Below, in pieces: positions 1 to 64,000 of a stretch of DNA of 64,000 bases. The stretch's first letter is position 1. Each line of letters starts with the position of its first letter. Position numbers and translations under genes: made by a program. The DNA comes from Pseudomonadota bacterium (GTDB lineage Bacteria; Desulfobacterota; Desulfobacteria; Desulfobacterales; JBDRRP01): contig JBDRRP010000093.1 in assembly GCA_043825735.1 (NCBI GenBank), forward strand, positions 62,001 through 126,000, written 5' to 3'. The notes beneath the pieces were generated by a model. The model did no database searches and was not told the DNA's origin. It was given only the letters and a program-made list of their open reading frames with translations.

Positions 1-456
1 CCCTACCAGAAACTCGTCGTCCACCGCATGGCAGACGTAATCGGCCTCGATGGGCACCCGGCGCCGTTCTTGCTTGTCGAGAAGGGTGCAAACTTTTACA
101 CTCGCCGCACCCAGTGATTGGAAGTGAGAGACCATGCAATGCAATGTCAGCCCGGTATCCACAATGTCCTCTACGATGAGAACGTCTTTTCCCGCGACAT
201 CGATAACGCGGTTCTTTTCCAGCTGGACACAACCGGTGGTCTCGGTGCCGGATCCGTAGCTGGAAGCGCGCACAAAGTCGATCTTGACGGGAATCGACAT
301 CAGCCGCACCAGATCGGCGAGAAAGAGAAACGCCCCTTTCAACACACCCACCATCACCACATCTTTGCCCTGATAATCCAATGACAGCCGTTCTGCCATG
401 GTCGCAGTCATTCGATGGATGTCTTCACTATCGAGAACGGGGATGAGTTCGGGCAT
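1..456 (-). CDS. hpt: Hypoxanthine phosphoribosyltransferase (3' end outside window; absent from ORF track)
   Basis: Manual translation from ATG at 456: MPELIPVLDSEDI...VGVLKGAFLFLADL...SSYGSGT...VLIVEDIVDTGLTL...TLLDK...EFLVG; PRPP-binding motif VEDIVDTG. Confidence 0.93.
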   Translation of the reverse strand, partial: MPELIPVLDSEDIHRMTATMAERLSLDYQGKDVVMVGVLKGAFLFLADLVRLMSIPVKIDFVRASSYGSGTETTGCVQLEKNRVIDVAGKDVLIVEDIVDTGLTLHCMVSHFQSLGAASVKVCTLLDKQERRRVPIEADYVCHAVDDEFLVG

Positions 457-581
457 ATTTTTGCTGTCGGTTCGGTGTCGAAAAGCCGCGAATGCCATGG
501 CTTTCGTGGCACCCCACAGTGGTGCGACTATCAGATCAGAGGTAACACTGCGGCTCACCTGTTGTCAATGATTTTAGTTTG

Positions 582-1496
582 TTACAAACCTTCTGCCGCA
601 AGTTGTTCAATGATCTCTTTCTGTTTTGAGGACAGTTTTCGCGGGATGTCGACGAGGATAGTGACGTACAGATCCCCGCGGTGCTTCTTTTTCATTTCCG
701 GCAGACCATGGCCGGGCAGCCGCATCCGCGTTTTGTGCCGGGTACCCGGCGGGACCTTCAGGCTTAGAGATTTTCCGTCAAGCGTAGACACGTCCACCGT
801 GGTTCCCAGTAATGCGTCGGTGAGCTTGATTTCACGATTGACGTTCAAATCGTGATCTTCCAGAGCGAATATCGGGTGAGGCAACAGTTTCACCTGGATG
901 AAAAGGTCTCCCGGTGCGCCACCGTATCCGCTGGCCTCGCCTTTTCCCGATATCCGGAGCCGCTTGCCATCCAGCATTCCATGAGGGATCTTCACAGACA
1001 TGTTTTCCGTCTGGTTGCCATGCTGATAGGCGATGGTCTTCTGGGTGCCGGTCACCACCTCTTCCAGCGTCAGCGGCAGCTCATAGACCAGATCGCTGCC
1101 CCGCGGCGGCGCCTGGGAGCGCCCCCCGCCGCCGAAAGGGCTGCCGCCGCCAAAGCTGAACCTGAAGTTTTTACCACCGCCTGCGCCGCCGCCGCCGAAT
1201 CCGAACTCCTTGAAGATATCGGAAAAATCGAAGCCCCTGAAAATATCTTCCTGCGAGTAGCGCTGCTGAAATCCATCGGCGCCGAACATGTCGTATTGCT
1301 TTCTTTTCTCCGCATCACTGAGCACCGCATACGCCTCGGAAATCTGCTTGAACTTGTCTTCGGCAGACTTGTCGTCCTTGGTGTGATCCGGATGATACTT
1401 CATCGCCAGCTTCCGGTAGGCTTTCTTGATTTCGGATTCGGAAGCGCTTTTCTCAACGCCCAGTATCGTGTAGTAATCGGTCGCGGCCATAGTCAT
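582..1496 (-). CDS. DnaJ-class co-chaperone without zinc finger (CbpA-like)
   Basis: J-domain with HPD motif (KYHPD), G/F-rich linker, DnaJ C-terminal domain, no CxxCxGxG repeats. Confidence 0.92.
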
Positions 1497-1580
1497 CCAA
1501 TCGCATTCTATCTTATTAAAATAATTGCATATGACAACACATCGCCTAATCGGGAAAAATAAGATTCCGCTATCGCCATG

Positions 1581-3461
1581 TCAAGACGCCGAGGGTTCTG
1601 CGCCGCGGTGGACTTTCAGGGCGATCAGCACCACGGAAATGGCGGCCGGGGTCATTCCATCCACGCGGGCGGCCTGCCCCAGAGAAACCGGTCTCACCTC
1701 GCTAAGTTTCCCTTTGAGTTCGTTGGAGAGTCCGTGCACGGCGATAAAATCGAAATCCTCCGGGATCCGGACTTTCTCCGCATCCCTGAACTTGGCGATC
1801 TCACGGAGCTGACGCTGGATGTAGCCTTCGTATTTGACTTCAATCTCAACCTGGCGGGAGACTTCCGGCGCAATGGGCGTCGGCGACGGCGCCAGGGCCG
1901 ATACCGTGTTGTAATCGATTCCCGCTCGTTTGAGTAGCTGATCGAGATGGATGCCTGTCGTCAGCGGCGGCTGACCACAGCGGGTCAGGTGATCGTTGGC
2001 CGCCGCACCGGGCTTTATGACAGTGGTGCGCACTCGCCGGCGTTCGTCGTCGATCAATCGCCGCCGCTCGCGAATCTCGGTGACATGCGCGTCGGATATC
2101 AACCCCAGCGCGTGCCCGATCTCCATAAGGCGCAAATCCGCATTGTCCTCCCTGAGCATCAGTCGGTACTCCGAGCGCGAAGTAAACATGCGATAGGGCT
2201 CGCGGGTGCCGCGGGTCACCAGGTCATCTACCATCACCGCCATGTAGGCCTGGGAGCGGTCCAGCACGAAAGGCGGCCGACCCATCACCTGGCAGGCGGC
2301 ATTGACTCCGGCCCATAGGCCTTGGGCGGCGGCCTCCTCGTAGCCGGAGGTGCCGTTGATCTGACCGGCGGTGAACAGTCCGGCAATGCGCTTGGTCTCC
2401 AGAGTCGGTTTCAACTGCACCGGATTGAGGTAGTCGTACTCGATGGCATAGGCCGGACGCATGATTTCAGCATCAGCGAGGCCGTCCACAGCCCGGACCA
2501 CGTCGATCTGGATCTCCAGCGGAAGGCTGTTGCCCAGCCCGCTGGCATAAATCTCTTCGGTATCGAGCCCCTCGGGCTCAAGGATCACCTGGTGGCGGTC
2601 TCTTTCGGGAAACCGGACCACCTTGTCTTCAAAGGAGGGGCAGTACCGGGCCGACACGCCCTGAATCATGCCGCCGTAAAGCGCCGATTTGTCCAGATTG
2701 CGGCGGACCAGGTCGTGCACGCCCGGGTTGGTGTGCCCGATGTAGCTGGGCAGTTGGGGCAGGGGCTGGGCATCAGTGAACACCGAAAAAGGGCGCACCG
2801 GCGCGTCGTTTTCCACCTGGGCGGTGAAACGCGAGAAATCGATGCTCTCGCGTTTGAGCCGCGGCGGCGTGCCGGTCTTCATCCGCCCCAGGCTGAAGCC
2901 AAGCTGCACGAGCTGTTTGGGCAGCGCATAGGAGGCGAACTCGCCGGCGCGGCCGGCTTTGATGGCGGAAAAGCCGATGTGTACGAGCCCGCTGAAAAAG
3001 GTTCCGGTGGCCAGCACGACGGCGCGGGCGCCGTAGCCGAAACCGGTGGCATCGGTGATCCCCGCGACCCGGCCACCGTCCACCTCAAGTCGCGCCACCT
3101 TGGCTTGTTTCAGATCAAGCCGCGCCTGGCGCTCCACCGTTGACTTCATGATCCGGTGATAGCGGTTTTTGTCGTTCTGGGTCCGGGTGGACTGGACGGC
3201 CGGACCTTTTTTGGTGTTGAGGGTTCGGTACTGAATGGCTGTAAGATCCGTCACCTTGGCCATTTCGCCGCCCAGAGCGTCGATTTCTCTGACAAGCTGC
3301 CCCTTGGCCATGCCGCCGATGGACGGCGAGCAGGGCATTGCCGCCACCTTGTCCAGATCGATGGCGAGCAGCAGGACGCTGCACCCCATGCGCGCTGCGG
3401 CCAGGGCCGCCTCACATCCCGCATGCCCCGCCCCCACCACGATAATGTCGTAGCTTTTCAT
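1581..3461 (-). CDS. mnmG: tRNA uridine-5-carboxymethylaminomethyl(34) synthesis enzyme MnmG/GidA
   Basis: MKSYDIIVVGAGHAGCEAALAAAR start, KTGTPPRL, RYCPSFEDK, GQINGTSGYEEAAAQG; start trimmed to ATG at 3461. Confidence 0.96.
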   Translation of the reverse strand: MKSYDIIVVGAGHAGCEAALAAARMGCSVLLLAIDLDKVAAMPCSPSIGGMAKGQLVREIDALGGEMAKVTDLTAIQYRTLNTKKGPAVQSTRTQNDKNRYHRIMKSTVERQARLDLKQAKVARLEVDGGRVAGITDATGFGYGARAVVLATGTFFSGLVHIGFSAIKAGRAGEFASYALPKQLVQLGFSLGRMKTGTPPRLKRESIDFSRFTAQVENDAPVRPFSVFTDAQPLPQLPSYIGHTNPGVHDLVRRNLDKSALYGGMIQGVSARYCPSFEDKVVRFPERDRHQVILEPEGLDTEEIYASGLGNSLPLEIQIDVVRAVDGLADAEIMRPAYAIEYDYLNPVQLKPTLETKRIAGLFTAGQINGTSGYEEAAAQGLWAGVNAACQVMGRPPFVLDRSQAYMAVMVDDLVTRGTREPYRMFTSRSEYRLMLREDNADLRLMEIGHALGLISDAHVTEIRERRRLIDDERRRVRTTVIKPGAAANDHLTRCGQPPLTTGIHLDQLLKRAGIDYNTVSALAPSPTPIAPEVSRQVEIEVKYEGYIQRQLREIAKFRDAEKVRIPEDFDFIAVHGLSNELKGKLSEVRPVSLGQAARVDGMTPAAISVVLIALKVHRGAEPSAS

Positions 3462-3748
3462 GATTTTTCTCCAAGCAAATTGGAGAAAAGGGTTCGAAGG
3501 GCTTGTCCGCCGTTGCCGTGTGGCGGGTTCAAGGGGCCAAGGGGCCAAGGAAATGCTGAAATGTTCTTAGAAAAGCGGTATGCCATAGTTGTGTCTCCAT
3601 TTACGGTGCACACCATGATATGCAATGCAAGGGCTGTCAAGTGCGCAGCGCTGACGCGCCGCACTGCGACAGCAACATTTGGTCCCCGAAAATCCCGGAA
3701 AAATGTAGGGGCGGGGTTTACCCCCGCCCGTGTTCGGTGGACCACGAT

Positions 3749-3882
3749 TGATGGCCCCGTAAAAGTCCCTGAGCCCGTCACCCCGGCGAAGGCCGGGGTC
3801 CAGAAATGCCTGAAAACACTGGATCCCGGCCTTCGCCGGGATGGCAGAAAAAAGAGGAATCCGACTTTTTACGGAGTCATCA
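3749..3882. mobile_element. MITE-like element, family A (TIR GA-N-CGTAAAAAGTC ... GACTTTTTACG-N-TC, internal GC hairpins)
   Basis: gatggccccgtaaaaagtc ... gactttttacggagtcatc with internal ccccggcgaaggccgggg; related copies elsewhere in window. Confidence 0.7.
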
Positions 3883-3983
3883 CGATTGGGCCTTCCACTG
3901 TCAACGACTCAAGTCGGGACCGCTCAACTTGAGGATGGGACATAACCAAAAACGATGATCCGGTTAGACAAGATCAGCGGCCT

Positions 3984-4949
3984 ATGAAGATACCTGAAAA
4001 ACGCTACCGCGATCTCAACAGTTATTTCCGTGCCCGGTTCGGTGAGCGGGTCCACAAGATCACCGTGGACGCCGGTTTCACCTGCCCCAATCGTGACGGG
4101 CGACTGTCCACCGGGGGGTGCATCTACTGCAATGCCAAGGGCTCGGGAACCGGCCAGCACGGCCTGGGGCGCACCGTCACCGAGCAGCTCGAAGCGGCCC
4201 GATCACGCATCGCCAAACGGTTCAAGGCCACCAAATACATCGCCTATTTTCAGTCGTTCACCAACACGTACGCGCCGGTGGTTACCCTCAAACGGCTCTA
4301 CGACGAAGCACTGGCCGTGGAAGGCGTCGTGGGGCTCGCCATCGGGACCCGGCCCGACTGCGTCTCGCCGGAAACGCTGGAACTGCTGGCCGGCTACACC
4401 GGCAACCATCACGTGTGGGTGGAATACGGGCTTCAGTCGGCCAATGACACCACCCTGGCCCGCATCAACCGCGGCCACGATGCGGCCTGTTTCGCCGATG
4501 CCGTGGCGGCCACCCGGGGCCGCGGGATTCTCATCTGTGCGCACATCATCCTGGGACTACCGGGAGAAACCGCGAAAGACATGCGCCGAACGGCGCGGTT
4601 TGTAGCCGATTTGGGGGTGGACGGCGTCAAGATTCACCTGCTCTATGTGGTCCGGGAAACCCCCATGGCCGAGCTGTATACCTCAGGGCGCTACACCTGC
4701 CTGACACCGGCGGAATATGCCGACCGGGTCTGCGACACACTGGAAGTCCTTCCCCCGGCCGCCGTGATCCAGCGCCTCACCGGAGATCCCCACCCCGATG
4801 AACTGCTGGCACCGGCCTGGGCGCTGGAAAAGGCAGAAACGATGGCGCTGATCCATCGGCGCCTTGAGGAACGTAATACCTGGCAGGGAAAGTGCTTTGA
4901 GGGGGAGGGGGGGAGACAACACGGACTGACACGGACTGACACGGACTGA
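3984..4949 (+). CDS. TIGR01212/YhcC-like radical SAM protein
   Basis: FTCPNRDG...GGCIYC cysteine motif, YFQSFTNTY, GTRPDC, VKIHLLY, IQRLTGD. Confidence 0.9.
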   Translation: MKIPEKRYRDLNSYFRARFGERVHKITVDAGFTCPNRDGRLSTGGCIYCNAKGSGTGQHGLGRTVTEQLEAARSRIAKRFKATKYIAYFQSFTNTYAPVVTLKRLYDEALAVEGVVGLAIGTRPDCVSPETLELLAGYTGNHHVWVEYGLQSANDTTLARINRGHDAACFADAVAATRGRGILICAHIILGLPGETAKDMRRTARFVADLGVDGVKIHLLYVVRETPMAELYTSGRYTCLTPAEYADRVCDTLEVLPPAAVIQRLTGDPHPDELLAPAWALEKAETMALIHRRLEERNTWQGKCFEGEGGRQHGLTRTDTD

Positions 4950-5026
4950 CACGGACTGACACGGACTGACACGGACTGACACGGACGAACACGGACTGAC
5001 ACGGACGAACACGGACTGACACGGAC
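4919..5026. repeat. 10-bp tandem repeat (ACGGACTGAC) x about 11
   Basis: Directly visible; two copies have the variant ACGGACGAAC; overlaps the stop codon of the radical SAM gene. Confidence 0.97.
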
Positions 5027-5084
5027 AATCACGGTCCTTGACCACGGCTCACGGCCCGGGTTCTCTGAACGCAGCCCAGCGTTT

Positions 5085-5144
5085 TTAGGTCCCTTTGGTC
5101 CCTTGAGTCACTTAGGTCCTTTTGGTCCTTTAGGTCTCTTTAGG
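5085..5144. repeat. Degenerate 9-bp tandem repeat (consensus about TTAGGTCCY)
   Basis: ttaggtccc tttggtccc ttgagtcac ttaggtcct tttggtcct ttaggtctc. Confidence 0.75.
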
Positions 5145-5168
5145 CTTATGCCCCTTGCGCCGCCACCG

Positions 5169-6833
5169 TCAGCCGCCTACCGTCAACCTGATTTTCTTCG
5201 CCAGCGGATACCGCCGCCCCTCGCCAAATGCCTTGGCCGTCACCTTGAGTCCCGGCGCGGCCTGGTGACGCTTGTACTCGTTGCGGTCCACCCGGGCGAT
5301 GACGGCGCGCACCATATCGGGATCAAAGCCCATGGCCAGAATGTCTTCCACACCGCAGGCCTCCTCCACGTAAGCCTTCAGCACAGCGTCGAGGACATCG
5401 TAGGGGGGCAGATCGTCCTGGTCGGTCTGATCCGGGGCCAGCTCTGCCGACGGCGCCTTGTCGATGATACGCTGCGGGATCACTTCCCGCTGCCGGTTGA
5501 TATATCGCGACAGCGCATAGACCCTGGTCTTGGGCACATCGCTGATGACGGCCAGTCCGCCGTTCATGTCCCCATACAGGGTGCAGTAGCCCACCGCCAG
5601 TTCACTCTTGTTGCCGGTGGAGAGCACCAGCGCACCGGAACGGTTTGAGATGGCCATCAGAATGGTCCCGCGGATCCGGGCCTGGATGTTTTGCTCGGTG
5701 ATGCCAGGCGCATCGGTGTCAAATGCCGGAGAAAGGTGCTCCAGAAAAGCAGTGAATATGGGATCGATGGGAATGATCTCGTAAGATACCCCGAGGCTTT
5801 CCGCCAAAAGCCGGGTATCGGTGAAATTGTCGGCCGACGTGTAGCGGGAGGGCATGAACACCGTGGACACGTTTTCAGGCCCCAGGGCCTCGGCGGCGAT
5901 CCCGGCCGTGAGCGCCGAGTCGATACCGCCGCTCAAACCGATGACCGCCTGGGAAAACCCGCACTTGGTTACGTAATCGCGTGTGCCCATGACCAGGGCA
6001 CCCAGCATTGAGGCCGTGTCGTTTTCGCTGATGGGATGGCGCTGTTTGGGCGCCGGCGCGGCGTCGGCGGTATCGAAGACCACCATATCCTCTGTAAAAT
6101 CGGCGGCCTGCGCCACCGGACGACCGCTGCTGTCAAAGGCGGTGCTGATGCCTTCGAAAAGGATGCTGTCGTTGCCGCCCACTTGGTTGGCGTAAACGAT
6201 GGGCAGGCCGTACTTGCGGGCGAGCGCGCCGTACATGTGCCACCTGAAGGCGCGCTTTCCCACATGAAACGGAGATGCCGACACGTTGATCAAAAGATCA
6301 GCCCCGGCGGCAGCCATCAGCGCCACCGGATCCATATGGTAGATGGGCCGAGGGAAAATGTCCGCATCGTTCCAGGCGTCTTCGCAGATGGTGAGTCCCA
6401 CCCGGCACCCCTTGTAGTCAAACACCGAGCAGTCCTGCCCCGGCTCGAAATACCGGCTTTCATCGAACACGTCATAGGTGGGCAAAAGCCGCTTGAAGGC
6501 CCGGTGCAACACCACGCCGTCCTCGAACAGAGCCGCCGCATTGAACAGCCCCTTTCCGTCCGGCGCAGGATTTATCGCGGCATACCCGCAAATGACACCG
6601 ATGCCCCGGATCCGGCCCATCAGGTATTCCAGTGCCGCCTGGTTGGCCGCCACAAAATCCTTTTTCTCCAAAAGATCCCGCGGTGGATAGCCCGAGAGCA
6701 CCAGTTCGGAAAAAACCACCACATCGCAGCCGTCCTTTTGGGCCGCTTCGGATCGGGCCACGATCTTGGCGCAGTTGCCGTCAAAATCCCCTACCCGGGG
6801 GTTTATCTGGGCGATGGCGATTTTCATGATCAT
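5169..6833 (-). CDS. nadE: Glutamine-dependent NAD+ synthetase
   Basis: N-terminal nitrilase domain (E, K, ICEDAW) plus synthetase domain GLSGGIDS, NIQARIRG, TGNKSE, PSAEL. Confidence 0.95.
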   Translation of the reverse strand: MIMKIAIAQINPRVGDFDGNCAKIVARSEAAQKDGCDVVVFSELVLSGYPPRDLLEKKDFVAANQAALEYLMGRIRGIGVICGYAAINPAPDGKGLFNAAALFEDGVVLHRAFKRLLPTYDVFDESRYFEPGQDCSVFDYKGCRVGLTICEDAWNDADIFPRPIYHMDPVALMAAAGADLLINVSASPFHVGKRAFRWHMYGALARKYGLPIVYANQVGGNDSILFEGISTAFDSSGRPVAQAADFTEDMVVFDTADAAPAPKQRHPISENDTASMLGALVMGTRDYVTKCGFSQAVIGLSGGIDSALTAGIAAEALGPENVSTVFMPSRYTSADNFTDTRLLAESLGVSYEIIPIDPIFTAFLEHLSPAFDTDAPGITEQNIQARIRGTILMAISNRSGALVLSTGNKSELAVGYCTLYGDMNGGLAVISDVPKTRVYALSRYINRQREVIPQRIIDKAPSAELAPDQTDQDDLPPYDVLDAVLKAYVEEACGVEDILAMGFDPDMVRAVIARVDRNEYKRHQAAPGLKVTAKAFGEGRRYPLAKKIRLTVGG

Positions 6834-6888
6834 GCTTCCAAAATGGTAGTATCGGTTGGCGTTGCTCTACTATGGGGCCTGGCCGGTG

Positions 6889-7821
6889 TCAACGAAGGGG
6901 CGTGTTTAAAAACGCCGCGATGTCCGTAAACAGGGCCGCGATGTCTTCGACACGGGTCCAGCGGATCTCCGCATCGGCCCGAAACCAGGTGAACTGGCGC
7001 TTGGCAAAATGCCGTGTGTCGCGCTTTAGCGTGGCGACGGCTTCATCAATTGACGTTCGGCCGTCCAGGAATGCCACCATGTGGCGGTAACCCAGCGACT
7101 GCATGCTCCTGAGCTCCGGGCTGTAGCCCCGGGCCAGCAGATCCCGCACTTCCGCCGCCAGACCGGCTGTCATCATGGCATCCACCCGCTGGTCGATACG
7201 GGCGTAAAGACTCTGGCGGTCCATGTCCAGACCGATCTTGAAGGTATCAAACGGCGCGTCGGCAAACCCGTGGTCCCGGTGGTGAGCGCTGATGGGCCGC
7301 CCGCTGAGGGTATACACCTCCAGCGCACGTACGATGCGCACGCTGTCGTTGGGGTGCACCCGAGCCGCCGTTTCCGAATCCACCGCGGCCAGCCTCCGAT
7401 GCAGCGCCGCTGCCCCCATCTGCTCGGCCTCCCGGCGCAGGCACCGACGCACCGCCGCATCCGAGGGCGCCTGTTTCGCCAGCCCGTAAAGAAGGGCCTT
7501 GATGTACAGACCGGTGCCGCCGGCGACAATGGGCACTCGGCCGCGGCCGGCGATCTCCGCAATGGCCGCCCGCCCCATGCGGGCAAAGCGGGCCGCATCG
7601 AAGGACTCCTCCGGGTCGGCCACATCTACCAAGTGATGACGGACGCAGGCCTGCTCATCAGCCGTAGGCTTGGCGGTGCCGATATCCATCAGCCGGTAGA
7701 CCTGCATGGAATCGGCGTTGACGATCTCACCGCCGAAGCGGGCAGCCAGCGCGATGGCCGCGCCAGTCTTGCCGACAGCTGTCGGCCCGCAGACTACGAT
7801 AAGGCGAATGCGCGTGTTCAA
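6889..7821 (-). CDS. miaA: tRNA dimethylallyltransferase
   Basis: GPTAVGKT, DSMQVY, IGTAKP, GGTGLY, AKRQFTWFR; probable TTG start at 7821 with GGAG 9 nt upstream. Confidence 0.95.
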   Translation of the reverse strand: MNTRIRLIVVCGPTAVGKTGAAIALAARFGGEIVNADSMQVYRLMDIGTAKPTADEQACVRHHLVDVADPEESFDAARFARMGRAAIAEIAGRGRVPIVAGGTGLYIKALLYGLAKQAPSDAAVRRCLRREAEQMGAAALHRRLAAVDSETAARVHPNDSVRIVRALEVYTLSGRPISAHHRDHGFADAPFDTFKIGLDMDRQSLYARIDQRVDAMMTAGLAAEVRDLLARGYSPELRSMQSLGYRHMVAFLDGRTSIDEAVATLKRDTRHFAKRQFTWFRADAEIRWTRVEDIAALFTDIAAFLNTPLR

Positions 7822-8299
7822 TTCAAACGTCTCCAGAAAAATACCTCTGCGGACCGAACGACTTAGGGCCACCGGCATTGATTGCCCGTTTTGATCTCAC
7901 CGATAATATGCCGCCGGAGTCAACTGCCGGCCGCAAACGTACTGAATATCGCGCAATGCCGTTACTTGACCCCTTGAACCCTTGTCGCTGTTAAGCCGTA
8001 TAGGCACAACCCTCGAACCCTTTTCTCCAACCAAATTTGGAGAAGACTCAAATACGTTACCCGCCGCGCGATCCACTGACAAGACACTTTTGCCCCGCCC
8101 CCGGTTTCATGCTAAAAGAAAACCGTCTGTGTTTATCAAATACGATTACTTGCATATGCACAATAATCAATTTGACTTTACCCGTAGCATTGAATGAGAA
8201 CCACGAAGAACACGAAGTGCGCGAAGAAAACCCTAAAAGCGATTCGATTTGAAAACCTTCGTGTCCTTCGTGAACTTCGTGGTTCTCAAGGAGTGGATT

Positions 8300-10045
8300 A
8301 TGAACATCGCCATCGTCGGCGGCGGTCAGCGCTGCCGCCAGCTCATGGAACTGGTCACGCAAGACCATTTCGTCGAATTCGGCCACCGGCCCCGGGTGGT
8401 GGCGGTCGCCGACCAGCGGCCCGATGCTGTCGGCATTCGGCATGCCCGGGAGCTGGGCCTGTTTACCACCGACGACTACAATGACTTCTTTGCCCGCGAC
8501 GACATCGACCTGATCATCGAGCTGACCGGTGACGACAGTGTCTTCAAAGACGTTCTGAAAAAGAAGCCGCCCGGCGTGCGGCTCATCTCGGCCGAGACCG
8601 TCATGTTCATGAATGTCGCCATTATCGGCGGCGGGGAGCGCTGCAAACAGATCACCGAGCTGATCACGGAAAACGACTTTGGCGGATTCATCCACAGACC
8701 CCGGGTGGTGGCAGTCGCCGACGCACGATCCGACGCCGCCGGCATGCAGTATGCGCGGGAGCTGGGCCTTTTCACCACGGCCGACTACAACGATTTCTTC
8801 GCCCGCGACGACATCGACCTGATCATCGAACTTTCCGACAACCAAACGATCTTCAACGACATCCTGAAAAAAAAATCGACCCGCGTCAGGGCCATATCGA
8901 CCGATGCGGCCATCTTCATGTGGCAGCTCGGCAACCTCGCCAATAAGGCCCAGGAAATGAGTCAGCAGCTTCAGGAAACACGCGCCCTGTACAAGGTGTT
9001 CATCAACGAGCTGATCCAGGAAGACGTCCTGGTGATCGGCGCCGACTACCGCATCATCGACATCAACGAAACCCTTTCCAAAAAGCTCGGCATCGTCAGA
9101 GAAGAGGCCATCGGCCGGTTCTGCTACGAGATCACCCACCGGCAAAGTGAGCCGTGCAACGGCCATGCCCACCCCTGCCCGCTGGTGGAAACCCTGCGCA
9201 CCGGAAAACCATCCCAGGCGACCCACAATCATCCGGGAAAAGACAACCAGCCCACGCACTATGCCATCTCCTGCTATCCGCTAATCGAAGCTGGGCGCCC
9301 CGTGGGCGCCGTTGAGATCAGCCGGGACATCACCCCGGACATCCAGATGCAAAAGCTGATGATGCATCAGGAAAAACTGGCCTCCATCGGGCGCCTGTCC
9401 GCCGGTGTCGCTCACGAAATCAACAACCCGCTCACCACGATCCTGACCAGCGCCATGCTCATTCAGGAGGATATGGATAAAGACGACCCCGCTTACGAAG
9501 AGTTGACCACCATCGCCAACGAGGCACTGCGGTGCCGTAAAATCGTGGCCAGCCTGTTGGATTTCGCGCGGCAGAACACTCCCGAAAAAAAACGGCACCA
9601 TCTCAACGACGTGGTTCTGGGCAGCATCACCTTGACCCGCAAGCAGGCCGCCTTCAAGGACATTGAGATCCGACACACCTTCACCGACGATATCCCCGAC
9701 ATCTTTGTCGACAAGCAACAACTTCAGCAGGCCGTGATCAACCTGATCCTCAATGCCGTTGACGCCAGCGCACCGGGAGACGCCGTTGCGGTGGAGACTC
9801 GTTTGATCGACAGCGGCTGCGTCGCTGAAATCACCGTCAGGGACAATGGTGAAGGGATCCCCACCGATCGCCTCGAGAAAATCTTCGACCCGTTTTTCAC
9901 CACGAAGGAAACCGGCACCGGGCTGGGCCTGGCCATCACCCACGGAATCGTTGAGCAGCACGGCGGGGTGATCCTCGCCAACAGCCGCAGCGGCGAAGGC
10001 AGCGCCTTCACCATCAAGCTGCCCTACTCGGCAGGAAAGCAATGA
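8300..10045 (+). CDS. Sensor histidine kinase with two tandem Rossmann-like N-terminal domains and a Cys-containing PAS domain
   Basis: AHEINNPL H-box, NLILNA N-box, DNGEGI, FDPFFTTK, GTGLGL; AAGGAG RBS before ATG 8300; 103-aa N-terminal duplication. Confidence 0.92.
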   Translation: MNIAIVGGGQRCRQLMELVTQDHFVEFGHRPRVVAVADQRPDAVGIRHARELGLFTTDDYNDFFARDDIDLIIELTGDDSVFKDVLKKKPPGVRLISAETVMFMNVAIIGGGERCKQITELITENDFGGFIHRPRVVAVADARSDAAGMQYARELGLFTTADYNDFFARDDIDLIIELSDNQTIFNDILKKKSTRVRAISTDAAIFMWQLGNLANKAQEMSQQLQETRALYKVFINELIQEDVLVIGADYRIIDINETLSKKLGIVREEAIGRFCYEITHRQSEPCNGHAHPCPLVETLRTGKPSQATHNHPGKDNQPTHYAISCYPLIEAGRPVGAVEISRDITPDIQMQKLMMHQEKLASIGRLSAGVAHEINNPLTTILTSAMLIQEDMDKDDPAYEELTTIANEALRCRKIVASLLDFARQNTPEKKRHHLNDVVLGSITLTRKQAAFKDIEIRHTFTDDIPDIFVDKQQLQQAVINLILNAVDASAPGDAVAVETRLIDSGCVAEITVRDNGEGIPTDRLEKIFDPFFTTKETGTGLGLAITHGIVEQHGGVILANSRSGEGSAFTIKLPYSAGKQ

Positions 10046-11478
10046 ACGCCGAAGACACCCATATCCTGATCGTCGACGACGAGCGCCCCATCTGCGAAAA
10101 CGGGGTGCGCATTCTGGCAAAGATCGGCCTGACCGCTGACTTCGCGCTCAGCGGCCAGGATGCGCTGCGCCGGCTCCAGGAGCAGCCGTACGCCGTAGTG
10201 GTGACCGACCTCAAAATGCACCGCATGGGCGGCCTCGAGTTGCTGCAGCGCATCCGGGAATCGTTTCCGGATACCCTGGTCGTGGTGATCACCGGATACG
10301 CCAGTGTGGCATCTGCCGTCGAAGTCATGAAAACCGGCGCCTTCGACTACCTTCCAAAGCCCTTCACGCCGCAGGAGTTGCGCGCGGTGGTCCAGCAGGC
10401 CCTGGATGCCCGCCGCCTGCGCATCGAAAACCGTGCTCTGACGGGCAGCGACGCTGCGGCGGCCCCGATGACCCATCAGATGGTGGGCCGCAGCGCCGGC
10501 ATCGCCAAGGTCATCGACATGGTGGCCAAAGTGTCACCCACCGACGCCACCGTACTGATCCAGGGTGAGAGCGGGACCGGCAAGGAACTGGTCGCCCGTG
10601 CCATCCACGCCAACAGCACCCGCAGTGCGCGTGTGTTTTTTGCGGTGGACTGCGGCACCCTGTCCAGCGAACTGCTGGAAAGCGAGCTGTTCGGGCACCG
10701 CCGCGGCGCATTTACCGGTGCTCACCGAGACAAACCGGGCATCTTCCAGCAGGCCGACGGCGGCACGGTGTTTCTCGATGAAATCAGCAACATCGGTGTG
10801 GCCGTGCAGGGAAAACTGCTGCGATTTCTGGAATCCCGTGAATTTCTTCCGGTGGGCGCCGAAACCGTCCACCAGGTGGATGTCCGCCTCATTTTCGCCA
10901 CCAACCGGGACCTGGAAGAAATGGTCCGTGCCGGCACTTTCCGGGAAGATTTTTACTACCGCATCGATGTTTACCCGATTATGGTGCCGCGACTGTCCGA
11001 ACGCCGGGAAGACATCCTTCCCATCGCCTACCACTTCCTGGAGCTGTTCAACCGTTCCGTCGGCAAGCGGATTAAAGATTTTGAGCAAAACGCCGCCGCC
11101 CGGTTGCGCGATTTCCACTGGCCGGGCAATGTGCGCCAGTTGCGCAACGTGATCGAGCGCGCCGTGATTCTGTGTGAGGGTGACCGCATCGGCCCGGCCG
11201 ATCTGCCACTGCTCACCGATCTGGACGCCCTGGGGGAACTGATGGACAACGTCCCCGAAGATAACGCTCAGCTCATTCAGGTAAAAAAAGAGATCAGAAA
11301 CAAGGCAGTGGTTCGCGTCGAACGCAGCTTTATAGTCAGCGCCCTGTCCAGAAACGATTGGAACGTGACCCGGGCCGCTACGCAAGTCGGCATGCAGCGC
11401 ACCAATTTTCAAAATCTCATGAAAAAACACGGCGTACGAATCCAGGATCGTCCAGCCAACGATGAGAACGGGGGCTGA
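10042..11478 (+). CDS. Sigma54-dependent response regulator (NtrC family; REC-AAA+-HTH)
   Basis: REC (LIVDDE, TDLKM, YLPKPF), GESGTGKE, GAFTGA, FLDEI, WPGNVRQLRN, C-terminal Fis-type HTH. Confidence 0.96.
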   Translation: MNAEDTHILIVDDERPICENGVRILAKIGLTADFALSGQDALRRLQEQPYAVVVTDLKMHRMGGLELLQRIRESFPDTLVVVITGYASVASAVEVMKTGAFDYLPKPFTPQELRAVVQQALDARRLRIENRALTGSDAAAAPMTHQMVGRSAGIAKVIDMVAKVSPTDATVLIQGESGTGKELVARAIHANSTRSARVFFAVDCGTLSSELLESELFGHRRGAFTGAHRDKPGIFQQADGGTVFLDEISNIGVAVQGKLLRFLESREFLPVGAETVHQVDVRLIFATNRDLEEMVRAGTFREDFYYRIDVYPIMVPRLSERREDILPIAYHFLELFNRSVGKRIKDFEQNAAARLRDFHWPGNVRQLRNVIERAVILCEGDRIGPADLPLLTDLDALGELMDNVPEDNAQLIQVKKEIRNKAVVRVERSFIVSALSRNDWNVTRAATQVGMQRTNFQNLMKKHGVRIQDRPANDENGG

Positions 11479-11488
11479 ACGACAGGGT

Positions 11489-11684
11489 GTGTATATTTTT
11501 TATATACTCCGTATATCCTCCATAAACACCCAGCCCCCGGCGCCTGTACACCCCTTTCCGCCCCTTGCCGACGTCCGCCGCAAACCGCCACCGGCGCTGA
11601 GTTTCCGCCCGCCACCCCGGCGCACCCGAAGCCAGCCGGCAGGCAGGAAATCAACGCCCACAAGTGTATATTACTAAAATACAC
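11489..11684. promoter_or_regulatory. Three candidate enhancer (UAS) palindromes GTGTAT-N9-ATACAC
   Basis: 11489-11509 GTGTAT-N9-ATACTC; 11509-11529 CCGTAT-N9-AAACAC; 11664-11684 GTGTAT-N9-ATACAC (perfect arms). Confidence 0.65.
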
Positions 11685-11757
11685 GGCGCTTTCGTGGGCC
11701 GAGCCAATAATATAATTATTCCATATATTACAGTAATATACCGCTCAACCTGCCTCT

Positions 11758-11773
11758 TGGCACCATATTCGCA
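11758..11773 (+). promoter_or_regulatory. Sigma54 (-24/-12) promoter
   Basis: TGGCAC-CATAT-TCGCA versus consensus TGGCAC-N5-TTGC; AT-rich tract just upstream; adjacent to a sigma54 activator gene. Confidence 0.75.
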
Positions 11774-11850
11774 ACGGGTGACGTGCACTGTGAAGCGATA
11801 CCTTCTGGCCCACAACGATCAGAAACGCACACCCCGCGATGGAGGATACT

Positions 11851-13533
11851 ATGGATGCAGCTCTCAAAGTAATGGTGGTGGATGACGAAGCCCGGATTTG
11901 TGGCAACGTGGCCAAAATCCTTTCGAAAAGCGGTTTCGATGTGGTGACAGCCCAGAGCGCCCAGGAAGCCTTGGAAAAAATGGCGCTGGGATCCTATTCT
12001 CTGCTCATCTCGGACATTGTCATGCCGGGAATGAACGGCCTGGAACTGCTCAAGCTCGTTAAAAAGGACTGGCCGCTGACCAAGGCGGTCATGATGACCG
12101 CCTACGCATCCACCGACACGGCCCTGAAGGCCATCCGCATGGGTGCCTTGGACTACATCCCCAAGCCTTTCACGCCTGATGAGCTGCGTGCCACCGTCGA
12201 TATGGCCCTGTCCGGCCAGCGCGCCGAAGTGCCCGTCAGCGATGTTGAGCGCGACGCCATCGATGTCATCGATCTGGACATCCCTTTCGACCATGACGAA
12301 GTCGCCGACGCTGTCGGCGAGCAGTACGCCGGCATGATCGGCCCATCCGACATGCCGGTCGTCGAGGTCAAAGCGCGCGCGCCGCTGGAGGGGTTTTGCG
12401 AGGTGGGCGTCATGGTATGCGACATATTCAAAAAACTCGGAGCCACGTGCAAGGCCGGCACCAAAAGCGGTGCCTGCCCCCAGCTCAAGAAAAAAGGCGC
12501 ACAACAAGGGAACTCCCGGCCGGCGTTTAATGCAAAGCGCCTGATCGGCATCGACCAGCCCTTTGATTATAAGGAAGTGGCCGCCGTCACCGGTCCGGAA
12601 TACATTCGCAACCTGCACAGTGACGGGGTCTCCGTACCTTACTACGAAGATCTGAAAACTGCTGTGGCCAAAATGGACGCCTCCCCGCGCCGGGTCATTG
12701 ATGTGGATGTACCCTTTGATCATGACGAGGTGGCCGCCGCCACCGGTGAGACATACGCGCGTCACATCGGTCCTTCGGACATGCCTCAGGTTGAAATCAC
12801 GGTGGCTGCGCCGATGGAAGGTTTCTGCGAAGTAGGCACCATGGTCTGCGACATCTTCAAGAAGCTCGGAGCCACTTGCAAGGCCGGCACCAAGAGTGGG
12901 GCATGCCCGCAGCTCAAGAAAAAAACCGCAAAAAAAAGTGCTACCGCCGACGCGTTCGACGGCCGGCGCCTGCTGGCCCCGGACCTGCCGTTCGACGTCT
13001 TGGAGGTTGCGGCCATTGCGGGACCGGGCTATGTCGATCACCTGGTTTACGAAGGCACTTTCCAGCCGTCCTATGAGGCTGTAAAAGCCAACGTTGCCCG
13101 CATGGATGCTGAAATGTCCGCCCTGCAGGAAGCCCCGGCTTACCCGGGACTGCCAGCCGAACCGACCACCCGAAATATCCTGGTGATCGATGATGAAGTG
13201 GCCGTCAATAACAACATCCGCAAGGTGCTGTCCAAAAACGGCTATCACATCGACCAGGCCACCACCAAGACCGAAGCGCTCAAACACATCGCCGGTCACC
13301 CGTATAAGGTAATCCTGCTCGATCTGAAAATTCCCGGGGTGCAGGGGCTCGAACTGCTCGAGGCCATCAGGGACCGCCAGCCACGCGCCAAGGTGATCGT
13401 CATTACCGGTTATGCCTCCATCGAAACGGCGGTAGAAACCGCTCGCCTGGGCGCTATCGGCTACGTGGCCAAGCCATTCACCCCCGACGAACTGCGCCAG
13501 GCCACCGATTACGCCAACCGCCTGGCCGCCTGA
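11851..13533 (+). CDS. Response regulator with N- and C-terminal receiver domains and a duplicated central Cys-rich domain
   Basis: REC1 (MVVDDE, SDIVMP, YIPKPF), REC2 (LVIDDE, LDLKIP, YVAKPF); 143-aa duplication, each copy with Cx6Cx9Cx8C; GGAGG RBS before ATG 11851. Confidence 0.9.
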   Translation: MDAALKVMVVDDEARICGNVAKILSKSGFDVVTAQSAQEALEKMALGSYSLLISDIVMPGMNGLELLKLVKKDWPLTKAVMMTAYASTDTALKAIRMGALDYIPKPFTPDELRATVDMALSGQRAEVPVSDVERDAIDVIDLDIPFDHDEVADAVGEQYAGMIGPSDMPVVEVKARAPLEGFCEVGVMVCDIFKKLGATCKAGTKSGACPQLKKKGAQQGNSRPAFNAKRLIGIDQPFDYKEVAAVTGPEYIRNLHSDGVSVPYYEDLKTAVAKMDASPRRVIDVDVPFDHDEVAAATGETYARHIGPSDMPQVEITVAAPMEGFCEVGTMVCDIFKKLGATCKAGTKSGACPQLKKKTAKKSATADAFDGRRLLAPDLPFDVLEVAAIAGPGYVDHLVYEGTFQPSYEAVKANVARMDAEMSALQEAPAYPGLPAEPTTRNILVIDDEVAVNNNIRKVLSKNGYHIDQATTKTEALKHIAGHPYKVILLDLKIPGVQGLELLEAIRDRQPRAKVIVITGYASIETAVETARLGAIGYVAKPFTPDELRQATDYANRLAA

Positions 13534-13585
13534 TGGGGTTGGTTCACCACGGAGGACACGGAGAAAGCTACAGCAATTGATATTT

Positions 13586-13900
13586 GGATCATCTCCCAAA
13601 GAATGGGGCGATGAATAGGGGCCAAGAGTCCGAGGGTTGCGCCTATACGGCTTAACAGCGACAAGGAATCGAGTGAAAAACAACTAAGAAAACAACAAAA
13701 TACGTCTGTGGACCATAAGGCTTTGGGGCACCTGCATTGAGTGTGCGTTTTGATCTCACAGGTAACATGCTGCCGGGATCGGCAACAAGCCACAAGAGCA
13801 CTGAATAACGCCCAATGACGTCACTTGACCCCTTGGCCCCTTGACCCCTTGGCCCCTTGAACCCTCGGACCCTTTTCTTCAACTAAATGGGAGAAGACCC
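13586..13900. repeat. Intergenic element with 8-bp CCCCTTGR repeats and inverted ends; related sequence at about 3465-3550 and 7965-8050
   Basis: ttgaccccttggccccttgaccccttggccccttgaaccctcgg; segment gtcgctgttaagccgtatagg occurs at about 7984 and inverted at about 13642. Confidence 0.6.
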
Positions 13901-14264
13901 TGATATTTAAACCCCACAGAGTTCTCTGCGAACTCTGTGGTTCAAAATCGCTTTTACGGTTTGACCAAAGTGAGTCCGCCTCTGCCGTTTTCATTTCTCC
14001 AGCCCAACCGACCCATCGAAACACCGTCTAAATTCGTGCTCACGACACCTCTCAAATGAGACATAACTCATTACCACCACTTCCGATTTTGTTCCCCAAC
14101 CGCTCCCAAAACGAATAGGGCCGCGCAAAAACTCCGAATTTCATTGACATGATTTCCGTCAACCGTTAGAAAAGCCTTTCGATTTTCAAGTGATGGGCCG
14201 CACCGTCAACACGCGGCACCGTCCCTTGACTGAACGCTCATTCAATCCTTTAAGGAGTGACACC

Positions 14265-14651
14265 ATGTCTAAGGATGTCATCGGTTCGGTTCTTGTCGTC
14301 GGCGGCGGTATCGCTGGAATGCGCTCGGCACTGGATCTGGCGAACTCGGGCTACTATGTTTACCTGCTGGAAAAATCCCCATCCATCGGCGGGGTCATGT
14401 CCCAGTTGGACAAGACCTTTCCCACCAACGACTGCGCGATGTGAATCATCTCTCCCGTACTGGTCGAGGTCGGCCGGCACCTGAACATCGAGTTGATCAC
14501 CTACGCAGATCTTGAGTCGGTCGAAGGCGGACCGGGCAACTTCAAAGTCAAGGTGCGCAAGCGCGCCCGCTATATTAATATGGACCGATGCACCGGCTGC
14601 GGCGCTTGCGTAGAAAACTGCCCGGTTGTCCAAATGGCTCCGGCAGCATAG
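14265..14651 (+). CDS. hdrA: Stand-alone HdrA N-terminal FAD-binding fragment, selenoprotein (Sec TGA 14442-14444), 128 aa
   Basis: VLVVGGGIAG...LDKTFPTNDCAM-TGA-IISPVLVEVGRH...GNFKVKVRKRARY...CTGCGACVENCP-TAG; HdrA homology continues in frame past TGA; downstream hairpin ctggtcg-aggt-cggccgg. Confidence 0.88.
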
Positions 14652-14689
14652 ATGCGAAATATCGAATCAAATTTTCAAGAGAGGCATGC

Positions 14690-15187
14690 ATGAGCGAGGC
14701 AACCGCTACGGCGATGGCCCCGGAGGTCGATATCGACTATCTGGAGCTTGATCGCGTCATTGACGAAGAATACGAAAAAGATCCGGAGAATCTCATTATG
14801 ATTCTCCAGGCCATTCAAAACCGCTATAATTACTTACCCCAGGTGACATTGGCCTATTTGTCAGCCAAAATTCGGGTCCCATACAGCAAGATTTATGAAG
14901 TTGCGACCTTCTATAGCACCTTCAGCCTGAAACCGAGGGGCCGTCACATTATTTCCCTCTGTCTCGGCACGGCGTGTCACGTCCGCGGGGCCGAACGCAT
15001 CCGCGAGCGGCTCACCACTACCTTGGGAATCGGCGACGGCCAGACCTCCGACGACAAGCGGTTCACCCTTGAGACAGTCCGTTGTATCGGCTGCTGCAGC
15101 CTGGGCCCAGTAGTCAAGATCGATGAGGACATGCACGCCCGCCTGGCCTCCGATCAAGTCGGCAAAATTCTCGAGCAATACGAATAA
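14690..15187 (+). CDS. NuoE/HydC-like [2Fe-2S] subunit
   Basis: VATFYSTF, CLGTACHV, CIGCCSLGP. Confidence 0.92.
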   Translation: MSEATATAMAPEVDIDYLELDRVIDEEYEKDPENLIMILQAIQNRYNYLPQVTLAYLSAKIRVPYSKIYEVATFYSTFSLKPRGRHIISLCLGTACHVRGAERIRERLTTTLGIGDGQTSDDKRFTLETVRCIGCCSLGPVVKIDEDMHARLASDQVGKILEQYE

Positions 15188-15210
15188 TCGTGAAATAACG
15201 AGGTTTTAAG

Positions 15211-17115
15211 ATGAAAATCCAGTCTGTAAAAGACTTGGCCAAAATCAGCAAAGTCTACCGGCAAAACCTCTACCGCCCGGGTAAGATCAAAGTCAACATT
15301 GGCATGGCTTCCTGCGGAATTGCCGCCGGCGCCATGGATGCCTTCAACAAAGCCCAGGAAACCTTTAAAGACGACGACACGGTGGATATCTGCCAGACCG
15401 GATGCATCGGGTTCTGCGAGCAGGAACCACTGGTTGAAATTCTTGGCGAAGGCCGGCCGCGGGTCATGTACAAGAAAATCACCCCGGACCGGATCCTGGA
15501 GGCCATTGAAGACTACCGTTCCGGAAAACTGGAAAAGAAAAAGTGGATCATGGGCCAGCTCAAGGACCCCAGGGGGTTGTTGGAAGCCGACGATCCCAAC
15601 CCGGTAGCCGATATCGTACCCATAGAAAACATTCCGGCTTTCGAAGACAACCCGTTTTACAGCAAACAAGTCAAAGTGGCGCTGCGCAATTGCGGCTACA
15701 TCGACCCGGACAGCATCGAAGAATATGTGGCCCGCGGCGGCTATCGGGCATTCCTCAAGGCCCTGCACGATCTCAACCCCGCCGACATCATCACCGAAGT
15801 CAAGGGATCGGGACTCCGCGGCCGAGGCGGCGGCGGCTTCCCCACCGGCATCAAATGGGCCACCTGCGCCAAGCACCACGGCGAGCGCTACATTATCTGT
15901 AATGCCGACGAAGGGGATCCCGGGGCTTACATGGACCGGTCCATTCTTGAAGGCGATCCCCATAGCGTGCTGGAAGGGATGCTCATCGCCGGCGTGGCCA
16001 TCGGCTCCAGCCATGGATACCTGTATGTCAGAAACGAATATCCCCTGGCTGTCAAACGGTTGGTCACCGCCATCCGCCAGGCCGAAAAATACGGGCTGGT
16101 GGGCGACAATATCTGTGGCACGGAATTTTCGTTTCACTTTAAAATCTCCCGGGGTGCCGGCGCCTTTGTCTGCGGCGAGTCCACCGCCCTGATGGCTTCT
16201 CTGGAGGGCAAAGTGGGACGCCCCAGAGCCAAGTCTGTGCACACTGTGGAAAAAGGCTTTCGCGACGGACCCACCAACCTCAACAATGTAGAGACATACG
16301 CAAACGTCCCCCCCATCATCCTTAACGGCGCCGGGTGGTACGCCGCCATGGGCACGGAACACAGCAAGGGGACCAAGGTCTTTTCCCTCTGCGGCAAAAT
16401 TCGCAACACCGGCCTGGTCGAAGTCCCCATGGGAACCAGCCTGCGCGAGATCGTTTTCGATATGGGCGGCGGTGTTCCCAAGAAGAAGAAATTCAAGGCC
16501 GTACAGACCGGTGGTCCCTCCGGCGGCTGTATTCCGGAGCGCTATCTCGATCTTCCGGTCGATTACCAGAAACTGGCTGAAGTCGGTTCCATCATGGGTT
16601 CGGGCGGCATGATCGTCATGGACCAGGACACCTGTATGGTCGACGTGGCCCGCTACTTTCTCGACTTTCTCAAGGAAGAATCCTGCGGTCAGTGCAACCC
16701 CTGCCGCGAGGGGATCAAGCAGATGCTCAACATCCTGACCCGCATCTGCGATGGCAACGGGCGAGAAGGAGACATCGAACTGCTGGAAGAACTGGGCACC
16801 ATGGTCCAGAAATTTTCCCTCTGCGGTCTGGGCACGGCAGCGCCCAATCCCGTGCTGACCACCATTCTCTATTTTCGTGAAGAATACACAGAACACATTC
16901 ACGACAAAAAATGCCGGGCCGGCGTCTGCAAAAACCTCTTCCATTACGAGATCGACCAAGAGGCCTGTACCGGGTGTCAGGTATGCTTCCGCCAATGCCC
17001 CCAGGACGCGATTTCCGGGGAGAAAAAGAAGCCGCATGCCATTGACCAGGAAAAATGCATCAAATGCGGCATCTGCTACGACGGCTGCAAGTTTGATGCA
17101 ATTGCCATCCGATAA
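15211..17115 (+). CDS. NuoF/HydB-like NAD(P)H- and FMN-binding subunit
   Basis: N-terminal thioredoxin-like 2Fe-2S domain, GLRGRGGGGFPTG, NADEGDPGAYMDR, GAGAFVCGE, GGPSGGC, ESCGQCNPCREG, two C-terminal 4Fe-4S motifs. Confidence 0.95.
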   Translation: MKIQSVKDLAKISKVYRQNLYRPGKIKVNIGMASCGIAAGAMDAFNKAQETFKDDDTVDICQTGCIGFCEQEPLVEILGEGRPRVMYKKITPDRILEAIEDYRSGKLEKKKWIMGQLKDPRGLLEADDPNPVADIVPIENIPAFEDNPFYSKQVKVALRNCGYIDPDSIEEYVARGGYRAFLKALHDLNPADIITEVKGSGLRGRGGGGFPTGIKWATCAKHHGERYIICNADEGDPGAYMDRSILEGDPHSVLEGMLIAGVAIGSSHGYLYVRNEYPLAVKRLVTAIRQAEKYGLVGDNICGTEFSFHFKISRGAGAFVCGESTALMASLEGKVGRPRAKSVHTVEKGFRDGPTNLNNVETYANVPPIILNGAGWYAAMGTEHSKGTKVFSLCGKIRNTGLVEVPMGTSLREIVFDMGGGVPKKKKFKAVQTGGPSGGCIPERYLDLPVDYQKLAEVGSIMGSGGMIVMDQDTCMVDVARYFLDFLKEESCGQCNPCREGIKQMLNILTRICDGNGREGDIELLEELGTMVQKFSLCGLGTAAPNPVLTTILYFREEYTEHIHDKKCRAGVCKNLFHYEIDQEACTGCQVCFRQCPQDAISGEKKKPHAIDQEKCIKCGICYDGCKFDAIAIR

Positions 17116-17129
17116 AAGGGATATGATCC

Positions 17130-20100
17130 ATGATCACGTTCAAACTCAACGGTAAGCAAGTTCAGGGAGAAGAGGGGCAGTATATCCTCCAGGTCGCCGA
17201 AAAATACGGCGTCGAGATCCCCACCCTGTGCCACCACAAAGCACTGGAACCGGCCGGCATGTGCCGCCTTTGCACCGTCGAGCTCTTCGACGGCCGCAGA
17301 TCGCGCTTTGTCACCTCCTGCAATTATCCCATATGGGAAGGGATGGAGGTTAAAACCGATTCCGAAGCGGTACACCAGGGACGCAAACTCATTGTCGAGC
17401 TGCTCCTGGCCCGCTGTCCGGAAGTGCCCGTACTCCAGAAACTGGCCAAGGGCTACGGTATCGACCAGCCGCGCTTCCCCCCCGAAGGCGACACCTGCAT
17501 CCTTTGCGGACTCTGTGTGCGCATGTGCGAAAAAATGGGCAACAGCGCCATCAGCCTCACCGGCCGGGGCGTGGAAATGAAAGTAGACACGCCGTACAAC
17601 GTCCAGACAGACATCTGTATGGCCTGCGGCGCCTGTGCCTCGGTCTGCCCCACCGGTCACATCACCTTGGAAAAGATCCGCGAAGAAATCACCAGAAAGA
17701 GCGGGATCAAGCCCATCCCGTCCGAGTATGACATGGGCCTCAAGGGTCGCAAACCGGTCTACGTGCCGTATGCCCAGGCCGTGCCCAACACACCGGTCAT
17801 CGATGACAGCGTGTGCATGCATTTCAAGACCGGCGGATGCAAGGTCTGCCACTCGTTTTGCGGCGTGGACGCCATCGACCACACCATGAAGGACGAAATT
17901 ATCGAACTGAACGTGGGTGCGGTGATCCTTGCCCCCGGGTTCGAGCCATTCGATCCGTCGGCCTTTGACAGCTACGCCTACGCGAAATTGCCCAACGTGG
18001 TCACCGCCATGGAAATGGAGCGGTATCTCTCGGCCTCCGGCCCCACGGCAGGGCACCTGGTGCGCCCCAGCGACCACACCGAACCCAAGAAGATCGCCTG
18101 GTTCCAGTGCGTGGGCTCGCGCGACATGAACCGTTGCGACAACAGCTACTGCTCGTCGGTGTGCTGCATGTACGCCATCAAGGAGGCGGTCATCGCCAAG
18201 GAGCATGCCGGCGATGATCTGGACTGCGCCGTGTTCTACATGGACATGAGAACCCACGGCAAGGACTTCGAGCGCTTTTACGAGCGCGCCAAGGACAAGG
18301 GCGTGCGTTTTATCCGCAGCCGGGTGCACACCATCGACCCGGTGGGCGATGCCGGCGATCTGTCCCTGCGCTACGTCACCGACGACGGGACCATCGAAGT
18401 CGAACAGTTCGATCTGATTGTTTTGTCCGTTGGCATGCAGACCCAGAAGGAAACCAAGGAACTGGCCGCGCGACTGGGCATCGAGATGACCGCCGGCAAT
18501 TTCGCCAAGACCGGAACCTTCACCCCGGTGGCCACCAACAAACCCGGTATTTTCGTGTGCGGCGCTTTCCAGGGTCCCAAAGACATTCCCCAGTCGGTGG
18601 TCGACGCCAGCGCCGCCGCGGCCGCCGCGGGCGAGATCCTGGCCGCCGGTCGGGGCACCCTCACCCGGCAGGCGGAAAAGGTCCCCGAGACCAACGTCTT
18701 CAACGAGCGCCCGCGCATCGGCGTGTTCGTCTGCCGCTGCGGCATCAACATCGCCGGTGTGGTGGATGTGCCGTCCGTGCGCGACTACGCCGCGAGCCTG
18801 CCCTACGTGGAATACGTCTCCGACAACCTGTACTCCTGCTCCCAGGACACGCAGGATACAATGGCCCAGATCATCAAGCAAAAAAATCTGAATCGGGTCG
18901 TGGTGGCTGCCTGCACCCCCAAGACACATGAACCGCTTTTCCAGGAAACCCTCATTACAGCGGGTCTCAACAAGTACCTTTTTGAGATGTGCAACATCCG
19001 TAACCACGACTCCTGGGTTCATAAAAACAATCCGAAGCTGGCAACCGCCAAGGCCAAGGACCTGGTGCGTATGGCCGTAGCCAAGGTGGGCCTCATGCAG
19101 CCGCTCAAGGAAGCCGTCCTGCAGGTCAACCAGACGGCCCTGGTCATCGGCGGGGGCATCGCCGGTATGAGTGCGGCGCAAACGCTGGCAGCCCAGGGTT
19201 ATGACACCCATATCATTGAAAAAACAGGACAGCTCGGGGGTCAGGCACGCAATTTGTTCCAGACGACTGCCGGAGAGAACATCGGTGAAAAACTGGCGGA
19301 TCTGGTTGCCGGAGTGACCGGTCACAAACGGATCACGGTTCACCTGGATACCGAGCTTACGGCGGTAGATGGCTTCGTCGGCAATTTCAAATCGATGCTG
19401 AAAACCGGTGACGCGGAACAATCGCTGGAGCACGGCATCGCCGTGGTCGCCACCGGCGGTCATCCGCTGGAGCCCGATGAATACAGCTACGGTTCGGATC
19501 CGCGCATCGTCACCAGCCTCGAGCTGGATCGGCGCTTCAAAGCCGACGATCCGGCACTGGCGGCAATGGACACCGCGGTGTTCATCCAGTGCGTGGGCAG
19601 CCGGGAGCCCCAGCGCCCCTATTGCTCGCGCGTTTGCTGCACCCATTCGGTGGACAACGCCCTGCAGCTCAAGAAACGCAACCCGGAGATGAACGTCTAT
19701 ATTTTGTACCGGGATATCCGCACCTACGGTGAGCGGGAATACGTATATAAGGAAGCCCGGGAAAAGGGCGTGATCTTTGTGCGCTACAGCCTGGCGAACA
19801 AGCCCCGGGTGGCGCTCGAAGACGGCCGCCTCACAGTGACCGTCACCGATCATGTGCTGGGTCTTCCGATCGCCATCGAGGCCGACCTGCTCACCCTGGC
19901 CACGGCCATTTTGCCCAACAAGGACGAAAACTTCGCCCAGTTCTTCAAAGTGCCGCTCAATGATGACGGTTTCTTCGTTGAAAAACACGCCAAGCTGGGA
20001 CCCAGCGAGTTCGCCACTGACGGTGTGTTCCTTTGCGGCCTGGCCCATTACCCAAAGCCCATTGACGAGGCGATCAGCCAGGGCAAGGCCGCGGCATCGC

Positions 20101-20393
20101 GCGCGGTCACCCTGCTGGCGCAAAAGACGGTCACCACCAGCGGCACCATCGCCGAGGTCGAGCCTGCGATGTGCAGCCAGTGCGGCATCTGCGTGTCCGT
20201 GTGTCCCTACTCGGCACCGGCTTTCCGCGGCGCCGACGAACGCTTCTGGCCCGGCCGTGCCGAGATCAACCCGGTGCTGTGCAAGGGATGCGGTCTTTGC
20301 GTGGCATCATGCCGCTCCGGCGCCATCCGGCTCAAGGGCTTTGACAACGATCAGATTTTTGCTCAGATATTTGCCATGACCGCGGCGGTCTGA
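17130..20393 (+). CDS. Fusion of NuoG/HydA-type N-terminal Fe-S domains to a large HdrA-like flavoprotein
   Basis: IPTLC...CRLCTVE...[13 protein letters not shown]; then [27 protein letters not shown]...[30 protein letters not shown], second QCVGSRE...YCSRVCC, terminal ferredoxin. Confidence 0.92.
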
Positions 20394-20440
20394 CACTGAC
20401 ACCGTGTGCATGGCAGCACGTTACACGAAGGAGATACGAC

Positions 20441-20872
20441 ATGGCAGAATGGGAACCTAAAATTGTGGCATTCCTCTGCAACTGGTGCAGCTACGGGGCC
20501 GCAGACCTGGCGGGCGTGAGCCGGATGGAATACCCGCCCAATATCCGGGTCATCCGCATCCCGTGCACCGGCCGCATGAGCCCGAAATTCGCTTTGGCGG
20601 CCCTGCGCGAAGGAGCTGACGGCGTCTGGGTATCCGGGTGACATCCGGGTGAATGCCATTACCTGGAAGGTAATTACTACGCCCGTCGGAAATTCGCCCT
20701 TTTCAACAACCTGATGGAACACACGGGGATAGAACCCGAACGCCTCCATTTTTCCTGGATCTCTTCGGCCGAGTCGACCAAGTTCGTCGACGTCGTCAAG
20801 AAGGTAACGGCGGCCGTGAAGGCTCTCGGCCCCAATCAACGATATCTGAAAACAACAGCCAAGGTCGCCTAA
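20441..20872 (+). CDS. flxD: MvhD/FlxD-type [2Fe-2S] protein, selenoprotein (Sec TGA 20639-20641), 143 aa
   Basis: [12 protein letters not shown]...PCTGR...[23 protein letters not shown]...FSWISSAE...TAA 20870-20872; TGA at the Cys of the GCHxGDCHY motif; hairpin tccgggt...acctgga follows. Confidence 0.92.
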
Positions 20873-20873
20873 G

Positions 20874-21821
20874 ATGCATGAATATACTGAAAAAATGAGA
20901 GAAATCGCCCAGCGGCTGCTCAGCGAATGCAAGGTCGACAGGGTCATCGGTTTCCGAAAAGGGACTGTGCCGATGATGAACGAGCCTTGCTTTGTCAAAA
21001 CCGCAGCAGAAGCGAGCCAACTGGTTTGGGACAGCAACTGCGGCATCAATCTGGCAAACTATCTCACCGATCGGAAAGAGAAGATCGGCGTTTTTGCCAA
21101 GGGCTGCGACAGTCGCAACATCGTCACGCACATCATCGAAAACAAGATCAAGCGCGAGCAACTGGTGATCATTGGCGTTCCCTGTCTGGGGATGATCGAT
21201 CGGCGGAAGGTGGCCGCCGCCGCCGGCGGCGAAGTTCTCGACGTCGTCGAAAACGGTGATAACATCATCGTGTCCACCGCCACCGGTAAAAAAACCCTGA
21301 ACAAACCCGAGGTAATGCAGGAAAACTGTGCGATCTGCATCCATCGCAACCCAGTCATCCATGATGAGATGGTGGCCGAGCCGGTGGCAGAGCAGACCGA
21401 TGTGGATCGCTATGCGGACGTCCGGCGTGTCGAGGCCATGTCACCGGAAGAGAAATGGCAGTATTTCGAGGATCTGCTGGCGCCGTGCATCCGCTGCTAC
21501 GCCTGCCGCAATGCCTGTCCGCTGTGCTACTGCCCGACCTGTTTTGTCGACGAGTCAAAACCCCAATGGGTGGGCAAGAGCCAGGACCCCATCGACGTGC
21601 GCACTTTCCATTTTCTTCGGGCCTATCATGATGCGGGCCGCTGCACCGATTGCGGCGCCTGCGAGCGGGCCTGCCCGGTCGGCATCCCGGTGCGCCAATT
21701 CACCAAAAAACTTGAAAAAGACTGTCTGGAGCTCTTTGGCTGGGAAGCCGGCATGAGCCTTGATCAACGCCCGCCGCTGGACACTTTCAAGCCCGGCGAC
21801 CCGGACGATTTCATCAAGTAA
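20874..21821 (+). CDS. flxC: 4Fe-4S protein, FlxC-like
   Basis: KGCDSR, CIRCYACRNACPLCYC, CTDCGACERACP; position between flxD and flxB. Confidence 0.8.
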   Translation: MHEYTEKMREIAQRLLSECKVDRVIGFRKGTVPMMNEPCFVKTAAEASQLVWDSNCGINLANYLTDRKEKIGVFAKGCDSRNIVTHIIENKIKREQLVIIGVPCLGMIDRRKVAAAAGGEVLDVVENGDNIIVSTATGKKTLNKPEVMQENCAICIHRNPVIHDEMVAEPVAEQTDVDRYADVRRVEAMSPEEKWQYFEDLLAPCIRCYACRNACPLCYCPTCFVDESKPQWVGKSQDPIDVRTFHFLRAYHDAGRCTDCGACERACPVGIPVRQFTKKLEKDCLELFGWEAGMSLDQRPPLDTFKPGDPDDFIK

Positions 21822-21878
21822 CGCCGCGGCAGCAGGCGCCCCGGAAGGACCACTGGACATCGAATCAAAGGCGACACT

Positions 21879-22946
21879 ATGAAATACCTCAGTATCGACA
21901 AAGCATCGTTTTCCGCCGGACTGGCGGCGGTCACCGGCGGCTACCGGATCGCCGCACCGGTTTCCGAAGGACCGTATTGCAACTTTAAACCGCTGGAAAA
22001 AGGCCAGGCGCCTGAAATGGACGCCCAGAACACCCGTCTTTCGCCCAAATCGGCCGTCTATCCCCAGTCGGAGGTCATGTTCACCTACACATTGGATGAG
22101 AACAAGACGGACCATCACGTGATGAAGGACGCCGGCACCGATTACAGCCCGCGTGCCCTGGTGGGAATCCGCCCCTGTGACGCCATGGCCTTTCTGGTGG
22201 TTAAGCGCAACTTCGACAATCCCGATTACCAGGACCCCTATTGGGTCCAGGCGTACGAAGCCACCACGCTCATCGGCCATGCCTGCACCGCGCCGTGCAG
22301 CAGCTGTTTTTGCACAAGCGCCGGCAGCGGTCCTTATGCAGAGGCCGGATTGGACATCCTTTTGGCCGACAGCGCCGAGGGCTACGCGGCCAAGGTGCTC
22401 AGCGACAAAGGCGCCGCATTTGCCAAGGCCGCCGGCTGGAAGACCCAAATGGCCGATGACGCGGCCGAGAGCCTTTTTAGTGCCGGCAAGGCCGCAGCCG
22501 AAGAGAAAATCGTCAGCCGCGTGAACACCGACCTGCTCGCCCAAAAGGAAACCACTGCGCTTTACGAAGCCCCGTTCTGGGAGGACGTGAGTTTTTCATG
22601 CATCAACTGCGGCACCTGCACCTATCTTTGCCCCACCTGCTGGTGTTTCGACATCCAGGATGAAAACCGGGGCAAGGAAGGCCTGCGCATGCGCAACTGG
22701 GACAGTTGCATGTTCCCCCTGTTCACCCTCCACGGTGCCGGGCACAACCCGCGCGGCACCAAGCTGCACCGGGTGCGCCAGCGCTTCATGCACAAGCTCA
22801 AATACTATGTGGATAAATACGAGGCCGGCATCCAGTGCGTGGGCTGCGGCCGGTGCATTCGCCACTGCCCTGTGAATATCGATATCCGCAAGGTCTGTGA
22901 ACTAATGAACAATTACGGCGCAGATGCCTGCGCTGTGTCGGCATAG
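21879..22946 (+). CDS. flxB: 4Fe-4S protein, FlxB/AsrA-like
   Basis: GIRPCD, CINCGTCTYLCPTCWCF, RNWDSC, RQRFMHKL, CVGCGRCIRHCP. Confidence 0.85.
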   Translation: MKYLSIDKASFSAGLAAVTGGYRIAAPVSEGPYCNFKPLEKGQAPEMDAQNTRLSPKSAVYPQSEVMFTYTLDENKTDHHVMKDAGTDYSPRALVGIRPCDAMAFLVVKRNFDNPDYQDPYWVQAYEATTLIGHACTAPCSSCFCTSAGSGPYAEAGLDILLADSAEGYAAKVLSDKGAAFAKAAGWKTQMADDAAESLFSAGKAAAEEKIVSRVNTDLLAQKETTALYEAPFWEDVSFSCINCGTCTYLCPTCWCFDIQDENRGKEGLRMRNWDSCMFPLFTLHGAGHNPRGTKLHRVRQRFMHKLKYYVDKYEAGIQCVGCGRCIRHCPVNIDIRKVCELMNNYGADACAVSA

Positions 22947-22966
22947 TCACAAGAAGGGGGAGGCCC

Positions 22967-23815
22967 GTGGACAATCCTTATCTGCCATATCCGGTCCGTA
23001 TCGATGAGATCGTGACCGAAACCGAAGACAAAAACCTGAAAACCTTCAAATTCGTTTTCCTCAACCCGGGAGACGAGGAGAAATTTGCCTACCGTGCCGG
23101 CCAGTTCGCCGAGCTCTCGATCACCGGCAAAGGGGAGATCCCCATCGGAATCGCCTCCTCGCCCGTAGAAAAGGGGTTTGTCAAATTTACCGTGAACAAG
23201 GTTGGCCTGGTCTCCAGCCAGCTTCACAACATGAAAGTGGGCGATGTCATGGGCATCCGCGGCCCCATGGGCAACTGGTATCCCTGGGAGACCCTGGAGA
23301 ACGGCAAAAACGTGGTCATCATCGGCGGCGGCTTCGCCTTCACCACCTTGCGCTCGTCCATCATTTACATGCTGCATCCGGACAACCGCGCCAAATTCGG
23401 CGACATCCACGTAATCTACGGCGCCCGGACCCCAGGCATGCTGCTTTACAGCGACGAGCTCAAGGCATGGGAGGCCAGAGACGACATCAACATGCACATC
23501 ACCGTGGATGCGGCCACCGACCCGGACTGGAAATACAATGTGGGGTTTGTGCCCACGATCACCGAGCAAAAGGCGCCCCAGGCCGACAGTGACACCTACG
23601 CCATCATCTGCGGGCCCCCCATCATGATCAAATTTACCCAGCCGGTGCTCGACAAACTGGGATACGCCCACGATCACATCATCATGAGTCTGGAAAACCG
23701 CATGAAATGCGGCATCGGGATGTGCGGGCGGTGTAATATCGGACGGGAATTCGTCTGCAAGGACGGGCCCGTGTTCACCCTGGAGCAGCTCAACCGGACG
23801 CCGAGAGAGTATTAA
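22967..23815 (+). CDS. flxA: FAD/NAD-binding oxidoreductase with C-terminal 2Fe-2S, FlxA/AsrB-like
   Basis: GQFAEL, RGPMGN, GGGFAF, CGPPIM, MKCGIGMCGRC...VCKDGPVF; GTG start with GGAGG RBS. Confidence 0.88.
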   Translation: MDNPYLPYPVRIDEIVTETEDKNLKTFKFVFLNPGDEEKFAYRAGQFAELSITGKGEIPIGIASSPVEKGFVKFTVNKVGLVSSQLHNMKVGDVMGIRGPMGNWYPWETLENGKNVVIIGGGFAFTTLRSSIIYMLHPDNRAKFGDIHVIYGARTPGMLLYSDELKAWEARDDINMHITVDAATDPDWKYNVGFVPTITEQKAPQADSDTYAIICGPPIMIKFTQPVLDKLGYAHDHIIMSLENRMKCGIGMCGRCNIGREFVCKDGPVFTLEQLNRTPREY

Positions 23816-24000
23816 TATCAGAGTGTTGTGGGCCATTCACCCCGTGAGCGGCCGGTTCCCGGACATGGCCCCTGCGAACCATTTTTAGCATTGACAATCG
23901 CCCCGCGATTCGGTAGTGAAATTAATTCAAAAGAATTCAAGCTAAACGGCGGAAAGCCATAAGTAATATTAATTATTAACGATTTAAGGAGGATTTTTAG

Positions 24001-24318
24001 ATGCCGACAGTAGAATTTGGGGGAAAAAGTTTCACAGTTGACGAAGATGGTTTCATCGATGACTACACCAACTGGGCAGAAGAGTGGGTGCAGTTCGTAA
24101 AGAAGGAAGAAGGTATCGATGAACTGTCCACAGAGCACCGCCTGGTGATCGACACCCTGCGCGACTACTATGAGAAGAACGGGATCGCACCCATGGTTCG
24201 CGTTCTGTCCAAGGTTACCGGCTTCAAACTGAAGCACATCTACGAGCTGTTCCCGTCAGGCCCTGGCAAGGGAGCTTGCAAGATGGCCGGTCTTCCGAAA
24301 CCGACCGGGTGCGTCTAA
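24001..24318 (+). CDS. dsrC: Sulfur-carrier protein DsrC
   Basis: VDEDGF...YELFPSGPGKGACKMAGLPKPTGCV; both C-terminal cysteines (Cx10C) present; AAGGAGG RBS. Confidence 0.95.
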   Translation: MPTVEFGGKSFTVDEDGFIDDYTNWAEEWVQFVKKEEGIDELSTEHRLVIDTLRDYYEKNGIAPMVRVLSKVTGFKLKHIYELFPSGPGKGACKMAGLPKPTGCV

Positions 24319-24353
24319 TCCGCCGCAGCGTGATCAGTCACATCGCATTTGAC

Positions 24354-24388
24354 AAAAAAAGGCCCTGCCGTTGCAGGGCCTTTTTTTT
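24354..24388. terminator. Intrinsic terminator downstream of dsrC (bidirectional shape)
   Basis: AAAAAAA-GGCCCTGC-cgtt-GCAGGGCC-TTTTTTTT. Confidence 0.9.
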
Positions 24389-24402
24389 ATCTCGGAGGCG
24401 CC

Positions 24403-24798
24403 GTGGAAATTGCCGTATCCACCCACTCTAAAACCGAGTTCATCGATATGACGGCCCGGATTCAGGACGCAGTGACCCGGGAGGGCATGGCATCGGGCTT
24501 GTGCATGGTTTATGTGCCCCACACCACCGCCGGGGTGACCATCAATGAAAGCGCCGATCCCAGCGTCCAGCGGGACATTCTCATGGTACTGGCGCAGATG
24601 GCCCCCGAGCGCGCCGACTACCGTCACCTGGAAGGCAACTCCTCCGCCCACGTCAAAGCCTCGCTCATGGGCGCCTCGGCCCTGGTGGCAGTCACCGCAG
24701 GGCGCCTGGTGCTGGGAACCTGGCAGGGGATTTTTTTCTGCGAATTCGACGGGCCGCGCACCCGAAAGGTCCACCTGCGGTTCATCGATAGCCGGTAA
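24403..24798 (+). CDS. YjbQ/UPF0047 family protein
   Basis: PHTTAGVTINESADP, HLEGNSSAHVKASL, LGTWQGIFFCEFDGPR; GTG start after GGAGG. Confidence 0.9.
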   Translation: MEIAVSTHSKTEFIDMTARIQDAVTREGMASGLCMVYVPHTTAGVTINESADPSVQRDILMVLAQMAPERADYRHLEGNSSAHVKASLMGASALVAVTAGRLVLGTWQGIFFCEFDGPRTRKVHLRFIDSR

Positions 24799-24826
24799 CC
24801 TTATTTAACTCGCAACGGGAGCACCC

Positions 24827-25288
24827 ATGGACGCAGCGCTCGATGATATCGACACCCGACTCCTCAACCGGATTCAATCGGACTTTCCCATCACTTCCCG
24901 GCCGTTTGACACGATCGCGAGGGAACTCGGCATCAGCGAGGACGACACAATCGATCGACTCGGGCGCCTCAAGGCCACCGGCTACATCCGACGGATCGGC
25001 GGCAATTTCGTCCCTGAAAAGTTAGGCTATGTCAGCACGCTGTGCGCGGCGAAGGTTCCGGCGGAAAAAGTCGACCACTTCGCGGAAACGGTAAACCGTT
25101 ACCCCGGTGTGACCCACAATTACATGCGGGAGCACGACTACAATGTGTGGTTTACCTTCATCGCACCGTCCCGGGAAGAAATCGCCGCCAATCTTGACCG
25201 CATCTCCCGCGAGACCGGCGTCAGCCAAATCCTCAACCTGCCGGCCACCCATGTCTTTAAGATCCGAGCCAAATTTAAAGTTAAATAA
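24827..25288 (+). CDS. ahbA: Siroheme decarboxylase alpha subunit (AhbA/NirD-like, Lrp/AsnC fold)
   Basis: LNRIQSDFPITSRPF, IRRIG, STLCAAKVP, GVTHNYMREHDYNVWFT. Confidence 0.82.
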   Translation: MDAALDDIDTRLLNRIQSDFPITSRPFDTIARELGISEDDTIDRLGRLKATGYIRRIGGNFVPEKLGYVSTLCAAKVPAEKVDHFAETVNRYPGVTHNYMREHDYNVWFTFIAPSREEIAANLDRISRETGVSQILNLPATHVFKIRAKFKVK

Positions 25289-26100
25289 TGGAATCCGACA
25301 TTCGCATCGCGGCCGCTGTCATGCAATGCACCGTGGGAGGCATTGAAAAGAACCTTCGGCGCATTGGCGCTATGGTATCGGATGCCGCCGGACAGGGTGC
25401 GCAGCTCATCTGCTTTCCGGAGATGTCCGCCACAGGGTACAGCCACCGCGATCTCATCGATCAGCACGCCGAGCGGGTACCGGGTCGCATCTCCGAGCAC
25501 CTACGCGACCTGGCAGCGACCCACCGCATGACTATTCTGGCCGGTATGGCGGAAACCACCGAAAACGGCCTCATCTATGCCAGCCACCTGGTGGCCGGAC
25601 TGGACGGGTCTCTGGCGGTCTACCGCAAGATTCACCTGGCACCCCCGGAGCAGCGACTTTTCACCGCCGGGCAAACGGTCCCCGTGTTCACGGCCGCCGG
25701 GGCCACTTTCGGTATTCAGCTCTGCTACGACGCCCATTTTCCGGAACTGGCCACCCATATGGCCGAAGCGGGCGCCGACATCCTTTTCATTCCCCATGCG
25801 TCTCCCCGGGGAGACGCGCCCACCAAACATCGGTCCTGGATGCGGCACCTGCCGGCCCGGGCCTATGACAACGGCGTTTTCGTGGTGGCGTGCAATCAGG
25901 TGGGTGACAACGGCCAGGGGCTGACCTTTCCGGGCAACGCCGTCATCATCAAGCCGTCAGGGGAGATTCTCGCGCGGGAGCTGAAGGGAACCGAAGGGCT
26001 GCTCGTGGCCGACCTCAAACGGGCCGACCTGGCCCACGTACGGGATCACCGGATGCGCTATTTTCTGCCTAACCGCCGCAAGGATCTATTTATCGGGTAA
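25288..26100 (+). CDS. Nitrilase-related carbon-nitrogen hydrolase
   Basis: Catalytic E-K-C motifs FPE, YRKIHL, LCYDAHFPE; ARAYDN. Confidence 0.9.
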   Translation: MESDIRIAAAVMQCTVGGIEKNLRRIGAMVSDAAGQGAQLICFPEMSATGYSHRDLIDQHAERVPGRISEHLRDLAATHRMTILAGMAETTENGLIYASHLVAGLDGSLAVYRKIHLAPPEQRLFTAGQTVPVFTAAGATFGIQLCYDAHFPELATHMAEAGADILFIPHASPRGDAPTKHRSWMRHLPARAYDNGVFVVACNQVGDNGQGLTFPGNAVIIKPSGEILARELKGTEGLLVADLKRADLAHVRDHRMRYFLPNRRKDLFIG

Positions 26101-26440
26101 GGTCCCGATCGAAATAGGACACATGGAACAGCAGCATTTTCCGGGTGAAATCCACAAACAGGGTTTTTCCCAGCTCCCCCACGGTGACCTGCCGATGCAT
26201 CTCTTTCAGTTTGGCCCTGAGATAGATGTGCTCGCCGCGGTGCTCCTCGGTCATGTTGAGCCGGCGGGTCTCACAGATGTGCTCTTCAGTGTCCAAATGC
26301 GTAGTAAACGCATCGATGACCGTCGCTGCGTGATCCTTCCACGCGGCGGGCTGCCGGCCGCACACGTCCAGAAGATAATCGATGTTGGCGTGATCTTCAT
26401 CGATCAGCCGCTCCCCTGTCGAGTAATGGGTATGCCACAT
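26090..26440 (-). CDS. Single-domain hemerythrin-like protein
   Basis: W...YSTG..LIDEDH, HLDTEE, HRGEH, HVSYFD iron-ligand pattern. Confidence 0.8.
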   Translation of the reverse strand: MWHTHYSTGERLIDEDHANIDYLLDVCGRQPAAWKDHAATVIDAFTTHLDTEEHICETRRLNMTEEHRGEHIYLRAKLKEMHRQVTVGELGKTLFVDFTRKMLLFHVSYFDRDLTR

Positions 26441-26672
26441 ATGACCTCGCTGCGCGCTTCGCCCGCATTTAGCTCATAACGCAGAACTTTGACAGCCCCG
26501 TAAAAAGTTTGAAATCAGCACAGAGGACGCAGATAGCGCAGAGATAACTTACTAGTTATTCAGTATATTCTCTGCGACCCGCGCTTGCGCTTCTCATTCA
26601 AAATTCGAAGTTGGACGTTCGATGTTCAGCGTTCGGTCTTCTTGTCGTAATTGAAGGACGCCCTGCCCGCCG

Positions 26673-27416
26673 TCAGAAAACCCGCACACAGTTCTCCCCG
26701 CTCTGCTGGCAAGTGGGGCCTCCGGCTGATCGCAGCACGGCACCCGTATGCAGTTTAACCAGCCGCTCTCCGGAGCCGTCCTGCTGCAGCCGATAGCCGA
26801 ACATGTATATGATATCGGCCACAGGGCGTCCGAAAAGAAAATCAAACAGGGCCGGGTCCACGCGGCCCGACTCCGTCAATACGGCGCGCAGCTCGCGGTC
26901 GTACTGCACGATATCGGATATCCGCCGCAGGTAGAGCTGGCTTTCTTCCTTCGAAAACCCATTGAAAAGCCGCCTCAGCAGAACCATGTCGCAGCGCTGC
27001 TCATGCTCCTGAACCAGGGGCCACAGTCCTTCGGCGCCGGCCAGCAGATGCTCGCGCGTCAATCGGTCTTTTTCGTAGGCTGCCAGAAAGGCTTCCGGCG
27101 CCCGGCATTCTAAAATACGGCATTCCATCGGGCGATCGTCATAGATCCCGCAGCTGTTGTCATCGCCCAAATAGCAGCAGGTCCAGCGATCCCCTGTACC
27201 GCGGATCTTGATGATGTCCCCGGAGGCCGGCGTCAGCCGGTTTTTAACGTTCTCGTGGACCATCTCGCCGGTCCTGATGGTGACGAGATCCTTCAACGGA
27301 ATGCGCCCGCTTTCCACCAGCGCCCGGTCTTCCAGATGAAGCGCAGGCCCGCCCTTGCGGCAGCAGGTACCGCACCGCCGGCAGGCGCTATCGATGGCGA
27401 TCTGTGAAGTGTTCAT
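26673..27416 (-). CDS. YkgJ-family cysteine-cluster protein
   Basis: CRRCGTCC near N-terminus; CCYL...CGIYDDRPMECR. Confidence 0.82.
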   Translation of the reverse strand: MNTSQIAIDSACRRCGTCCRKGGPALHLEDRALVESGRIPLKDLVTIRTGEMVHENVKNRLTPASGDIIKIRGTGDRWTCCYLGDDNSCGIYDDRPMECRILECRAPEAFLAAYEKDRLTREHLLAGAEGLWPLVQEHEQRCDMVLLRRLFNGFSKEESQLYLRRISDIVQYDRELRAVLTESGRVDPALFDFLFGRPVADIIYMFGYRLQQDGSGERLVKLHTGAVLRSAGGPTCQQSGENCVRVF

Positions 27417-27695
27417 GGGAAGGTTATAGCAGAGGACCCGGAGGCGGGCAATTGGTTAGTGAACGGCCACTATCTATCCACAGACGGCATCTTTGCCTTG
27501 GAAACCCCGCGCGGCGCGCAGAGCTCCAGGCGAAACATCATGGCCCCTGGCGGCGGTAGCTGCGCATTTGCCATTTGACGTTTCCCGCCGACTGCCTACT
27601 TTGGTTCCATCGGCCCGGCAGACCCATCTTCCGGCGCCGGCCACCCATCGACCGACACCACGCTCCCCCAGCGCCATTTGCGAAAGGAATCTTCG

Positions 27696-28343
27696 ATGAC
27701 ACTTCAGGAACAACTCGATGCCTACAAAAAGGGATTTCAGGCCAAGGCCCCCGCCGAGGTTCAGGCCATCATGCATGAAGCCACGACCACGCTGGCCACC
27801 TCCGGCATCATGGATCGGGCCATCGCCGTCGGCGCCGCAACGCCGGCGTTCACCCTCAAGAGCACCGACGGCAAAACGCTGTCCCTTGCCGGCCTGTTGG
27901 CCAAAGGACCCGTCGTACTCACCTTCTACCGCGGCAAGTGGTGACCCTACTGCAACATGGAGCTGGATGCTCTTGAAAAATCGGCTGTCGACATTGCCGC
28001 CCTGGGAGCCTCGCTGGTGGCCATTTCGCCCCAGAACCCGACTGACAGTGCCGCCCTGAAAAAAGAAAAAAAACTCTCTTTCCCCATTCTTCAGGATCCG
28101 GGCAATGCCGTGGCCGCGGCCTACGGGATTCGCCACGCGCTCCCGGAAGCGCTGAGGGCAATTTACCTGAAATTCGGCATCGACCTGCCCACGTTCAACG
28201 GCGACGACACGTGGACCCTGCCCATGCCGGCAAGACTCGTCATCGACACCGGCGGCATCGTCCGATACGCAGCGGTCAACGCGGATTACACCGTCCGGCC
28301 GGAACCTGAAGAGACCCTGGCCGCGCTAAGGGCCATCATTTGA
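27696..28343 (+). CDS. AhpC/TSA peroxiredoxin-like selenoprotein (UxxC; TGA 27942-27944)
   Basis: GPVVLTFYRGKW-TGA-PYCNMEL continues in frame into ORF 27957-28343 (VAISPQ, LPMPARLVID); family motif is FYRGxWCPYC. Confidence 0.9.
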
Positions 28344-28455
28344 CCGACGGGCGAAAAAAACTCCGGCCGACACCGCCGGGGTTGCTCCCCTCAGGGGTAT
28401 AGTGGTAAGGGCGTCATGGAAATTTAAAACGCACTCCGAAAGGAAGCCCTGCGCC

Positions 28456-29394
28456 ATGAACAAACTGCGGGTATTTGCCGGAAACGCCAATGTGCCGCTG
28501 GCCAAACAGATCTGCGATCATCTGGGCATCGCGCTCAGCCCCATTGAAATTTCCCGGTTCTCAAACGACAACCTGTTTGTTCAGATCCAAACCAATGTCC
28601 GTGAGCGAGACGTCTTTGTCGTCCAGTCGTTGACCGAGCCGGTGAGCGACCGCATCATGGAGCTCTTTATCATCATGGACGCGCTGCGAAGCGCATCGGC
28701 GGGGCGTATCACGGCGGTCATTCCCTATTTTTCTTACGCCCGCTCGGATAAGAAAGACGCCCCGCGCATCTCCATTACCGGTCGGCTCATCGCCGATCTC
28801 ATCAAAACGGCCGGCGCCGATCGCGTCCTGACCATGGATCTGCACTCTGATGCGGTGCACGGTTTTTTCAGCATGCCGGTGGACCATCTGGCCGCCATCC
28901 CCCTTCTGGCCGCCCACTTCAGAGACACCATGGATCTGTCCAATGCCGTGGCCGTGGCTACCGACGCCGGCGGGGCCAAACGCGTCGGCAAATTTGCCAA
29001 AGCCCTGGATATTCCCCTGGCCATCATCGACAAAAGACGCATGGCCGACACCCGCGTCGAGCAAGGGCTGGTGGTCGGCGATGTGAACGGCAAAGATGCC
29101 ATCATCTTCGATGACGAAATTTCCACAGGCGGAACGCTGGTCACGACCTCAGAAACCCTGAGTCAGGCCGGCGTGAAACGCCTCATGGTTGGGGCCACCC
29201 ATGCGGTCCTGTGCGGCAACGCCGTCGAGAATCTGAGGGAGTCCGACATCGAGAAAATTGTGGCCACCGATACCGTACATATCCCGGACAACAAGCGCAT
29301 GGCGCGCCTTGCGGTCATATCGGTGGCCCCGCTGCTGGCCGAGGCCATCCGGCGGATCCATACGGGGGATAGTGTGGGCGCCCTCTTCAAGTAG
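28456..29394 (+). CDS. prs: Ribose-phosphate pyrophosphokinase
   Basis: PYFSYARSDKK, MDLHS, DAGG, IIDKRR, FDDEISTGGTL, ATHAV. Confidence 0.95.
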   Translation: MNKLRVFAGNANVPLAKQICDHLGIALSPIEISRFSNDNLFVQIQTNVRERDVFVVQSLTEPVSDRIMELFIIMDALRSASAGRITAVIPYFSYARSDKKDAPRISITGRLIADLIKTAGADRVLTMDLHSDAVHGFFSMPVDHLAAIPLLAAHFRDTMDLSNAVAVATDAGGAKRVGKFAKALDIPLAIIDKRRMADTRVEQGLVVGDVNGKDAIIFDDEISTGGTLVTTSETLSQAGVKRLMVGATHAVLCGNAVENLRESDIEKIVATDTVHIPDNKRMARLAVISVAPLLAEAIRRIHTGDSVGALFK

Positions 29395-29585
29395 TGGCCG
29401 TTGAGAGGTGGCGTCTTTTGGCCCCCGGCGGCGTTCTCATACCTTTTGCCATCCTCAACGTAGCTCCGCTACGCCTGCGGTGACAAAAGTGCTCGGGCCT
29501 TGCCGGGAACCACAAGGTTTTATCCTGACGCCCAGCGCGCAGCGCTGGGTGTCCAAGGAAAATCCACCACCTCTCAACGGCCACT
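29393..29585. mobile_element. MITE with perfect 19-bp terminal inverted repeats
   Basis: AGTGGCCGTTGAGAGGTGG (29393-29411) and CCACCTCTCAACGGCCACT (29567-29585); non-coding, hairpin-rich interior. Confidence 0.8.
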
Positions 29586-29799
29586 GAGGGCTCTGGCGGC
29601 GTGAAACCCTGCGCTGCCAGCAGGGCTCCAGGCGAAAAGCATGGCTCCCGATGTTTCTGATCACCATGAAGGGCGCGAAGATTTCTGTAACCCACTGTTG
29701 TTAAATTTTTTCTTCGTGTCCTTCGTGCACTTCGTGGTTCACCCCCTGTGCGACGGGTGGCGTCAACCTGAAACGGATGCAAAAGAAGGTAGCGAATCA

Positions 29800-30957
29800 A
29801 TGGAAAAGAAAACGCTCAACGAGCGGGTCCTGCTGCTGTGCGTGCTGGCGATCTCCGCGCTCTTTCTGGCCATGATCCGCCAGTTTCTGATGGCCATCGT
29901 CCTGGCAGGCATCTTTTCTGCCCTCTCCCATCCCGCGTACCGGCGATTTCTGAAGTGGTTCGGCGGGCGGCGGGCCGCCGCCGCCATCATCACGGTCCTC
30001 TTGATCATCTGCGTGGTCATGGTTCCGCTGGCGGGGCTTCTCGGCGTCGTCGCCGCCCAGGCCGTCAAGGTGGGTACTGCGGCCACACCATGGGTCATGG
30101 AGCGACTTGGAAAACCCGACACCCTGTCCCAATCCATCCAGTTACTGCCGTTTTACAAAGAAATCGCACCGTATCAGAGCGAAATCGCGCAAAAGATCGG
30201 CAGCATGGTCGGCGCAGTCAGCGGCTTCATCGTCGACCGGCTCTCTGCATTGACACTGGGCACGGTCAACGTTGTCTTCTCTCTGCTTGTCATGCTCTAT
30301 TGCATGCTCTTTTTTCTCATGGACGGCGACAAAATGCTGGAAAAAGCCCTCTTCTATCTGCCCCTTGAGGATAAAGACGAGCGCCGGATGCTGGACCGGT
30401 TCACCTCGGTCACCCGCGCCACGCTCAAGGGGACACTGGTCATAGGCCTCCTGCAGGGCGCACTGGCCGGAGGGGCCTTTTATTTCGCCGGCATCCCCAG
30501 CGCGGTATTCTGGGGCGCTGTCATGGCGGTGTTGTCCATCATCCCCGGTATCGGCTCGGCCATCGTCTGGGCGCCGGCAGCCATCATTCTCGCCGCCAGC
30601 GGACACATGGTCGCCGGGATCGGCCTTGCGGTTTTTTGCGCCGTCGTGGTGGGCGGCGCCGACAACCTGCTGCGGCCGATGCTGGTCGGTAAAGACACCC
30701 AGATGCCCGAGCTGATGATCTTTTTCGGCACCCTGGGCGGCATCATGATGTTCGGCATACCTGGCATGATCGTGGGCCCCATCGTGGCGGCGCTCTTTCT
30801 GACGACCTGGGACATTTACGGCATCGTGTTCAAGGACGTCCTGCCGCCGGTGTCGTCTCCTCAGGCGCCGTCGGGGGCAGATACCGATGACGGCGGCGGC
30901 CCTGATACGGTGGCCTTATCCGCATCGGCATCCACCGGAAAGAAGAAAGAATCGTGA
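29800..30957 (+). CDS. AI-2E family (UPF0118/PerM) transporter
   Basis: Multiple hydrophobic segments; IPGIGSAIVWAP, DNLLRPMLVG, GGIMMFGIPGMIVGP. Confidence 0.9.
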   Translation: MEKKTLNERVLLLCVLAISALFLAMIRQFLMAIVLAGIFSALSHPAYRRFLKWFGGRRAAAAIITVLLIICVVMVPLAGLLGVVAAQAVKVGTAATPWVMERLGKPDTLSQSIQLLPFYKEIAPYQSEIAQKIGSMVGAVSGFIVDRLSALTLGTVNVVFSLLVMLYCMLFFLMDGDKMLEKALFYLPLEDKDERRMLDRFTSVTRATLKGTLVIGLLQGALAGGAFYFAGIPSAVFWGAVMAVLSIIPGIGSAIVWAPAAIILAASGHMVAGIGLAVFCAVVVGGADNLLRPMLVGKDTQMPELMIFFGTLGGIMMFGIPGMIVGPIVAALFLTTWDIYGIVFKDVLPPVSSPQAPSGADTDDGGGPDTVALSASASTGKKKES

Positions 30958-31148
30958 CCGCTGAAAGTGACAGAATCGACACAATGTCCCGCCCAGATGT
31001 AGACATCGCCGTCAACTGGGCGGCAGTCGATATGGCCCAACGGCATGGTCTGCACGTGATGTTCGAGACCGCCCGCATGTATACGGGTGTCTCTCCCCGG
31101 CTGCCGCTGGACCGGATCTTCGGTGTCACGAGATTTGAGCCGGGGTGA
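30954..31148 (+). pseudogene. Internally deleted GNAT acetyltransferase remnant (N- and C-termini fused)
   Basis: MSRPDVDIAVNWAA joined directly to VMFETARMYTG...LDRIFGVTRFEPG, which resemble the two ends of about 280-aa YitH-like GNATs. Confidence 0.6.
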
Positions 31149-31374
31149 AATCTCCGGAAAGCGCTTGAACCACGGCGTTCACGGAGGGCACGGAGGCTTT
31201 TAAATCAAAATAAAATGCTTTTGTTTTCTCCTTATCCTGTGTGAACTCAGTGGTAATCAAAATGTCATCGGAGCGGGTCCCTCACCATTGTAAAGGGCGC
31301 CGAGCGATGTTAAAGTTCATTTCAGTCTTTGCAAGGGCCACGGCACACACAGCGTTGGCCTGGAAATAACCATC

Positions 31375-32496
31375 ATGGCAAAACTGGTAGGCATATTGAC
31401 GGCCGGCGGCGACAGCCCCGGGTTGAACGCGGCCATCCGGGGCATCGGCAAAGCGGCGCTGGGCTCTTACGGCATGCAGGTCATTGGTTTCCGCGACGGG
31501 TTCCGGGGGCTGCTGGAAAACCGCTTCGAGCAGCTCGACAGCGCCTCGCTCTCGGGGATTCTCACCCGCGGCGGCACCATCCTCGGGACCAGCCGGGAAA
31601 AACCCCACCGCATGCCGGTGGGAAACAAGGTGATGGACATGACCGACGTGATGGTGGCCAACTATCACAACCACCACCTGGATGCCCTGGTCTGTCTGGG
31701 AGGCGGCGGTACGCAGAAAAACGCTTTCCGGCTGATGGAAAAGGGGCTCAATATCGTCACCCTGCCCAAAACCATCGACAACGATGTTTTCGGAACGGAC
31801 GTGACCTTCGGCTTCGACACCGCGCTGAGCATCGCTACGGGCGCCGTCGACCGGCTCCACAGCACCGCGCACAGCCATCACCGCATCGTCGTGGTTGAAA
31901 TCATGGGGCACCGCACCGGATGGCTCGCACTGGGCGCCGGCGTCGCCGGCGGCGCGGATGTCATCCTCATCCCGGAGATCCCCTACGACGTCAAGCGGAT
32001 CGTCGAAGCCATCCGCCGCCGACGCCATAGCGGAAAAAATTTCAGCATCGTGGCCGTCTCCGAGGGGGCCATGTCCATCGATGAACACACCGCCATGATG
32101 AAGGCCATCGAGAAGAAAAAAACCGCCAAAACCGAAAAACTCAAGACCAAAGCCAAGGCTGAGCTGGCCCAGATCATTGCGCACCAGTCCGACAGCACCA
32201 TCCGATTGTCCAAACAATTAGAGGCGCTGACCGGTCTGGAGTCTCGCGTGACCATCCTGGGATATCTTCAGCGCGGGGGCACGCCGTCGGCCGCCGACCG
32301 CCTGCTCGCCACCCGCTTGGGGACCGCCTGCGCGGCCCTTGTCAACGAGGGCCGCAGCGGGATCATGGTAGCCGCCCGGGGTGATGCCGCCGTGCCGGTG
32401 CCACTGAAGGAAATCGTGGGCAAACGCAAATCGGTGCCGCTGGATCACCCGTGGATTGAATCGGCCCGGCGGGTTGGTACCCATATGGGAGACTGA
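31375..32496 (+). CDS. pfkA: 6-phosphofructokinase (PfkA family)
   Basis: [43 protein letters not shown]. Confidence 0.93.
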
Positions 32497-32559
32497 CCAT
32501 TGCACCCGCCGCCGTGCAACGCGCTGACGGCCAAGGCGAACAGATCGATCGCAGATGAT

Positions 32560-32982
32560 AGAACAAATACGTAAAAAGTCCCGGAAACCGTCCCCGCGGC
32601 GACCGCCGGGGTTCAGAAGTGCTTAAAGTCACTGGATTTCGGATCTCGCTTCACTCGTCCGGAATGACGAAAAAGAAAAAACCGACTTTTTGCGTGGCCA
32701 TCAAAATTGACAAACTCGTAAAAAGTCTGAAATCACCACAGAGGACGCAGAGAGCGCAGAGATAACTTATTAATTATTCATAATATTCTCTGCGGTCTCT
32801 GTGGTTAAAAATCACTTTTTACGGTTTCATCAAAATTGACAGTCCCGTAAAAAGTCCAAAAAGCCGTCACCCCGGTGAAGGCCGGGGTCCAGAAGTGTTT
32901 GAAATCACTGGATCCCGGATCTCGTTTCGCTCGTCCGGGATGACGAAAAAAGAAAAAACCGACTTTTTGTGTGGCCATCAAA
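32560..32982. mobile_element. Head-to-tail array of three MITE units sharing one TIR
   Basis: Units about 32560-32704, 32707-32833 and 32836-32981, each CGTAAAAAGTC...ACTTTTT, joined by CATCAAAATTGA. Confidence 0.78.
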
Positions 32983-33021
32983 ATTAGATATCCGACAAAC
33001 TCTGACCACTGGATGTGCAAG

Positions 33022-33402
33022 ATGACAGATAGACCGCCCCCACCTGACGCGCGCAAGGCGCAAATCGTTGCCGCCGCCCGCCGCTCCAGCACGGAGCGCG
33101 AAGGCACCTACCGGGACCGCGCCCTGAAACTGTTCCCCCACATCTGCGCCCGCTGCCAGCGGGAATTCGAAGGCAAGCGCCTGCGGGAGCTCACCGTCCA
33201 TCACAAGGACCACAACCACGACTACAATCCCCCGGACGGCAGCAACTGGGAGTTGCTGTGCCTCTATTGCCACGATGAGGAGCACGAGCGGTTTAAGACC
33301 GCCGTAGCCTACGGCCCGGGGGGTGCCCGCGAAACCACAGCGCCGTCCGGCGGCAATCTGGCATTTGCCGACCTGGCCAAACTCCTTGAAGGCAAGAAAT
33401 AA
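33022..33402 (+). CDS. yajD: YajD-family HNH nuclease
   Basis: YRDRALKLFPHICARC...LTVHHKDHNHDYNPPDGSNWELLCLYCHDEEH. Confidence 0.88.
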   Translation: MTDRPPPPDARKAQIVAAARRSSTEREGTYRDRALKLFPHICARCQREFEGKRLRELTVHHKDHNHDYNPPDGSNWELLCLYCHDEEHERFKTAVAYGPGGARETTAPSGGNLAFADLAKLLEGKK

Positions 33403-33757
33403 CCCTCCGCCGGCCCCATTCCGCCATGATCTGCGCGCCGCCTCTGATAGCGCCGCCGGCTGTTGGTTTTAGGACTTGTCAGAATAATGTTCCGTTTCAT
33501 AGGCAAGACCCTCTCGGGATCGGGATCCAAATCGAGGTTTTCTGCGGTCGGAAGCGATAGCGATGGCCAGCCGGAGGCGTTGCGCAAATGGAACGGTTTT
33601 ATCACAGTGGCTCTAACGCGCGCTCAGGTCTTCGAAAAACGGTGCTCAACAATAGACAAGGCAATCTGGCCTGTGGTATGCCCGCACAGGGGGAGTACAT
33701 GATACAACGCATCAAAACCGCGGCAGCCACTGCCGCCCACAAGGGGGAGGACGCTTC

Positions 33758-35551
33758 ATGAAGTTTATCGATTATCCGAACATGTACGCCATGCTCAAGA
33801 CCACCGTCGACAAATACCGGGAGGCCGCAGCCTACCGTTGGTTCGTCGGGCCGGGGCAAACCGAATCGGTCACCTGGGGGCAGTTCCATGACCAGGTCCG
33901 CCAGGTGGGCAAGTCACTGATCGCGCTGGGGGTTGAAAAAAACGACAAGGTCAACATTCTCAGCTATTCCCGCTACCGCTGGGTGCTCTGCGATATGGGC
34001 GTCACCGCTATCGGCGCGGTGACGGTGGGCATCTACCAGTCCAACCTGCCAAAAGACGTGCGCTACATCGTCGACCACTCGGATGCCGTCGTCGTCTTTG
34101 CAGAAGACAACGTCCAACTGGCCAAACTCATGCAGATCCGCGCCGACATCCCGGATGTCCGCAAGGTGATCCTGTTCAGCGGCGATGTGCCTGCAGATGA
34201 CTGGGTCATCAGTTTCGAGGATTTTCTTTCCCTGGGAAAAGACGTGACAGCGGCCGATTTCGATGCCCGCGCCGCGGCCGTCACCCCCCAGGACCCGGCC
34301 GGCATTGTCTACACCTCCGGCACCACCGGTGTGCCCAAGGGCGCGGTCCTCACCCACGACAACATCACCTTCACGGCCCAGTCCGTCATGGGCAGCACCA
34401 CCATCAATGAAGGCGAAGAGGTCTTTCTGTTCCTTCCCCTGGCCCATGTCTTTGCCCGCACCTGCGTCTACGCCACCCTTTTGGCCGGATGCGCCACGAC
34501 GTTCACCCGCAGCATGGATACCATCGTGGAAGACATTCAGTTTACCCGCCCCCACTGGTTCGCCAGCGTGCCCCGGATCTACGAAAAGGTCTACTCCAAG
34601 GTCATCAGCGGCGCCGAGGCCAAAGGCGGGGCGGCGCTGAAGATTTTCCGGTGGGCCTGTGCGGTGGGCGAGCAGGTCAGCGACTTGAAGCTCAAAAAAC
34701 AGCCCATCCCCTTCGGGCTCGGCCTCAAGTACGCCCTGGCCACCAAGCTGGTCTTCAGCAAGGTTCAGGCGGCGCTGGGCGGCCGGGTCAAATGGTGTAT
34801 CAGCGGAGCGGCGCCGATCAATCCCGCCATCGCCAAGTTCTTTCACGCCGCAGGCATTCTGATCCTGGAAGGCATCGGCATGACTGAAAACACGTCTTTC
34901 ACGAACCTCAACCGGTTCGACAACTACCGTTTCGGCTGGGTGGGGCAGCCGGGACCCGGCATCGAGCAGAAAACCGGCCCTGACGGCGAAGTATTGTACC
35001 GCGGCCGCAACGTCATGAAGGAATACTACAAAATGCCCGAGGAGACCGCCGCCACCATCACCGCCGACGGATGGCAGCACACCGGCGATCTGGGTGAAAT
35101 CGACAGCGAGAACTTCCTGCGCATCACGGGCCGAAAAAAAGACCTCATCATCACCGCCGGCGGCAAGAACATCGCCCCATCGGCCATCGAGGGGGTGATC
35201 GCCACATCCAAATACATCAACCAGATCTGCGTCATCGGCGACAAGCGAAAATTCTTGAGCGCCCTGGTCACCCTGGATCCGGACAATGTCAAAGACTGGG
35301 CCACCGCTGAAGGCATCGCTTTCGGATCCATTGACGATCTGATGAAAAACGACAAGGTACAGGCCATGATCGAAAAAGAGGTGGCGGAAAAAAACAAAGA
35401 ATTCGCCAGTTTCGAATCGATCAAGAAAATCACCATCGTGCCTGAATTCACCATCGAAAACGGGATGCTGACCCCGACCATGAAGCTGAAGAAAAATATC
35501 GCGATCGCCAAGTTCGAAGATGCCATCAACGCGATGTACCCCGACGCATAA
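33758..35551 (+). CDS. Long-chain fatty acid-CoA ligase (AMP-binding)
   Basis: YTSGTTGVPKG, GIGMTE, HTGDLG, RKKDLIITAGGKN, LTPTMKLK. Confidence 0.93.
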   Translation: MKFIDYPNMYAMLKTTVDKYREAAAYRWFVGPGQTESVTWGQFHDQVRQVGKSLIALGVEKNDKVNILSYSRYRWVLCDMGVTAIGAVTVGIYQSNLPKDVRYIVDHSDAVVVFAEDNVQLAKLMQIRADIPDVRKVILFSGDVPADDWVISFEDFLSLGKDVTAADFDARAAAVTPQDPAGIVYTSGTTGVPKGAVLTHDNITFTAQSVMGSTTINEGEEVFLFLPLAHVFARTCVYATLLAGCATTFTRSMDTIVEDIQFTRPHWFASVPRIYEKVYSKVISGAEAKGGAALKIFRWACAVGEQVSDLKLKKQPIPFGLGLKYALATKLVFSKVQAALGGRVKWCISGAAPINPAIAKFFHAAGILILEGIGMTENTSFTNLNRFDNYRFGWVGQPGPGIEQKTGPDGEVLYRGRNVMKEYYKMPEETAATITADGWQHTGDLGEIDSENFLRITGRKKDLIITAGGKNIAPSAIEGVIATSKYINQICVIGDKRKFLSALVTLDPDNVKDWATAEGIAFGSIDDLMKNDKVQAMIEKEVAEKNKEFASFESIKKITIVPEFTIENGMLTPTMKLKKNIAIAKFEDAINAMYPDA

Positions 35552-35560
35552 TCCGCACCG

Positions 35561-35596
35561 GCGGCCCGGGGTCCGGAATGGGCCCCGGGCCGCTTT
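35561..35596 (+). terminator. GC-rich hairpin, probable terminator
   Basis: GCGGCCCGGGGTCC-ggaat-GGGCCCCGGGCCGC-TTT directly after stop; short U tract. Confidence 0.6.
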
Positions 35597-35824
35597 CCAA
35601 CCCTTGAGCACAACTGATCAAAAAATCATATCTCTGAGGACTTCACGGCGCACACGGAGGTTTTTTTACCCAAAAAGTATATATCTCGCGCAGAGACGCG
35701 GAGACGCAGAGAACTGCGAAAGCGGTTTTATTTTCCTCGCTTGCCTCGATGGCGCGATTGTGCCAAAAACCCCCTTTGCATGGCTGTTTTGACAACTGTT
35801 ACGAAACGCTCGCGAGGAAAAATT

Positions 35825-36943
35825 ATGAAAGGCACCCCCGTCATCCCCCCGGTATGCCTCAGCGCCACCTATAAGTTCGATTCCTCCGCCGATCTCATCG
35901 ACGTCGTCCAACACCGCACCGGCTACATTTATTCCCGCTGGGACAACCCCACTGTGGTGGCCGTGGAAACGGCGCTGGCCGCCATGGAAGACTATGATCA
36001 CGCCATCGGCTTCGGCTCGGGCATGGCCGCCATCACCACGGGACTCATGGCGCACGTGAAAGCCGGCGATCGCATCCTGGCACCCCGGGAACTTTACGGC
36101 GGCACCTACGAGCTTCTGAGCACCGTCTTCAAGCGGCTGGGCGTGACCACCACGTTCGTCAACTGCGACGACACCGCCGGCATGCTGGCGGCCATTGCCG
36201 AAGGGCCGGCCGTCGTGTATTTGGAATCGCCCACCAATCCGCTGCTGCGCGTGGTGGATATCGCACTGATCGCCCATGCCGCACGCGCCCAGGGGGCGCT
36301 GGTCATGCTTGACGGCACCTTCGCCTCTCCCGTCAATCAGCATCCGGTGGATCTGGGGGTGGACGTGGTGATCCACAGCGCCACCAAGTACCTTGCAGGT
36401 CACCACGACGTCACGGCCGGATTCGTCTGCTGCAACGCAGCCCACTTCGGCCCGATCTGGACCTATCGAAAAATTCTGGGCGGCATCATGGACCCCATGA
36501 GCGCCTTTTTGACCCAACGCGGTCTTCAGACCCTCGAGCTGCGGGTGACGCGGCAAAACGAGAACGCCATGACCATCGCCGAATTCCTGGACGGGCACCC
36601 CAAGATCAGCGCCGTCCACTATCCCGGGTTGCCCGCCCACCCGGACCACAAGATCGCGACCCGCCAGATGTCCGGCTTCGGGGGCATGCTCAGCTTTGAA
36701 GTCGCCGCCGGTTTCGAGGGTACCGTTGCGGTCATGGATCGATTGAAAAAAATCAAGCTCGCCACCAGCCTGGGCGGTGTCAGCACGCTGGCCAACCAGC
36801 CCATCACCAACACCCACGCCGCCCTCAACCCAGAAGACCGGGCCAAAGCCGGCGTCAAGGAAAACCTCGTGCGTCTCTCGGTGGGGGTGGAGCCCCCGGT
36901 CGATCTCATCGCCGATCTGGATCAGGCCCTGGCAGCCGTGTGA
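35825..36943 (+). CDS. Cys/Met metabolism PLP-dependent enzyme (cystathionine gamma-synthase / methionine gamma-lyase family)
   Basis: YSRWDNPT, SGMAAI, ESPTNP, HSATKYLAGH, SLGGV, RLSVGVE. Confidence 0.92.
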   Translation: MKGTPVIPPVCLSATYKFDSSADLIDVVQHRTGYIYSRWDNPTVVAVETALAAMEDYDHAIGFGSGMAAITTGLMAHVKAGDRILAPRELYGGTYELLSTVFKRLGVTTTFVNCDDTAGMLAAIAEGPAVVYLESPTNPLLRVVDIALIAHAARAQGALVMLDGTFASPVNQHPVDLGVDVVIHSATKYLAGHHDVTAGFVCCNAAHFGPIWTYRKILGGIMDPMSAFLTQRGLQTLELRVTRQNENAMTIAEFLDGHPKISAVHYPGLPAHPDHKIATRQMSGFGGMLSFEVAAGFEGTVAVMDRLKKIKLATSLGGVSTLANQPITNTHAALNPEDRAKAGVKENLVRLSVGVEPPVDLIADLDQALAAV

Positions 36944-38121
36944 CGCCGCCATTTCCAAAACCACCGGTGTGGATCCTGCCGGTGATCGTCGTGGCCCAGT
37001 TTGCCGGCACCTCGCTGTGGTTTTCGGCCAACGCCGTTTTGGCCGACTTGGGCAGCCGGTGGGTCGTGGATCCCGGCGCCCTGGGCAGCGTCACCGCCGC
37101 GGTGCAGTTCGGGTTCATCGCTGGCACCCTGATGTTCGCCGTCTTTGGCATCGCCGACCGGTTCCCGGCGCGGTGGGTGTTTTGCTGCTGCGCGCTCGCC
37201 GGGGCGCTGCTGAATCTGTGGGTCATGCTCGGATCGGGCGGCACCGGCGCGCTGATGGCGCTGCGGGCCGCCACCGGCATCTGTCTGGCAGGCATTTATC
37301 CCGTCGGCATGAAAATCGCCTCTGGCTGGTATCGGCGCGGCCTGGGCCGCGCCCTCGGCTGGTTGATCGGCGCGCTTGTGCTGGGCACGGCCGCGCCGCA
37401 CCTGGTGCGGGCTCTGGGCGCCGCCCTGCCATGGGAAAGCGTTTTGGGTATCACATCGGCCGCAGCAGCCGCAGGTGGGCTCCTGCTGCTGTTCCTGGTG
37501 CCCGACGGCCCGCATCTGCCGCCGCCGGCCCCTTTCAAACCGCGGGCACTGCTCGCCGTCTTCACCTCGCCCCCCCTGCGGTCAGCGGCGCTCGGATACT
37601 TCGGCCACATGTGGGAGCTTTACACCCTGTGGGCCTTCGTCCCGATGTCGCTGACAGCCTACAGCGCCCTTCACCCGGGCGCCATATCGAATCTCTCCGG
37701 CTGGTCTTTCGCCGTCGTCGCCGCCGGCACGCTCGGATGCATCGGCGGCGGCACCGTATCTCAAAAAACCGACAGCGCCAGGATCGCCGCTGTCTTTCTC
37801 GCGGCATCCGGCCTGTGCTGCCTGCTGTCCCCGCTCCTGTTTCAAGCCCCGCCCGCCTTGTTTCTGGCCGCCATGCTGCTCTGGGGCGCAGCCGTGGTGG
37901 GCGACTCTCCGCAGTTTTCTACCGTCATCGCCCGCAGTGCCTCACCGGCGCTGGTGGGCTCCACGCTGACTATCGTCAACAGCATCGGCTTTGCCATCAC
38001 CATCCCGAGCATGCTGCTGCTGGAGTGGGCGAGCCGGCAGATCCCCGTGCCGTATCTGTTCCTCCTCCTGGCCCCGGGGCCGCTGATCGGTCTGGCGGGG
38101 ATAGTGCGCGGTAGTAGTTGA
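36940..38121 (+). CDS. MFS transporter
   Basis: About 12 hydrophobic segments; TSLWFS, YPVGMKIA, YFGHMWELY, DSPQFS; GTGA overlap with upstream stop. Confidence 0.88.
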   Translation: MTPPFPKPPVWILPVIVVAQFAGTSLWFSANAVLADLGSRWVVDPGALGSVTAAVQFGFIAGTLMFAVFGIADRFPARWVFCCCALAGALLNLWVMLGSGGTGALMALRAATGICLAGIYPVGMKIASGWYRRGLGRALGWLIGALVLGTAAPHLVRALGAALPWESVLGITSAAAAAGGLLLLFLVPDGPHLPPPAPFKPRALLAVFTSPPLRSAALGYFGHMWELYTLWAFVPMSLTAYSALHPGAISNLSGWSFAVVAAGTLGCIGGGTVSQKTDSARIAAVFLAASGLCCLLSPLLFQAPPALFLAAMLLWGAAVVGDSPQFSTVIARSASPALVGSTLTIVNSIGFAITIPSMLLLEWASRQIPVPYLFLLLAPGPLIGLAGIVRGSS

Positions 38122-38295
38122 CAACACAAGCACGGGCACCTTCAAGCAAACCAATTCGACGAAAATCGGAGCTTCATAGAGAAGCGTATTTGATTTTTTG
38201 TTTCATGATTCAAATATATCGGACAAATCACGGACTGTCGCCACTGAACTTAAGCCACGAAGCGGGCAACCAGAGCCTTCACCAGTCCCGTGCAT

Positions 38296-38517
38296 TCACT
38301 TGTTGGGCGGTGTGTTGCTATTTGAGACAACCTCCGGAACGAAAAACCAGCGCATGGCGCTTTCGAAGTCTGTGAAGGTTTCAACGGAGAAGCCTTGGTT
38401 ATAGGCGCATGTTTCAAGGAACGAAGCTTTATTGAAGTCGTGTCCCGGAGCAAGTAGAAGAGCCACTTTCCTGGCGTTTCTGGATTTTTCAAGAACCATT
38501 TTTGAGAACGTCTCCAA
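38296..38517 (-). CDS. Short hypothetical protein or remnant (STAS/SpoIIAA-like C-terminus)
   Basis: KVALLL...FLETCAYNQGFSVETFTDFESAMRWF; no convincing start codon. Confidence 0.4.
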   Translation of the reverse strand: METFSKMVLEKSRNARKVALLLAPGHDFNKASFLETCAYNQGFSVETFTDFESAMRWFFVPEVVSNSNTPPNK

Positions 38518-38705
38518 CGCTCCAAAACGGTCATATACAACCGTCGGTTAAATATGACCTTCTTTTTTTACCGCTCAATGGCCGTCCTGCAGATGCTTTG
38601 TATATCAATTATCGATAAATATCAGGCTGATGTGTGACATGGCGAAGGGTGCAGCAAACCTGGCATAAAGATTGAAAAGTCAAAGCGTTAAAAGGACGAA
38701 CCACC

Positions 38706-39194
38706 ATGAAAAGGTTTAAAATTATTACCGGCACAGTAATTCTTCTGGGCATCGTGCTCATCGGATGGTGGTTCTTCAGTCGCCCGGAACGCGGGACCAC
38801 CGGTTCGATCAGCACGAATTTTCGATGGCTCGGCCCCAACGATAAGATCGTGGTGGACGGTTTCGATGACCCCAAAGTCCAGGGTGTCGCCTGCCACATC
38901 TCCCGGGCCCAGACCGGTGGCGTGAAAGGCGCCATAGGCGTAGCGGAGGATACGAGTGACGCAAGCATCGCCTGCCGCCAGATCGGACCGATTAAGATCA
39001 TTAGCGAGATCAAGGATGGCGAGCGCGTCTTCGACGAACAGCGCAGCCTCGTGTTCAAGACGCTTCAGGTCGTGCGCTTTTTCGACCCTGCGCGCAATGT
39101 GCTGGTCTACGTGTCTTACAGCGATCGGGTCATTGAGGGCAGTCCAAAAAACAGCATCAGCACGGTGCCGATCATGCGTTGGCCGGGACAATAG
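38706..39194 (+). CDS. creA: CreA family protein
   Basis: FDDPKVQGVACHISRAQTGG, EDTSDASIACRQIGPI, SLVFKTL, YSDRVIEGSPKNSIS. Confidence 0.9.
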   Translation: MKRFKIITGTVILLGIVLIGWWFFSRPERGTTGSISTNFRWLGPNDKIVVDGFDDPKVQGVACHISRAQTGGVKGAIGVAEDTSDASIACRQIGPIKIISEIKDGERVFDEQRSLVFKTLQVVRFFDPARNVLVYVSYSDRVIEGSPKNSISTVPIMRWPGQ

Positions 39195-39474
39195 TTTCCG
39201 TTAAATGCCGTCGTGCCGGCCGTGGTCCATAAGCAAGAATGAAACGCGCAGATCATTTTGCTCAAAGCTAAGGCGAAGACCGCTAAAGCCGACGCGAAAG
39301 GGGCATGGGATGACGTCAGGGCATTCTTTCACAATGCGATCTTAAAGTTCAAATGAGCCTGATCGATCAACCCATCGGTCTGGCCTTAAGCGCCCTTCCT
39401 ACATTGGAGAAACATCGTCATTTACGCCATTTTAATCATTCAACTATCAAGATCGATAAAACATAGGAGGCGCC

Positions 39475-39642
39475 ATGATTCTTAAAAAATTACTTCTGAT
39501 TATCGTCTTAATGCTATCCACATTTGCATTTACCGCCTGTGAATCCAAAGGGCCTGCAGAAAAAGTCGGTGAAAAAATCGACCAGGCCGTGGAAAAAACG
39601 ACCGATAAAGTTAAAGAGGCCACCGAAGCCGTAAAAGATTAA
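39475..39642 (+). CDS. Small lipoprotein, 55 aa (below ORF track cutoff)
   Basis: AGGAGG RBS; MILKKLLLIIVLMLSTFAFTA-C-ESKGPAEKVGEKIDQAVEKTTDKVKEATEAVKD; lipobox FTAC. Confidence 0.85.
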   Translation: MILKKLLLIIVLMLSTFAFTACESKGPAEKVGEKIDQAVEKTTDKVKEATEAVKD

Positions 39643-39665
39643 CCCAACGTCACAAGGATTTTAAG

Positions 39666-39986
39666 ATGGTGAAACGAACACTGATGATGTCTGCCTTAGC
39701 CGTTGTCTTTTCTTTGTTTATTGGATTCGCCCTCTACGCTGATCAGGACGGACAAATCTACGGTAGCCAACTCATGACGCAACAAGAGCGAACTGAGTAT
39801 CACACAAAAATGGGTGCCGCAAAAACTGCCCAAGAACAAGAGCAAATCCGACAGGAGCATCACGAGCAGATGCAAAAGCGAGCCAATGAGCGCGGTGCAA
39901 CACTGCCCAACGAGACACCTGGTAGAGGGAGCGGTATGGGTCCCGGTGGTGGCGGTATGGGTCAAAGTGGTGGTCGTGGCCAATGA
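39666..39986 (+). CDS. Exported Gln/Gly-rich hypothetical protein
   Basis: Signal peptide ending ALYA, IYGSQLMTQQERTEY, HHEQMQKRA, GMG-rich tail. Confidence 0.75.
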   Translation: MVKRTLMMSALAVVFSLFIGFALYADQDGQIYGSQLMTQQERTEYHTKMGAAKTAQEQEQIRQEHHEQMQKRANERGATLPNETPGRGSGMGPGGGGMGQSGGRGQ

Positions 39987-40196
39987 CATCGCGTCGGGCA
40001 GCCTGAGGGCTGTTGCCAACCCCAGACCCCCCAAAAACCGAGAGATGATTAGTAGCGTAGAGGAATAAAGATTCCTGAGAAATAAGTGCCATTTTCTTCG
40101 GTGCATCCCTGTTAATCTTGCCCTTTCACCATTGCTTTTAACTTTTTTGCGTGCCCCATCTCACGACAGATAGCCATACCGTTTCCCGTGCCAGGC

Positions 40197-40503
40197 TTGT
40201 GGATTTCATCTACTTTATCATTTACTACCCAAAGCACCAATTGCCGCTGAATGATACCGATCGGGCTCATAAGCGTGTGAGCGAGGTCTGCGAAATCGAA
40301 GGCGTTGACGCGGCACATCCGAGAAGCGGCAACCGGAGACGGGGCGCTTTGCCGTGCGCGCACAACTATCTGTCGAGTTGACTGGAAAAGGGGGGCCTGT
40401 GACTGGCCGAGACAGCCAGACAGCTTGATATCTCTACTTCGGCTATCGCGAAATTCATTACAAGAAGTCACTCAGTGAATATAGTCCACAACTTTCCTTA
40501 AAA
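40197..40503 (+). mobile_element. Non-autonomous element copy 1 with decayed transposase C-terminal HTH tail
   Basis: About 300-bp near-identical repeat of 42132-42431; reads VCEIEGVD..RSGNRR.. and LAETARQLDISTSAIAK; ends ATAGTCCACAAC. Confidence 0.7.
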
Positions 40504-40537
40504 CCTCAAGTATTTATCCGGCGGGATTGATGGGGCC

Positions 40538-41854
40538 ATGATCGGCAAGGTCCTGAAGCGGAACGGGACGAAGATGGAAGGACTTGGTGTGTTGAGCAAG
40601 GTCAAGAAGTTGTTGGCAGTATCAATAAAGATTGATCAGGTCTGGTCAACAGGTCGGTCGTTGTTCGACCCTGTGCGCGGGATGGCCGTGACGTTGGCGG
40701 CAGCGGTCGTTCTGTTCGGTATGAGCGGTTGTGCGAGTATGCCCAAGAATGTTCTATTCAATGAAGCGATGATTCCGAAGGCTTCTGGTTGGGGTCAGCC
40801 GCTGGCGCGGAACGGCATCGTGGACGGTTTGGAGTCAACGGTCGATCGTTTGCATGATGCTATAGGGGCCGCACCGACGAGCGAGATGGTGCTGAGCAAG
40901 CTTGTTCCTGTACTGCAAGCTGTTATCGGTGAGGCGTCTGCGCTGATCGCAGCAGGTAGCGATGTGGCGCTTATCCAGGATAATACGGACGTGCTTCGTC
41001 GTTCGTTGGAGAGTATTGGAGGAGCGGACCCGAGAGTGAATGATACTTATGATGTAATTTTTCACATGGATGGGGATGACCCGCGTACTGTCCGAGTGTT
41101 GCGGGCGATCGGAGACCTGACGGGTATTTATTTCCAAAGCAAGCTGAAAAGAGGAGACAAGGTCATGGCGGTACTCCCTGGTCTGGGGGGTAATCTCAAG
41201 ACATATGACCCCTGGTATTCCGATCCACGCATCAACGATAAGTATGTGCTGGGAACGGCCGTTTATAACTCATCTGCAGATAGCGCGATACAAGCGCGGT
41301 TCCTGGCGGCTGCTATTTCGGATATCTATCGAAGGACCGGAGAGAAAGTCATACTGGTAGGGCACTCGCTGGCGGCTGGCGTTGTGGCGTATATTATCGC
41401 AGATAAGCTGGTGCCTGATGAGATGCTCGACCAGGTTTTTCTATTGTCAGGTATTGTGGGAGGGATAAAGAGCTTGATCCTTAAAGGGATGGCTTATGAC
41501 CCGGTATTCCGTTTTGTTTATGCGAAGACTTTTGGCTCCTCGATAGTCGATCGCTTTAATGTACTATCCCCGGGCGGAACGGTCTGGGATGATCCCGAAA
41601 GAGTGGCGGCTGTGCGTAAGAGAGCTATTATGGTTCTGCCTGAAACGGAAGGTCTATATGGCAAGAAGAAGGATAGGGATCCTTTGGTTCAAGAATCCCT
41701 TTATGAAAGTGATCAAGTGGTGATCGTAAGGGTGCCGGATACAGCGGATCTGCATTCAGCAACGGTGGAAGCGCTTGGAATAAATGCAGTCCTGGAATGG
41801 CTGGAGAAGCCGGATGATGTCGGCCCATCTCATCGCTTGGCATTGGGGCAATAG
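40538..41854 (+). CDS. Foreign-looking putative lipoprotein with alpha/beta-hydrolase-like motif (true start probably downstream)
   Basis: 438-codon ORF with many T/A-ending codons; VLFGMSGC lipobox-like segment; VLPGLGG and VILVGHSLAA nucleophile-elbow-like motifs. Confidence 0.6.
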   Translation: MIGKVLKRNGTKMEGLGVLSKVKKLLAVSIKIDQVWSTGRSLFDPVRGMAVTLAAAVVLFGMSGCASMPKNVLFNEAMIPKASGWGQPLARNGIVDGLESTVDRLHDAIGAAPTSEMVLSKLVPVLQAVIGEASALIAAGSDVALIQDNTDVLRRSLESIGGADPRVNDTYDVIFHMDGDDPRTVRVLRAIGDLTGIYFQSKLKRGDKVMAVLPGLGGNLKTYDPWYSDPRINDKYVLGTAVYNSSADSAIQARFLAAAISDIYRRTGEKVILVGHSLAAGVVAYIIADKLVPDEMLDQVFLLSGIVGGIKSLILKGMAYDPVFRFVYAKTFGSSIVDRFNVLSPGGTVWDDPERVAAVRKRAIMVLPETEGLYGKKKDRDPLVQESLYESDQVVIVRVPDTADLHSATVEALGINAVLEWLEKPDDVGPSHRLALGQ

Positions 41855-42131
41855 AGAAAGCAGCGCTGTGTCGCCTGCAACCGATGATCCGGCAATGATC
41901 AATGGTGGTATTGACCTGGAGGGGGAGGTTGCCGAAACTGATTTTTTATTTGGTTCTCCTCTGCTCGGGTTGCTGATATCGTTGGCTGTTGATTGCTGAA
42001 GATGCCTATCTTCTTCATCCCTTTGTCCTCCTTTTTGAGTTCAAGTATTTATCGCGCAAAAGATACCCTCTACCCACCTTTTATTATCCGCTTATTTCAC
42101 GACCCGAGCTTTCTTGACGGATTTGCCCTCT

Positions 42132-42431
42132 TTGTTGATTTCATCAACTTTATGATTTACTACCCAAAACACCAATCGCCGCTGAATGAAACTACCGATC
42201 GGGCCCATAAGCGTGTGAGCGGGGTCTGCGAAACCGAAGGCGTTGACGCGGCACATCCGAGAAGCGGCAACCGGAGACGGGGCGCTTTGCCGTGCGCGCA
42301 CAACTATCTGTCGAGTTGACTAGAAAGGGGGCCTGTGACTGACCGAGACAGCCAGACAGCTTAGTATCTCTACTTCGGCTATCGCGAGAATCATCGCATA
42401 AAGTCAATATAGTCCACAACGTCCCTTAAAA
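42132..42431 (+). mobile_element. Non-autonomous element copy 2
   Basis: Direct repeat of 40197-40503; ends AAGTCAATATAGTCCACAACGTCCC. Confidence 0.7.
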
Positions 42432-42879
42432 TACTTAGGTCGGTTTACCGCTTTTGAACATCACCCGGGCCCTCTTGGTTTTGCCGGTTTTCGATTTGCA
42501 GGGATACCTGATTCGACGTGTTTGTTCGTGACCTTCCTATATCCGGCAGCGCGGCGCGCTGATATAAAATCGCGGTGCTCAACGCGAACGCTCGAAGTGA
42601 CAACAGCGCAACGACGAGCATTGGGGTCGCCAAAAACCTCTCCAAGAGGCCTGCCCGATGCACTCTCTTTGAAGTTATCGGCCCAAATGGCGGTACCTTA
42701 AGCAAAACTGCGCGACTGCCGGTGGCTGGGTCCCCATATTGACACAGTGCGCTCGAAACTTCGGACAGTGTGACCGTCGCCCGGGGCCTGGACGGTGTCA
42801 TACGATTTAATCAGAACCGATCTTAAAAAAGTCTTGGTGGTCTCTGTGGAGATTTCAGACTATTACAGGGTTATCAAGT

Positions 42880-42970
42880 TTGACAGTGCTGTAAAAAGTC
42901 GGATTTTCCCTTTTTTCGTCATCCCGGACGAGTGAAACGAGATCCGGGATCCAGTGATTTCAAGCACTTC
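42880..42970. mobile_element. Partial MITE family A copy (inverted relative to 32836-32981)
   Basis: gtaaaaagtcgg...cgtcatcccggacgagtgaaacgagatccgggatccagtgatttcaagcacttc is the near reverse complement of about 32893-32975. Confidence 0.75.
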
Positions 42971-43528
42971 TATAGGGCCCCGGCCTTCCGCCTTCGCTCT
43001 GCGAGCTACGGCGGACAGGTAACCCCCGCACCCGACACGGTTTAGTGCCCCCGGTGTCCATATGGAATGGTGCGGTGGGCGCTTCGATTCAATGACGAAT
43101 TTTATGTGTTCAAACAGCGCCTGCCTATTGATTGGAGAATCGGGCCGGAAAAACCCAACCATTGGCCGTGCCTTGCGCTTAAGATACTCCCCCCAAAACG
43201 GCAGGAGCCTCTCAAAATCATCGAAAAATTATAGAGCCGGCCCGCAATTTCTCCCGTGGCCAAGGATATCTTTCTGGGCGCCGTGATGATTTTCCCTATC
43301 AATTTTCATGCACCGCCGGGGACAGTCCTTTTAAAAATAAAGGGCCGTCTCAATAAGTGCCGGCCTTCAGTAGAAGAAATGCCTTGATGTGCCTCCTCAA
43401 GTAATGATATCAAAGTGGCCTTCTGGGGTTCGCCGGACAACACCGATGATGCCCGGCCGTTTTGCTTCCGTTACTGATACATAGCGCTTTTGAACCGTGC
43501 ATCCATCTGCCGGAGAAGGACCTGCCCT

Positions 43529-43801
43529 ATGGATTTTTGGCGCATTCCTTTTGATACCCATGTCATCGACATCACCCGGGGCGTCGTACACATCGTTGAG
43601 GAGCGGTGCAAGGGATGCGGATACTGCATCGAGTTCTGCCCTCGGGGCATCCTGGCATTCTCCAAACGGTTCAATAAAAAAGGGTACCATCCGCCCCAGG
43701 TCATTCAGGACGATGGCTGCGTAAACTGCCGCTACTGTGAGATCATTTGCCCGGAATTTGCCATTTACTCAGTCGCGGCCCCGCCTTCCCATGCCGCTTG
43801 A
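43529..43801 (+). CDS. 2-oxoacid:ferredoxin oxidoreductase delta subunit (2x4Fe-4S)
   Basis: CKGCGYCIEFCP, NKKGYHPP, CVNCRYCEIICPEFAI. Confidence 0.88.
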   Translation: MDFWRIPFDTHVIDITRGVVHIVEERCKGCGYCIEFCPRGILAFSKRFNKKGYHPPQVIQDDGCVNCRYCEIICPEFAIYSVAAPPSHAA

Positions 43802-43842
43802 CCCGCCATTTTAACCCACTACATGGAAATCGGAATCGCTTC

Positions 43843-44994
43843 ATGGAAGCCAAACCCGCCGTACTGACAGGTGTGCACTACATGACCGGAGACGAGGCCT
43901 GCGCCGAAGGGGCCTTGGCCGCCGGCTGCCGGTTTTTCGGGGCCTACCCCATCACGCCGGCCACGGAGATCGCCGAGCGCATGTCCGTGCGCCTTCCCCA
44001 GATGGGCGGCACCTTCATCCAGATGGAGGACGAGATCGCCGCCATGGCCTCCATATTGGGGGCGGCCTGGGCCGGCCAGAAGGCCATGACGTCCACATCC
44101 GGACCGGGGTTCAGTCTGATGATGGAAAATATCGGTCTGGCGGTGGTCACCGAAACCCCCTGCGTGGTGGTCAATGTCCAGCGCGGCGGCCCGTCCACCG
44201 GGCTGCCCACCATGGGCGCCCAGGCCGACATGATGCAGGCCCGCTGGGGCTCCCACGGTGACTACCAAATCATCGCCCTGGCCCCGTCCTCGGCCCAGGA
44301 GATTTTCTACCTGACCATCACGGCCTTCGATCTGAGCGAAACATACCGCACCCCGGTCCTGTTGATGACCGACGAGGTCATCGGCCACATGAGCGAAAAG
44401 GTGGTCATCCCCGAGGCCCGCGCCATAAAACCGCTCTCCCGCCCCAAGCCCAAGGGCCGCAAGGATCGTTTCCTGCTCTACAAGCCCGGTGCCAACGGCG
44501 TGGCCCCCATGCCCGCTGCCGGCGAAGGCTACAATATCCACGTCACCGGCCTGACCCATGACGAAAAAGGGTATCCGGTCATGACCGTGGACGCGCAAAA
44601 AGAGATGATGGCGCGGCTCACCGGAAAAATCATCGGCAACCGCGACAAGATCATCATGACCGATGAGCACCGGCTGGAAGACGCCGAGATCGTGCTGGTC
44701 TCCTACGGCATCTCGGCCCGGACCAGCCTGGCAGCCGTGGCACAGGCCCGGAAAAAGGGGTTGAAGGTGGGCCTGCTGCGCCTGATCACCGTCTGGCCGT
44801 TTTGCGAAGACCGGATCCGGGAGCTGGCCGCGCGAATCAAGGGATTTGTGACCGTGGAGATCAACCTGGGCCAGATCCACCTGGAAGTGACGCGGGCCAG
44901 CGGCGGGCGCGTTCCCTGCCATCTGGTGGGCCATGCCGGCGGTACGGTGATCTCTCCTGAAGACGTCGTCGCCAAGATCGAGGAGGTCTTTTGA
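43843..44994 (+). CDS. 2-oxoacid:ferredoxin oxidoreductase alpha subunit (KorA-like)
   Basis: YPITPATEI, QMEDEIA, TSGPGFSLM, QRGGPSTGLPT. Confidence 0.93.
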   Translation: MEAKPAVLTGVHYMTGDEACAEGALAAGCRFFGAYPITPATEIAERMSVRLPQMGGTFIQMEDEIAAMASILGAAWAGQKAMTSTSGPGFSLMMENIGLAVVTETPCVVVNVQRGGPSTGLPTMGAQADMMQARWGSHGDYQIIALAPSSAQEIFYLTITAFDLSETYRTPVLLMTDEVIGHMSEKVVIPEARAIKPLSRPKPKGRKDRFLLYKPGANGVAPMPAAGEGYNIHVTGLTHDEKGYPVMTVDAQKEMMARLTGKIIGNRDKIIMTDEHRLEDAEIVLVSYGISARTSLAAVAQARKKGLKVGLLRLITVWPFCEDRIRELAARIKGFVTVEINLGQIHLEVTRASGGRVPCHLVGHAGGTVISPEDVVAKIEEVF

Positions 44995-45845
44995 TGTCAA
45001 CAACGGCAATCGCTATTACAACCGAGGCCGAGGAGTGCGCGCAGCACCCCCTGGATGAGCTGATCCGCACCGACCGGATTCCCCATATCTGGTGCCCCGG
45101 ATGCGGCATCGGCACGGCCTTCGCCGCCTGCCTGCGGGCGATCAAGGCCAGCGGGCTCGACCTGCAGAAGACCTGCATGGTCTCGGGTATCGGCTGCTCT
45201 GGCCGGGCCGCCGGTTATGTGAATCTGGACTCTTTTCACACCACCCACGGCCGGGCCATCCCCTTTGCCACGGGGCTCAAGCTGGGCAACCCCGATCTCA
45301 ACGTGGTGGTCTTTTCCGGCGACGGCGATCTTTTTGCCATCGGCGGAAACCATTTCATCCATGCAGCCCGCCGAAACATGGACATCACGGTGATCTGCAT
45401 GAACAACCTCAACTACGGCATGACCGGAGGGCAGGTGGCCGCCACGACCCCCCACCACGCCAAGACCACCACCACCCAGTCCGGCAACCCTGAGGCGCCG
45501 TTCAGCCTGCCGTTGATGGCCTTTGCCGCCGGCGCCACCTATGTGGCCCGTTGGACCATCCTTCATACCCGGGAGATGATCGCATCCATCAAAAAGGCGC
45601 TGCTCAGACCCGGGTTCTCTTTCATCGAGATTCTGGGCCCCTGTCCGGTCAACTACGGCCGGCGCAACCGCGAAAAAGCCATGGACTCGCTGCGGCTCTA
45701 TCAGGAGCACACCATCATCCGGAACCGGGCCGACATCACCGATCTGGACATCGATTTCAAAAAGCAGGTGGTTCTGGGCGAGTTCGTGGAAAAGGAACGG
45801 GCGACCTGTATCGAAAACTATGACCGCACCTGCCGACTGCCTTAG
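44994..45845 (+). CDS. 2-oxoacid:ferredoxin oxidoreductase beta subunit (KorB-like, TPP-binding)
   Basis: WCPGCG, SGIGCS, HGRA, GDGD, YGMTGGQ. Confidence 0.93.
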   Translation: MSTTAIAITTEAEECAQHPLDELIRTDRIPHIWCPGCGIGTAFAACLRAIKASGLDLQKTCMVSGIGCSGRAAGYVNLDSFHTTHGRAIPFATGLKLGNPDLNVVVFSGDGDLFAIGGNHFIHAARRNMDITVICMNNLNYGMTGGQVAATTPHHAKTTTTQSGNPEAPFSLPLMAFAAGATYVARWTILHTREMIASIKKALLRPGFSFIEILGPCPVNYGRRNREKAMDSLRLYQEHTIIRNRADITDLDIDFKKQVVLGEFVEKERATCIENYDRTCRLP

Positions 45846-45905
45846 AGAGGCCGGGTCCGCCGGCGGCGCCTTTCCGGGCTGCGGGTCCCGAAATGGGGAG
45901 GTACC

Positions 45906-46484
45906 ATGCAACAGCAGATCATCATCACCGGTTTCGGCGGGCAGGGAGTGATCCTTGCCGGGCGCATCGTGGGCAAATCGGCGGCCATCGGGGACAACCG
46001 CGAATCGACCCTGGTGCAGTCCTACGGTCCGGAATCCCGCGGGGGGGCATGCAGCGCCCAGGTGACCATTTCCGACGACGAAATCTACTTTCCCTACATC
46101 AATCACCCGGACATCCTGGTGGCCATGTCCCAGTCCGGCTATGAAAAATACAAGGACCGGCTCAAAGACGGCGGGGTACTGATCGTGGACCAGGACCTGG
46201 TGCGGCCCGAGGCCGGCGCAGGCGACCATTTCAGCGTGCCCAGCACGCGGTTTGCCGAGGAAATAGGGATCAAAATGATGGCCAATATCATCATCATCGG
46301 TTTTTTCACCGCCGTCACCGAGGCCGTCTCCCTTGAAGCGGCCCGGGCGGCGGTTGCCGAGTCGGTGCCCAAGGGGACCGAGGCCAAAAACCTCAACGCC
46401 TTTGAAAAGGGCTGGGAATACGGCCGGGCCGTACTGAAAAGCCGCGCCAAGAAAGCCGCCGGCCAGGTAGGAGTGAGCGCATGA
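45906..46484 (+). CDS. 2-oxoacid:ferredoxin oxidoreductase gamma subunit
   Basis: GFGGQGVILAG, SYGPESRGG, NLNAFEKG. Confidence 0.93.
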   Translation: MQQQIIITGFGGQGVILAGRIVGKSAAIGDNRESTLVQSYGPESRGGACSAQVTISDDEIYFPYINHPDILVAMSQSGYEKYKDRLKDGGVLIVDQDLVRPEAGAGDHFSVPSTRFAEEIGIKMMANIIIIGFFTAVTEAVSLEAARAAVAESVPKGTEAKNLNAFEKGWEYGRAVLKSRAKKAAGQVGVSA

Positions 46485-49400
46485 AAAGCCCCAAGAACCG
46501 ACTGCACAGCGTCATGGTCGTGGGGGCCACCCCCGCGGGCGTGGCCGCGACCAACAAACTCGGCGAGCTCGGCGTTCCGGTGATCCTGGTGGACACCGAA
46601 GCCGATCTGGATGCCAAGCTGGCCCATGAGAACTGCCGCCTGGATTCCGGCGTAACCCTGAATTTCGCGCACCGGCCCGGCCTGATCCGCATCCTTCGAA
46701 ACCCGTGGATCAACTGCATCATGCCCGCTGCCGTGGCCGGCGCCAAGCACAACCAGCAGGGATTCTCGATTCGCATCGACCGCCGCCAGACCTTCGTGGA
46801 CGCTTCCCGGTGCACCCTGTGCGGCCGGTGCGCCGCGGTCTGCCCGGTTCTGGGGGATGGCGCCGCGCCCCCGGTTCATGTCGGCAGCCGGCTGGCGCTG
46901 CCCGGGCGAGCCGTTATCGACAAGCGCCGTGAGCCCCTGTGCCAGGCGAGCTGCCCTTTGGGGGTCAATGTCCAGGGCTACATGGCCCTGACCGCTGCCG
47001 GCCGCTACGCGCAGGCCCTGGCCCTGATCCGGCAGGACAACGTCCTGCCCGGCATCTGCGGGCGCATCTGCCATCACCCCTGCGAAGCGGCCTGCCGGCG
47101 GGCCGATGCGGACGCCCCGCTGGCCATTCGGGCAATCAAACGCTTTCTGGCCGATGCGGGGGCCGGGCAAGACGCCCCGGCCCAGCCGCCGCCGGCCGCG
47201 CGCGCGGAGAAAATCGCCGTCGTGGGATCGGGCCCGGCCGGGCTGGCGGCCGCGGCCGATCTGGCCCGCCAGGGCTTTGCCGTCACCGTTTTCGAACGGG
47301 AAGCCCGGCCAGGGGGCCTTTTGCGCTACGGGATCGGTCCCCACCGCCTGCCCCGGGAGATCCTGGACCGGGAGATCGCGGCCATCGAGGCCATGGGCGT
47401 CACCATCATCACCGGCCACCCCGTGGACCTGCGCCGCGGTGCGGCCGAGCTGAGAAAATCCTTTGACGCCGTCATCCTCACCGTGGGCTCCTGGGCGGAT
47501 CGCAAGCTGGGCGCCCCCGGTGAAGACCTGACCGGCGTGGAAGGCGCCCTCGCCTTTTTGCAGCGCTTTTACCGCAGCCGGATCAAGAGCCTTAAAGAAA
47601 AGGTGGCCGTGATCGGCGACGGCAACGCGGCATTTGACCTGGCACGGGTGCTCCGGCGCCTGGGGGCCTCGGTGACCCTGGTCTCCTGGTTCCCGAAGGC
47701 GATGATTCCGGCCGATGCCGAGGAAGTGGCCGCTGCCAAGGCCGAAGGGGTCGTCATCGTCGACAGCCGAAAGGTGACCGCCTTTGCCGGAGAAAACGGA
47801 AAGCTCCGGCACCTGGTCCTGATGCCTACCCGCCCGGGACCGCCGGATGCCGCGGGGATCCCCTGGCCGGTGGTGGAAGACGGCGGCAAGGCCGCGCAGC
47901 TCACGGTCTCACGGGCCTTTGTGGCAATCGGCCAAAGGGGCGCTTGGCACGCCGATGCGACCGATCTGACCGTTACGGCCGGTGGATATCTTTCCGTGGA
48001 CGGCACCGGAGGCACGGCCGCCGACGGGATCTACGGGGCAGGAGATGCCGTCACCGGCGCCAGCTCCGTGGTTCAGGCCATGGCCGCCGGAAGGGCCGTG
48101 GCCGCCCGGGTGACCCGGGACCTGGGCGCAGCCGAGAGCGTCAGCCCTGAAGCGCCCAAGCCGGTCCGCCCGGCAGCGCGGGATTTTACCGCCGTTGATC
48201 CGTCCCTGCCCGCCTGCATGCGGATGGTCATGCCTGAGGCGCCGGCCGCGACCCGTCAAGCCGATTTCCGTGAAGTGGCCGAAGGCTACAGCGCAGACCA
48301 GGCCCGAACGGAAGCGGGCCGCTGCCTTCAGTGCGGAAGCTGCTCACAGTGCCTGGCTTGTGTGGACGCCTGCGCCGGGAACCGGGCGATCCGCCATGAT
48401 GAGCCGGCCCGCCGTAGCGTTGAAAACGTGGGGGTGATGATCATCGCCGATCCTGAAATGGGCGTGCGCATCAAGGGCGACGACGTGATTCGTGCCTACG
48501 GCCCCCCATCGGCCAAGACCGATGTCTACGCCATGCTCATGCGCGGCACTGCCGCCGCGGCAAAGGCCATGGTGCTGCTCAAGGATACGGGCAGCCGCCC
48601 CAAGGGGCACGGCATCGCCATGGCTCCGCCGGATCCGGGCCTGGCACCGGAGGTGCGCATGGGGGTCTTTGCCTGCCGGTGCAACGATTCCCTGGGCTGG
48701 ACGCCCGAGATGAGCGCCTATCTGGCGCGTTTGAAGGATCGACGCGATATCGTCTGTGCCGAAGAGGTCCCTTCGGCCTGCCTGCCCGAGGGGATCGGGC
48801 AGATCCTTGCACGGGTGCGGGACCAGGGCCTGACCCGGGTGGTGTTGGCCTCGTGCGTCTGCTGCCCGCTCAATTTCGTTTGCAGCGCCTGCACCGATCA
48901 GCGCAGCCGCCTCAAGGAGGGGCTTTTCAACGGCATGGGGATCAGCCGCTCCATGGTGCAGACCATCAATCTGCGCGGTGAGGTCCTTCGCCTGGTGGCC
49001 AAGGACCCGGGCCTCGCGCTGGACCGCTTCACCGGGCTCATGGACCGCTCCATCCTTCGCGGGGCCAACCTGCTGCCCTTTCCCGCCCCGGTGCGCACCT
49101 ATAATTTTACCACCGCGGTCATCGGCCGCAGCGAAGCCGCCGACACCGCCGCCCTGACCATGGCCGAGGCCGGCCTGGAGGTGATGATGTTTCACAGGGA
49201 TGCGCACCCTTCCGAGCACCCCCTGCGGCATCCCAACATCCATACCTTTTCCCTGGCGCCGGTCACCACCATCGGGGGCACCCTGGGTAATTTCAAGATC
49301 CTGGCCCAATCGGGCAGCGAACAGTGGCGCTTTACCGTCGGGGGAATCGTCTGGGGCGACAGTCCCCGGCACCTTTCCATGTACCACCGGCACCACGAGG

Positions 49401-49840
49401 GCACCGGCACGCGGGTCCACTGGGTCATGCAAAAAAGCGGTGACAAGGGCACCCCCTTTATCACCCCGGGCACGACGTCGATTTCCGGGTTGTTTCTGGC
49501 CGATCCGCCCGGCATCCAGATCTCTAAAAAAACCAAGGGAGCGGCGGTTGCGGCCTTGGCCGCGGCCGTCATGCCGCGGGGGCCGCGCCAGAACCGGGGA
49601 TTTTCGGCCAGGGTCAAAAAGGCGCTGTGCCGGGGCTGCGGGCGCTGCCTCGCCGCCTGCCCGTACCAGGCCATCGCCTTTCAGCCCAACGAGGTGGGCG
49701 GATACTATGCCGAAGTGGATGACGCCCTGTGCAAGGGGTGCGGCAACTGCATCTCGGTGTGCCCGTCGGATGCCGCCGACAGCCCTTACCGGGACCACTT
49801 CTACCTTGAACAGACCGTGGACGGCCTGCTGGCCTCGTAG
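46481..49840 (+). CDS. HdrL-like fusion: degenerate HdrA scaffold with inserted GltD/NfnB-type NAD(P)H-flavin domain
   Basis: CQASCPLG...CGRICHHPCE...IAVVGSGPAGL...GGLLRYGI (GltD-like); RMGVFACRC (HdrA N-domain); terminal CRGCGRC/CKGCGNC ferredoxin. Confidence 0.85.
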   Translation: MKSPKNRLHSVMVVGATPAGVAATNKLGELGVPVILVDTEADLDAKLAHENCRLDSGVTLNFAHRPGLIRILRNPWINCIMPAAVAGAKHNQQGFSIRIDRRQTFVDASRCTLCGRCAAVCPVLGDGAAPPVHVGSRLALPGRAVIDKRREPLCQASCPLGVNVQGYMALTAAGRYAQALALIRQDNVLPGICGRICHHPCEAACRRADADAPLAIRAIKRFLADAGAGQDAPAQPPPAARAEKIAVVGSGPAGLAAAADLARQGFAVTVFEREARPGGLLRYGIGPHRLPREILDREIAAIEAMGVTIITGHPVDLRRGAAELRKSFDAVILTVGSWADRKLGAPGEDLTGVEGALAFLQRFYRSRIKSLKEKVAVIGDGNAAFDLARVLRRLGASVTLVSWFPKAMIPADAEEVAAAKAEGVVIVDSRKVTAFAGENGKLRHLVLMPTRPGPPDAAGIPWPVVEDGGKAAQLTVSRAFVAIGQRGAWHADATDLTVTAGGYLSVDGTGGTAADGIYGAGDAVTGASSVVQAMAAGRAVAARVTRDLGAAESVSPEAPKPVRPAARDFTAVDPSLPACMRMVMPEAPAATRQADFREVAEGYSADQARTEAGRCLQCGSCSQCLACVDACAGNRAIRHDEPARRSVENVGVMIIADPEMGVRIKGDDVIRAYGPPSAKTDVYAMLMRGTAAAAKAMVLLKDTGSRPKGHGIAMAPPDPGLAPEVRMGVFACRCNDSLGWTPEMSAYLARLKDRRDIVCAEEVPSACLPEGIGQILARVRDQGLTRVVLASCVCCPLNFVCSACTDQRSRLKEGLFNGMGISRSMVQTINLRGEVLRLVAKDPGLALDRFTGLMDRSILRGANLLPFPAPVRTYNFTTAVIGRSEAADTAALTMAEAGLEVMMFHRDAHPSEHPLRHPNIHTFSLAPVTTIGGTLGNFKILAQSGSEQWRFTVGGIVWGDSPRHLSMYHRHHEGTGTRVHWVMQKSGDKGTPFITPGTTSISGLFLADPPGIQISKKTKGAAVAALAAAVMPRGPRQNRGFSARVKKALCRGCGRCLAACPYQAIAFQPNEVGGYYAEVDDALCKGCGNCISVCPSDAADSPYRDHFYLEQTVDGLLAS

Positions 49841-50066
49841 CGCATGAAATGCGCAAGATATAGGAACTGTCTATGAAGCTCAAGTTTGGTGGCACCGTAA
49901 AAAGTCCGAATCTCTCGCAAAGCCGCAGAGATCGCAAAGCTAACTAATTGACATTAAAATTGTTTTTCTTTGCGCACTTGGCGCCTCCGTGGTTCAACAT
50001 CTCTGTGCAAATAGACCAACTGGCGCATTCTGTAGAAGCGCAACCTGAAATTCGGAACCGAATCCT

Positions 50067-51650
50067 ATGGACGACTTCAAGATCATTCTCTTCTTATGCA
50101 ACTGGGGCCCCCATGCCGCTTACCAGAGCCTCCAGGATCAGTGTGCCGCGATCCCGGCCGAAATCCGGATGGTGCGCATCCCCTGCAGCGGCAGGATCAC
50201 CAAGGCGCTGCTCCTGCGGCCCTTTGAGATGGGCGCCGACGGGGTGGTGCTGCTGGGTTGCCACCCGGGCACGTGCCGCTACGGCAGCGGCACCAGTGCG
50301 GCCCGGGATAATACGGCTGAAACCCGACGGGTGCTCGATCTCATGGGCCTGGGGCAAGAGCGGCTCCAGCTAAAAACCTTTCTACCTGACCAGCACGCGG
50401 AGATGCTCACTTTTCTCCAGTCTTTTGTGGACGGCATCCGGCGACAGGGCAAAAGCCCGGTCCAGACGCCGCGAGCCGCAGCGGATGCGACGATGCCGGA
50501 AATGACGCCCGAGGCCATCGTCGCGGCCCATGACGTCTACGCCTGCCAGGACTGCGGCAAATGCACCGCCGCCTGCACGCTGGCCCTGGCCGGCAAGGCC
50601 TTTTCCCCGCGCGCCATGGCCGGAGACATCATCGCCGGGCGGGCCGACGATCCTGCGGTGCGTCAGGCCGTCAACGCCTGCCTGACCTGCGGTCTGTGTT
50701 ACGAGCGATGCCCGTCGGCGGTCAATTTTCCGGAATTCATCAAGGACATACGGGCCTGGTACCGGTCGCAAAGCCTGACCGAAGCGCCCACCCACGGCGG
50801 CTTTTTCCAGAGCATGATGCGCACCATGACGGCCGAAGACCTCGCCCCGCGCCGCTGGCAGCACCTGCCCGCGAACGTGCGCGCCGCAGCCAGCGGTCCG
50901 ATCCTGTTTTTCGGCGGCTGCGCCCCGTATTTCGACATCTTCTTCGGCAAGTTTCTCGCCGTGGACACGACCCGGATCCTGGAAGACAGCCTGCGCCTGC
51001 TCAATTTCTTCGATGTGGAACCGATTTTATTAGAAAACGAGCGCTGCTGCGGCCACGATCTGCTGTGGAGCGGCGACAAGGCGAATTTTCTTCGCCTGGC
51101 CCGCCGCAATGCCGAGGCATTTGCTGCCAGCGGCGCCACGGAGCTGATCACGGCGTGCCCCGAATGCTACCGCACGCTGAGCCATGATTATCCGGAAAAC
51201 GGCGTGAACCTGCCCCTGAGCGTCACCCACATCCACACGTTTCTCGAAAGGGAGATCGACAAGGGGGCCGTGGGCTTCAACCCCCTGGGCGCGGTGGCGA
51301 CCTTCCAGGACGCCTGCCGCCAGAGCCGCTTCGCGGGCCAGGCCGATCTTCCCCGAAAACTCATGGCCCGCATGAGCGGGACCGAAATCAAGGAGATGCC
51401 CGAATCGGGAACCGCGGCCACCTGCTGCGGCAACAGCGCCTGGACTGGCTGCGACGCCTTTTCCAAGGCCATGCAGGTCAAGCGCCTGACCCGTGCCCGG
51501 GAAACGGGCAGCGAGCTGATGCTCACCGCCTGCCCCAAGTGCCAGATCCACCTGCGCTGCGCCATGGAAGACCCCATGCGCGGCCAGGATCTGAAAATGG
51601 AGATGATGGACCTGGTCAGCGCCCTGGCCAAAACCATCTACTGGCAGTAG
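50067..51650 (+). CDS. MvhD-HdrD(C+B-like) fusion, CCG-domain Fe-S oxidoreductase
   Basis: LFLCNWG...PCSGR...GADGV..GCHPGTCRY; CQDCGKC, CLTCGLCYERCP; CCG and TACP twice. Confidence 0.88.
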   Translation: MDDFKIILFLCNWGPHAAYQSLQDQCAAIPAEIRMVRIPCSGRITKALLLRPFEMGADGVVLLGCHPGTCRYGSGTSAARDNTAETRRVLDLMGLGQERLQLKTFLPDQHAEMLTFLQSFVDGIRRQGKSPVQTPRAAADATMPEMTPEAIVAAHDVYACQDCGKCTAACTLALAGKAFSPRAMAGDIIAGRADDPAVRQAVNACLTCGLCYERCPSAVNFPEFIKDIRAWYRSQSLTEAPTHGGFFQSMMRTMTAEDLAPRRWQHLPANVRAAASGPILFFGGCAPYFDIFFGKFLAVDTTRILEDSLRLLNFFDVEPILLENERCCGHDLLWSGDKANFLRLARRNAEAFAASGATELITACPECYRTLSHDYPENGVNLPLSVTHIHTFLEREIDKGAVGFNPLGAVATFQDACRQSRFAGQADLPRKLMARMSGTEIKEMPESGTAATCCGNSAWTGCDAFSKAMQVKRLTRARETGSELMLTACPKCQIHLRCAMEDPMRGQDLKMEMMDLVSALAKTIYWQ

Positions 51651-51664
51651 ACGGCTTGAGAAGT

Positions 51665-51800
51665 GATGAAACTGCAAAAAAATGATTTTGAACCACAGAG
51701 ACCGCAGAGGGCCGCGGAGAATACCAATAATGATTCAAGGACAATCTCTGCGTTCTCTGTGCCTCTGTGGTGATTTAGGCCTTTTTCCAAATCCATCGAA
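51665..51800. mobile_element. Degenerate MITE family B copy
   Basis: aaaaaatgattttgaaccacagagaccgcagag...ctctgtggtgattt; matches 57782-57918. Confidence 0.7.
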
Positions 51801-51851
51801 CAGGATAAAAATTACTACAAGCGATACTATCAACATGACAGAGGAATCATC

Positions 51852-54320
51852 ATGACAACAGGGACCAGCGTCTTTGCTCCGAGCCCGGGGGCGTCCCCGG
51901 CCGGAGCCCCGGAAGATCTTCGCATCGGCGTGTACGTGTGCCACTGCGGATTGAACATCGCCCAGACCGTTGACTGCCAGGCCGTGGCCGACATGGCCGC
52001 AGGCCTGCCCCAGGTCGCCGTGGCCAAGGGCATCGGCTATGCGTGCAGTGAGCCCGGTCAGCGGGAAATCCGGGAAGACATCGCTGAAAACGGCCTGAAC
52101 CGCATCGTCGTGGCCTCGTGCTCGCCCCGTCTTCATGAACCCACGTTTCGCCAAGTGATGAAAGATGCCGGCCTCAATCCCTATCTGCTGGATATGGCCA
52201 ACCTGCGCGAGCAGTGCAGCTGGGTGCACATGAAGGACAAGGTGGCGGCGACGGCCAAGGCCGCGGATCTGGTCGCGATGAGCGTGGCGCGAGCGCGCCG
52301 GCTGGCCCCCCTTGAGGAAACCACCGTGCCCATGACCCAGCGGGCCCTGGTCATCGGCGGCGGGGTGGCGGGCATCCAGTCGGCCCTGGACCTGGCCGAC
52401 AATGGGTTCGACGTCATCCTGGTGGAAAAACAGCCCTCCATCGGCGGGGTCATGGCCCAGCTCGACAAGACGTTTCCCACCATGGACTGCTCCATCTGAA
52501 TCCTCGGTCCTAAGATGACGGATGCCGGTCGGCATCCCCGCATAACCCTCCACACGCTGAGCGAAGTGGTGGAAGTCAAAGGATACGTGGGCAATTTCGA
52601 CGTCAAGATCGTCAAAAAAGCGCGCTACGTTAAAGAATCCGAATGCACCGCCTGCGGCGACTGCGCCACCGTCTGCCCGGTGGTGCGCCCGGACGAGTTC
52701 AACGTGGGACTCTCCTCCCGGAAGGCGATATATTCCCCCTTTCCCCAGGCGGTCCCTTCGGCCTATGTGCTCAATCCCGGCGAATGCCTGGGCAGCAATC
52801 CCACGGTCTGCACCAAATGCCTGGATGCCTGCGAGAAGAAATGCATCGATTTCAACATGTCCGATGAGACTCTGAACGCGCGGGTGGGCACCATCGTCGT
52901 AGCCACGGGGCTGACCCCGCATGATCCGCGGCGACTCGACGAATACGGCTACACGCGGTTTGAAAACGTGCTCACCAGCCTGGAGTTCGAACGCCTGATC
53001 AATGCCGGCGGCCCTACCCAAGGCAGGGTGCTGCGCCCGACCGATCGCCGGGAGCCCGCGTCCATCGGCTTTGTCCAGTGCGTGGGATCGCGCTCGGCCC
53101 GCCGGGGTAATACGTACTGCTCCAACACCTGCTGCATGAACACGGTAAAGAGCACCCTGGTGCTGGGCGAGCACTACCCGGATATGGACATCAAGGTCTT
53201 TTACATCGACATCCGGGCCTTCGGCAAAGGCTTTGAAGATCTCTATACGCGCAGCCGCCGTCAGGGGGCCCATTACGTCCGGGGCCTGCCGGGCAATGTG
53301 GAGGAACTGCCCGACGGCAGCCTGAGGGTGGCCGTGGAAAATACTGCCGCCGGCAAGCTGGAGTACTACGATCTGGACATGCTTGTTCTGGCCGTCGGGA
53401 TGGAACCGGCCGCCGGAACCCAGCGGCTCCAGGAGATGCTGGGCCTGCAGCTCACCCCCGACGGTTTTTTCCTGGAAGCCCACCCCAAGCTCCAGCCCGT
53501 GGATGCCGCCACCCGGGGGGTCTTTTACGCCGGCTGCGCCGAAGGGCCCAAGGACATCAAGGAGAGCGTCACCCAGGCCTCGGCGGCGGCGGCCCGTTCC
53601 ATCCGGCTGATGCACACCGACCATATCACCGCCGAGGCCATCACGGCCAAGGTGAATACCGATCTTTGCACGGCCTGCGGCAAATGCGCCGAGGTCTGCC
53701 CCTACAACGCCATCACCGTGGACCCCAGAAAGAAGGTGCCGGCCCAGGTGACAAGCGCGGCGTGCAGCGGATGCGGCACCTGTGCGGCCGAATGCCCCTT
53801 TGGGGCCATCGAGACCAGTCATTTCACCGACGCGCAGATCCTGGGGCAGGTGGACGCGCTTCTGGCCCATCAGGCCAGAGAGAAAATTCTCGCCTTTGCC
53901 TGCAACTGGTGCTCCTACGCCGGGGCCGATTATGCCGGCGTCTCCCGGCTCCAGTACCCGGCCAATGTCCGCCTGATCCGGACCATGTGCTCTGGCCGGG
54001 TGGACGAGGCGTTCATCTGGCACGGGTTTGCCACCGGCGCCCCGGTGATTCTGGTCAGCGGCTGCCATATCGGCGACTGCCACTACATCGACGCCAACCA
54101 GTGGACCCAGCGCCGTGTGGAGAAGGTCCGCCAGAAGATGGAAAAATACGGGATCCGTCCCGAACGGCTACAGCTTGAATGGATCAGCGCGGCCGAGGGT
54201 ATCCGTTTTGCCCAGGTGATGTCGCGCATGGAAGATCTGCGTCAGTCGGTCACCGACGCCGAGATCGCCGACACCATGCGCATCCTGGAGAAAAAAAAGA
54301 AGGGGCAGGCCAAAGTTTAA
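51852..54320 (+). CDS. hdrA: HdrA-MvhD fusion, selenoprotein (Sec TGA 52497-52499)
   Basis: [40 protein letters not shown] in frame with ORF 52515-54320; perfect hairpin GGATGCC-ggtc-GGCATCC downstream; C-terminal FACNWCSY...GCHIGDCHY. Confidence 0.93.
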
Positions 54321-54616
54321 CGCCAAAGACCGGTGCCCCCGATGACATCGTGATCACCACGGCGTCACGGGGGGCACGGAGATTTGATATTTCATATCTC
54401 GCGCGGAGGCGCAGAGGCGCAGGGAAAATCACTCGCACAATTCAATTTCCTGCAGTTCTCTGCGTCTCCGCGCCTCTGCGCGAGAACATCTTCTTGGGTT
54501 TATAAAAAACCGTGTGCTCCGTGAACTTCGCAGTGATATGATTTTCCCGATTGCAATGGCATCCGGTTGTGGCTTGAGCTACCTGGATAAGCGAAAAAAC
54601 TTTTTTGAGATAGGTT

Positions 54617-55306
54617 CTATGTAAGTTGGCTCATCTCCCTTACGTAGCACTGCGGGCAGACCCCGTGCGAGGGCAGGGCACCGGAAATATCAAGGACATA
54701 TTTTTCTACCGAGACCCACTTGCCTGTTTCTTCGCGGACCTTTTTGCAATAACTGCAGATCGGATAAATCTTGCTCAAGTCGTCGAGAAAACGATCCCGG
54801 CGATCTATCTCCGCTTTGGCTAAAACAATGCGAAGAGACAGCTCGATCATCCTTTTGATCTGCTGGACCAGTCTGATGTGTATGTCATTATGAGCGTTGT
54901 GCTTGTTGTCCAGGAAACATACTGTCCCGAACTGCCCGCCATCGGGGCGCTCGATGGGCAGTCCGAGGTAGGAGATAATGTGCAGGCCGACTGCAGCAGG
55001 GTTGTCTTTCCACTGAGGATCTTGAAGCGCATTTGGAATTAGATTGAGCCCCCTGCTCTTCAAAGTATGCTCACAGTACCAGCCAGAATCCGGATACTGT
55101 GCCTTGCACGCGGCCGGATAGGGGTTTCCCTCAGTCTCACTCGAAAGCAGGATCTCGATTTCATTCCCGTCAACGCGCGTGATCAGCCCTGCAGGAACGC
55201 CAAGGATCTCCGCCGTCTCATCGAGCAGGCCCTGCCATTCTTTCAAAACGTCTTCGGTAAGCTTTTCCCGATTGTACGGGTTTGCATCCATATTTTTCAT
55301 ATTCAC
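54617..55306 (-). CDS. GAF-domain protein with C-terminal Cys/His motif
   Basis: WYCEHT...SYLGLPIERPDGGQFGTVCFLD; PICSYCKKVR...SHGVCPQC. Confidence 0.85.
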   Translation of the reverse strand: MNMKNMDANPYNREKLTEDVLKEWQGLLDETAEILGVPAGLITRVDGNEIEILLSSETEGNPYPAACKAQYPDSGWYCEHTLKSRGLNLIPNALQDPQWKDNPAAVGLHIISYLGLPIERPDGGQFGTVCFLDNKHNAHNDIHIRLVQQIKRMIELSLRIVLAKAEIDRRDRFLDDLSKIYPICSYCKKVREETGKWVSVEKYVLDISGALPSHGVCPQCYVREMSQLT

Positions 55307-55352
55307 CTGCCCTGGTTCTTCTATGAGATAACGCCTTCGAAGCTTCTGATAG

Positions 55353-55670
55353 TTATTGGGCCTTTTGATTCTTAGTGTGACCGGCTTCTGCGTGAAGCTT
55401 CAATCCAAGAGCACCGATCACCTTGAGGATCGTGTCAAAACCCGGGCTTCGTTCACCGGACAAGGCTTTGTACAGACTTTCCCGGGACAGGCCGGCATCG
55501 CGAGCCACTTGCGACATGCCCTTGGCCCTTGCAATATCGCCAAGTGCTTTGGCAATAAAGGCAGCATCGCCGTTTGCCTCTTCAAAAGAGGCTTCAAGAT
55601 AAGCAGCCATCTCTTCCGGAGTTCGAAGATGCTCGGAGACGTCGTAACGCGTCGTAATTGTTTTTCCCAT
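55353..55670 (-). CDS. Addiction-module antitoxin (HI1420-like HTH)
   Basis: YDVSEHLRTPEEMAAYL...ALGDIARAKGMSQVARDAGLSRESLYKALSGERSPGFDTILKV. Confidence 0.93.
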   Translation of the reverse strand: MGKTITTRYDVSEHLRTPEEMAAYLEASFEEANGDAAFIAKALGDIARAKGMSQVARDAGLSRESLYKALSGERSPGFDTILKVIGALGLKLHAEAGHTKNQKAQ

Positions 55671-55680
55671 GGTTCAACTC

Positions 55681-55971
55681 CTATAGATTCCTCGATAGCT
55701 GCAAAGCGGTATTAATATCCTTTGCCTGTGTTTTCTTATCGCCTCCAGCCAGCAAAATGATCAACATCTGCCCTTGCTTTTTGTAGTACACCCGGTATCC
55801 AGGGCCGCAGTCGATCCGCATTTCTGAAACACCCTCCCCCACAGGCTTTACATCACCAGGGTTTCCTGCTGCCAATCGTTCGATTCGGACTAGGATGCGA
55901 GCACGCGCCCGAATATCCTGTAACCCATCAATCCATTTGGCAAAATTGTGCGTTTTACGGATTTCAATCAT
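55681..55971 (-). CDS. Addiction-module toxin (RelE/ParE superfamily, HI1419-like)
   Basis: RIERLAAGNPGDVKPVGEGVSEMRIDCGPGYRVYY...LLAGGDKKTQAKDI. Confidence 0.93.
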   Translation of the reverse strand: MIEIRKTHNFAKWIDGLQDIRARARILVRIERLAAGNPGDVKPVGEGVSEMRIDCGPGYRVYYKKQGQMLIILLAGGDKKTQAKDINTALQLSRNL

Positions 55972-55977
55972 TCTGTT

Positions 55978-56006
55978 ATCGTAGCCATGTGGCTACACAA
56001 TGTCAA
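55978..56006 (-). promoter_or_regulatory. Sigma70-type promoter with overlapping operator palindrome for the TA operon
   Basis: Minus strand TTGACA-17 nt-TACGAT; palindrome GTAGCCA-tg-TGGCTAC at 55981-55996. Confidence 0.8.
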
Positions 56007-56035
56007 TGGAGATTTTGTGGGAAGCTGTGTATGAG

Positions 56036-56098
56036 GCCCAACGATTCACATCAGCATTTAGCGCATCAGCGACAATATGCTGGATGTGGTTGTTGCCT
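56036..56098 (-). other. Integron attC recombination site (63 bp)
   Basis: Minus strand: R'' AGGCAAC, 5 nt, L'' CATCCAGC, stem-loop, L' GCTGATG (L'' has one extra base), 6 nt, R' GTTGGGC. Confidence 0.8.
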
Positions 56099-56181
56099 TC
56101 AGTATTCCACTGCCTCTTCTCTTGCGGTTGGATCGGATGCGTCGCCGTAACGCTTGACGCCCTTGGCACCCTTCGCAAGCG

Positions 56182-56436
56182 GTGATGCCTCCGTATTACG
56201 CCGGAAATCGGATCCGATGCAAGGCTTTCTGAAGGGAACACCCAAAACCAGATCCACTCCTTGCCGGCATTCGGGTATTTTCGATCAAGTGCCATCGGCA
56301 TATAGACACCTGCGACATTGTTGCTGCGATCCTTGTCGTAAAGCCTTCGGATTTTTTCCAGATACACGGTAAGATCATTCTTTACGCTCTCTGCCAAAAT
56401 CGTTTCTCGCGATTTATTGCCCTTCGCGTTTCCCAT
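56182..56436 (-). pseudogene. intI: Integron integrase internal fragment
   Basis: KGNKSRET..., GVYMPMALDRKYPNAGKEWIWFWVFPS...DPISGVIRRHH is the IntI-specific insertion; N-terminus and catalytic C-terminus missing. Confidence 0.85.
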
Positions 56437-56543
56437 GGATGAACACTGGTTAAAAGCCGCCCCAAAACAAAATGCACAGTTTTCTGTGCACTGTGCACTG
56501 AAAACTGTGCATCCGACTTAATTATGAATCGGTTATTTAGCTT

Positions 56544-56681
56544 TCAGACAACAGCCAGTTGCCTGACTTCTTGATGGATTCTTTCGCTAAGCCGGTCTTG
56601 CGCGACATCCAATTCGTAATCCATCTGAAGACCAAGCCAAAAAGACGCGGAGTACCCGAAATAGACGGTTAGTCTAAGCGC
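56544..56681 (-). pseudogene. HigA-type antitoxin C-terminal remnant
   Basis: Manual translation ALRLTVYFGYSASFWLGLQMDYELDVAQDRLSERIHQEVRQLAVV-stop; no start. Confidence 0.75.
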
Positions 56682-56728
56682 AAAACCGGCGCCCCCCCGC
56701 TTTTCTTAGACCGGCAGCGGCTGCCGGT

Positions 56729-57598
56729 TCAGGTCTTCATTTGCTTGATGACATCCAGGTAGGCCTTGACGAGGGGGCTGATCTCCGGCGGATGCCAGTG
56801 GGTGTCTTTGGGCGCTTCGGGCCAGGCATCCGGCAGATGGCGGATCTCGCCGGGCGCGGTTGCCGTGGCGAGCAGATCGAGCGCTTCCAGAATCAGCCGG
56901 CGCTGGCCGGCGGCATCTTTCACCTGCCCCACCGGCCGCCCGTAGGGGTATGCGATCGCGGTCTGGCGTGGGATGCCCACGGCGTTGTGAAATTCCCAGG
57001 TGGGGGTGAGGATCACCGTGGAAATCCCTCTTTCTTCCATATATCGGGCGGCCAGTCCCACGGACCGGCAGCAGAACGGTCAGGCCGGGGTGAGAAAGAC
57101 GGCGCCCACCCCTTCTTTGGTCATCTGCTCGGTCATGGGGGCGATGGCCTGCTCGATGAATGCCTCTCCCTCCCACTGAAACCCATAGAAAGAATAGGAC
57201 GTGGGCGCCAGGGCGCCGATGACGCCGTCGGCTTCGAGCTCGGCCATCCGGGTCAGGGGCAGCATGACGTTGATGTCTTCGGCAATGTAGCTCGTGTTGA
57301 TGTGCAGGTGGTTCACCGCCACGTCTTTCCCGGTGGTGCCCCGGGGAATGGCCCGCCAGGTGGGGTCCCCGTAGGTGGGCTCGCGCTTTTCGCGTTCCAT
57401 GTCAAAGGGCGCGTCGGTCTTCAAGCTGATCCCCGCCGAGGTTACCAGCGAAACCGTGGTCTCGCTGAGGGGTTTCTCGAGGGGGGTGAACGGAATGGCG
57501 CCGCTGAAGGGCGCCTCGGGAATGGTTGAGCGAATCCATGCCGACAGTTTGGGGGGCAAGAACCGGAATCCGTCGACGGCCGCAGTCCGTGCAGTCAT
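56729..57598 (-). CDS. PrdB/GrdB-like reductase selenoprotein (UxxC; TGA 57082-57080), 289 aa
   Basis: VSLVTSAG...DPTWR...DINVMLPL...VFLTPA-TGA-PFCCRSVGLAARYMEERGISTV...YPYGRP; two track ORFs in frame; hairpin GCCGGTCC-gtg-GGACTGGC after TGA. Confidence 0.88.
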
Positions 57599-57781
57599 GG
57601 CGCCTCCTTGGATTGGGTCAAAAGGGCGTGCGCCCTTCTGAAAACGCCATCTTTGTCCGCCACCATTTTCCTATAGCACTATCACGTGCGGATCAAATCA
57701 AAAAAACGAAGGGGCAAATGGATACAGCAACCATGGCAATGCCGGCACGCCGGCAGCAGCCGGCGTGATGCCGCATAAGGC

Positions 57782-57918
57782 TTGATGGTCCCGTAAAAAG
57801 TGATTTTGAACCACAGAGACCGCAGGGGCCGCAGAGAATATACTGAATAATTAGCAAGTTATCTCTGTGATCTCTGCGTCCTCTGTGGTGATTTCAGACT
57901 TTTTACGGGACTGTCAGA
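57782..57918. mobile_element. MITE family B copy (same TIR as family A, different interior)
   Basis: ttgatggtcccgtaaaaagt ... actttttacgggactgtca; inverted relative of 32707-32833; partial copy at about 26489-26580. Confidence 0.78.
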
Positions 57919-57992
57919 CTTGGAGGATTTCATGCAGCGATGGATCGCCGCTGGTGGGTGCTGCGCGGACACCGGGTCAGCGCAGCCGATGT

Positions 57993-59708
57993 TCAGGCGG
58001 CAGCCTTGCCTTGACGCCGATACGGGCTGGCGGTACGGCCCTTAGCCTTGGCGGCGGGCCGCGCCTTTTCCCATGCCTTTGTTTTTACGGTGGGTTTTCC
58101 TTCGTAAAATTCCCGCAGACTCACCGGGCGGCCGTCCAGCATCACGTCGCGAATCCCCTTTTTCACGCTGCCGGCAGCGCGCTTGTCGATCTCGACCACG
58201 CAGTGGGAGGGTTTCAGGTCGATGGCGCCCACCCGGTCCGAGCGGATGCCGGCCTGCTCGCAGATGAGGCGCAGGATCGCCCCCTCGTTGATGCGGTCCA
58301 TGGTGCCCACATTGATGATGAAACGCTGGGTGGGTGCGCCTTTGAGCCGCTGCTTCACGCTTGCCACCTTGCTCACGGGCCGGGCGCTGGCGTTGATGTC
58401 TTCGGCGTTTTTGGTGTCGGTGAGCACCCGGCGGATCTCGCCGGAGACCAGAGCGCGCATTAAATCGTCCCGGTCCAGATCGGCGAAGGCCTCGCGAACG
58501 GCCGGCATAAACGCTTCCACCACTTCCGAGGTTTCTCCGGCCGCGTGGATGCGGGCCGCCAAAGCTTCGATCTGACGCCGGCACACGGCGTTGCCGTCGG
58601 GAAGCTTTTCAACGGAAAATTGAATTTTACCCTGCTTTTCCAGCAGCTTGACGCGCCCCATTTCATTGCGGCTCACGATGACGACAGAGGCGCCGGTCTT
58701 ACCGGCCCGGGCTGTGCGCCCGCTGCGGTGGGTGTAGGTCTCGGCATCGCCGGGCAGGTGGTAGTGGATGACGTGGGTGATGTCGTCCACATCGAGCCCG
58801 CGGGCCGCCACATCGGTGGCCACCAAAACCCTCACGGACGCCTGCCGGAACTGGCGCATCACGGCATCGCGCTGCCCCTGGGACAAATCCCCGTGCAGGG
58901 CCGCCGCCGGGCAACCGTCGGTGATCAGCGCATCGGCCACGGCCTGGGTATCTTTCCGGGTGCGGCAGAACACCAGGGCGAACATGTCGGGCGTAAAATC
59001 GATGAGCCGTTTGAGGGCCTTGTAGCGGTTCGGGTGGGCCACCACATGGCAGGTGTGGGAGATGGTCTGCAGATTGCGCCGGGATTCGCTGCCGGCGATG
59101 GTCACCGGCGCGCTCAGATAGGCCCCGGCGATGGCGGCCACACCCGGGGGCATGGTCGCTGAAAACAGCCACGTGCGCCGCGGCGCCGGCAATTGGGTCA
59201 GGATGCCGTCAAGCTCTTCCTTGAAGCCCATGTTGAGCATCTCGTCGGCTTCATCCAGCACCACCAGCGACACCCCGCGCACGTCCACGGCCCGGCGCTG
59301 GATGAGATCGAGCAGTCGCCCGGGGGTGGCCACGATCACCTGGGCCCCGGCCTTGAGCAGCCGGATCTGATCGGCAATGCTGGCGCCGCCGTACACGGCT
59401 GCGCACCGGACGGCGCTCATGTGCTTGGCATACTTGGAAAAATCGTCGGTGATCTGCAGGCACAGCTCCCGGGTCGGACACAGCACGACCGCCTGGGGCC
59501 GGCGCCGGAACGCATCAATGCGCTGAAGCAGCGGAAACCCGAAAGCGGCCGTTTTGCCGGTGCCGGTCTGTGCCTGGCCGATCACGTCGGTGCCATCCTC
59601 GATCAGCACCGGAATGGCGGCGGCCTGGATGGCTGTCGGCACTACAAAGCCAAGCCCCTCAGCGGCGCGCAGCAACGCTGCGGTCAATCCCAATTCTTCA
59701 AATGACAT
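57993..59708 (-). CDS. DEAD-box RNA helicase with DbpA-type RNA-binding domain (DeaD/CsdA-like)
   Basis: AQTGTGKT, PTREL, TPGR, DEAD, SAT, ARGLD, HRSGRTARAG. Confidence 0.95.
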   Translation of the reverse strand: MSFEELGLTAALLRAAEGLGFVVPTAIQAAAIPVLIEDGTDVIGQAQTGTGKTAAFGFPLLQRIDAFRRRPQAVVLCPTRELCLQITDDFSKYAKHMSAVRCAAVYGGASIADQIRLLKAGAQVIVATPGRLLDLIQRRAVDVRGVSLVVLDEADEMLNMGFKEELDGILTQLPAPRRTWLFSATMPPGVAAIAGAYLSAPVTIAGSESRRNLQTISHTCHVVAHPNRYKALKRLIDFTPDMFALVFCRTRKDTQAVADALITDGCPAAALHGDLSQGQRDAVMRQFRQASVRVLVATDVAARGLDVDDITHVIHYHLPGDAETYTHRSGRTARAGKTGASVVIVSRNEMGRVKLLEKQGKIQFSVEKLPDGNAVCRRQIEALAARIHAAGETSEVVEAFMPAVREAFADLDRDDLMRALVSGEIRRVLTDTKNAEDINASARPVSKVASVKQRLKGAPTQRFIINVGTMDRINEGAILRLICEQAGIRSDRVGAIDLKPSHCVVEIDKRAAGSVKKGIRDVMLDGRPVSLREFYEGKPTVKTKAWEKARPAAKAKGRTASPYRRQGKAAA

Positions 59709-60014
59709 GTTTTCTCACCTTCCAAAAAAAACAACCGAAGGCCGCGCTCGCTGCGCCTTCGGTGGTTGAGTTCCACAAAAAAAGCCGTCCAGCCACATCC
59801 GGACGGCCTAGGTCAAAATATCCAGCACTCTTACCGTATAAACCACCAGGATGCAACCTATTTTAATCAACCGGCCGCCAGTCCGTGCTGTCAATGAGGC
59901 GCACAACCTCCCGAGCGGCAATAGATCCTTCAACAATTGCTGAAAATAGGGTATCTAATACCCGTTTCCAAAAGGCATTTTCCGGCCGCCGGTACCCCCC
60001 ATCACAAGGCCCAT

Positions 60015-61151
60015 ATGGCAGATAAAAAAGAATACCTCCAGTGGGACCCATCGCAGGTGCGCTCTGAGGTGGCCGATGCCGTCGCCGTGGCCGGTGGCAA
60101 AGAGCAAATCGTCCTTTCCTTTGGAAGACATCGCCCCCCGGCCCCGGGCGACGAAGCGATCACGGTCGACTGCAGCGACCGGATCATCCTTGGCCCCCGT
60201 GCCGCCAAACGGCTGTCCGTTCTTTTAGACCATGCAGTCGGAGACTGGGAGCGCAGCTACGGAGCCATCGCTGGCGGCATCCGTGCGCCAGCGGGCCGCG
60301 CGGAACCGGCGCCGGCCGAAGAAGTCGCCGCTTTTGAAAACGTGGCCGCCGACCGGCTCTTTTCCCTAGTCCAGACGATTGATGCGCCCGTCGGCTTTGA
60401 GCGCTCTTTTAAACTGTTTGACCGCACCCTGCTGGCGCACCGGTTTCTCATGGGGTTCAAAAAAACCGCGGCCACGGCCGGGGTGACTGCAAAAGTCATG
60501 GACATCTGCCGGCGGACCGATATGCCGGCAGCGTACCGGGACCTGTTTCAAAAGCATCTTCCGGCATCCAATATCGTTCTTTTCGGTTTCGAGGAAAACG
60601 AAGCCGGCAGCGTATACAAGGCCTACCTGGAATTCGGGGGACAGTTCGAATCGGTCCTTCGGGAAAACCCGGCCGACCCCGCGCCCTTTCTCCTTCACCT
60701 GGGATTTAAATGGGACACCGCCGACAACCGGCGCCGTGCCCTGGCTCGGTATGTATGCTTTCCGGCCTACGGCATCGATGACATGCGAGACAGACTGTCG
60801 GCCGTTTTCTACGACGAGCGCCACAAAACGCCGTTCACCGTGACCTGCGCGCTGCTGCGCCTGGCCCGGGAACGGATGATGCCGGAGCGGCCCCTTTACC
60901 TGGAAGTGAGCGAGGACGGCAGCCCCAGACGCTCCTTTGACATCAACCTGTACCGGGCAAACCTGCGGATGGAAACGCTCTATCCGCTGCTGGCGGACCT
61001 TTGCCGCCACTACCGGATCCCGATGGCCGCCTTCCATGACGTCTACGATCCAGTCAGGACACGGTTTTTCGGGCACCTGTCCGGCGGCGTCGACCGGCAG
61101 GGGCGGGATTTTCTCACGATCTATTACGGTGTGAAGGGAAGCACGGGTTAG
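60015..61151 (+). CDS. DUF3467-like N-terminal domain fused to a putative ABBA-fold (LynF/TruF/PagF-like) prenyltransferase domain
   Basis: N-term QWD...EQIVLSFG...DRIILGPRAAKRLSVLL...ERSYG; C-domain FERSFKLFDRTLLAHRFLM, FGFEE...YKAYLEF, terminal LTIYY; assignment by recalled motif similarity only. Confidence 0.6.
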   Translation: MADKKEYLQWDPSQVRSEVADAVAVAGGKEQIVLSFGRHRPPAPGDEAITVDCSDRIILGPRAAKRLSVLLDHAVGDWERSYGAIAGGIRAPAGRAEPAPAEEVAAFENVAADRLFSLVQTIDAPVGFERSFKLFDRTLLAHRFLMGFKKTAATAGVTAKVMDICRRTDMPAAYRDLFQKHLPASNIVLFGFEENEAGSVYKAYLEFGGQFESVLRENPADPAPFLLHLGFKWDTADNRRRALARYVCFPAYGIDDMRDRLSAVFYDERHKTPFTVTCALLRLARERMMPERPLYLEVSEDGSPRRSFDINLYRANLRMETLYPLLADLCRHYRIPMAAFHDVYDPVRTRFFGHLSGGVDRQGRDFLTIYYGVKGSTG

Positions 61152-61157
61152 CCGGCC

Positions 61158-62057
61158 ATGACAAAAGCGCATATCGATCTGAGTACCTACGTGGTGATCT
61201 CGATCTGGTTCGGGTGCAACAACGCGTGCACGATCTGCATGCTGGGCGACATGAAGCGGCATCTGCCGGCCATCGGTTTTGAGGGGTTCAAGCAGGTGCT
61301 TGCGCAAATCCGTGAGCAGGGGCGCTTTCGGAACCTGATCCTGTCCGGGGCCGAGGTGACCACTTTCAATGAGCTGCCCCGGTATGTGGCTCACGCCGCG
61401 TCCCTCAAGTGGTTTCGGAAAATCCAGATCCAGACCAACGGGCGGCGTCTTGGCGAGCCGCGCTATCTACGCCACCTGGTCGATCTGGGCGTCAACGAGT
61501 TTTTCGTCAGCATCCACGGCACCGGCGCCGTCCACGATGCCATCGCCGGCCAGACTGGTGCCTATGAGGAAACCATGGCGGGCATCCGCGACCTGGCGGC
61601 CCTGCCGGTCAACACCATCACCAATACCGTCCTGACAACGGCCAACGCAGGCGATGTCCCCCATCTCATGGAAACGCTTGCCGATGCTCAGACCAGCGAG
61701 ATGCATCTGTGGAACTACTTCCCCATGGAAAGATCCGACACCAGGGGCCAGGTGGTTTCCCTGGCCGAGCTCTGCGCCATGCTGCCGGAGCTCGTCGCCA
61801 TCGCCCTCAGAGCGCAAAAACCCCTGGTGCTCAAAAGCTTTCCCGAATGCCTCGACATCGCCGCGCCGGGCGTCTTTGACAGTTTTTTCCCGGTCACCGT
61901 CCTGCCGGACCCCTTCTGGCGGGAATTTGCCGAATGCGGATTCGGCGCCTGCCCCCACCGGGGACCGTGCACGAATGCGGCCTGCTGGGGACTTTCAGCG
62001 GCGTACATCGAAAAATACGGGGACGAGCGCGCGCGCCTGCAGCCCCGTAGAGACTAG
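61158..62057 (+). CDS. Radical SAM protein with Cys-rich C-terminal extension
   Basis: CNNACTIC (Cx3Cx2C), LSGAEVT, IQTNG, VSIHG; C-terminal FPEC...CGFGACPHRGPCTNAACWG. Confidence 0.88.
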   Translation: MTKAHIDLSTYVVISIWFGCNNACTICMLGDMKRHLPAIGFEGFKQVLAQIREQGRFRNLILSGAEVTTFNELPRYVAHAASLKWFRKIQIQTNGRRLGEPRYLRHLVDLGVNEFFVSIHGTGAVHDAIAGQTGAYEETMAGIRDLAALPVNTITNTVLTTANAGDVPHLMETLADAQTSEMHLWNYFPMERSDTRGQVVSLAELCAMLPELVAIALRAQKPLVLKSFPECLDIAAPGVFDSFFPVTVLPDPFWREFAECGFGACPHRGPCTNAACWGLSAAYIEKYGDERARLQPRRD

Positions 62058-62287
62058 TGGCGCTTCATAGAGAAGCGAAAAATAAATTCCTCGCGCAGAG
62101 ACGCAAAGACGCTGAGAACTGATGACGCTGAATGGTTCACCACGAAGAACACGAACAATTGGTGTGATCTTTGCCGATTGCAGGAGGGGAACCCCTCCCC
62201 TACGAAACAGTCGGAACACCAGCTTGAGGGTCGTGCATAACCAGATTAATGACATTTGCGATAGCGTGCCGGAGTAAAGGGAGGACC

Positions 62288-63157
62288 ATGCCTCAGACAA
62301 ACCGATACGAGACGGCTGAAGCGGGCGATCGCTACCATGACTTCTGCCTTTGGCCATATATGCCCATCGGTTCCTGTGCGGGCAAACTGAGATCGTCCGG
62401 CCTGCTGTTTCACTCCTTTGCGGCGGCCGGCATGCCCGATCGGGTTTACGAACTGATCGGCGCCATCCGCAACGGTTTCGGTGTATCGAACACGGTCTGG
62501 GGCGTGAAACTCGTAGGCGGCGCACTGCGCTGGGAGTTCTACTTCTACGATTACCGCAGAAATGACCGGGAGCGTTCCATGACGCGGCTCCTGGAATTGA
62601 TCCGGCCGCTGGTCGCCTGCGACATTCCGGTCAACGAAAACCATCACTACTTCATGTTTTCCATCGACATCACCACGGATCTGATGGCTAAAAGCGGCGC
62701 TCTCGAGGAGATCCACATGTATATCGGCAACCCGGGCAGCACGGTCTCGTCCGGGATCTGCTACGCCCTCACCGGCGGCCCGCCGCGCCTGGAGAACATC
62801 TACTATTTTTTCGATGCCGAAACGCAGGCCGACGATATTAGCGCCAAAATCGTCTGCTCTTCACACATAGACACCACACACATCGCTCCGGAAGAGATCC
62901 TCTGGCCCGAGATGACAGGGTGCCGGGTCATCGTGGTCGCCAACAAACCGGAAAACGATGCCGTCTATTTTTCGGGCATCGACGTGGGACAACTCCTTTT
63001 CTTTCTCAGGAGAATGGGCTATCCGTCCGCGGTCGTCTCTTTTATCGAGGAAAACCGCCCCCGTCTCGACCACCTGCGTTACGATGTTGGGTTCGACTAC
63101 CGGATGGAGAACGGTTCTCTGGCCATTCTGAAAAGCGGGTTTTACGGAATCTTTTAG
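62288..63157 (+). CDS. Uncharacterised aromatic-rich protein
   Basis: 289-codon ORF with host-like codon usage and GGGAGG RBS; TVWGVK...WEFYFYDY, YFMFSIDI, YDVGFDY. Confidence 0.75.
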   Translation: MPQTNRYETAEAGDRYHDFCLWPYMPIGSCAGKLRSSGLLFHSFAAAGMPDRVYELIGAIRNGFGVSNTVWGVKLVGGALRWEFYFYDYRRNDRERSMTRLLELIRPLVACDIPVNENHHYFMFSIDITTDLMAKSGALEEIHMYIGNPGSTVSSGICYALTGGPPRLENIYYFFDAETQADDISAKIVCSSHIDTTHIAPEEILWPEMTGCRVIVVANKPENDAVYFSGIDVGQLLFFLRRMGYPSAVVSFIEENRPRLDHLRYDVGFDYRMENGSLAILKSGFYGIF

Positions 63158-63400
63158 AATTGGTCTTTTCCCAAAGTGATGTTGAACCACGGAGTCACGG
63201 AGGACACGGAGATTTTATATACAAAATCAAACGCTTTTGATTTTCTCCGTGCACGCCGTGACTCCGTATTGATAACAATGGCTCTAAACTGCATTCTCGC
63301 GCAGAGGCGCAAAGACGCAGAGAACTTCAATACAACGAGATCCCCTTCGCGCACTTCGTGTGCTTCGTGGTTCACATTACATAAAAGCGAGGGCCGGAAA

Positions 63401-64000
63401 TCACTTGATGGGAAACACGACCCGGCATTTCAAACCGGCCGGCAGGGCATCGTTGGGGTTGGGCAGCTCCAGCCGCACCCCGAAGGTCCCGCTGGCCGCA
63501 TCGACCACCCGGTCCACGATGATCACGCGGGCGCTGTAGGCGCGCGCCGTGTAGGTTTCAGGCTGCACGTCCGCGGTCATCCCGACCGTAATCTTTCCAA
63601 AAAATTCGACCGGTACGATGACTTCCACAAACAGGGGCGTGAGCCGCACGATTTTCACAATCGGGTCTTCACCGACGTATTCGCCGGGCGACAGGAAGCG
63701 CTCCACCACCACGCCCTCGATGGGGCTGCGGATGGTGCGGATGGCCAGTTTTTCCCGGGCCTCCCGGAGTTGGAGTTCGGCAATCCGGAATTCCGTTTCC
63801 AGCTCGTCCTTGTCGTTGACGGAAATGAGTTTCTTTCGGGACAATTCTTCGTTGCGGGCGACTTTGCGCTTGCCGAATTCCATCCGTGCGGCCGCCAGAT
63901 CCACCGCAGCGGTTTCGCTCTCGGAATGAAGACTGGCAATGATCTGCCCCGCCGCTATCCGGTCACCGCGCTCAACGGATATCGCTTCCAGGATTCCGGG
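63401..64000 (-). CDS. RND/HlyD-type periplasmic adaptor (membrane fusion protein), 5' end outside window
   Basis: IRSPIEGVVVER..PGEYV, VVDAASGTFGVRLELPN...LPAGL; frame open to window edge. Confidence 0.88.
   Translation of the reverse strand, partial: PGILEAISVERGDRIAAGQIIASLHSESETAAVDLAAARMEFGKRKVARNEELSRKKLISVNDKDELETEFRIAELQLREAREKLAIRTIRSPIEGVVVERFLSPGEYVGEDPIVKIVRLTPLFVEVIVPVEFFGKITVGMTADVQPETYTARAYSARVIIVDRVVDAASGTFGVRLELPNPNDALPAGLKCRVVFPIK

Follow-up and report, generated by a model that had tools for sequence, protein, structure and literature searches.

Which substrate do three co-oriented genes serve when they lie face to face with a secretion adaptor gene? The question is raised by the end of a 64,000-nucleotide stretch of Desulfobacterota DNA (hereafter the window, i.e., the whole stretch that was analysed). 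A sequence-only reading had proposed a modification system consisting of a DUF3467-prenyltransferase-like fusion, a radical SAM enzyme and an unknown protein. The analysis described here points to an enzyme set that, with a probability of roughly 55%, belongs, as its enzyme arm, to a larger conserved system and tailors the giant cargo of the adjoining exporter.

The ORF list of the window bears out the layout that had been read from the sequence, with three plus-strand ORFs in the same orientation, the first two 6 nt apart, converging on the minus-strand ORF of the adaptor at 63401 (Table 1). The other flank is occupied by a housekeeping DEAD-box helicase gene. The longest ORF of gene 1 begins at a TTG codon at 59937; for gene 3, the later ATG was preferred because homologues are 286-290 aa long. 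The translation agrees with the positions given earlier for the motif FERSFKLFDRTLLAHRFLM and for the C-terminus of the gene 1 protein, ...FLTIYYGVKGSTG. The adaptor has a full length of 269 aa and is encoded by the last gene of the exporter operon. Judging from their sequences and relatives, all three are genuine, conserved genes, and none is a chance ORF.

Table 1 Features of the locus, with positions counted in the 64,000-nt window
Feature	Position	Strand	Description
Gene 1	60015..61151	+	378 aa from ATG; DUF3467 domain, disordered linker, predicted ABBA (PT-barrel) domain
DUF3467 domain, gene 1 residues 9-85	60039..60269	+	PF11950
ABBA / PT-barrel domain, gene 1 residues about 98-378	60306..61148	+	Predicted structure
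Motif FERSFKLFDRTLLAHRFLM, barrel strands 1-2, gene 1 residues 128-146	60396..60452	+	Weak PagF alignment, conservation
Gene 2	61158..62057	+	299 aa; radical SAM enzyme, second cysteine cluster
Gene 3	62288..63157	+	289 aa; alternative start 62249 (302 aa); second predicted ABBA / PT-barrel protein
HlyD-family periplasmic adaptor, 3' part	63401..64000, runs past window end	-	HlyD_D23, HlyD_3, TIGR01730 RND_mfp

The C-terminal domain of gene 1 had been suspected of an ABBA fold, and structure prediction upholds this with confidence. The AlphaFold2 model, based on 78 sequences, has a mean pLDDT of 90.3 and a pTM of 0.76, with residues 89-100 below pLDDT 50. In this model, the domain contains ten strands arranged in five alpha-beta-beta-alpha units, and each of the strand pairs 127-149, 187-206, 225-248, 294-311 and 351-372 is flanked by helices. 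Foldseek assigned a probability of 1.00 to CdpNPT, 6-DMATS, MpnD, KgpF, PagF, LimF, PirF and NphB, and the matches listed by Foldseek and VIA-align were exclusively prenyltransferases. In VIA-align, CymD gave a Z score of 16.0 (rmsd 4.0, 259 aligned, residues 98-374); the scores of 5-DMATS, KgpF, PatF, LimF, DciF and PagF were 15.4, 14.7, 14.6, 14.3, 14.2 and 13.9, and 137 chains reached Z >= 8.

At the sequence level, the barrel domain matched no Pfam or NCBIfam family at E <= 1 (DUF3467 apart), prenyltransferase models included; the NCBIfam release presumably contains the LynF/TruF/PatF model. When the family profile was compared with the PDB at E <= 10, only PagF (two sequences) and one LynF/TruF/PatF enzyme were retrieved. 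The segment E-x-S-x-K...A-x-RFL had been likened to the cyanobactin F-family, and the profile indeed meets PagF precisely there, the region around FERSFKLFDRTLLAHRFLM aligning to PagF residues 39-75 with a weak E value of 0.21 over 37 residues. This same weak alignment places E129 and R143 of gene 1 opposite PagF E51 and R65, which we take to be the base and the diphosphate ligand, respectively. No sequence model assigns gene 1 to the F-family. With 833 representatives at the 50% clustering level (E <= 0.001), the domain constitutes a new sequence family of what the models indicate to be very divergent PT-barrel (ABBA prenyltransferase-fold) proteins.

Conservation within the 78 sequences is concentrated in a few residues. 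R143 is invariant, E129 and S131 are kept in at least 90%, and K133 is conserved too; K202, Y204, K232, Y246, R305, Y313, R361 and Y370 are, like R143, invariant or nearly so. Conserved residues recur at positions i and i+2 of predicted strands (E129/S131, R143/L145, K202/Y204/E206, S307/D309/N311), a spacing which would therefore place them on the same face of each strand. These conservation patterns suggest a putative active site in the barrel.

Gene 3 had been called an unknown protein, a description that can be replaced. Its AlphaFold2 model (34 sequences, pLDDT 92.4, pTM 0.90) again has ten strands, and Foldseek returned FamD1, AmbP1, AmbP3, TleC, KgpF and EpzP with a probability of 1.00. 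By VIA-align, auraA was matched at Z 13.5 (rmsd 4.0, 245 aligned, residues 1-289) and AtaPT at Z 13.1; 130 chains had Z >= 8, and the 50 best matches listed (Z 13.5 to 9.7) were all prenyltransferases. No Pfam or NCBIfam family was found at E <= 1, prenyltransferase models included, and hhalign detected no sequence similarity to the gene 1 family (probability 0.5%). Gene 3 is thus modelled as a second, very divergent ABBA barrel, unrelated in sequence to gene 1. At least 1645 relatives with E <= 0.001 were counted among 2566 candidates. The conserved residues are K74, Y85, Y87, Y89, R94, Y121, Y145, Y172, K187, K220, Y227, Y271, K282 and Y286, and in both barrels many of the invariant or near-invariant residues follow the i, i+2 spacing along predicted strands.

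In ABBA enzymes, the diphosphate is held by basic residues and tyrosines, as outlined in a review (PMC7973389), and likewise many Arg, Lys and Tyr residues are conserved on the predicted strands of genes 1 and 3. The best structural matches of both proteins are DMATS/indole enzymes (CymD, 5-/6-DMATS, PriB, CdpNPT, FgaPT2, AtaPT, auraA). These enzymes comprise 340-430 residues and act on free tryptophan, dipeptides or small aromatics in secondary metabolism, whereas genes 1 and 3 encode shorter proteins with about 10% identity to them and occur in a secretion context. The F-family (PagF, LynF/TruF/PatF, KgpF, LimF, PirF, DciF) shares with both barrels the ten-stranded architecture and the length of about 280-300 residues, gene 3 matching cyanobactin F-family enzymes at Z 11.2 to 9.7, and its members modify peptide side chains instead of free metabolites. 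In contrast to the F-family, with which sequence identity is 12-15% and no family model matches, the locus contains no cyanobactin protease, precursor or heterocyclase; it combines a barrel fused to DUF3467, a second unrelated barrel, a radical SAM enzyme and a link to a giant-protein exporter.

A common fold proves no function, and sequence similarity to known prenyltransferases lies at or under the detection limit. The barrels might accordingly have kept the fold without prenyl transfer, acting as binding or chaperone modules for the unfolded cargo or the radical SAM enzyme, or using a donor other than an isoprenyl diphosphate; PatF, a member of the cyanobactin family, is said to be inactive. 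This explanation is considered unlikely, since both families keep alternating invariant polar and aromatic residues on predicted strands across hundreds of divergent sequences, a pattern more in keeping with a conserved active site than with a passive binding role, and since the alignment with E 0.21 sets E129 and R143 against the two PagF residues.

The assignment of gene 2 as a radical SAM enzyme was confirmed by PF04055 (E 1.8e-16, 61.2 bits vs. a cut-off of 29.5). Cysteines C20, C24 and C27 (CX3CX2C) are invariant in 23 orthologues, as are four further cysteines (C231, C265, C271, C276), which from their conservation are read as candidate ligands of an auxiliary iron-sulfur cluster. The protein may resemble SPASM/twitch maturases in combining CX3CX2C with four invariant cysteines near the C-terminus, and its N-terminal 170 residues align to HxsC4, TrsS, SkfB, PqqE and others. 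It differs from these maturases in its short length of 299 aa and in scores far under the cut-offs: the best NCBIfam model, HxsC4, gave 80 bits vs. a cut-off of 500, and no SPASM-type or HxsC4 model in NCBIfam attained its cut-off.

The N-terminal domain of gene 1 links the trio to the exporter. Its suspected DUF3467 nature was substantiated by PF11950 (E 8.2e-8), which scored 32.6 bits vs. a gathering threshold of 25; the stand-alone DUF3467 neighbour scored 79 bits. In the AlphaFold2 model, a long helix comes after three strands. In an alignment with 16 stand-alone DUF3467 proteins, the domain is 28% identical to the copy of its own genome, and this similarity identifies it as a homologue of the stand-alone DUF3467 protein encoded at the head of the exporter operon.

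Reading beyond 64 kb, as had been suggested, uncovered this operon. Directly past the window end, on the minus strand (L002 3902-11724), lie genes for GAF-HlyD, Peptidase_M50-like-HlyD, SecA_DEAD (664 aa) and HlyD/Biotin_lipoyl adaptor proteins; upstream of the adaptor, the same strand also encodes a stand-alone DUF3467 protein (116 aa) and an RTX protein (2405 aa). This gene set is the SecA_DEAD/M50/GAF/HlyD module, reported as a conserved 'secondary SecA_DEAD' type I secretion-like locus with the same four kinds of proteins (Kamneva, Poudel and Ward 2015, PLoS One, PMC4452313). The earlier statement that stand-alone DUF3467 proteins occur beside adaptor genes of type I loci for giant proteins therefore holds for the neighbourhood and fails for the transporter type. 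No ABC-transporter domain was present in the six exporter-side ORFs scanned, its place being occupied by the SecA-like ATPase, and a classical type I secretion system was rejected on this basis. The main text of PMC4452313 contains none of the terms DUF3467, radical SAM, prenyl and methyltransferase; the enzyme cassette and the DUF3467 link thus appear to lie outside the description given there. No published description of the cassette was found in the literature, in line with the claim that the system is undescribed.

Co-occurrence across genomes supports a functional unit. Among the 62 related loci that had 2.5 kb or more of downstream sequence, genes 2 and 3 were both present in 38, both missing in 24 and found singly in none, which sustains the claim that the trio forms a system and also means that it is not obligatory, given the 24 gene 1 relatives without partners. 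A giant or RTX-like ORF accompanied 24 of the 40 trio loci and at least one exporter gene 17, either being present in 31. In 11 loci, the giant gene lies just upstream of gene 1 in the same orientation, with a gap of 3-168 nt or an overlap of 58 nt. Usually, all genes lie on one strand in the order giant, genes 1 to 3, O-methyltransferase, DUF3467, GAF-HlyD, M50-HlyD, SecA-like and HlyD. The O-methyltransferase, of the Methyltransf_2 type with a dimerisation domain, is the fourth gene in most relatives; in the present genome, only a distant match (28% identity) was found, on another contig. According to database records, related loci occur in Desulfobacterota, Planctomycetota, Verrucomicrobiota, Acidobacteriota, Proteobacteria and others. 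The three genes are hence inherited together and adjoin giant-protein and exporter genes in many phyla.

In the present genome, the trio lies outside the exporter operon and converges on it, and the giant gene is about 9 kb away. The opposite strands and the housekeeping helicase gene on the other side could be taken to mean that the three genes are unrelated neighbours and the adaptor adjacency is accidental. Such a coincidence is very improbable, as genes 2 and 3 always stand jointly beside gene 1 relatives in many phyla and both barrels are held by the same rare few of 301 genomes. In this phylum sample, the gene 1 domain was found in five genomes and gene 3 in four of those same five. A close M50-HlyD homologue occurred in three of the five genomes with the gene 1 domain vs. 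9 of 301 overall; the other two had no close homologue with the query used. Six of the nine genomes with the exporter have no cassette.

The product made or tailored by the cassette may instead be a small molecule, such as a prenylated, methylated aromatic, or a short ribosomal peptide; it would be exported by the HlyD machine or merely encoded near it, the giant not being the substrate. Flavin and sulfotransferase domains are of kinds common in small-molecule tailoring, and relatives of the gene 1 barrel are fused to FAD_binding_3 (flavin monooxygenase-like), FAD_binding_4 (FAD oxidase) or sulfotransferase-like domains, i.e., to other tailoring enzymes. These fusions, together with the Methyltransf_2 partner, keep such a substrate under consideration. 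Additional genes in some loci encode B12-radical SAM enzymes, other radical SAM enzymes and a small PRK-type kinase, and the best structural matches include prenyltransferases of free tryptophan and small molecules. Moreover, in 9 of the 40 trio loci the retrieved flank shows no giant gene and no exporter gene, many of these contigs being short. Nevertheless, a small product seems improbable: neither NRPS, PKS nor precursor peptide recurs among the gene clusters (ORFs >= 90 aa) of 81 loci, gene 1 bears the exporter's own DUF3467 module, and it directly follows the giant gene in the 11 loci mentioned above. No recurrent small precursor-like ORF cluster was detected among ORFs >= 90 aa, a size limit at which short precursors would be missed; the window itself, as stated earlier, holds no obvious precursor peptide, and no small precursor-like ORF stood out there.

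Tailoring of the giant cargo remains the best explanation, as the trio travels with the export machine and a giant surface protein across phyla and therefore probably modifies that cargo chemically. The other arm of the system would be the SecA_DEAD/M50-HlyD/GAF-HlyD/HlyD module with the stand-alone DUF3467 protein and the giant RTX-type cargo. A C-terminal motif in which G, W, F, L, R and W are invariant is common to eight giants, including that of this genome. With their putative lining of conserved Arg, Lys and Tyr residues, both barrels may bind an isoprenyl diphosphate. In the cytoplasm, they would alkylate the unfolded giant on side chains that are aromatic or otherwise nucleophilic, probably within the conserved C-terminal export region that bears Trp. 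There, the radical SAM enzyme could introduce a cross-link or perform other C-H chemistry, and the O-methyltransferase would complete the set in most relatives. Because the exporter uses the same handle as a free protein, the DUF3467 domain of gene 1 may serve to recruit the enzyme to the cargo or the SecA-like motor ahead of export. What we infer is the prenyl transfer, the DUF3467-mediated recruitment and the nature of the substrate. The full picture, in which giants of many phyla are covalently prenylated by the two dedicated PT-barrel enzymes, afterwards cross-linked by the radical SAM enzyme and, for most lineages, also methylated, all on the Trp-bearing C-terminal region, is put forward tentatively and is rather doubtful as a whole; in it, the barrels would dock through a portable DUF3467 handle onto a SecA-driven, ABC-less, type I-like exporter.

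Functional analogies to such a scheme exist. HlyC, an acyl-ACP acyltransferase, lipidates RTX toxins, which are type I cargo, before export. The eukaryotic CaaX route joins prenylation, the action of an intramembrane metalloprotease and carboxyl methylation by a methyltransferase, its prenyltransferases being alpha-alpha barrel zinc enzymes. In either case, a protein is lipidated by a dedicated cytoplasmic enzyme, at the latest during its targeting, and the three kinds of CaaX parts are also present in the wider system described here, by analogy only. In contrast, the HlyC and CaaX proteins are not homologous to the trio, no CaaX box is found here, and lipidation by the trio is conjectural.

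To our knowledge, the substrates of ABBA prenyltransferases are small metabolites or short cyanobactin-type peptides. Irrespective of the substrate, a radical SAM enzyme and a giant-surface-protein exporter accompany two large, unannotated families of PT-barrel proteins in many phyla. If the cargo is lipidated, the system would be the first that prenylates secreted proteins of bacteria, extending RiPP-style tailoring to cargo of thousands of residues. It would explain the anchoring or activation of such giants, give DUF3467 a function, provide new protein-acting prenyltransferases for biocatalysis, and identify the cargo and accessory enzymes of the SecA_DEAD/M50/HlyD module, to which its description of 2015 gave no known function. 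According to the record titles, cultured carriers exist: in Kistimonas asteriae and Devosia insulae, the radical SAM gene and a giant gene accompany the two barrels, so the question is directly testable.

Two proteins modelled as prenyltransferase (PT) barrels, the ten-stranded ABBA fold, and a radical SAM enzyme with cysteines for an auxiliary cluster are inherited together beside the genes of a giant cargo protein and its exporter, and the DUF3467 module is shared. In the window, the three genes are co-oriented, the first two are 6 nt apart, and the trio converges on an adaptor gene. This arrangement had been proposed by a sequence-only reading and is present as claimed in the ORF listing and the Pfam matches. 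The start of gene 3 was set at the ATG at 62288 because its homologues are 286-290 aa long. Pfam recovered the DUF3467 domain named in that reading in gene 1 (residues 9-85, E 8.2e-8, above the curated cut-off), and gene 2 has a Pfam Radical_SAM match. Residues 100-378 of gene 1 and gene 3 have no match in Pfam and none in NCBIfam at E <= 1. A search of sequencing runs listed no RNA run that covers this DNA.

Features of the window, of the contig beyond its end and of related loci (window coordinates, unless a locus handle, L, precedes them; L002 is the contig of this genome beyond the window)
Feature	Position	Strand	Description
GAF-domain protein	54617-55306	-	229 aa
Likely toxin-antitoxin pair	55353-55971	-	Gp49-like (PF05973) protein, 96 aa, then dnstrm_HI1420 'addiction module antidote' HTH protein, 105 aa
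GRDB-like frame	56729-57598	-	split by one in-frame TGA
Gene 1	60015-61151	+	ORF, 378 aa from its ATG
Gene 2	61158-62057	+	ORF, 299 aa; starts 6 nt past the gene 1 stop
Gene 3	62249-63157	+	ORF; 289 aa from the fitting ATG
HlyD-family adaptor gene	ends 63401, starts beyond the window	-	trio converges on it
HlyD adaptor	the adaptor gene above, continued just past 64000; first in order	-	269 aa
SecA-like ATPase	past 64000, second	-	664 aa; SecA_DEAD, preprotein-binding and P-loop domains
M50/daptide-type HExxH membrane protease part fused to HlyD	past 64000, third	-	721 aa
GAF-HlyD	past 64000, fourth	-	622 aa
Stand-alone DUF3467 protein	past 64000, fifth	-	116 aa, 79 bits
RTX-repeat protein	past 64000, sixth	-	2405 aa
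Giant C-terminal motif, this genome	L002:12249-12569	-	motif also in L009, L010, L012, L013, L018, L020, L022
Recurrent accessory genes, example loci	L018:13514-14650, L047:11203-11814, L004:14082-15527, L078:1759-2541, L028:11885-13273		

The C-terminal domain of gene 1 is a member of a large unannotated family, with 833 representatives at 50% clustering (E <= 0.001), 282 of which are below 1e-30. The barrel is found alone (about 265 aa), C-terminal to DUF3467 (about 370-400 aa) and as a tandem double copy after DUF3467 (about 590-700 aa); 18 of the 150 rows listed in the family search have two matched stretches. The AlphaFold2 model of gene 1, built from a 78-sequence alignment, has a mean pLDDT of 90.3, with the linker of residues 89-100 as its sole disordered part. 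Residues 110-372 fold into ten strands, arranged in five alpha-beta-beta-alpha units. Foldseek gave 113 PDB matches at E <= 0.001, and those listed are all ABBA prenyltransferases at probability 1.00 (CdpNPT, 6-DMATS, MpnD, KgpF, PagF, LimF, PirF, AmbP3, NphB). VIA-align covered residues about 98-378 and returned 137 chains at Z >= 8. The score to CymD was Z 16.0 (rmsd 4.0, 259 residues aligned), and cyanobactin-type enzymes followed with 14.7 for KgpF, 14.6 for PatF, 14.3 for LimF and 13.9 for PagF. Judged by its model, the domain is a PT barrel; the prenyltransferase-like fold proposed from sequence is borne out.

At the sequence level, phmmer with gene 1 as a single sequence found only four unrelated matches among PDB sequences (E >= 0.24). 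With the family profile, the matches among PDB sequences up to E 10 were three in all: PagF, with two entries at E 0.21, and, at E 0.37, a LynF/TruF/PatF enzyme. The gene 1 motif and C-terminus quoted earlier were found in place, and the profile alignment, weak alone at E 0.21, falls on the segment that had been likened to the cyanobactin F family, with gene 1 E129 opposite PagF E51 and R143 opposite PagF R65. This match, weak on its own, agrees with the fold result. In the 78 gene 1 sequences, conserved positions are spaced i, i+2 on predicted strands (E129/S131, R143/L145, K202/Y204/E206, S307/D309/N311), and Y246 and Y370 are likewise conserved on predicted strands. Arg, Lys and Tyr are abundant among them. 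According to a review, these residue types neutralise and hydrogen-bond the diphosphate in ABBA enzymes (PMC7973389). The conserved residues would form the predicted active site of gene 1. Gene 1-type barrels are also the C-terminal part of longer proteins (the gene 1 relatives P0266, P0282 and P0287) with N-terminal parts matching FAD_binding_3 (aromatic hydroxylase or halogenase type), FAD_binding_4 or sulfotransferase families; such fusions place the gene 1 barrel among tailoring enzymes.

Gene 3 had been described as an unknown protein, which holds for Pfam and NCBIfam but not for the fold, since the model can be assigned by Foldseek and VIA-align. At least 1645 relatives exist; the 120 listed typically share about 60% identity with gene 3, and none of these bears a Pfam domain or functional name. 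The AlphaFold2 model (34 sequences; pLDDT 92.4, pTM 0.90) has ten strands, with hairpins between helices. All Foldseek matches listed are ABBA prenyltransferases (FamD1, AmbP1, AmbP3, TleC, KgpF, EpzP, CymD, FgaPT2). VIA-align covered the whole protein, with Z 13.5 to auraA (rmsd 4.0, 245 aligned) and prenyltransferases in all 50 rows listed. Judged by this model, the trio has another PT barrel in gene 3, which is new beyond the sequence-only reading. The two barrels appear to have no sequence relationship: BLASTP of the gene 1 C-domain against gene 3 gave no match, and hhalign of the two families gave a probability of 0.5%. Invariant Tyr, Lys, Asp and Asn are numerous in gene 3. A rival explanation is that the barrels no longer transfer prenyl groups.

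In gene 2, the CX3CX2C cysteines C20, C24 and C27 are invariant in 23 orthologues. Four more cysteines (C231, C265, C271, C276) are invariant in the same set, a number sufficient for a putative auxiliary cluster. The closest curated models are HxsC4, TrsS, SkfB, PqqE and others, every score being far under the cut-off.

Related loci were sought with a 12-sequence alignment of gene 1, scanning one genome per species. This gave 80 loci, labelled as Desulfobacterota, Planctomycetota, Verrucomicrobiota, Acidobacteriota, Beta-, Gamma- and Alphaproteobacteria, Rokubacteria, Nitrospiraceae and one archaeal bin. Where a locus has 2.5 kb or more of downstream sequence (62 loci), genes 2 and 3 are both present in 38, both missing in 24, and never present singly. 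The trio thus co-occurs in other genomes, as had been proposed. Among 301 genomes sampled from the window's phylum, five have the gene 1 barrel and four of the same five have gene 3; both are missing from the eight same-order genomes of this sample. Their distribution is rare and patchy, yet coupled. Gene maps of the related loci add a regular fourth member to the cassette, a Methyltransf_2 O-methyltransferase, which lies at most 3 kb from gene 3 in 26 of the 36 loci with room to see. A search for it in this genome gave only a distant match (28% identity) on a different contig.

The type of this methyltransferase and the domains fused to gene 1-type barrels also fit a rival reading, in which the product of the cassette is a small molecule or a short peptide. 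The window lies within a 185-kb contig, and the four export genes past its end are the module of Kamneva, Poudel and Ward 2015 (PMC4452313). The main text of that paper makes no mention of DUF3467, radical SAM, prenyl or methyltransferase. The common one-strand order in related loci is giant, gene 1, gene 2, gene 3, methyltransferase, DUF3467, GAF-HlyD, M50-HlyD, SecA-like and HlyD, and in 11 loci gene 1 comes directly after the giant gene. By record title, the cultured carriers Kistimonas asteriae and Devosia insulae have both barrels, the radical SAM gene and a giant gene as neighbours. Among 40 trio loci, a giant or RTX-like ORF is present in 24, at least one exporter gene in 17 and either in 31; neither is present in nine, many of them on short contigs. 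Chance adjacency of the trio and the exporter genes was considered and set aside as contradicted. A close M50-HlyD homologue (E < 1e-100) is found in nine of the 301 genomes, including three of the five with the gene 1 barrel. These counts include kin, which are not independent. The cassette thus accompanies the exporter as an optional accessory. Type I secretion of the classical kind was set aside, as the locus has no ABC transporter.

Further accessory genes recur in the related loci. Besides the O-methyltransferase (29 loci), these are a PRK-type small kinase in 8 loci and, in 7 loci each, a TolC-like OEP outer-membrane protein and a SapC family protein; some loci also have OmpA, as well as B12-binding and other radical SAM enzymes. 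No O-methyltransferase, PRK-type kinase, TolC-like OEP, SapC or extra radical SAM gene was seen in the stretch read here.

In the preferred reading, with a giant protein as substrate, the barrels would transfer isoprenyl groups onto side chains of the unfolded cargo, the radical SAM enzyme would act on the same region, and DUF3467 would serve as a docking handle. Eight giants, including that of this genome, carry a common motif in their C-terminal region. It reads approximately A-x-G-L-M-G-W-K ... I-D-R-x-S-F-x-x-L ... K-K-R-F-K-R-W, and its invariant residues are G, W, F, L, R and W. The giants of three other loci (L006, L008, L017) end in another shared motif, also tryptophan-bearing (...W..F...NPN.DI.V.L...KK). 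It may be speculated that the C-terminal region is both export signal and modification site. The giant of this genome has an extra tail of about 35 residues past the shared motif.

As for DUF3467, a possible SecB-like nature was considered. A profile of 17 DUF3467 sequences gave one chance-level match (E 0.56) among PDB sequences, a protein atlas search returned DUF3467 clusters only, and Pfam SecB was not found in the 13 related genomes searched. Two adjacent stand-alone DUF3467 genes are present in three loci (L022, L053, L062), giving up to three modules per system, the fused one included.

In the portion of the literature covered by searches on DUF3467, on ABBA prenyltransferases with radical SAM and on SecA-like/HlyD export, no description of the cassette was found. 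Ordinary RTX work was among the matches listed for SecA-like, HlyD and RTX, and the papers matched on DUF3467 and on prenyltransferases with radical SAM were unrelated. A review from 2026 on the prenylation of peptides and proteins contains neither the term 'bacterial protein' nor 'radical SAM'. Within these sources, the exporter module is already published and the enzyme cassette is without a description.

Other features were observed in the window. The GRDB-like frame (glycine/sarcosine/betaine reductase selenoprotein B family), whose first part matches Pfam GRDB at E 2e-9, reads as one 289-residue frame when TGA is taken as U, with ...FLTPAUPFCC... at residue 173. This suggests that the TGA is a selenocysteine codon and not the boundary of two genes. 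The likely toxin-antitoxin pair is located within a stretch of lower G+C (0.48-0.52 vs about 0.6-0.65 around) and is adjoined by a 147-aa ORF without a family match. The GAF-domain protein has four C-terminal cysteines in two C-x-x-C pairs (CSYCKK...CPQC).
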